Positions 1 to 33,071 of a stretch of 33,071 nucleotides of DNA are shown here, one piece after another. This DNA is from Pseudobdellovibrionaceae bacterium (lineage in GTDB: Bacteria; Bdellovibrionota; Bdellovibrionia; Bdellovibrionales; Bdellovibrionaceae): the NCBI GenBank assembly GCA_044359815.1, contig JBIKLL010000023.1, forward strand, positions 1 to 33,071. Reading direction: 5' to 3'. The notes under the pieces are model-generated. The model was not told the DNA's origin. It did not search any database and worked only from the letters and a program-made list of their open reading frames with translations. Position 1 is the stretch's first letter. Every line of letters begins with the position of its first letter. Both the position numbers and the translations under genes were made by a program.

Positions 1-111
1 AGTTAGATAGTTAGATAGTTAGATAGTTAGATAGTTAGATAGTTAGATAGTTAGATAGTTAGATAGTTAGATAGTTAGATAGTTAGATAGTTAGATAGTT
101 AGATAGTTAGA
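1..111. repeat. Perfect 8-bp tandem repeat (AGTTAGAT)n, truncated by window start
   Basis: 13 exact copies (1-104) plus AGTTAGA (105-111). Stop codons occur on both strands, so it is non-coding. Confidence 0.97.
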
Positions 112-418
112 AAATCCAGAGCTGCGGTTTATGTAAAGAAATAAAAATAGTTGTAGCTCAAGATTTGCTTTATCATTTAGATTAAATCAAAATTTCTCCA
201 TCAGACCCCATCAATGCTGTAATTCAGATCAGGCTCCACAACGGAAGAGGCCAAATAAAATTCAAACCAAAAATATTCTGCAAATCCAGAGGCATATGCA
301 GCCAATCAGAAAACCTGATCCCAATCCGGAATCAAAAATCCAAAATAAAACAACATCAATACTGCAGTTCGAAAATTGGCTCAAACAGCGCAGATTCCGA
401 CTCAGAATCACGTTCAGG

Positions 419-925
419 TTATTGTGCAGGTTTCACTAGGGTGAAAGATTTTTCGATCTTTTGGCCTTTTTTAGTGACGGCGGCAAAGGTGAATTCGTTG
501 TTGCCAGTTTTAAGCTCGATAAAATCTGATGTGAACTCGCTTTTGTCGTTAACAACTATGCTGGCAGAAAATCCGTTAGTCTTATTGACCAACTTAATTT
601 CTTGATTCGTATCCAATGAACAATTGCGCCCTTTAAACCGAATGTGAGTCCCCTTGGCGATGGGCATTTCGATAGGCTGATTGCAGTCGATCATTCCTTC
701 TACTGTTTTAGCCAGATTCAAAGCATTTCCCTCAACCAAGGAAACCGACGCGGGCTTTCTGTCGCCACCTAAAACAACGGCGATTTCTTCTTTTTTCTGA
801 ATAGGCTCACGAACAACTGACAGAACCGAGAAAATTCCCAGTACCGTAATCGCCGCAAAGGTGACTCCTAATTGATAAAAACTGATAGGACTTTTTGGAT
901 CCGCCATCACAATACAGATCGACAT
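419..925 (-). CDS. Hypothetical protein, N-terminal membrane anchor plus beta-rich (Ig-like) C-terminal domain
   Basis: 168-aa ORF with a hydrophobic segment (LGVTFAAITVLGIFSVLSVV), two nearby Cys (CNQP...RNC) and a C-terminal 'IELKTGNNEFTF' pattern typical of Ig-like domains. The true start may be MADPK at 907. Confidence 0.65.
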   Translation of the reverse strand: MSICIVMADPKSPISFYQLGVTFAAITVLGIFSVLSVVREPIQKKEEIAVVLGGDRKPASVSLVEGNALNLAKTVEGMIDCNQPIEMPIAKGTHIRFKGRNCSLDTNQEIKLVNKTNGFSASIVVNDKSEFTSDFIELKTGNNEFTFAAVTKKGQKIEKSFTLVKPAQ

Positions 926-1008
926 TTTTTTGGCAGGACTTAAAGCAGACTAAGGTGGTTCCAAGACTTTGGTTATAATACCCAGACTGATCAACTACCA
1001 AAAACTTT

Positions 1009-1083
1009 GGTAACAAGGGCCAGGTCCAACACTAAAACCTCAGGTAACAAGGGCCAGGCCCAATACTAATACCTCAGGTAACA
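1009..1083. repeat. 34-bp tandem repeat, 2 copies plus 7-bp partial
   Basis: GGTAACAAGGGCCAGG(T/C)CCAA(C/T)ACTAA(A/T)ACCTCA at 1009-1042 and 1043-1076 (3 mismatches), then GGTAACA at 1077-1083. Confidence 0.9.
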
Positions 1084-1183
1084 GCAGCTTGTACGGATAC
1101 AAGCTATTGTAATTGGCCAACTTGTCTGAGTTTAATTTTAAATTTTGAAAATAACCCCAGGCAATTAGATCGGTTATAAAATA

Positions 1184-1594
1184 CTATGGGGACTGTTTTT
1201 CAATCGAGATTGCAAATTTCTTGATCCCTGCAGACTTCACTACGTCAATAATATGGACTACAGAGCCGTGCGGGACAGTTTTATCCGCACTGATGATGGC
1301 CTGTGCATCAGGATTTTTTTCGATTTGCTCTTTGGCTTTGGCAGAAATCAAGGTGTCATCAGCTGGACTTCCGTTCAGTAAAGTCTTTCCATCCGATGTC
1401 AGCGTGACCGTCAGCTGAGTGGGTGCTGTTTGTTCGCCACTGGCAGCTTTTGGCAGATTAACTCCGATGGATGGCTTCATGATCATGGGTGCGGTCACCA
1501 TAAATATAATCAGAACAACCAAAATAATATCGACCAACGGAACCACATTGATTTCACTGATTGCTTCATCGTCGGACGAATATTTGCCAGCCAT
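1184..1594 (-). CDS. exbD: ExbD/TolR family biopolymer transport protein
   Basis: SEINVVPLVDIILVVLIIFMVTAP motif with the conserved TM Asp, VNLPKA, and the ADKTVPHGSVVHIIDVVKSAG periplasmic motif. ExbD, TolR and Agl paralogues cannot be told apart here. Confidence 0.9.
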   Translation of the reverse strand: MAGKYSSDDEAISEINVVPLVDIILVVLIIFMVTAPMIMKPSIGVNLPKAASGEQTAPTQLTVTLTSDGKTLLNGSPADDTLISAKAKEQIEKNPDAQAIISADKTVPHGSVVHIIDVVKSAGIKKFAISIEKQSP

Positions 1595-1597
1595 TTA

Positions 1598-2224
1598 TCA
1601 GCCTTTTTTCTTGGCAAAAGCCAAACACAGTTCTTTGACAGAATCTAAACTGGATAAAATACTTTTAACCTGTTTTTGAAAATAATTATAAAAAATCACC
1701 GCAGGTATTGCCACAAACAACCCAGTCGCTGTCGCCACAAGGGCCAACGAAATCCCGGCCATCACTGTCTGCTGACCAGCCTCTGCATTCATAGCCAAAT
1801 CATTAAAGGCTTTCATGATACCTAATACCGTACCTAACAATCCGATGTATGGAGCATTGGATCCCACTGTAGCCAAAAAGTTCAAAAACCTTTCCAGATC
1901 AGGCTTTTCAGTCAATGAATAGGCGTTAAAAACTTCTTCCAATCCTTTTGATCCATTGTCTCTGATGTGCTTCAAAGCATGATTGATTGCGCGGCCTTCA
2001 ACGGTATTGATGTTTTTCGAAAATTCTTGAACATCCTCAACGCTGTTGCTTTGCAAGGCTTGCCTAATTCTTTCGCGGAAATGGGCACTGTTTTTCGTTG
2101 CCGATCGCAGATAAAAAAACCGTTCCAGTATGACGCCGACTGAAATCACGCTCAATGCTATCAAAAGCCACAAAATACCCTGATCCAATATCTGTGCTAT
2201 CGCAAAAATTTTCTCTGTTAACAT
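1598..2224 (-). CDS. exbB: MotA/TolQ/ExbB proton channel protein
   Basis: LATVGSNAPYIGLLGTVLGIMKAF and AGISLALVATATGLFVAIPA motifs. Start moved to ATG 2224 (MLTEK), which has a GAGGGA RBS upstream. Confidence 0.9.
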   Translation of the reverse strand: MLTEKIFAIAQILDQGILWLLIALSVISVGVILERFFYLRSATKNSAHFRERIRQALQSNSVEDVQEFSKNINTVEGRAINHALKHIRDNGSKGLEEVFNAYSLTEKPDLERFLNFLATVGSNAPYIGLLGTVLGIMKAFNDLAMNAEAGQQTVMAGISLALVATATGLFVAIPAVIFYNYFQKQVKSILSSLDSVKELCLAFAKKKG

Positions 2225-2278
2225 AAATGCTCCCTCGACACTCTGATTATGGCTAGATATATTAAACACCGTCAAGCC

Positions 2279-3838
2279 ATGACCTATTTACGACTTATTT
2301 TTTTATTTTTATGTGTTGGACTTTTATCATGCGAGTTTCGCAGCAAAGATTCTAATCGTATCCTGATCATCGCTGTTGAAAAACTGGGAACAAAATTGAA
2401 TCTATGCGAACCCAGGTCCGAACAAACCAATAACGGATTTGTTGAGCTTTGTCAGAATTCAATTCGCTTTTCGCACGCATATTCACCATCGACTCAGGGT
2501 ATCCCCGCCCTGACTTCTGTCCTGACAGGTCTTTATCCTTTTGAACATCAGGTGCGACTGAACTCTGTTCAGTTTTTAAAGCCCGAATTTGACACTGTCA
2601 CAGAATTGGCTCGAGAAAAAAACATGTTCACGGCATTGATTTCGGGTGGACCACCACTGTTCAGAAAATCTGGGCTATCCCAAGGTTTCGAGATTTTTGA
2701 TGACTACCTGCCCTCGTCCATCAGAAAGCCTTTTCGTCCCATCGAGCAGTCCTTTGAAATTATAAAAAGCTGGATGCAGGAAGAACGGCATTTTTTCGGA
2801 GTTCTGTATGCTCCTGATTTACTGTACACAGAAACAGTCACTACAAATGATTTGGGTGAAATAAGAAACAGCACTTTTGATTCGCAGGTGGATGAATTAT
2901 CGGAAACACTGTTTCATTTTTTTGATTGGCTTAAAAAACATTCGCTTTGGGACCAAACCACTGTAATCTTAGTCGGTCTGAATTCAAACAATGACACCCA
3001 CCGAAGCTTTATCTCGGCAATCGAAGCTCCATTTTCAGATAAAACCCATGTGGCACTTTTTGTGAAACCCAGTTTTTACTTACAAAAGAATCAACATGTT
3101 GATCAATTAGTCTCCCTGGTGGATCTGGGGCAAACCTTGATTGAAAACCTGTCAGGGATAACCGGCACCCGTGATGATTTTGCTTTTCAGAAAAAATCAT
3201 TGACTGAAATTTGGCTTAATCCCGATTCCCATCCAAGCGAAAAACCCATAGTGATTGAAAACCTATTTGATTTCTGGCGCACAAAATTACCTGTGCAGAT
3301 TGCCCTTCGAAACAAAAATAATTTGTATTTCAGGTCTCACACGGAAGAATTTTTGTTTAATGTTTTATCAGATCCAAACGAACTGCACCCCTTATCCTTA
3401 AAAGAACCACTGATTGAAGGTATTTTGAAAGAGCGCAGAAAAGCTGTCGAGTCTATGAAGGACAGTTTGCTGAAGGTATCAATAGAGTCTTCAGCTTCTG
3501 CAAACTTGCGGATGTGTCTGCCAAAAATAAAATCTGTGCCGGTAAAACAATGGGCGGCAAAAGACTGTGACAATGTATTGTTTAGTAAATTTATGACTTG
3601 GCTTAAGCTGGAAATAGCTGGCGAAAATGACGACAACAAAGAATCCGCAAAGCGCGAATTTATCAGGTACTACACGGAATTTGTGCAGGAAAAGGAACTG
3701 TTTATTTTGGCTCTTCAAAAAGGCCGCAAATGGAATGTCAGACCTGATGGATTTATGTTTTTGGAGGATTTTGAAAAAATAAAAAACTTGAATCAGCTTT
3801 TACCTTACAAAGATAAAATCTCGAAATTACAGATTTAG
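2279..3838 (+). CDS. Alkaline phosphatase/sulfatase-superfamily lipoprotein with degenerate active site
   Basis: Lipobox LLSC after MTYLRLIFLFLCVG. Sulfatase-like segments RFSHAYSPS...LTGLYPFEHQVR, GLSQGFEIFDD, LVSLVDLG and FNVLSDPNE are present, but CxPxR is absent. Confidence 0.75.
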   Translation: MTYLRLIFLFLCVGLLSCEFRSKDSNRILIIAVEKLGTKLNLCEPRSEQTNNGFVELCQNSIRFSHAYSPSTQGIPALTSVLTGLYPFEHQVRLNSVQFLKPEFDTVTELAREKNMFTALISGGPPLFRKSGLSQGFEIFDDYLPSSIRKPFRPIEQSFEIIKSWMQEERHFFGVLYAPDLLYTETVTTNDLGEIRNSTFDSQVDELSETLFHFFDWLKKHSLWDQTTVILVGLNSNNDTHRSFISAIEAPFSDKTHVALFVKPSFYLQKNQHVDQLVSLVDLGQTLIENLSGITGTRDDFAFQKKSLTEIWLNPDSHPSEKPIVIENLFDFWRTKLPVQIALRNKNNLYFRSHTEEFLFNVLSDPNELHPLSLKEPLIEGILKERRKAVESMKDSLLKVSIESSASANLRMCLPKIKSVPVKQWAAKDCDNVLFSKFMTWLKLEIAGENDDNKESAKREFIRYYTEFVQEKELFILALQKGRKWNVRPDGFMFLEDFEKIKNLNQLLPYKDKISKLQI

Positions 3839-4491
3839 AAACCTCTTAGTGGTATTTCAGCCAACCAAAAAGGTGATTGGTAGTCTGATTCAATCAGTGC
3901 AGATTCTAGTTGCTTAAAATCACCTTCAAAAGTTTTCAACAATTCTTGTTGATTAAAGCTGCAAGCAACTAATACCAGACTGTCCACACCCTTCAGATCA
4001 CAAGTCCCAGCAGACACAGATATTTCTGCTGAAACACCAAGGGCATTTAATGGCAGCGGCGAAGCCTCTGGCACAGCGGACTCAGATGCGCTCAACAACA
4101 TCAATCGATTACCTTGGCGCGCTGCCACCGTTAAATCTGAACAACAGGCCCAGTGCAATTGCTGATCGACTTTCTGAAAAATCGAAACCTCTACTAAATG
4201 TTTTAAATACACAGAATTGTATTCGCTCAATACGATTTCATTGGCAGATTTTAGAGAAGAATTCAGTTTTTCGTTAAATTCGGGTGCTGCCACAGGGTCC
4301 ATGCCCGAAATCTTGGTGACATCCAAATCAACTGAGATATTCAAAAAATCATCCAGCTTTGATGCCAGGCTTTCAATGCTCAGATCGCCACTCCATCTGG
4401 TAATCACAGTCAGTCGACGGCTTTTAACGTCGGCAATGACTTTCGGTCTGGGTCTGAAGGCTGTGCCTGCAAATATCCTTTGTTGTATCAT
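3835..4491 (-). CDS. Hypothetical protein, possibly degenerate PP2C/PPM-type phosphatase fold
   Basis: Last gene of the FHA operon, with ATG 1 nt after the upstream stop. 'LNSSLKSANEIVL...LHWACCSD...LNALG...DSLVLVACS' follows PP2C secondary-structure order but lacks the DG motifs. Confidence 0.55.
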   Translation of the reverse strand: MIQQRIFAGTAFRPRPKVIADVKSRRLTVITRWSGDLSIESLASKLDDFLNISVDLDVTKISGMDPVAAPEFNEKLNSSLKSANEIVLSEYNSVYLKHLVEVSIFQKVDQQLHWACCSDLTVAARQGNRLMLLSASESAVPEASPLPLNALGVSAEISVSAGTCDLKGVDSLVLVACSFNQQELLKTFEGDFKQLESALIESDYQSPFWLAEIPLRGF

Positions 4492-4492
4492 C

Positions 4493-6415
4493 TTAAAGAC
4501 CATATTTCTTTAGTTTCAGTTTTGCTTTTTTGTAATATTCTTCTTCAGGCAAACTCTTTTCCAGAATGCGCTTCCATTTGCCCTTGGCGGCTTCGACTTC
4601 ACCGACGCTTTCCTCCAAGATCCCCTCTTGGTAGTAAGCTTGCATTTGCCGTTTTAAATCACCCATCATCTGGCTCAGTTTTGTCTTTGCAACTTCGTTA
4701 TTAGGATTGATTTCCACAGAAGCTTTCATTTTCAGAATAGCTTCTTTCAGATTGCCATTTTTTAAGTAATCTTCGGCGTCTTTTTCGTACTTACGCTGTC
4801 TGGTTGACAGGTCATCCTGAATGCTAGCGATTTTTCGCTTGGCTTTTGATTTCAGATTATCTGGATCAGGCAATCCCGAGTTCACTACTACATCATAGGC
4901 CTTGATCGCAGCCAAATACTGAGTGTCGATAAACAAAGTTTCGGCCTTGTGAAACAGATTTCGCTGCCTTTGCACTCGGTCTTCATAGGCTTGCTGCTTT
5001 TCTTCTTTGATAGCCTGTTCAGCCATTATTCTTTCGACCTGTTCGCGAGCCTCTAAAATTGCAGGGTGCTCTGGATTTAGTACCAATACCTGATCCAAGC
5101 ATTTTTCCAAATCACTCATTGTAGTGGTCGGTCTGATTTGTGTTTTACAGATGTTCACTTGGTTTTGGATTTTGATTTCAGATTCACGTTTTTCTTCTTC
5201 CCTAGCCAGTGCTTTTTGCTGTTCGATCTGGGTTTGCAATGCTACCTCAGCTAACTGTTCCAGATTTTTTGATTCATAGTAATACGGAACCAATTGATGG
5301 ATTTTTGAAACTTCTTGTTTGGCTAATTGGTATTTGCCCTGTCTGAACAATTGATCAGCCAAACTGTAGGTATCATGCACATACCGCTGCTGCTGAGCCG
5401 TCAACCGATCAAACGCAGACTGCGGTCTGCCGCCTGATTCGCTGGCCATGTCAGATTTTTGCGATGAACCCGAATCTTCCAGAACATACATCAATGTCAA
5501 TCCTATCACCACCACACCAATAAACAGCACGTACCATTGATTGTCAGGTTGCTTGCGTTTTTTACGACGACTGGCTTGGTACTGTGACGGGTAATTCATC
5601 CCTGGCTGATAGGCGACTGGTGGCGGTGGTTCGTCTAAAATCGAAGCATCATGAAAGGACGACTCAACATCTTCGACCGCCATCACAGATTTCATTTTGT
5701 CTTTAAAATCTGGATCTCTGATTTCAAAAATTACCTTGTAATTCACGACCTCAATTGTGTCACCACTGGCCAGTCGATTCCATTGCATAGGAGTCAGGTT
5801 TTCACGATTCAAAACGGTGCCGTTTGAACTGTTTAAGTCCCTAACCATATAATTTCCGTCTTCGTATTTGATTTCAAAATGCTGACGGCTGAATTCAGAA
5901 ACATCAATAAATATAGTCGAACGAGTGTCGCGACCGGCAACCCAGTTTTGCCCCTCAAGCCTGAAGACCTTAAATATCTGACCCATTTCATTGGCAATTT
6001 TGACCAGAATTTCCTGTTTTTGCGAAACCACAACAGTGCGCTCGTTAATGGATTCGTTAAACGAGGATTCAATGCTTTTTTTGCGTCTGCTGGATTCAGT
6101 CTTTACTGGATTCTGAGCTTGCTCTTCATCAACGAACATAAATCTGTAAGGTGGCACATCAAACAGATGACCATGTTCCAGAACAATTTTGCTGTTTTTA
6201 ACACCGTTAACATACAGCTCTTTAAATTTAGACAAACAATCGACTGTCCATAAACCTTTTTCGTTAAAGATTTTCAGATGTTTTCGACTGATTCCAACTT
6301 CGGCCTCAATGGTGATGTCACAATTATGTCCACGGCCAACGATGTAGGATTTGCTTTGCTTCAGCTTGACCTCAGAAATCATGACATCATTTTTATATAT
6401 TCTCAGTAATGACAT
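4493..6415 (-). CDS. Tandem-FHA, single-TM, TPR/coiled-coil membrane protein
   Basis: FHA1 (VGRGHNCDI...ISRKH), FHA2 (AGRD...FSRQH...DLNSSNGT), TM WYVLFIGVVVIGLTLMYVL, and a helical TPR-like C-terminus. The start at 6415 overlaps the upstream TGA (TGATG). Confidence 0.85.
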   Translation of the reverse strand: MSLLRIYKNDVMISEVKLKQSKSYIVGRGHNCDITIEAEVGISRKHLKIFNEKGLWTVDCLSKFKELYVNGVKNSKIVLEHGHLFDVPPYRFMFVDEEQAQNPVKTESSRRKKSIESSFNESINERTVVVSQKQEILVKIANEMGQIFKVFRLEGQNWVAGRDTRSTIFIDVSEFSRQHFEIKYEDGNYMVRDLNSSNGTVLNRENLTPMQWNRLASGDTIEVVNYKVIFEIRDPDFKDKMKSVMAVEDVESSFHDASILDEPPPPVAYQPGMNYPSQYQASRRKKRKQPDNQWYVLFIGVVVIGLTLMYVLEDSGSSQKSDMASESGGRPQSAFDRLTAQQQRYVHDTYSLADQLFRQGKYQLAKQEVSKIHQLVPYYYESKNLEQLAEVALQTQIEQQKALAREEEKRESEIKIQNQVNICKTQIRPTTTMSDLEKCLDQVLVLNPEHPAILEAREQVERIMAEQAIKEEKQQAYEDRVQRQRNLFHKAETLFIDTQYLAAIKAYDVVVNSGLPDPDNLKSKAKRKIASIQDDLSTRQRKYEKDAEDYLKNGNLKEAILKMKASVEINPNNEVAKTKLSQMMGDLKRQMQAYYQEGILEESVGEVEAAKGKWKRILEKSLPEEEYYKKAKLKLKKYGL

Positions 6416-7356
6416 CAGTGCCCCCCTTCCAGGCGCACAGAACACTCATCAAAGAGCTGCTTGGCTTCCTTAAATATGGGGTCATTGATGTCTTTAAGCA
6501 TAATCATGACTTGCGAAAACGATGACTTACACAATCTAAAATTGTTTTTTCCCAGATACCTTTTCCCCAGAATCATGTTTTGCTGAATCTGTCCGTCGAA
6601 CTTTCTCTTTGCCAGAGCCCAATATTTTTTGGACAGATCATGATTCGGAAAGAAACTCAGCGCTGCTTGAAATGATTGAATCGATCTGGCGTATTGTCCC
6701 TGTCGATAGTCCCGGAAACCCTTCAGATAATGCTGTTGCGCCAATTGAAACTGCAGTGTGTCCTGTCCAGTTTGTATGCGCTTTTGTTCAATATCTTTTA
6801 TTGTAGATATCGACTGCTCTATAGATTTAGTGACATCAAACTGTGATCTGACAGGAACTGGTTCAGATTTTTTTGTTTCAGGACTAAAGTACATATACGC
6901 AATAAGTCCTATTAATAGAGCGATTCCGTACAATCTGATTCTGCCCCAATCTGATCCAACGCCTTTTGCAAAAACCTTTGGTTTTTTAGCCAGGGACAGT
7001 TGTTCCAAAAACTCGGGATTAAATATTTTGTATCTGACTGTTAAATGAGTGTCGCCCAAGGTCAGTTTTACAGGCTGATTAACACTGACCTCTTTAATCA
7101 TATTGTCGTTCAAAAATAATACGTTTTTGTCAGAAACATTTCTGATTCTGATTCCAGATGGCGTCAGCTTGATTTCACAATGATGGCGACTGGCCTTAAT
7201 GTCCTCTAATATCACATCATTGTCGGGCTCGCGTCCCAGACTGATTTTCTGTTTAGTAAAGGTATAAATCTTGCCGACGTTTTTACCTGATTCCAGCACC
7301 ACTTCGATTACGAACTGTGGGGATCCATCTGGACGAATCATAGGGGCTGCACTCAT
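6415..7356 (-). CDS. FHA domain, TM, TPR membrane protein
   Basis: FHA (LGREPDNDVIL...ASRHH), TM LYGIALLIGLIAYMYF, TPR (YLKGFRDYRQGQYARSIQSFQAALSFFP). The start at 7356 has an AAGGAGG RBS and an ATGA overlap. Confidence 0.85.
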   Translation of the reverse strand: MSAAPMIRPDGSPQFVIEVVLESGKNVGKIYTFTKQKISLGREPDNDVILEDIKASRHHCEIKLTPSGIRIRNVSDKNVLFLNDNMIKEVSVNQPVKLTLGDTHLTVRYKIFNPEFLEQLSLAKKPKVFAKGVGSDWGRIRLYGIALLIGLIAYMYFSPETKKSEPVPVRSQFDVTKSIEQSISTIKDIEQKRIQTGQDTLQFQLAQQHYLKGFRDYRQGQYARSIQSFQAALSFFPNHDLSKKYWALAKRKFDGQIQQNMILGKRYLGKNNFRLCKSSFSQVMIMLKDINDPIFKEAKQLFDECSVRLEGGH

Positions 7357-8948
7357 GCTGCGCCTCCTTGTGATTCTGTCAAAGGTGCGAATGAAATCAG
7401 ATAAAATTCTGGCTGACCATTTGATTGACCCAAAGCCTGACATTGAATCGACAACATCATGCTGGAAATTTCAATCTGATCGTTGACTGTAACCTGCGGC
7501 TGCGCCCCAGATTTTTTAATTAATTCTTGCAGATTTTTTTGTAAGGCCTGATCAGGTATGGCGACAATATTTTGATTGAATAATTGCATTGCCGAATAGC
7601 CAGTCAAAGCTTCAAATTGCGGATTGATTTCCAAAATCATACCCATTTTGTTAATCAACAATCCCGGAAAGCCCATAATCTTGATAATGTTTCTGATTTC
7701 GTTTTCATTGATACCACTGTGCTCTAACAATTGCGGCCCACCTGACACCCCACCACGCGACACCAGACTGTTAATATTTACCAAGACATCGTGTAATGCC
7801 TGTGACCTGATTGAAGTCTGCACGTGATCAACCTTGTTGCTCAAAACCTCGTCCAAGTTTTTCTTAAGCTGCACCAATGGGTATTCGACGACTTTTGCAA
7901 GCAGATAAAACATCACAAATCCCAACAGCAATGCGATAGCCAACATCTGGATAAACATGCTGAAAGCTTTCCCATCACTAAAGGTCAAGCTCTTCGGATT
8001 ATAGATAATGACCACTGTGGCTTTAGCTACGTTTTGTTGCAGCTCTGGATCAAACACTACAATTGGAGCACTGGCTGCGATCTGGTCATTTGACAGAACC
8101 ACAGAAGTTTCCTTGATGTATCCACGGATTTGTTTCACAAACCCTGCTTGTTTAGGCGAAGCTCCAACTCGTTCACCTGGGGCAATGATGGTGCCGTCTT
8201 TAGAAATGATGTAAACATCATCAATGCCTTCTTCGCGTAAAATCAAATCAGTGGTGTAGCTGGAAATATCATTGCTTCTGATTATTTTTTCATTGGATTG
8301 TGCCAAAGCTCTGGCCAGGGTCAATGCACGCCGTTTGCTTTCAATCTGCACACTTTCTTGTGTGATGCTCTTCATCGGAAAAATCGCCAACAAAGTAATC
8401 GCAAAAATAAATATTAGTGCAAACCCAACAACCACAGCTTTCACATCAAACGAATGCGTCAGCTGAAACAATCCCGGATAAACCGCGCGTTCCAAATAGT
8501 TTTCGATTTGTTCATTTAGTGATTTTGGCAGTGCCATTGATCGATTGACTGAAGAATCTGCAGACTGCTGACCCATCGCCGGTGTCATTGGCTGCGATGG
8601 CATCTGAGCCGCAGGCATCTGTCGGGTCTGTCGGGCCAATGCCCGTTGATTGACCTGATGATCCCTTTCAACCAGTTCCATCATAACGTCATGAGCAGCA
8701 ATCTTGTCGCCCTTTTTCAGGATCGTATTGCGAACACGAACTCCGTTTACAAAGGTTCCGTTACTGGATTCCAGATCCTTTAACAAAAATTTCTCGTCAC
8801 GATAAATGATTTCAAAATGTTCCTTGGAAACTTGTGGGTTATCAATCTGAATATCGCAACTCTCAGCCCTGCCGATTTTGTTGTGTCCCTTTTTCAGGGA
8901 ATAAGTTCTGCCTGTTTGGCTTCCAGATAGGATCTTAATTTTCCACAT
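7353..8948 (-). CDS. FHA, TM, extracytoplasmic domain, TM, PAS-like protein
   Basis: Canonical FHA (IGRAESCDI...VSKEH...DLESSNGT), two TM helices flanking a Cache-like segment (VYIISKDGTIIA), and a PAS-like C-terminus (GLLINKMGMILEINPQFEALTGYS). Start at MWKIK. Confidence 0.82.
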   Translation of the reverse strand: MWKIKILSGSQTGRTYSLKKGHNKIGRAESCDIQIDNPQVSKEHFEIIYRDEKFLLKDLESSNGTFVNGVRVRNTILKKGDKIAAHDVMMELVERDHQVNQRALARQTRQMPAAQMPSQPMTPAMGQQSADSSVNRSMALPKSLNEQIENYLERAVYPGLFQLTHSFDVKAVVVGFALIFIFAITLLAIFPMKSITQESVQIESKRRALTLARALAQSNEKIIRSNDISSYTTDLILREEGIDDVYIISKDGTIIAPGERVGASPKQAGFVKQIRGYIKETSVVLSNDQIAASAPIVVFDPELQQNVAKATVVIIYNPKSLTFSDGKAFSMFIQMLAIALLLGFVMFYLLAKVVEYPLVQLKKNLDEVLSNKVDHVQTSIRSQALHDVLVNINSLVSRGGVSGGPQLLEHSGINENEIRNIIKIMGFPGLLINKMGMILEINPQFEALTGYSAMQLFNQNIVAIPDQALQKNLQELIKKSGAQPQVTVNDQIEISSMMLSIQCQALGQSNGQPEFYLISFAPLTESQGGAA

Positions 8949-9282
8949 ACAACTGATCCCCAACTGAAAGACTAATTAAATTTGGATTTCCAGAACTGAC
9001 TTCGATAACTGAATTGGCTCCCCACACCGGCCAGACCAATCCAAAAGGTTTGATCTGTTTTTTGATTGCTTTGATTTTTAAATTTTTATCCAAAAACACA
9101 CAGTCGATGTCAAATTTCATAAAGCAAGTGTGTATGCTGTTGCAGCTGTGAATCCATAACCCCTGCTGATCAGTCAATGAACGACGACCCATCAGACCGA
9201 TAGCACGGTCCCAAAATTTATCAGCGATGATCAAATCGCTTAATAAAATCTGTTTAGAGTTGTTGTTCTTTAAGACCGCCAC
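8935..9282 (-). CDS. DUF192 family protein
   Basis: IADKFWDRAIGLMGR, SIHTCFMKFDIDCVFLD and VIEV motifs. The GTG start overlaps the tadC TAG. Confidence 0.88.
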   Translation of the reverse strand: MAVLKNNNSKQILLSDLIIADKFWDRAIGLMGRRSLTDQQGLWIHSCNSIHTCFMKFDIDCVFLDKNLKIKAIKKQIKPFGLVWPVWGANSVIEVSSGNPNLISLSVGDQLYVEN

Positions 9283-10187
9283 TAATTGCCCCCGTACATA
9301 AACTGGATGATGACCGGACCAAACACGATGATAAAAACTGCTGGTAAAATAAATAATATCATTGGAACCAACAGCGCTTGCGAAGCTCTGGCACCGGCTT
9401 TTTCTGCGCGCACAAATCGCTCAAGCCTGATTTGTTCGCTTTGCTCTTTCAGAACTTTCGAAATGCTGGCACCCGTTGCGTCGGCATCAATCAACACAGC
9501 CACGAAGCTGGTGATTTCTGGAATGTCTAATCGTTTTGACATCCCCCTTAAAGCATCAGCACGGCTGGAACCCAGCTTGATGTCCTTCAGGATAATGCCT
9601 AGCTCTTCAGCCAAAACACTGTCCTGAGCCTTGTCAGCAATTTTTTGAATCGCCGAAATAAAATCCAAACCAGCTTCTGTCGACAACGCCAACAGGTCTG
9701 CAAAAAATGGCAGATCAGCACGCACTGAAATTTCGCGAGAATTTTTTTCTGAGCGAGCGTAGAAAGTCGGCAGATAATATCCAATCGGCATTAACAAAAT
9801 CACAATCGGCCATGAAAATCCCAAATCCATCGTAAAGTTCGCAACAGCAATCAGCGCTGGCGCCATAATCCCCCAGAAAAACTGGAAGCCAATAAATTCA
9901 TCAACGTTCAGTTCCTTGGAAAGCCCCGAAGTTAAAATCAAGTATTCGATTTTCTTTCTGTACTCGGGGTCTTTGACTTTCAATGCGTACTTGAGTGTGA
10001 ACTGATGCACCAGGGGTCTGGAAAAATTAATAATCGCAGATTTGGATTTTACGGGTTCGTTGCCACTAGCCCATGAAAGCAATTCTTTTTGTGCGTTGGT
10101 ATTAGTCATGAATGATGAAACTAAAAAATACACAGACAATGCTGCCATAAATAATCCTGCAAAAAGTAACAGGTCCGCTTGAATCAC
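9282..10187 (-). CDS. tadC: Tad (type IVc) pilus inner-membrane protein TadC, T2SS-F family
   Basis: ADLPFFADLLALSTEAGLDF, LGSSRADALR, GASISKVLKEQS and LLVPMILFILPAVFIIVFGP motifs. GTG start at 10187 with an AGGA RBS at 10197-10200. Confidence 0.88.
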   Translation of the reverse strand: MIQADLLLFAGLFMAALSVYFLVSSFMTNTNAQKELLSWASGNEPVKSKSAIINFSRPLVHQFTLKYALKVKDPEYRKKIEYLILTSGLSKELNVDEFIGFQFFWGIMAPALIAVANFTMDLGFSWPIVILLMPIGYYLPTFYARSEKNSREISVRADLPFFADLLALSTEAGLDFISAIQKIADKAQDSVLAEELGIILKDIKLGSSRADALRGMSKRLDIPEITSFVAVLIDADATGASISKVLKEQSEQIRLERFVRAEKAGARASQALLVPMILFILPAVFIIVFGPVIIQFMYGGN

Positions 10188-10230
10188 TTTTCTGGTTCCT
10201 TTCACGCAAAGTTTGTGATGAACTCGGTTC

Positions 10231-11484
10231 ATGTACAAACTTGTGCTGGCATCCAACTCACCCCGAAGACAAAAACTTCTTCAGGAAGCAGGATTTCTCT
10301 TTAACTCATTCCCCGTTAACTTATCGGAAAAACTTGAGAATAACCTGAAGCCAGAGGAACAAATTTTATCCATAGCCCGACAAAAGGCCAGGTGGGCCGC
10401 ACAGACTTATAAACCATTGGATTCTGAAGATTTTCTGATACTGACGGCCGATACGATGGTTGTGTCAGAGGGAATCCCCTTGGGAAAGCCTGCTGATAAC
10501 CCAGACGCATGTCGAATGCTTTTACAACTTTCCGGAAATTCTCACCGGGTCATCACTGCGGTTACCCTCTGCAGAAGCCCCTATCAAGAGGTCCTGTCCT
10601 TCCATGTAACCACTGAAGTTTTCTTTAAAAAACTGAATGATACACAGATCCAAGATTATCTGGCTACGGGTCAGCATTTGGACAAGGCCGGAGCCTACGG
10701 GATCCAGAGTGCTGCTGGGAAATTTGTTGAAAAAATAATTGGTGATTTTAATAACGTCGTTGGCTTTCCGATTTTGGAATTTGAAAAACAATTGGCCGAT
10801 AAAAATATTATTCTGCAAAAACAAAAACCCACCGTTGAACCCTTGTCGGTAGTGACTGAGAAAATAAAATCAATCAGTGAAAAAACAAAAATCGTTGCTG
10901 TTTCAAAACTGCAAAGCACTGATGCGATTCGTGGATTGTATCTGCAAGGTCAGCTGGATTTTGCTGAAAATTATGTGCAAGAAACTGTTGAAAAACTGTC
11001 TGAGCTTTCCGATTTACCAATCAGATGGCATTTCATCGGGCACCTGCAAAAAAATAAAGTTAAAAATGTTGTGGGAAATTTTGAATTTATTCATTCTGTG
11101 GACACCGTTGAATTGTGCAAAAAAATCGATCAAATCGCTGGCGAAAAGGGCCTTTACCAAAAAATATTTTTACAAATCAACGTGGCGGGCGATCCTGGCA
11201 AATCAGGTTTTAATCCTGACAATATCTTGACCGATCTGAATCAGATTTTTAGTCTGAAAAACATTAGGGTCGTGGGTTTGATGACCATGCCGCCTTTGAC
11301 AAATTCTGCTCAGCAAAACAAAAAATATTTTATGGATCTCAGAAAAATTCGCGATCAGATCGCCGAAAACCATCCTGAATGTCAGGAACTGTCGATGGGA
11401 ACCACTCAGGATTTTTTGACCGCGGCTCAGTGTGGTGCAACCTTTGTGCGACTGGGTACGATTTTATTTGGCCAACGCCCGTAA
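10231..11484 (+). CDS. maf-yggS: Fusion of Maf nucleotide pyrophosphatase and YggS/PLPBP pyridoxal-phosphate homeostasis protein
   Basis: N half has LVLASNSPRR, ADT, LGKP, DKAGAYGIQ and NVVGFP (Maf/YhdE). C half has IVAVSK, FAENYVQE, WHFIGHLQKNK, GLMTMPP, LSMGTTQD and VRLGT (YggS). There is no intervening stop. Confidence 0.9.
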   Translation: MYKLVLASNSPRRQKLLQEAGFLFNSFPVNLSEKLENNLKPEEQILSIARQKARWAAQTYKPLDSEDFLILTADTMVVSEGIPLGKPADNPDACRMLLQLSGNSHRVITAVTLCRSPYQEVLSFHVTTEVFFKKLNDTQIQDYLATGQHLDKAGAYGIQSAAGKFVEKIIGDFNNVVGFPILEFEKQLADKNIILQKQKPTVEPLSVVTEKIKSISEKTKIVAVSKLQSTDAIRGLYLQGQLDFAENYVQETVEKLSELSDLPIRWHFIGHLQKNKVKNVVGNFEFIHSVDTVELCKKIDQIAGEKGLYQKIFLQINVAGDPGKSGFNPDNILTDLNQIFSLKNIRVVGLMTMPPLTNSAQQNKKYFMDLRKIRDQIAENHPECQELSMGTTQDFLTAAQCGATFVRLGTILFGQRP

Positions 11485-11537
11485 TTCTGCAATCATAAAA
11501 TTCAGAGACCTTTAAGCCTTTATGTCTGGAGCCTTTT

Positions 11538-12365
11538 GTGGATCAGCATTTTAAATTACCTTACAAAGTTGGATTTTTAGGAACTGGCAACCTGGCACAA
11601 GCCATGATCAAGGGTTTGCTTGAAAACAAAGTTCTGCCGCCTGAACGGATTTTTGGATCAAACAGATCACCTGGAAAGCTGCAGAAACTGGAAGCACTGG
11701 GGATAAAAGTTGTCGCGCAAAACGAAGAGCTTATAAATAATTGCGACGTCATAGTTGTCGCCACAAAACCTCAGGATCTGATTGCAGCATTGGAACCAAT
11801 CGGTTCGCTGATGTTACAAAATCAAATCGTCATCAGTTTGGCTGCAGGAATCAGTCTTAAAACTTTGCAAAGCAAAACTCCTCAATGCCGAGTGGTCAGG
11901 TTAATGCCAAACACTCCATCGATTATCAGTAAGGGCGTTTTGGGTTATGTTTCAAACACCACTGATGGAACAACGGATACAATTGTTGAGGATTTGTTTT
12001 CATCGTTAGGCTACGTCATCAAGGTCGAAGACGAAGAAAAACTGGAAAGCCTGTCTGTGGCTTGCGCTGCGGGGACGGGATTTGTTTTTGAACTGATGCT
12101 TTATTGGCAAGAATGGCTTGAAGAACATGGCTTTGCCACCGATGTGTCCCGCAAAATGACAGTCGAGACTTTTTTAGGTGCGGCGATGTTAGCGTCAATG
12201 AACAAAGATTCTTCGATCGATGACCTGTTGGCCAAGGTGGCATCGAAAAAAGGTATTACCCAAGCTGGACTTGAGTCCATGAGGGAATTAGAAATTGAGC
12301 GCGCGCTAAGATATTCTTTTGAAAAAGCAGCGTTACGCAATCAAGAGCTTGCGAAGATCAGCTAA
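11538..12365 (+). CDS. proC: Pyrroline-5-carboxylate reductase
   Basis: GFLGTGNLA Rossmann motif, ATKPQ, ISLAAG, RLMPNTP and VASKKGIT. Canonical position after yggS; GGAG RBS before GTG. Confidence 0.93.
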   Translation: MDQHFKLPYKVGFLGTGNLAQAMIKGLLENKVLPPERIFGSNRSPGKLQKLEALGIKVVAQNEELINNCDVIVVATKPQDLIAALEPIGSLMLQNQIVISLAAGISLKTLQSKTPQCRVVRLMPNTPSIISKGVLGYVSNTTDGTTDTIVEDLFSSLGYVIKVEDEEKLESLSVACAAGTGFVFELMLYWQEWLEEHGFATDVSRKMTVETFLGAAMLASMNKDSSIDDLLAKVASKKGITQAGLESMRELEIERALRYSFEKAALRNQELAKIS

Positions 12366-12412
12366 GCTCCCCTAATCTAATAAAAGGTTATTTGATTTTT
12401 GCGGAGGAAAGC

Positions 12413-12985
12413 ATGAAGTTTTCAACTACTGAGATTGCCAATAAGGTTTTCAAAAAAGAATTTTATGGATATTGCGTTGAAGAGGTTAAATCTTATTTAG
12501 ACGGTTTATCAAATCATTTAAACCAAATCCTGCAAGAGCGAAATTCATTGAAAGAACAGGTCAGACTGTACGAATCGCAAATAACTGAATTTAAACAAAA
12601 CGAACAAATTTTGCGTGAAACAATCACGGCTGCGACACAAATGTCTGAGCGGATGAAAGAGGAAGCTCGAGTCGAAGCACATAAAATTATTTTAAGCAGC
12701 CAGGAAAAGTCTCAGCAGCAAAGCCAAGAGGCCACAGAATCGCTGAAAAAGATGTACTTGGAATTGGCAGAGCTAAAAAAGGCCAAACAGAATTTCGAAA
12801 TCAATCTGAAAGCTTTGGCAAAATCACATATTGATTACATCGACCAGTCGGCCAAATCTACAGCCCAGACCGAAATCCCAGTGGCAGTGGCCAAAACTGA
12901 GGTTGCTGAAAAAACCAGTAGGGCCGAACGCTCAGAAGAAATCAAATCCTCTGGCTTTAAAGTTCAGCCCCTAGATTTTACTTAG
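12413..12985 (+). CDS. divIVA: DivIVA domain coiled-coil protein
   Basis: EIANKVFKKEFYGYCVEEVKSYLD DivIVA N-terminal motif followed by a coiled coil. ATG at 12413 with a GGAGGA RBS. Confidence 0.88.
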   Translation: MKFSTTEIANKVFKKEFYGYCVEEVKSYLDGLSNHLNQILQERNSLKEQVRLYESQITEFKQNEQILRETITAATQMSERMKEEARVEAHKIILSSQEKSQQQSQEATESLKKMYLELAELKKAKQNFEINLKALAKSHIDYIDQSAKSTAQTEIPVAVAKTEVAEKTSRAERSEEIKSSGFKVQPLDFT

Positions 12986-13005
12986 TTTAAATCTGGAGCG
13001 CAGCT

Positions 13006-14256
13006 CTATTTCGAGCCTGAGGGTAAAAATTTACGTTTTGAAAACACAATGGCAATTGCGATCACGTCAATGACTGCCGCAACCATAAAAGCAAAGGTGT
13101 GAGTGCCGCTATAAAAAAATCCACCAATCAAAGGACCTACGATACGACCCAGTGATGAATTTCCTTGCGCAGTTCCTAGCACAAGCCCCTGATCCTTGGG
13201 ATCAGTCAACAAACTGATACTGCCTAACAATGCAGGGCTGACAAAACTGATTCCCACTGAAAAGCTTGTCATCAATACAGCCAACCAAATCACATTGGGC
13301 CCAAAGGAAATCCCCGCAAAGGCCACCACCATCAAAACCAATCCCAACATTAAAACCTTGGCTTCGCCTATTGTTGGCAACAACCTGCGAACAATAAATC
13401 CCTGAGAAATCAACGAAATCACACCCACGTATACCATCCCAAAACCCATCTGCGACATGGTCCAATTAAATTCATCCTTCACGTACAAAACCAAGGTGGA
13501 TTCCAAACAGGCCATGGCAGTCGCCGATAAAAAAGAAACAAAAATTAAATTCCCAACAACAGGCTTTTTATAAACCTGCAAAAAAACTTTCAATCGGCTG
13601 TCCCGAGGAGCCTTGTATGAAGCAGACTTTTCTAAACTTTCCTTTAAAAAAAACCATCCAAACAAAAAACCTAAAATACAAACCACAGTGACCACGGCCG
13701 CAATTAATTTAATACTGGCCAGTTCAGATCCATACATCTGGGTTCCAATGTGTGACAATAATCCACCCACAGCTGGGCCCAACAAAAATCCCAATCCAAA
13801 GGCCACACCAATCAGCGCCATGCCTTTGGATCTGTTTTTTTCAGAGGTCACGTCAGAAATATAAGCTGATGCAGTTGAAATGCTGGCTCCAAAAAAGCCA
13901 GCAATGATCCTAGATGCAAACAGCATTTCGATACTGCTTGAAAGGGTCATCAAAAAATAAGCAAAGGCTTCCCCCAGCAAACAAACCAACAAAATTGGCC
14001 TGCGGCCATATTGATCGCTGAGCCTGCCCCAAAAGGGTGAAAACAAAAATTGCATGGCTGAAAAAACAGATAACAAGGCTCCTGAAACTATCGCAGAGCC
14101 GCCAGCGGCTTTGGCAATGGCTGGTAACAACGGAATCATGATTCCAAAACCCAGCAAATAGATAAAGATTGTTACAAAAATAAAAATCTGCGCGGACTTG
14201 GCAGTTTTATCTGCATCCTTACCTGTCAAATTGTCTGTTGATATTGATTCTGCCAT
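13006..14256 (-). CDS. MFS transporter, DHA1/TetA-like efflux family
   Basis: About 12 TM segments, motif A GRLSDQYGRRP, AYISDVT, GFLLGPAVGG and GRIVGPLIGG. Confidence 0.9.
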   Translation of the reverse strand: MAESISTDNLTGKDADKTAKSAQIFIFVTIFIYLLGFGIMIPLLPAIAKAAGGSAIVSGALLSVFSAMQFLFSPFWGRLSDQYGRRPILLVCLLGEAFAYFLMTLSSSIEMLFASRIIAGFFGASISTASAYISDVTSEKNRSKGMALIGVAFGLGFLLGPAVGGLLSHIGTQMYGSELASIKLIAAVVTVVCILGFLFGWFFLKESLEKSASYKAPRDSRLKVFLQVYKKPVVGNLIFVSFLSATAMACLESTLVLYVKDEFNWTMSQMGFGMVYVGVISLISQGFIVRRLLPTIGEAKVLMLGLVLMVVAFAGISFGPNVIWLAVLMTSFSVGISFVSPALLGSISLLTDPKDQGLVLGTAQGNSSLGRIVGPLIGGFFYSGTHTFAFMVAAVIDVIAIAIVFSKRKFLPSGSK

Positions 14257-14280
14257 TTTCTTTATCCATAATTGAGTTTT

Positions 14281-15435
14281 ATGAAAATGTCAGTGATTCT
14301 TACTTTTTTTATCAGTATTCCCAGCATGGCTTATTTCCAGTCACAGGACTTCAAGCAAAACCAATGGCAACTGTGGTCAGGGGTTAATCATTTTAGTGCT
14401 ACCAGTAATTTTACCCGTGAAGGCGGCCAGTTTGACCGATTGCCCAGCGGTAATCAGTATCAGCTGACTCAGATAGATTTTGGTGTGAACTATGGTTTTT
14501 CTAAATGGTCTCGCATCCGATTTATTGGCCAATCGGCCTCTGCAATGTCCGAGGATTCCGTAGCGCAAAGAAACAATTCGGGATTTACCTATGTTGGCGC
14601 TGCCATGGATTTTAAAATGTTAGATTACAATGGATTTCAGATTGTTCCCTCTGTGACCTATCTGGCGCCGGTGACAAATATTTCTGCAGCATCTGATGAC
14701 GTTTTTATTTCAGAGGGCGTCAGTGAATTGCAACTGAACACAATGATGTTGTGGGACGCGGGAACTTTTGAGCCTTTTGGTTCACTGGGATTTAATTACC
14801 GCGATGGAGGCAGAGCTTCGCTGCTGACCTATGCAGCGGGCGCCGAAGTTGATTTTGCAAAATTCAAAGCCGGTGCCGGCATTCAAGGTTACAACACTGT
14901 CATTGCCGATGAGTTTTCTAAAACACCTTCAGTGCGCGAGGCCTCTGCGTCTAAAAACGGCGGTGCGCTCAGATTTTACACCGTCGACCCCGCACTGCTG
15001 GAAAGCCAATACTGGATTCGGTTTGGTACAAAATCAAATTGGAGTTTGCAATTAGGTGGCGGCTTTTCAGTAACTGGAGCCGCGACTGCGGGTGGATGGA
15101 ACGCCTTTGGTTTGATTTCGTTTAGCATTGACAGTAAAAAAATCGAATCAATTAACAAAACAGAAGTCGAAAAATTTGAAGAGATAACTGAAGATGGTGT
15201 GGATCAGAATGCGTTTCAACATCCCGCAACACCGACCACAACTACCATTCCACCAAACACCAGTGCTCCTATGCCAGACGACGCAAATATTGTTGAAAAC
15301 CGTGGCAGATCTCAGTTAAAAGAAAAACGAGAAAAAGCTCCACCTTCGGATAATTCAAATGCCAGCCAATTGCAGGATGCCGAAATGCATATGGAACTCA
15401 GACTCAAAAAGAAAACTAAAAAACGTCAAAAATAG
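14281..15435 (+). CDS. Exported predicted outer-membrane beta-barrel protein with disordered, basic C-terminal tail
   Basis: Signal peptide MKMSVILTFFISIPSMA and alternating amphipathic strands up to GWNAFGLISFSID, followed by a Pro/Thr-rich tail ending KKKTKKRQK. Confidence 0.6.
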   Translation: MKMSVILTFFISIPSMAYFQSQDFKQNQWQLWSGVNHFSATSNFTREGGQFDRLPSGNQYQLTQIDFGVNYGFSKWSRIRFIGQSASAMSEDSVAQRNNSGFTYVGAAMDFKMLDYNGFQIVPSVTYLAPVTNISAASDDVFISEGVSELQLNTMMLWDAGTFEPFGSLGFNYRDGGRASLLTYAAGAEVDFAKFKAGAGIQGYNTVIADEFSKTPSVREASASKNGGALRFYTVDPALLESQYWIRFGTKSNWSLQLGGGFSVTGAATAGGWNAFGLISFSIDSKKIESINKTEVEKFEEITEDGVDQNAFQHPATPTTTTIPPNTSAPMPDDANIVENRGRSQLKEKREKAPPSDNSNASQLQDAEMHMELRLKKKTKKRQK

Positions 15436-15450
15436 ATTGCGGGATTTTAA

Positions 15451-18126
15451 ATGAGCCTACCTGATCGATACAACCCCTCTGAAGTCGAAACTAAAACCTA
15501 TCAATGGTGGGAAAGCTCTGGCTTTTTTAAAGCCGCAGAAAAATCCAACAAACCTCCTTATTGCATTATTTTGCCTCCACCTAACGTGACTGGATTTTTA
15601 CACATGGGACATGCATTGGATCACAGCATTCAAGATCTGTTGGTCAGATACAAACGCATGACGGGATTTAATGTTTTGTGGTTACCAGGCACTGATCACG
15701 CAGGTATCGCCACACAGGTTGTTGTTGAAAAAGAACTTAAAAAAGCTGGCAGTTCCCGATCATCATTGGGCCGCGAAAAATTTGTGGAAAAGGTTTGGGA
15801 ATGGAAACACCAATATGGCGATCGAATTTATTCGCAGATGCGCAAGCTTGGCGACAGTTGCGATTGGGACCGCGCTGTATTTACCTTGGACGAAAATGTT
15901 TCTAAAGCAGTTCGCAAAGTTTTTGTTTCGTTGTATCAAAAAAATCTGATTTACCGCGGTTTGCGTTTGGTCAATTGGAGCGGTCCATTGGAATCCGCAA
16001 TTTCTGACCTGGAAGTCGACTACAAAGAGGTTAAGGGTTCTTTGTGGCATATCAAATACCCAATCCAAGGCACCAAAGAATTTTTAATTGTTGCAACCAC
16101 CAGACCTGAAACTTTGTTAGGTGATTCGGCTGTTTGTGTCCACCCTGATGACGAACGCTACAAAAAATTTATCGGTAAAAATGTTTTACTGCCATTGCTA
16201 AACAGACCTATCCCGATAATTGCTGACGCTTATGTTGATCAAAGTTTTGGCTCAGGCGTTGTCAAAATCACTCCGGCCCATGATTTTAATGATTACAAAA
16301 TTGGTAAAACACATAATTTGCCATTTATAAATATTCTGAACAAAAAATGCGAACTGAACGAAAACGCAGGTCCTTACAAAGGTCTCAAGGTCACCGAGGC
16401 TCGCAAAAAAGTTTTGGAAGACCTGACGCAATTGGGATTGTTGGACAAAGAAGAACCTCACAAACTGAACGTGGGTCATTGTTCCAGAACAGGTGCAGTT
16501 GTTGAACCTTATTTATCCGATCAATGGTTTGTAAAAACTGAGGCCATAGCAAAACCAGCCAAACACGCAGTTGAAAACGGCACAATCAAATTTGAACCCG
16601 AATCATGGACCAAGGTTTATTTGCATTGGATGAGTATTATCGATGATTGGTGTGTCAGCCGTCAGTTGTGGTGGGGTCACAGGATTCCTGCATGGCATTG
16701 CATGGACTGTAAAAACATTATCGTTAGCGAAACTGATCCTGCTGATTGTACCAAATGCAAAAGCAAAAAACTGTCACAGGACGAAGACGTGCTAGACACT
16801 TGGTTCAGTTCGGCACTGTGGCCCTTTAGCACTATGGGTTGGCCGCAAGAAACTGAACTGCAAAAAACTTTTTACCCAACCAATACATTGGTAACAGGTC
16901 ACGATATAATATTTTTCTGGGTCGCCAGAATGATTATGATGGGTATCGAATTTAAAAAAGACGTTCCCTTCAGGCATGTTTATGTTCATGGCTTGATCCG
17001 CGACAGTCAGGGACGCAAAATGTCCAAGAGCTTGGGTAATTCTGTAGACCCTGTCGAAATGATCGATAAATACGGCGCCGATGCCCTGAGGTTTTCAATT
17101 TTGTCACAGTTGCATTCAGGCCGTGATATGAAATTCAGCGAACAGCGTTTGGAAAGTTCGCGCAATTTTATGAATAAAATCTGGAACGCGACTAGGTTTT
17201 GTCTGAATTATCTGAAAGATTTTAAACCACCAGCTCAAGGTGTGAATACAGCCCTGGATAAATCGGCATCGACTACCTATGATCAGTGGATTGTTTTTCA
17301 GATGAAGCTTTTGCAAGAATCCACCGAAAGCTTAATGGCGCAAAACAGATTTTCAGATGCAGCCAACGCAATCTACAGTTTTGTTTGGTACGAGTTCTGT
17401 GATTGGTACATCGAATTTATCAAACCCATCGTTAACGGTCCTGATGGCGCACAAAAACCCAATGCCCTGTTAAATATGGCGCAGATTTTAAACCGCATCA
17501 TGAGACTGCTGCACCCGTTTACGCCTTTTGTGACCGAAGAAATTTATCAAAAGCTTCCGATTAAAGGTGCCGCTTGTATCATTGATCAGTATCCAACAAT
17601 CAAAACGGACAAACAGTATTTGGATTCTGGGTCAGAACAGGCTTCTGATGAAATCGAACTGATCAAAGCGGTTATTGTGGCCGTCAGAAACATTCGTGGC
17701 GAAAACAAAATCAAAGCCGGGTCCCAAGTTTCGTGCAAAATCAAACCCAGCAATTCTTTTGTGGAAAATGTAATGAACAAACACAAAGTCGTGATCACTC
17801 AGCTGTCACGAATTGATGATTTAATTATCGGCGATACGGGTAATCTGTCTAAATGTGCTGTCACCAATGTCACACACAAGGACAATCAAGCCTTGGTTGT
17901 GATTCCCTTGGCCGGAATCGTTGATCTGGATGAGGAAATAAAGCGCATTCAGAAAAATATCGAAAAACTGGATAAAGATATTAGTTCTACTGAATCCAGA
18001 CTGAAAAACGAAAACTTTGTCAAAAATGCTGCCGAAGAAGTGATTGAAGCCGACCGTCTGTTGCTGTCACAATCAAAGGTCAAGGTTAAATCACTAAAGG
18101 AATCACTTGAGCGATTGCAGTCTTAA
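15451..18126 (+). CDS. valS: Valine--tRNA ligase
   Basis: PPPNVTG-LHMGH, GTDHAGIATQ, ATTRPET, DWCVSRQLWWGHRIP, KMSKS and a C-terminal coiled coil. Confidence 0.98.
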   Translation: MSLPDRYNPSEVETKTYQWWESSGFFKAAEKSNKPPYCIILPPPNVTGFLHMGHALDHSIQDLLVRYKRMTGFNVLWLPGTDHAGIATQVVVEKELKKAGSSRSSLGREKFVEKVWEWKHQYGDRIYSQMRKLGDSCDWDRAVFTLDENVSKAVRKVFVSLYQKNLIYRGLRLVNWSGPLESAISDLEVDYKEVKGSLWHIKYPIQGTKEFLIVATTRPETLLGDSAVCVHPDDERYKKFIGKNVLLPLLNRPIPIIADAYVDQSFGSGVVKITPAHDFNDYKIGKTHNLPFINILNKKCELNENAGPYKGLKVTEARKKVLEDLTQLGLLDKEEPHKLNVGHCSRTGAVVEPYLSDQWFVKTEAIAKPAKHAVENGTIKFEPESWTKVYLHWMSIIDDWCVSRQLWWGHRIPAWHCMDCKNIIVSETDPADCTKCKSKKLSQDEDVLDTWFSSALWPFSTMGWPQETELQKTFYPTNTLVTGHDIIFFWVARMIMMGIEFKKDVPFRHVYVHGLIRDSQGRKMSKSLGNSVDPVEMIDKYGADALRFSILSQLHSGRDMKFSEQRLESSRNFMNKIWNATRFCLNYLKDFKPPAQGVNTALDKSASTTYDQWIVFQMKLLQESTESLMAQNRFSDAANAIYSFVWYEFCDWYIEFIKPIVNGPDGAQKPNALLNMAQILNRIMRLLHPFTPFVTEEIYQKLPIKGAACIIDQYPTIKTDKQYLDSGSEQASDEIELIKAVIVAVRNIRGENKIKAGSQVSCKIKPSNSFVENVMNKHKVVITQLSRIDDLIIGDTGNLSKCAVTNVTHKDNQALVVIPLAGIVDLDEEIKRIQKNIEKLDKDISSTESRLKNENFVKNAAEEVIEADRLLLSQSKVKVKSLKESLERLQS

Positions 18127-19261
18127 AATTTTATCCCTAATTTTTTTGTTATTTACCGGCACTGCAAACGCCAGCCTGACAATGCCTCGATCCGTTGAAT
18201 TTTCTTGCACTAAATGCCACTACAATACCTTGGGTGGCACTGGGCTGAATGATTTTGGCAGGTCTTATTTAAAAAACGAATTAAACGGTGAATGGTTCAG
18301 AACTTCTGAAAAGCCACCCAGGTTCGAAGGCAATTATTGGTGGATTTCACCGCAGGCTCACATTAGCGGAATCACAACGCGCAGAAATCCCAATGGCGAC
18401 AATGATAAAAACAAAGGTTTTTTGAAAAGGCTTGAAGCAACTCTGACCTATGGGGATATGTTTTCAAAATGGAATTTGGGATTTACCTATGGCCATTTGC
18501 CGACGTCAATGACTGTGGCTACGTTTTCCTTTGATCCCAGCTTCAAACAATATTACGTCAGATACGAATTGGATCTAGGATTTTGGGTGTACGCAGGCTT
18601 GTTGCCCAAGGTTTATGGCTTGCGCCTCAGCGATCACACGTCGTTAAGTCGCAACGGCTTGGGATTTACCCCCTATGGAAATTATGATTTTAATGAATCA
18701 GAGCAAATTATTTTTCATCAGCAAAAATTAAGTTCAGAATTTGCTTTAGCTGTTTTTCAGGGTCACCCACTGGAAGCCCCTAATCTGAGGCACAAGGGTG
18801 GATCACTGATGATTGAAAACTCTATTGCCGAATACACCAAAATTGGTTTGTCAGTTTTGAGTTCTAAAAACCAAATCGAAAAACGGGATTGGTACGCCTT
18901 TCACATGAGGACCCAGCTAAACGTAAAATCTGCTTTGTTGTTTGAACAGGGATGGATCACCAATTCTGCCAATACTTCGGAACTGGACGGCAGCTATTAT
19001 AAATATTTTGGTACCTACAGTTTCCTGAGTCTCAGCCAGCAGGTTTCAAAATCGACCTTTTGGATCAATCAGATCAGCAGAATCAGTGTGCAAAATAAAC
19101 CTGACATCCCTGAAGCCTGGAAGCTCAGCATCGGGTTGGATACTTATTTTGATGAAAGCGGTTCTTTGCAACTAAGAGCCTCAAATGATCGATCACTGAC
19201 CAAAGAACAAACATTTGCAGAAAGTTGGCTATTATATGTTATTACCAATTTCTACTATTAA
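18107..19261 (+). CDS. Putative monoheme cytochrome c-porin fusion (Cyc2-like N-terminus)
   Basis: Signal peptide, CTKCH at aa 34-38 followed by LNDFGRSY, then aromatic-rich beta strands ending ITNFYY. The start is uncertain and overlaps the end of valS. Confidence 0.6.
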   Translation: MSDCSLKILSLIFLLFTGTANASLTMPRSVEFSCTKCHYNTLGGTGLNDFGRSYLKNELNGEWFRTSEKPPRFEGNYWWISPQAHISGITTRRNPNGDNDKNKGFLKRLEATLTYGDMFSKWNLGFTYGHLPTSMTVATFSFDPSFKQYYVRYELDLGFWVYAGLLPKVYGLRLSDHTSLSRNGLGFTPYGNYDFNESEQIIFHQQKLSSEFALAVFQGHPLEAPNLRHKGGSLMIENSIAEYTKIGLSVLSSKNQIEKRDWYAFHMRTQLNVKSALLFEQGWITNSANTSELDGSYYKYFGTYSFLSLSQQVSKSTFWINQISRISVQNKPDIPEAWKLSIGLDTYFDESGSLQLRASNDRSLTKEQTFAESWLLYVITNFYY

Positions 19262-19937
19262 ATCCCTTATCCTTAAGGACTTGCGGAATCTGCAATCTGC
19301 ATCGAAAGTTGTTTTGGGTTTTGCTGTCACGAATCTGCAGTCTGCATCGAAAGTTGTTTTGGCCATTATGTTTTCGATTTGTTTAATTTCTGTGGGCGCT
19401 GGTGCCTGCGAAGACGGATCCAATGATTCTGATCATACAGATCATTCACACAATGCCTTGTCAGCCGGTGTGGCGTTTTTTAGCCAACATTTGGCGATTA
19501 AAAACGCCGGGGTCAGCGAACATTATCTGGCCAGTATGACAGGATATGAAATCGGATACGAATACCAGTTTTCAGACCTGAATTTAAAATTAGGAATATT
19601 GCATGGCCAAGGCAGTCTGGTGACCCGCTTCAGTTCATTGAGCTATTCGACCTTTGATTCAAAATGGCAAATCACTGCTATGCAATTTGCATTTAAATTG
19701 TGGCAAAACCAAAAAAACAAAATATATTTTTCAGTCACCCCTGGTGTTCAAAAAATTTCTTTAAGCCAACCACCCTTAAGCGAAGAGGATTTGGATCTGT
19801 CGAATCAACCTTTTCAACGTGTGGGATTAATTTACCGAGCTGAAATATCTGAATATCATTTTTTCGACTTCGAAATCGCCAACGTCAGCCCCTTTAACAA
19901 AGCCCTCTGGAAACTCCAGATGGGCCTGATGTTTTAG
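19215..19937 (+). CDS. Hypothetical small outer-membrane beta-barrel with His-rich N-terminus; start uncertain
   Basis: Hydrophobic signal-like stretch ending GAGAC, then DSDHTDHSH, amphipathic strands and a C-terminal LQMGLMF. The true start is probably downstream of 19261. Confidence 0.55.
19286..19362. repeat. 32-bp direct repeat, 45-bp period
   Basis: GAATCTGCA(A/G)TCTGCATCGAAAGTTGTTTTGG at 19286-19317 and 19331-19362. It encodes [10 protein letters not shown] twice. Confidence 0.9.
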
Positions 19938-21754
19938 ATCTGATTCAGGTTTTCGTGGACTCCCAAAAACTGTATGGGCAAAGTATCATTAAATTTAGCA
20001 AAAAATTCTTTGTGGCTGGCAAATTCTGTTTGCCATTTTTTAGGATCCAAAACAATCGCCTTGTTAAATTGTTCGGGCGTAAAATTAATCCCCGACCAAT
20101 CTATGTCATGATAGCGCGGAACCAACCCTAAAAATGTTTTTGTACCACCGGCTTTGTTGTCGATGCGTTCAAACATCCATTTCAGCACACGGCTGTTTTC
20201 ACCATAGCCTGGCCATACAAATTTTCCGTTTTCGTCTTTGCGAAACCAATTGACGATAAAAATCTTAGGCAGCACCTGGGCCCTTGATTCAAAACTGAGC
20301 CAATGCGAATAATATTTTCCCATGTTGTAACCACAAAATGGCAACATCGCCATAGGATCACGCCTGACCTGACCGACGGCACCCGTTGCAGCAGCTGTGG
20401 TTTCAGATCCAATGGTCGCCGCAAAATAAACTCCAGCAGTCCAATTTTCAGGTTCAAAAACCAATGGGATTGTGTCGGCACGTCGACCACCAAAAATAAA
20501 TGCATTTACTGCTACGCCCTCGGGCTTTTCCCAAGCTGGATCAATCGATGGGCATTGGCTGGCGGGACTGGTGAACCGAGCATTAGGATGTGCAGCTGCT
20601 CTGCCGCAGCCTGGGGACCATTCTTGCCCCTGCCAATCGGTTAATCTGGCTGGTGGAATATCAGTCATGCCTTCCCACCAAACATCACCGTCTTCGGTCA
20701 ACCCAACGTTAGTAAAAATAGTGTTTTTCGACAGAGTCTTCATCGCATTAGGATTGGTTTTTACCGACGTACCAGGGGCGACTCCAAAAAATCCGTTTTC
20801 AGGATTGATGGCTCGCATTTCGCCAGCAGAATTTAATTTAATCCAGGCAATGTCATCACCAATGGTTGAAACCTTCCAACCGTCCAAACCAGCTGGAGGA
20901 ATCATCATTGCAAAATTGGTTTTACCACAAGCACTGGGGAAAGCCGCTGCCACGTATTTTTTGTTTTTATTGGGATTTTCCACACCTAAAATCAACATGT
21001 GTTCTGCAAGCCAGCCTTCTTGCTGACCGATGGCCGAAGCTATCCGAAGCGCAAAACATTTTTTACCCAACAGAGCATTGCCACCGTAGCCTGAACCATA
21101 GGACCAAATTTCCCGAGTCTCTGGGTAATGCACGATGTATTTATTTTCTTTGTTGCAAGGCCATTTCATATCAGCCTGTCCTGCTGCCAATGGAGCCCCT
21201 ACTGAATGCACGCATTTTACAAAATACGGTGATTGATCCAAATGCGAAATCACCTGTTTACCCATTCGGGTCATGATTCTCATGTTAACAACAACGTAGG
21301 GCGAATCTGTGATTTCAACACCGATTTGTGAAATCGGCGATCCCACAGGTCCCATGCTAAACGGAATCACATACATAGTTCGACCGCTCATGCAGCCCTT
21401 AAATAATCCACCCAATGTTTTTCGCATCTCGGTCGGATCCATCCAATTATTTGTCGGCCCTGCAAAGTCTTTTTTCTGGCTGCAGATAAAAGTTCTGTCT
21501 TCGACCCGTGCAACATCCGAAGGATCCGAACAGGCTAAATAAGAATTTGGCCGCTTAGCTGGATTGAGTTTTTTTAAAATCCCTGTTTCAACCATTTCGT
21601 TTAATAATCTTTGATTTTCTTCTTCGCTGCCATCGCACCAGTAAACAGATTTTGGTTCACACAAACTGGTCAGCTCATTAACCCATTTAATCAAATCAAT
21701 AGAATTTTTTGAATGCCCCAGCTGATAATTGACCGGCTGATTTTGTAAACTCAT
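19934..21754 (-). CDS. pckG: Phosphoenolpyruvate carboxykinase (GTP)
   Basis: [57 protein letters not shown] and AHPNARF motifs. Confidence 0.97.
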
Positions 21755-21822
21755 TTTATCCCCTTAGCTGCAATAGCTCAAAAAAATGATTTTTAAATTC
21801 CTAATATTAAATTGGTACAACA

Positions 21823-22560
21823 TTACCTCATGCACTGACAACTAGAACGATCCAAGATATTACCGCACCGAAAAAACCTGTCCCCACGAACAAATTCGAC
21901 TTCAGACAGCTGTCCGTTGCGCTCGATATAATCCAATCTTTCGCCGCCCTGAAATGTCACAAATCCAGCTCTTTCTGAACCGGTAACATTGCCTTCTGAC
22001 AGCAATTTATCGATAACTTCTTGACTGGGATTGATTGATTTATCCGCATCGATAACGATGGGCACTGGCGCGCCTTCTTCGGCGATTTCAATGCCCTCAA
22101 TTTCTTTAAATAGGGCTCCATCAAAATCAATTTTTTCGTCTAATCTGTAACGTCGTTCTTTGCCATTTGGGGTTTTTATGACCCATGATTGCCATTTATT
22201 ATTTTGTGCTCCCGGCCCCAAGTCGCTTTGAAATTGCAATACCACAGTTTGCAAATCCACAGCCACGTCAGCTTGAGCTTCTGGAGCTTTAATTTCCAAA
22301 CACTGACCCATGTCCTCGACGACCATGGCAAAAATCCTTTTAGCTTCAGAATCCTGAACCGTTTTGTCAGGCCCCATATTCAGCACAGGTTCAGTTTTTT
22401 CGGATTCGTCCTGCCCCAGATTTTCTTGATTGACTGTTTGTTCTTCGGATTCTTCACTGGCAACAGTTTCAGATGGAGCATTATCCCTTGAGCAATAATA
22501 CCCAAAGCCTATTAACAAAACTGCTACTGCTAAAATGATCAGATTTCTTTTTGATCCCAA
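21823..22560 (-). CDS. Hypothetical membrane-anchored acidic protein
   Basis: 245 aa with an N-terminal TM, an acidic linker and a Cys-rich C-terminus (CGNILDRSSCQC). Co-oriented and closely spaced with its neighbours. Confidence 0.7.
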   Translation of the reverse strand: MGSKRNLIILAVAVLLIGFGYYCSRDNAPSETVASEESEEQTVNQENLGQDESEKTEPVLNMGPDKTVQDSEAKRIFAMVVEDMGQCLEIKAPEAQADVAVDLQTVVLQFQSDLGPGAQNNKWQSWVIKTPNGKERRYRLDEKIDFDGALFKEIEGIEIAEEGAPVPIVIDADKSINPSQEVIDKLLSEGNVTGSERAGFVTFQGGERLDYIERNGQLSEVEFVRGDRFFRCGNILDRSSCQCMR

Positions 22561-22571
22561 GGATCAAAATA

Positions 22572-23555
22572 CTACTTTAACAACCCTATTTCGCGCAATC
22601 TTTGCATTAAAAAATCATGGGATGAAATGTCCTGATATTTCGCACCTGCTCCCTTACAACTGGGTATGCACGACAACAGAGCTTCTGGGTGTGGATGCAT
22701 AAAAAATGGCATCGAATACCTGTGACTGTGCGTGGCTTCAGGCGAATTGATCACTTGATGAGTGGTCGATGGAATCACATCGTTGCAAATCCGCGACAGC
22801 ATATCCCCTGCATCCACAATCAGCGTACCTGGTTCGGCATTGACATCCAGCCATTGACCATCGCGGTCTTTAAGCTGCAATCCTGACGCTGTGGCTGCTG
22901 GCAAAATAGTGATCAGATTTATATCTTCATGTGGAGCCGCTCGTAAACAACGCGGATCCGCTCCTTCTGGAATCGGTGGATAATGCAGCAGCCTCAAGAT
23001 TGAATTTCCATCCGAGACCATGTTTTCAAAATAATCATTAGGCACATCCAACGGGAAGGTCAGCGCTTGCAACATGCTTTTGCCAGCTGCTTCCAATGCA
23101 AAATACAATTCAGAAAATACTTTTTGAAATTCTGCAATCTCCTGCGGCCAAACATTGTCAGGATAATAGGGTTTCAGCCTGTGACCGGCAGAAACCTCAC
23201 GGCCCACATGCCAAAATTCTTTTAAATCCATAACTGGATGATCTTTGGCGTGCTCTTGTCCAAAAGGCGTGTAACCCCTTTGGCCGCCATGGACACCTGA
23301 ATATCTGAGTTTTGTTTCAGTTGGTAAATTAAAAAACTGCTCAGAAACTTGGTAAGCGGTCGTTAGCAAATTTTCAGTGACGTCGTGATCCTTTAAAATC
23401 ACAAAACCAAAATCACGAATGCCTCGGTACAAATGATCAATAAATTTGATTTGGTCGTACTCGGCGCCTTCTGTAAAACTCTTTAAACTGATTGTTGGCA
23501 CCTGTCGCAGATTAGACAAAGTACTCCGTTCGACAACGACTTCTAGTTCCATCAC
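22572..23555 (-). CDS. 2-oxoglutarate/Fe(II)-dependent dioxygenase, isopenicillin N synthase-like family
   Basis: LRLLHYP, HED...H facial triad (APHEDI, STTHQV) and RYS 2OG-binding motif. GGGGG RBS upstream. Confidence 0.92.
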   Translation of the reverse strand: MMELEVVVERSTLSNLRQVPTISLKSFTEGAEYDQIKFIDHLYRGIRDFGFVILKDHDVTENLLTTAYQVSEQFFNLPTETKLRYSGVHGGQRGYTPFGQEHAKDHPVMDLKEFWHVGREVSAGHRLKPYYPDNVWPQEIAEFQKVFSELYFALEAAGKSMLQALTFPLDVPNDYFENMVSDGNSILRLLHYPPIPEGADPRCLRAAPHEDINLITILPAATASGLQLKDRDGQWLDVNAEPGTLIVDAGDMLSRICNDVIPSTTHQVINSPEATHSHRYSMPFFMHPHPEALLSCIPSCKGAGAKYQDISSHDFLMQRLREIGLLK

Positions 23556-23609
23556 ACACCCCCCTCAGGCTGTCATTATTTAACACCAGATTTTTAGACC
23601 CAAATCAAA

Positions 23610-24323
23610 TCAAATTTTGATCAGATCTGTGACCAATATTCTGGTGTCATCTAGCACCTTAAAATGCACATCAAAATTATCCACAAATATTGCATGTTTA
23701 TCCCGATATTGAGGCTTGTTTTGCCGGTACACCAAGGGCCTTGGATCACGCTTCAGCGTGCCTTCGATCAGATCCTTCAGGGAGCCGCAGTCAAGATCCT
23801 GTATTGCCTTTTGAGCCTTTAGGTCCCACTCAACCTGCAACTGCAAATCAGCACTGTTTTGGCTCCACCCGCTTTGTGCATCGACGATAGCTTCGGTTTG
23901 CACCAAATAAGGTTTCAAATCAAAAATCGGCGTGCCTTCGATAAAATCAACACCCGAAATATGCAGCTGATTGTTTTCGATTTTTTCAAGTTTCACCAGC
24001 GACAGTCCTAAGGGGTTGGGCCGATTTGGTGATCTGGTGGCAAAAACCCCCATGGTCTTACCCTCAAGCCTTGGCGGATGAACCTTGGCGTGAAACCTGG
24101 AGTTTTCTGATTTATGAAACCAAAAAATCACCCAAATATGCGAACAATCCTGAAGCCCCTGCAGCGAAAACTGGGGTTGAAATTCCGGAAGCAATTCAAT
24201 CACGGCAAAAGACTGCGGCACTAATCCTGATTGTCTGGGAGTGCCAAATTTCTGTTTATAGCAAGAGCGCACAAACCCAATGGGATTGATTTCTAATTTT
24301 TGAAATTCATTATTATTGACCAT
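23610..24323 (-). CDS. trmO: tRNA m6t6A37 methyltransferase TrmO (TsaA/YaeB)
   Basis: KFGTPRQSGLV, SHIWVIFWFH, GVFATRSPNRPNPLGLS, GTPIFDLKPY and DPRP motifs. Confidence 0.93.
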   Translation of the reverse strand: MVNNNEFQKLEINPIGFVRSCYKQKFGTPRQSGLVPQSFAVIELLPEFQPQFSLQGLQDCSHIWVIFWFHKSENSRFHAKVHPPRLEGKTMGVFATRSPNRPNPLGLSLVKLEKIENNQLHISGVDFIEGTPIFDLKPYLVQTEAIVDAQSGWSQNSADLQLQVEWDLKAQKAIQDLDCGSLKDLIEGTLKRDPRPLVYRQNKPQYRDKHAIFVDNFDVHFKVLDDTRILVTDLIKI

Positions 24324-24353
24324 AAAGCTTAGCGACTTATATGGTTCATAGTT

Positions 24354-25334
24354 ATGGCAATGATCAAGATTATTGTATTGTGTATGACAATTTTAACCAG
24401 TGCTGTTGGCTATGGTGGTTTTAAGGTCGGCTTGGTCTTGGACCGCGCAGGTAAAGACGACAAATCTTTTAATGAAGCCGCCTTCAAAGGCGCCACCAAA
24501 GCTGAAAAAGAACTGGGCATAGAACTTAAATACGTCGAAGCCCCAGATTTGGCGGCCTTTGAATCATTGCACAGATCCTTGGCTGCAAAAAAGTTTGATC
24601 TGATTATTGGTATTGGATTTTCGCAATTAGATGCGGTCAAAAAAGTCTCTGCACAAAATCCAGCAATAAAATACGCCATCGTTGATGGCGAAATTAAATC
24701 CGCAAATGTTAGATCATTGTTGTTCGAGGAACACGAAGGTTCATTCTTGGTGGGCGCAGCCGCAGCCCTGAAATCTAAAACTAACAAAGTGGGCTTTATC
24801 GGTGGGATGGATATCCCGTTGATCCGCCGTTTTGAAAAGGGTTTTGCGGCAGGGGCCAAACACATTAATAAATCAATCAATGTCCAGGTTAATTACATCG
24901 GCATCACAGCTGAAGCTTTTAACAATCCCACCAGGGCCAAAGAACTGGCGCTGTCACAATTAAATTCTGGAGTGGATGTGATTTTCGTAGCTGCGGGATC
25001 CTCGGGCTCGGGAGTGTTTGATGCTGCCGAGGAAAAAAAGTCCTTTGCCATCGGGGTTGATTCAAACCAAAACTGGATGAAACCTGGGATTATTTTGACC
25101 AGCATGCTTAAGCGCGTGGACATTGCTGTTTTTGATACTATCAAGGAAGCTCAGGCCGGAAAATTTTCAGCAGGTGTGTACCGATTTGGATTGTCCAACA
25201 AGGGCGTTGACTACGCCGTTGATCAGCACAATGAAAAAGTTTTGAACCCTGAAATTCAAAAAAAGCTGGAAGCTGTAAAGTCCGAAATCATCGCGGGTAA
25301 AATCTCTGTCCCCGATTACTACAAACAAAAATGA
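24354..25334 (+). CDS. BMP-family ABC transporter substrate-binding protein (purine nucleoside type)
   Basis: DKSFNEAA, EHEGSFLVG, KVGFIGG, AIGVDSNQ and TSMLKRVD motifs. Sec signal without a lipobox. Confidence 0.92.
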   Translation: MAMIKIIVLCMTILTSAVGYGGFKVGLVLDRAGKDDKSFNEAAFKGATKAEKELGIELKYVEAPDLAAFESLHRSLAAKKFDLIIGIGFSQLDAVKKVSAQNPAIKYAIVDGEIKSANVRSLLFEEHEGSFLVGAAAALKSKTNKVGFIGGMDIPLIRRFEKGFAAGAKHINKSINVQVNYIGITAEAFNNPTRAKELALSQLNSGVDVIFVAAGSSGSGVFDAAEEKKSFAIGVDSNQNWMKPGIILTSMLKRVDIAVFDTIKEAQAGKFSAGVYRFGLSNKGVDYAVDQHNEKVLNPEIQKKLEAVKSEIIAGKISVPDYYKQK

Positions 25335-26869
25335 GCTCTGCTGATTTTTTGCAGTTTAATGCCATTACCAAAAGTTTTGGGAATTTTGTCGCCAACAGCA
25401 GTGTTTCGTTTACGGTTAAAAAAGGCTCTATCCACGGCTTGGTGGGCGAAAACGGCGCTGGCAAATCCACACTGATGAACATTTTGTTTGGCCGTTTGAT
25501 CGCTGATTCAGGACACATTTCGATCAACGGTAAAAACGTTAAAATAAAATCCTCGGCCCAAGCCCGTAAGCTTGAAATCGGTATGGTTCATCAGCATTTC
25601 AATCTGGCGGATAGTTTAACCCCGCTAGATCATTTGGTGATGTCTGAGGGTTCAAAATTTCTGTCAGGGTTTACATTTATCAATGAAAAATCAAAACTGG
25701 CTGAAGCCGAAGCCTTATCTAAAAAATATTCTTTGCCCATGCGATGGGAAGTCCCCATAAAATTTCATTCTGTCGAATCACAGCAGCGCTTGGAGCTATT
25801 AAAGATTTTGCATCAGGGTGCTCAGATTTTAATTTTGGATGAACCCACAGCCGTGTTGTCACCAGGGGCTACGGACAGTTTTTTAAATAATTTAAAAGCC
25901 CTGAGGGATCTGGGTAAAACCATAATTTTTATTTCGCACAAATTGCCCGAGGTTTTAAAAATCTGCGATCACATCACAGTGCTCAGAAAGGGCGAATGCG
26001 TTGGCAGTTTTGAAAACACAAACTTGAGCCCACAGGCACTGGCAAAAATAATTGTGGGCAAGGACCTGCCAGAAATCACAAATCAAACTAGGGTTCCTGA
26101 AACTGAAACAAAAATGGTTCAGTTTACCGATGTCAGTTTGTCAGCTGATGGCAGAAGGCTTTTGGACAAATTGTCGTTCACCCTACATAAAAATGAAATC
26201 TTAGGTGTCGCTGGTGTCGAGGGCAATGGCCAATCACAAATGGTGGATCTGCTGGTTGGCAGTCACAGCAATTACAATTTAAATTATCAGGGCGAAATCA
26301 GTTTGATGGGAAAGCTCCTGAACCGATCTCGTAAAAAGTCCTATTCCAGTTTGGGATTGGGTTTAATCCCCATGGACAGAATCCATCAGGGATTGTTTGG
26401 TCATATGGGTTTAGCAGAAAATTTTATTTTTTCATCCCACGGGTCTGAAAAATGGTTTCGTTGGGGGATATTGCAAACCAAGGGACTCAAATTAGCCTTG
26501 CAGGAAATGATGGATTTTTTCAAAGTCCGCATCCCAGGTTTGCAGTGTCAGTTGTTGGATTTATCCGGCGGCAATCAGCAAAAATTTGTGGTGGGTCGCG
26601 AACTGCGATCCGAACCTGCAGTTTTAATTGCCTGTCATCCATCCCGCGGTGTTGATATAGGAGCAAAATCATTAATCCATTCGCAATTGTTAGAACTGAA
26701 AAGCCGCGACAGTTCGGTGATTTTAGTGTCGTCTGATTTAGATGAATTATTTAATCTGTCTGACCGGATTCTGGTTTTTTACCGGGGCAAGGTCGCCGGG
26801 GTTGTCAGCAAACCTTTTACTGACAAAGCTCATGTCGGATCATTGATGACAGGTGGTAAATCAGTATGA
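25331..26869 (+). CDS. Nucleoside/sugar (CUT2) ABC transporter ATPase, two NBDs
   Basis: GENGAGKST, GMVHQHF, ILDEPT, GVEGNGQ, LSGGNQQK and RGVDIGA motifs. Confidence 0.93.
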   Translation: MSSADFLQFNAITKSFGNFVANSSVSFTVKKGSIHGLVGENGAGKSTLMNILFGRLIADSGHISINGKNVKIKSSAQARKLEIGMVHQHFNLADSLTPLDHLVMSEGSKFLSGFTFINEKSKLAEAEALSKKYSLPMRWEVPIKFHSVESQQRLELLKILHQGAQILILDEPTAVLSPGATDSFLNNLKALRDLGKTIIFISHKLPEVLKICDHITVLRKGECVGSFENTNLSPQALAKIIVGKDLPEITNQTRVPETETKMVQFTDVSLSADGRRLLDKLSFTLHKNEILGVAGVEGNGQSQMVDLLVGSHSNYNLNYQGEISLMGKLLNRSRKKSYSSLGLGLIPMDRIHQGLFGHMGLAENFIFSSHGSEKWFRWGILQTKGLKLALQEMMDFFKVRIPGLQCQLLDLSGGNQQKFVVGRELRSEPAVLIACHPSRGVDIGAKSLIHSQLLELKSRDSSVILVSSDLDELFNLSDRILVFYRGKVAGVVSKPFTDKAHVGSLMTGGKSV

Positions 26870-27891
26870 AATCCCTGGTTGGTTTGGTTTTTGGATTTAT
26901 TATTTCCCTGATTCTGGTGCAGCTAATTGGCGAAAGCCCAGCGCACATTTTGCGAGTTATGTACAACAGTGCCTTTGGCAGCCCCTATGATTTGGGACAG
27001 ACTTTGTATTACACGACCTCGCTGATTTTTGCGGGCTTAGCAGTTGCAATTGCCTTTCATGCAGGGCTTTTTAATATCGGTGCTGATGGACAAATCACAG
27101 TGGCTTGTTTTTCAGTCGCCGCTGTGGCCCTGATGTTTCCGTCGTTAGGTGGTAACGGAGGACAATTAGTTTTGCTGATTGTTGCGATGTTTGCAGGATT
27201 AATGTGGGCTTTAATCCCTGCTGTGCTGAAGGTCTATCGATCCAGTCACGAGGTCATCACAACCATGATGATGAACTTTGTAGCCTACGCAGTGACAGGC
27301 TATTTTACCCTGAATCATTTTAAAAATCCTGATTCGCAAAACCCCGAAACTTCGCCAATCAATGAACACCTGTGGATTGGCAGATTTAATTTTGATGGCA
27401 TCCAGGATTCGTTTTTAAATAAATCTTTGTTTTTAGCGCTGCTGGCAGCGATTTGCTGTTATTTGTTTTTGTACAAAACTAAATGGGGATTTTTTATCAG
27501 ATCCACAGGATCCAATCCCCTGGCCGCACAGTACGCAGGGATGCCCAAAAATAGAATTTTACTGATAGCTTTTTTGTTGTCTGGAATGCTGGCTGCCATG
27601 GCATCGATGAACGAAGTCACCGGGGCCCACAATAAATTTATCATCGGTATGACAGCTGAAATTGGTTTTGTTGGGATTGCTGTTGCCATGCTGGCACAAA
27701 ACAATCCCCTTGGAATAATCCCCGCTGCGTTTTTGTTTGCTTTTTTAACCAAGGGCGCCAGCGATTTGGATCTGGAAACTCAATTAATCAGTCGTGATTT
27801 TGCCAAGATTTTACAGGGGATTATTATTTTAAGCGTTGTGGGATTTCAGTTTATAAAATTTGATTTTTTAAAAAGGGCTCGCAATGGATAA
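26866..27891 (+). CDS. Nucleoside ABC transporter permease
   Basis: AGLFNIGADGQ, HEVITTMMMN and GFVGIAVAMLAQNNP motifs. ATGA overlap with the ATPase gene. Confidence 0.92.
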   Translation: MKSLVGLVFGFIISLILVQLIGESPAHILRVMYNSAFGSPYDLGQTLYYTTSLIFAGLAVAIAFHAGLFNIGADGQITVACFSVAAVALMFPSLGGNGGQLVLLIVAMFAGLMWALIPAVLKVYRSSHEVITTMMMNFVAYAVTGYFTLNHFKNPDSQNPETSPINEHLWIGRFNFDGIQDSFLNKSLFLALLAAICCYLFLYKTKWGFFIRSTGSNPLAAQYAGMPKNRILLIAFLLSGMLAAMASMNEVTGAHNKFIIGMTAEIGFVGIAVAMLAQNNPLGIIPAAFLFAFLTKGASDLDLETQLISRDFAKILQGIIILSVVGFQFIKFDFLKRARNG

Positions 27892-28747
27892 TTTTTTGGA
27901 TCAAGCCTTTTTAATCAGCGTGATCAGATTGTCGACGCCGTTGATTTTTGCAAGCCTGGGCGGATTGTTTGCCGAACGCAGTGGGATTGTGCAGTTGGCA
28001 TTAGAAGGCTTGATGTTAATAGGGGCCTTTGTAGCAGCCGTAGTAACACTGAAATTTCAAAACCCTTGGTTGGGATTTTTAACTGCCGGTTTTGCCTGCG
28101 GCATCGTTGGTATTATCCAATGGTTTTTTTCGGACAAACTGAAGGCCAATCAAATTGTCCTGGGCACAGGTATAAATATTTTGGCATTTGGGTTAGTACC
28201 TGTTTTATGCAAGGCCTTGTTTGGCTCAACTGCGGGAACTCCAGCAATCGATCTGCAGTTCAGATTTACCGGTGAACCAATTTATCTGATGGTTGGGATT
28301 TTTGTGGTGATCGCAATTTGGTTTAATTATTTCAGATCCGGTTTGTGGTTGCAGTTTTGTGGGGAAAATCCATCGATCCTGGATTCTGCAGGGATTTCCA
28401 GTTCAAAATTTAGAATGAAAATGATGTTTATATCAGGTGCCTTGGCAGGATTTGCCGGAGCCAGTTTATCGATCTTTCTGAGCTCAAGCTACAGCAATCA
28501 AATCACTGCGGGTCGCGGATTTATTGCACTGGCTGCGTTGATTTTTGGTGGCTGGAAACCTGTTGAGACCTTTTTTGCATGTTTGCTGTTTGCTGTCGCT
28601 GATGCTGTTCAGATCCAGCTGCAGGGTCACAGCAGCTTTATCCCAGTGCAGTTTATACAGATACTGCCTTATGTGATTACGATTGCTGCTATCGCGATTG
28701 TGGGCCAACAATCGAACGCCCCCAAATCGCTGGGCCAAGCCAAATAA
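27884..28747 (+). CDS. Nucleoside ABC transporter permease
   Basis: ERSGIVQLALEG, GENP, GRGFIALAALIFGGWKP and LPYVIT motifs. Confidence 0.92.
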   Translation: MDNFLDQAFLISVIRLSTPLIFASLGGLFAERSGIVQLALEGLMLIGAFVAAVVTLKFQNPWLGFLTAGFACGIVGIIQWFFSDKLKANQIVLGTGINILAFGLVPVLCKALFGSTAGTPAIDLQFRFTGEPIYLMVGIFVVIAIWFNYFRSGLWLQFCGENPSILDSAGISSSKFRMKMMFISGALAGFAGASLSIFLSSSYSNQITAGRGFIALAALIFGGWKPVETFFACLLFAVADAVQIQLQGHSSFIPVQFIQILPYVITIAAIAIVGQQSNAPKSLGQAK

Positions 28748-28753
28748 TCTTGC

Positions 28754-29140
28754 GACTAAACCCGAGCTGAGAGTTACCGAAGTGAAAAAAAATTCTGAGT
28801 TTTTACATTTAAAAATATTTAAAAAGGTCACAGCTCCTGCTTCTCTGCTCGGACAAGCCCCGCCATCCGGGCTCCGCAGAGGACCTTTTTAAATATTTTT
28901 AAATGTAAAAACTCAGAATTTTTTTTCACTTCGGTAACTCACAGGTCGATATAGTTTGGCAGATTTTAGAAATAAATATTTAATTTTTGTATTTTACTTA
29001 AATGGGTCACAGCCTCGTGCCTCATCCGCTCGGGCAAGCCCCCGCCATCCATGGCTCCGCGGAGAACCCATTTAAGCAAAACACAAAATTAAATATTTAT
29101 TTCTAAAATCTGCCAAAGCTCAGTTCCGTGAGGTTTAGTC
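28754..29140. repeat. Compound palindromic element: two long hairpins with homologous GC-rich cores, closed by outer inverted repeat (candidate structured ncRNA or non-autonomous mobile element)
   Basis: Perfect 59-bp IR at 28771-28829/28882-28940, near-perfect 52/53-bp IR at 28955-29007/29066-29117, homologous cores at 28830-28881 and 29008-29065, and outer GACTAAACC/GGTTTAGTC at 28754-28762/29132-29140. Confidence 0.92.
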
Positions 29141-29196
29141 TTTGAGAATTGGAGGTTCTGTCACTAATTCTTACTTGGACTGGGCATGGGCAAAAT

Positions 29197-30378
29197 TTAG
29201 CGGCAGGTTTTGGTGCCAGATTCGATCAGACAATATTCGCCAAGCTGACCGTTTTCACCAGCCACGCCATTTAACCCCTGTATCCCTTGCCTGCCAGGTT
29301 TGGGTTGTTCGCCGACAAAGCATTTGAAATCAGGATGACTAAGATTTTTCTGATCAAAATCTTTTGGGTGCAAACCTGGCTCGCCACCCAGTTGCCCAGC
29401 ACCACCGTAACCACCCTGACCACCCAAACCCTGAGCTTTTTGTATTTTGATTTCTGCATCAATCAGATCAGCGTCCGCATAAAAGCTTCCACTAAATCCA
29501 CCATGGCCGCCATTGCCCCCACGTTTTCCAGCGACACCTTCCGAACCATTTGAAGGCATAAAATAAATATTAAAACACCAAACACCTTTATGATGATTAC
29601 CACCTGGATAGAAATTGAAATAACCGCTTTGTCCCCTGGCCGCAGGTTCCGTAATTGGTTTTGCAGATTCACCATCACCACCGTGTTGTCCCTGCAATAA
29701 AACTGAAGCGGTTCCGGTAATCAATTTGGCTTTTAAATTAATATTTCCGCCAGGCCTGCCAGACTGACTGGCTGATGCATGGCTGTCAGATTCAAAAGTT
29801 ACAAATTTTGTGTCTTTCAAAATTATTTCGCTGGCCTGCAATCGCAAATTGTTGGATCCGATTTTAAACACAGACTTTTCAGCGATAAAAATTCTGCCTG
29901 TTGTTTGCAGCAGCAGATCCTTATCAAGCTCAGATCCTGAAACATTTAGATCCTTGGGTACTGTGATTGAAACCCTGTCCAAAATATTTTCGTCTGCAGT
30001 GTCCAGACCCTTTGAGCATTTGTATTCATAGGTTTGGCCTGCAACAGCTTCGGAATCGACAGTCTGACCTGCCAGTGATCTGTCGCCAGTTTGATTGTCG
30101 GTCTGATTCAGGATCTGATTGCCGCCGGTTTTAGGTATCAACTTCAGGGCGTTGTTGCCTTGAAATTTTGCTATTACCTGGCATTGGGGATCGGCTGAAA
30201 TCTGGATGTGATAACTGTCAAACTGTTCATTGGCTTTTGCGGTTACAGTTAGCAGTGCTGATTTTTGCGCATAGTTTTGAGTGACGCTGGGTTTGGGCGC
30301 TGATTCAGAATCTGAGTCTGCGATTTTCACACAGCCAGTCAGGCTTAGTGCTAGCAAACATACAATTGGGTGTTTCAT
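29197..30378 (-). CDS. Lipoprotein with interrupted collagen-like Gly-X-Y repeats
   Basis: Lipobox LTGC, Gly-X-Y runs (GSEGVAGKRGGNGGHG, GLGGQGGYGGAGQLG, GRQGIQGLNGVAGENGQLG) and an AAGGAG RBS. Confidence 0.8.
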   Translation of the reverse strand: MKHPIVCLLALSLTGCVKIADSDSESAPKPSVTQNYAQKSALLTVTAKANEQFDSYHIQISADPQCQVIAKFQGNNALKLIPKTGGNQILNQTDNQTGDRSLAGQTVDSEAVAGQTYEYKCSKGLDTADENILDRVSITVPKDLNVSGSELDKDLLLQTTGRIFIAEKSVFKIGSNNLRLQASEIILKDTKFVTFESDSHASASQSGRPGGNINLKAKLITGTASVLLQGQHGGDGESAKPITEPAARGQSGYFNFYPGGNHHKGVWCFNIYFMPSNGSEGVAGKRGGNGGHGGFSGSFYADADLIDAEIKIQKAQGLGGQGGYGGAGQLGGEPGLHPKDFDQKNLSHPDFKCFVGEQPKPGRQGIQGLNGVAGENGQLGEYCLIESGTKTCR

Positions 30379-30397
30379 GGGAGCTCCTTGTTTTGAG

Positions 30398-30423
30398 CAG
30401 CAATTGATTAATCAACATTGCTG
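30398..30423. promoter_or_regulatory. Palindromic candidate operator upstream of the collagen-like gene
   Basis: Perfect TTGATTAATCAA (30404-30415) flanked by CAGCAAT/ATTGCTG, about 20 bp upstream of the ATG. Confidence 0.4.
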
Positions 30424-30545
30424 GCGATGGTTTTTATTTTATTCAGCGAAATTTCCCAAATATTTTGATTTGAAAAGTCTGCCGTTAAAACCCTTTGCAA
30501 AACGATAGGCCTATGGAAATCACACTTATAAATTTTAAGGTCCCC

Positions 30546-30581
30546 AAAAACAAGAAGGCCGGACATTTCTGTCCGGCCCTC
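30546..30581 (-). terminator. Rho-independent terminator of the PopA-like gene
   Basis: Stem GGCCGGACA/TGTCCGGCC (30557-30565/30570-30578) with a 4-nt loop, followed on the minus strand by TTCTTGTTTTT. It lies 35 bp after the stop. Confidence 0.85.
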
Positions 30582-30613
30582 GTAGATGCCTTATCTCAGA
30601 TGTAATCGTTAAA

Positions 30614-31780
30614 TTACCAGTTATAAGTCAAAGCAGCTGTAGTCAGGAATTTATCCCCGTTTGTACCGCCACCCAAGTTCAAATTACCGTTGGTAGCAGC
30701 GTTAAGAGTGCCATCCAACATAAATTTGCCCCATTTGAATCCCAGACCGCCAGCAACTGATGTGTTGTCGTCGATTGAGTTAGCTTCGCCAGTTCCGCCT
30801 GTAGTTGTTTTCTTAGAACCCATGAAGAAATTTTGAGCCACAGATCCTCTGATTACTAGCCATGAAGCACCTTCAGCTTCAACACCAACCCACAAAGGTA
30901 AAACTGTAGTTTCAGTTTTAGTCTCAGTTCCGCTTGCTGTTGATTTGGTTGTGCTCATCATGTACTTCGCGCCGTAAAACACATTAGCGCCATCTTTGTT
31001 GATTGAATTAACAACAGCCAAAGTCATATCGTTGTAACCAACTTTTAAGTTCTCAGTACCGGCGTTTGTTAATTTAACACCTGTATTGTTCATTCCAAAC
31101 AAGAAAGTCATTGTGTCCATAGCGTAAGTAGCTTCAACACCGTAAGAGCTTTCCATTTGCGCTTTGATTTCTCCGCCAGTAGCCTGGATTGAAGAGTCAC
31201 CAGCTAAGCCAAGGCTTAGTTTTGCTGTCCAAACATCAGTAGAAGCAGAGGCAGAAACACCCATTGAATTAGATTTCTTAGGTCCGTGAGTTGCCGTTGC
31301 TGTTCCTGTTCCCTTTTTTTCGCCTTTTGAATAGTTCAATCCAAAGCCGACTTTCATATCGCCCATGCCCATTGCATAGAAAATATTAAAAGGGTTTTCT
31401 TCGCGCATGAATTCATTTGTTCCAGCGTTTACAGCTTCGTCTGCTGCACCAATCATAGTGTTGAAATTGGCGTTTTGTCGGCCCAGGTAAATACCCCAAG
31501 CTGAATCGTCCATTTTGCGGATAATACCGCCTTCGCCATGAGGAGTAGCTGCTGTAGTAGTGGTGTATGCATTAGCACCAGTAGTTGCATTCCAAGTATC
31601 CGCGCTGCCGTATTCAAAGAATACCGTTTCGTTAAACATCATCGCTTTTGATGGTTCAGTAAATACGTCCTGAACGTCATTCAAGTGATGAGATCCTCCC
31701 AAAGCGGCAAGCCTCGACTTAGATGCGTTTGCTGTGGCTGCAGTTAATAGTGCAGCTGTTATTAATAGTGCTGTTTTCAT
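30614..31780 (-). CDS. popA: Major outer-membrane porin-like protein, Bdellovibrio PopA/Omp family
   Basis: Signal peptide ...ANA|SKSRLAAL. The motifs PHGEGG, ENPFNIFYA, FYG, LPLWVGVEAEGASWLVIRGSVAQN and C-terminal LTYNW resemble my recollection of the B. bacteriovorus major OMP. It has an AAGGA RBS and its own terminator. Confidence 0.75.
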   Translation of the reverse strand: MKTALLITAALLTAATANASKSRLAALGGSHHLNDVQDVFTEPSKAMMFNETVFFEYGSADTWNATTGANAYTTTTAATPHGEGGIIRKMDDSAWGIYLGRQNANFNTMIGAADEAVNAGTNEFMREENPFNIFYAMGMGDMKVGFGLNYSKGEKKGTGTATATHGPKKSNSMGVSASASTDVWTAKLSLGLAGDSSIQATGGEIKAQMESSYGVEATYAMDTMTFLFGMNNTGVKLTNAGTENLKVGYNDMTLAVVNSINKDGANVFYGAKYMMSTTKSTASGTETKTETTVLPLWVGVEAEGASWLVIRGSVAQNFFMGSKKTTTGGTGEANSIDDNTSVAGGLGFKWGKFMLDGTLNAATNGNLNLGGGTNGDKFLTTAALTYNW

Positions 31781-32320
31781 TTTTTGTTCCTTTCGTTGTC
31801 TTTAACAAAAGATGTTAATTGTTAGCTTCTTTCAATAACTAGATCGTAAATACGTACTGTGGTGAGATCAATAATAATTTTTTAACCCAAAATTGCAGAA
31901 GCCGCTCTGGGGTTGAAAAAACAGTGCTGTGACTTTTTTTCTTCAGCTAAATTTATCCAACAAATGTTGAAATCTGCCCGTTAAGTTCATTTTCTAAAAT
32001 TGATTTTTAAACTGCGTTTGCAGTTCACAAACTCTTTTTGCTTTTGCCGGCAAACCCGCTGCTGTTATGATTTTCACCGAGTTAATGCTCTAAAGTTTAA
32101 AAAAATTTTTCTGATTTGATTTGCGCACCATGTGCTTTAAAAATACTCTGCCCGAACTTTAGGCTAGGCAGCTAGTTTATCAAAAATTGTCCAAACCCCT
32201 ATGTAGTTGTTGCACCCAGACAGGGCGGCGCGTTCAGTTTGATGTTTATTGATTGCGTTAGGACCAAGGTCTGTAATGGCTAATTGTAAAACCACCTAAT
32301 GAAGGGTCTAATCAAAACCA

Positions 32321-33071
32321 ATGCAGCAAAAGAAAATGCAACTTGGTTTTATCAAAAGACATCCTGACGGCTTTGGGTTTTTTATTCCTGACGATCCCGA
32401 AATGCCTGACATATATATACCTAAACATTCAATGAAGGGCGCTATGACTAATGACAAGGTCATGGTTGAACCCCTAGTTCACCGACGTGACGAAAAGGTC
32501 AGCGGCGAAATCATTAATATAGTAAAGCGTGCTACCACAAAAGTCGTTGGAGCTTACAAAAAAATTAACGACACCACTGCCATTATCAAAGACGAAGGCG
32601 GTTGGGGCGAAGATTTAAAAATCAAAACCACTGATGCCAGCGGTGCCAAAGAAAACGATCTGGTGTTGATCGAAATCACCACTTACCCAGATAGCGATCA
32701 GGGATTTAATGGTAAGGTCATTCAGGTTTTAGGCAGCACCGAGGATCCATTGACCGACATCCATCGCGTTGTTCATGGTCTGCAAATCCCTTTTGAGTTT
32801 TCAGCTGAGGCCATTCATCAAGCCCAGCAATTAAAGCCCCAGGTTTCTGAAGCCGACATCCAAGGCCGCAAAGATTTACGGCATTTAAATTTGATCACCA
32901 TTGATGGTGTTACCGCCAAAGATTTTGATGATGCCGTTTATGTTGAAAGCACAGGATCAGGATTTAAATTATATGTGGCCATAGCCGATGTCAGCCATTA
33001 CGTCAGACCCGGTGCCGCCATTGATAAGGATGCTTATCAACGGGGAACCAGCGTTTATTTTCCGAATTTCG
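32321..33071 (+). CDS. rnr: Ribonuclease R (RNB family), 5' part; runs off window, absent from ORF track
   Basis: Manual translation gives MQQKKMQLGFIKRHPDGFGFFIPDD...DIYIP (cold-shock domain) ...RKDLRHLNLITIDGVTAKDFDDAV...VAIADVSHYV...AYQRGTSVYFP. In-frame TAA at 32309. Confidence 0.93.
   Translation, partial: MQQKKMQLGFIKRHPDGFGFFIPDDPEMPDIYIPKHSMKGAMTNDKVMVEPLVHRRDEKVSGEIINIVKRATTKVVGAYKKINDTTAIIKDEGGWGEDLKIKTTDASGAKENDLVLIEITTYPDSDQGFNGKVIQVLGSTEDPLTDIHRVVHGLQIPFEFSAEAIHQAQQLKPQVSEADIQGRKDLRHLNLITIDGVTAKDFDDAVYVESTGSGFKLYVAIADVSHYVRPGAAIDKDAYQRGTSVYFPNF

Follow-up and report, generated by a model that had tools for sequence, protein, structure and literature searches.

The twin hairpin examined here occupies positions 28754-29140 of the window, the term used below for the whole 33,071-nucleotide stretch of DNA that was analysed, and lies between two convergent genes. 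An ABC permease gene of the branched-chain amino-acid type ends with a TAA at 28747, and the element starts at 28754, 6 nt later, as the earlier note had it. On the other side a 393-aa gene, for which a Pfam search returned no family, reads towards the element; the twin sits 79 nt past the stop of this gene, on its sense strand. The features are as follows:

27884..28747, plus strand: branched-chain amino-acid-type ABC permease gene (Pfam BPD_transp_2, E = 5e-34)
28754..28762, no strand: left half of an outer 9-nt inverted repeat, read from the letters and paired in the minimum-free-energy folds
28763..28829, minus strand: hairpin 1 first arm (the one farther from the downstream gene), 67 nt, of which the inner 59 nt are perfectly paired
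28830..28881, minus strand: hairpin 1 core, a multi-helix tip (covariance-model score 91 bits)
28882..28948, minus strand: hairpin 1 second arm, 67 nt
28955..29007, minus strand: hairpin 2 first arm, from inverted-repeat detection
29008..29065, minus strand: hairpin 2 core, 58 nt (covariance-model score 78 bits)
29066..29117, minus strand: hairpin 2 second arm, from inverted-repeat detection
29132..29140, no strand: right half of the outer 9-nt inverted repeat, pairing with 28754-28762
29197..30378, minus strand: convergent downstream gene, 393 aa (open reading frame; Pfam search)

Direct re-measurement agreed to the base with the coordinates and dimensions that the earlier note had given for the two hairpins. 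The arms of hairpin 1 are 97% complementary over 67 nt with 52 nt between them; the inner stem (28771-28829) is a perfect 59 bp with 14/59 GC, around a core of 52 nt with 35/52 GC. In hairpin 2, the arms pair perfectly over 33 nt and at 86% over an overlapping 28 nt, giving a stem of 50 pairs with two mismatches and one bulge around the 58-nt core. The close alignment of the two cores was also seen again, as was the limited likeness of their arms, which share only a 10-mer and the core-proximal end. Both hairpins are bracketed by the perfect 9-nt inverted repeat, which may be due to chance, or may be a remnant of an older outer stem or of an insertion target. Folding of the 387-nt element is far beyond chance, with a minimum free energy of -198 kcal/mol against -78.8 +/- 5.3 in shuffles (z = -22.4; none of 100 as good), and the complementary strand displays a similar excess of folding energy. 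The earlier note had set the element apart from a terminator on account of its length, and no short GC-rich stem followed by a U tract is found on it in the window.

Long inverted repeats could also be produced as a fold-back chimera of the assembly, and several contigs of this genome do end within copies of the repeat, a sign that it disturbs assembly. The joints of the twin hairpin are nevertheless reproduced in independent lake-metagenome contigs. There were no differences from the permease gene through the left arm into core 1 (28477-28848) in a lake-metagenome contig piece (X3), from the spacer and the left arm of hairpin 2 into core 2 (28911-28984 and 28955-29064) in metagenome pieces (X2), or from core 2 through the right arm into the next gene (29039-29500) in a metagenome piece (X3), this support being made up of overlapping pieces, no single one of which spans the whole element. 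Exact junction pieces were found in at least three independent metagenomes, copies lie on more than 40 contigs of this genome, and complete genomes of cultured strains show this architecture too. The twin is thus not an artefact, and a chimera is exceedingly improbable. Metagenome contigs matching the window contained no empty-site joints. A search of metagenome contigs for the permease gave two loci, one stopping at the end of the gene and the other a 54% relative without the element, and a protein scan of genome contigs for an empty-site permease locus gave no match.

Dispersed copies and the variation of their arms

Searches of the 2.95-Mb genome returned 56 loci by blastn with the two window cores, 64 matches with a core HMM at E < 1e-4 and 61 matches with a covariance model (R1). 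An own inverted repeat of 39-81 nt (median 56) accompanies 58 of the 64 core matches, the other six being without arms or cut off at contig ends. Together, the 58 armed copies hold 3256 paired positions with 99 mismatches and 10 bulged nucleotides, and their arms have a GC content of 0.11-0.34 in a genome of 41% GC. The earlier suggestion of a dispersed family, in which a conserved core is flanked by self-complementary arms that differ between copies, was therefore correct. The figure of 61 copies is a lower bound, since several contigs end in copies; breaks inside copies were seen at C2:1-54, C33:1-26 and C92:1-42, at the ends of contigs C41 and C121 and at the starts of C76 and C20. The family contributes to the fragmentation of the assembly, and its copy number is underestimated.

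Neighbouring genes were taken from heuristic ORF calls of at least 110 aa, which left five further copies with only one called neighbour. Among the 53 copies with two, none is flanked by divergent genes and 32 are flanked by convergent ones, the two tandem orientations accounting for 11 and 10, and copies are often found within about 10-25 nt of a stop codon. No bias was seen in the orientation of the core relative to transcription in the tandem contexts (11 versus 10), or relative to GC skew as a measure of replication strand (25 versus 22). Close pairs in the genome comprise the tandem pair of the window, two pairs, 38 and 1342 nt apart, in which the strands bearing the GGA loops described below diverge, and a single pair in which they converge. 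A composite transposon was considered and rejected, the genes between paired copies (contigs C116 and C124, and C2 of genome G017) looking ordinary and including no transposase.

The arms follow a loose family consensus and can be aligned for 40-65 nt in many pairs of copies. In 271 related pairs, which are not independent of one another, 3211 left-arm and 3272 right-arm differences were counted, of which 3007 were concordant, so that about 93% are mirrored in the opposite arm. The two arms evolve in concert, and among orthologous as well as paralogous copies the core is kept and the arms are rewritten yet still paired. Quasi-palindrome template-switch correction (the Ripley model) is a mutational mechanism that would keep both arms identical while their shared sequence drifts, as in this family; it is, however, a mechanism and not an element family, and leaves the conserved core unexplained. 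The outer arm ends differ in every one of the 58 copies of the flank listing, in which no conserved termini or target-site duplications were seen by eye. Guide-like sequence in the arms, another proposal of the earlier note, found no backing, as searches of phages, plasmids and the genome itself matched the arms only to those of other copies.

The earlier note had also envisaged core-directed inverted duplication of local DNA, whereby the core would be the mobile or active unit and the arms of each copy would mirror the DNA flanking it. Hairpin 1 of the window, which is among the most diverged copies and shares only about 11 nt of arm homology with its best relative, would suit this idea, as would palindromes that extend a median of 18 nt past detectable homology and arm ends that are specific to the locus, at times mirroring both convergent stop codons (contigs C122 and C39). 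In contrast, homology between the arms of many copies extends to 40-65 nt, in some pairs even past the end of the palindrome; the arms therefore travel with the core. Ends that seem unique partly match a more distal family motif, and the notion of a palindrome reaching into unique local DNA was weakened in that the distal arm parts are diverged family sequence. Furthermore, orthologues in three to five species keep the length of the arms, and at one locus their outer ends too, with the interior alone rewritten. Duplication of local DNA thus appears very unlikely as the origin of the arms.

A different arrangement was observed in genome G009, where elements of about 330 nt (L082-L086) have, midway along the stem, another module that is conserved and asymmetric, with copy-specific, perfectly paired segments on both its inner and its outer side. 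In L086 the orientation of this module with respect to the core is reversed, as though the inner part of the element had inverted.

Fold and probable working strand of the core

The core is made up of four small helices (P1-P4), closed by the long stem. Of the cells in the 43 standard copies from this genome, 96.2% pair, compared with 84.9% in shuffles, with double changes at 19 of 30 pairs; in a cross-genus alignment, itself fitted to the covariance model, 93.9% pair, compared with 65.0% in shuffles and 36-48% in slid controls, with double changes at 28 of 30 pairs. A fold with covariation is thus shown both within the genome and across genera. In hairpin 1 of the window, the core loops read on the minus strand are AGGA (TCCT on the plus strand, 28835-28838) and CGGAU (ATCCG on the plus strand, 28865-28869), and the core alignment places a deletion that has shortened helix P3. 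The P4 loop of hairpin 2 reads AUGGAU on the minus strand (plus-strand positions 29047-29052), and its P1 loop ACGAG, without GGA.

Structural variants among the copies include a long P1 insert, a deleted P4 and a large P3 insert. A copy on contig C43 (about 2010-2300) has typical arms and both core ends, but its P3/P4 region is replaced by some 110 nt of AT-rich sequence. Helix P3 acts as a site of expansion, and one copy of genome G019 likewise has a long P3.

The earlier note had read the element on the plus strand, but the evidence favours the complement, and the working strand is probably the minus strand of the window. Within 15 bp of the core, the 52 unbulged copies show 17 A.C mismatches (G.U when read on the minus strand) to a single G.T. 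The same asymmetry was found in 34 copies from other genomes. Their arms have 54 mismatches, spread over about 11 genomes, and every one reads A.C, C.C or C.T on the plus strand (20 A.C and no G.T), hence G.U, G.G or G.A on the minus strand; several of the 54 are inherited within genome G012. On the minus strand, GGA is present in the P1 and P4 loops of 28/29 and 27/29 copies from other genomes and of 32/43 and 42/43 copies in this one, hairpin 2 being among the 11 copies here that do not carry it in P1. In the cross-genus core helices G.U occurs 11 times on the plus strand and twice on the minus strand, mostly in P3, which is poorly aligned in this model-fitted alignment. Mismatches that contain G are the most stable ones in DNA too, and for this reason the asymmetry fits single-stranded DNA as well as RNA. 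Positions 16-30 of the stem hold only 5 mismatches in 780, a near-absence that looks more like copying than selection at the level of RNA, and further out there is no asymmetry.

Distribution and conserved loci in Bdellovibrio

The family was found in 10 of 40 relatives, namely 9 of 24 genomes of the same family and 1 of 16 from other families of the order. In a wider sample of the family, for which 30 candidates were scored per genome, 32 of 150 genomes were positive, cultured Bdellovibrio bacteriovorus included, and the positives fall in 15 of 41 genera, counting the genus of the present genome. Within the genus of genome G008, 18 of 32 genomes were positive with one or two matches each. The present genome, with at least 61 copies, is the outlier in copy number; the next highest are G012 with 11-12 matches and G050 with 7. 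Species-representative genomes were also scanned with a 20-nt degenerate core pattern, which proved too unspecific in GC-rich genomes (at least 114 stretches); on checking with R1, 6 of the 80 matches listed were true loci, all six in Bdellovibrio and named B. bacteriovorus strains among them. A literature search for a Bdellovibrio repeat of this kind found no description. On our preferred reading, set out below, the elements are specific to the Bdellovibrio family of bacteria.

Two loci are conserved. G008 and named Bdellovibrio records carry one copy in the spacer between prpD and prpB, and a second Bdellovibrio copy lies about 54 nt upstream of the SRP RNA gene, beside dnaX, in a divergent region. 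When five and three orthologous copies, respectively, were aligned, position, orientation and core were kept, while the arm interiors ranged from a divergence of about a third (about 14/40 positions between G008 and L113) to unalignable and were still paired; at the SRP locus the outer arm ends were kept as well. Orthologues that keep their place and their core but differ in their arms point to rewriting of the arms in place. No R1 match was found on the contig of the SRP RNA gene in this genome or in G012, G009, G017 and G005, which represent four other genera.

In the present genome prpD and prpB abut and a copy follows prpB (contig C14:10086-12606), whereas the copy of Bdellovibrio proper (L208 of G008) separates prpD from prpB; both lineages thus have a copy in the prp cluster, though not in the same spacer. 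A short hairpin was also observed directly after the prpD stop, right before the long element (L113, L121 and L208 of G008), and in L208 it includes the last prpD codons.

With these contexts at hand, a passive role could be considered, in which the element would act as a hairpin at gene 3' ends like enterobacterial REP/BIME, its stem blocking exonucleases or being cut by RNase III in read-through transcripts of either strand, and its core being a tolerated spacer that keeps the palindrome stable. The exclusion of copies from divergent gene pairs (0/53) and their excess between convergent ones (32/53), their closeness to stop codons, their independence of orientation and the intercistronic position of one conserved Bdellovibrio copy in the prp operon are all consistent with such a role. 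However, in a mere spacer neither the covarying fold of four helices nor the GGA loops would be kept across 15 genera, and a passive hairpin would not give strand-specific tolerance of mismatches. The conserved copy near the SRP RNA gene of Bdellovibrio, for its part, occupies a divergent region upstream of that gene, and the signature of a U-tract terminator is missing from the element in the window. It is thus unlikely that the element serves only as a passive hairpin.

A TwoAYGGAY-like family and its possible role

The closest described motif is TwoAYGGAY (RF01731), which has reportedly been treated by Weinberg 2010, Gardner & Eldai 2015 and a preprint of Li et al. 2026. It is described as two AYGGAY loops on a basal stem and rated probably an RNA in PMC2864571, and its match to a CsrA-binding motif, together with poor conservation of its external stem, is recorded in PMC4333381. 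For Pseudomonas, bioRxiv 10.64898/2026.09.22.753630 gives a median of 11-23 and a maximum of 202 copies, with doublets of which 68% are divergent and with variation between strains, and terms the motif mobile-element-like and a possible Csr/Rsm sponge.

Searching the present genome with RF01731 gave seven matches at E <= 1, all on elements and all on the minus-type (GGA) strand, with scores of 24-34.5 bits against a gathering threshold of 43, and no match rose above the cut-off in the five genomes searched. The best score, 34.5 bits, belongs to a copy on contig C9 (L028), in whose alignment the first AUGGAU hairpin of the model falls on P4; hairpin 2 of the window matches at 28957-29115 on the minus strand with 24.4 bits. 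The three matches of known orientation in G009 and G017 are likewise on the GGA strand, and 14 control genomes gave no RF01731 matches. Matches are limited to the subfamily with a plus-strand P4 loop of ATCCAT, and the full AYGGAY hexamer is present only in a subset of copies, for example in 7 of 43 P4 loops here. Apart from TwoAYGGAY, a permissive Rfam scan of both strands produced only generic long-hairpin (plant miRNA) matches. As regards a match to a known Rfam family, which the earlier note had said would remove the novelty, there is thus a resemblance to TwoAYGGAY but no score at the gathering threshold. Similarly, its statement that the layout is the reverse of MITEs, REPINs and attC sites holds against those three, but the same layout, of a conserved two-loop core, a variable stem and doublets, already exists in TwoAYGGAY.

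Both families carry two GGA-containing loops on a common elongated and poorly conserved basal stem, and both occur in many copies per genome, with large differences between lineages and with doublets. They differ in that the loops here are usually of 4-5 nt (AGGA, UGGAU, UGGAC), unlike the hexamer of TwoAYGGAY, in that helix P2 encloses one of the GGA hairpins together with an additional variable hairpin, P3, and in that the basal stem is a near-perfect 40-80 bp. Flanking 5-6-mer arrays, a feature of TwoAYGGAY, are not typical here, with a short-period array within 300 nt of only 2 of the 58 copies. The hosts are Bdellovibrionota, and the word Bdellovibrio is absent from the main text of the 2026 TwoAYGGAY preprint. 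On the best reading, the family is to be filed as a TwoAYGGAY-like variant and not as a member of TwoAYGGAY. Csr/Rsm binding of TwoAYGGAY stands as a proposal only. CsrA antagonist RNAs are, in the account of PMC4333381, established only in Gammaproteobacteria, and the CsrA of B. bacteriovorus is reported to be active in a heterologous reporter (PMC13443453). A CsrA gene was found in all 41 genomes searched, and since it is present with or without the element there is no signal of co-occurrence.

The main rival explanation is a selfish foldback DNA repeat following the logic of REPINs, in which the strand would fold as single-stranded DNA and an enzyme would recognise the folded core and move or copy the hairpin, with no role for RNA. 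As portrayed by Bertels & Rainey 2011 (PMC3116915), REPINs with their RAYT transposases share with our family a dispersed, extragenic layout of hairpin-forming doublets, compensatory changes across the hairpin, long vertical persistence and a proposed single-stranded form, but they have conserved ends (REP 16-mers) and a variable middle, and here the middle is conserved and the ends vary. MITE/Correia-type elements resemble the family in being small, gene-less, multi-copy and intergenic with long inverted repeats; unlike them, it yielded no conserved terminal inverted repeats, target-site duplication or parent insertion sequence with matching ends. An integron attC site was rejected, as the family has a variable base and a conserved centre, the opposite of attC.

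A selfish repeat would account for the wide span of copy numbers among genera (1-2 in some, at least 61 here) and the non-orthologous positions of the copies, for the random orientation of the core relative to transcription and GC skew, and for stems that are near-perfectly Watson-Crick with few wobbles, and single-stranded DNA would fit the strand asymmetry equally well. The genome also carries seven to eight copies of a 206-aa Y1 (HUH) transposase-like gene. Against this, the flank listing displayed neither conserved termini nor, by eye, target-site duplications, and the Y1-like genes do not adjoin elements in this genome, the nearest lying about 5 kb away. No RAYT gene flanked by elements was found, the flanks of the Y1-like genes hold no element, and in four other genomes there were no extra core matches around such genes. 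G019 has elements but no Y1 match, and many genomes have Y1 genes without elements. The RAYT/HUH co-occurrence that the earlier note had in mind thus reduces to the presence of Y1-like genes, with no linkage to the elements; a link was considered in view of elements 2-3 kb from a Y1-like gene in three genomes and was rejected, there being no adjacency and no extra copies. Moreover, two loci that keep position and orientation across Bdellovibrio species would be unusual for a purely selfish element, which would also leave the GGA loops and the resemblance to TwoAYGGAY unexplained. We consider a selfish repeat possible, but doubtful.

The Y1/HUH transposase-like genes themselves lie outside the window. 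Seven alike copies were located (C23:201-821, C48:48177-48797, C56:2969-3616, C47:11964-12584, C49:93331-93951, C100:633-1253 and C125:2378-2998), of 206 aa except for one of 215 aa, with borderline scores to Pfam Y1_Tnp. Their homology begins about 100 nt upstream and ends at the stop codon, and five of the seven have a microsatellite array of 5-8-mers within 600 nt, the genome having 50 such arrays in total.

Our preferred reading, drawn from sequence comparison and held at roughly even confidence, is that the twin represents two neighbouring copies of a long-hairpin family of the Bdellovibrio lineage, TwoAYGGAY-like, that would work as a single strand of the minus-strand sequence of the window, most likely as RNA. 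The core would fold into a small branched tip (P1-P4) presenting two GGA terminal loops on the long basal stem, and the tip may bind a dimeric RNA-binding protein, for which CsrA is the obvious candidate. The stem would need only to pair, its sequence drifting at about the neutral rate while the arms stay complementary; this complementarity could come from homogenisation at the level of DNA, by template switching or gene conversion between the arms, with selection for a double-stranded RNA stalk possibly helping to keep them paired. It is because the arms are homogenised that the stalk would be free to drift. The element would otherwise behave like mobile DNA, with 1-2 copies at fixed loci in Bdellovibrio proper and at least 61 here, tolerated only at gene 3' ends. 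Counting against RNA is the unbiased orientation relative to neighbouring genes (11 versus 10 tandem). In the prpD-prpB spacer, the GGA strand runs antisense to the operon and would thus need a promoter of its own, and a search of the window copies found no promoter-like sites. The 24 runs in which this stretch was found included no RNA run, a result with no bearing on expression.

A more specific model, of a bacterial analogue of processed hairpin precursors, is a long shot. Read-through transcripts from gene 3' ends would fold into the perfect 40-80-bp stalk, and RNase III would trim them to a GGA-tip RNA with a stem of about 15 bp that titrates CsrA; about 60 loci of a predatory bacterium would in this way tie their own transcription to global CsrA activity. 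Continuous re-copying of the DNA arms from one another would leave the stalk sequence free to drift, and the sharp change in mismatches about 15 bp from the core would mark the end of the mature RNA. Several phyla have TwoAYGGAY-type elements in abundance, and a related element is now at hand in a cultivable predator, where it occupies fixed positions in one or two copies, in the prpD-prpB spacer and ahead of the SRP RNA gene, which makes deletion, RNA mapping and tests of CsrA binding feasible. The family is also an unusually clean case of a long inverted repeat with concerted evolution of its arms, and its orthologous copies in several species make the rate of arm rewriting measurable.
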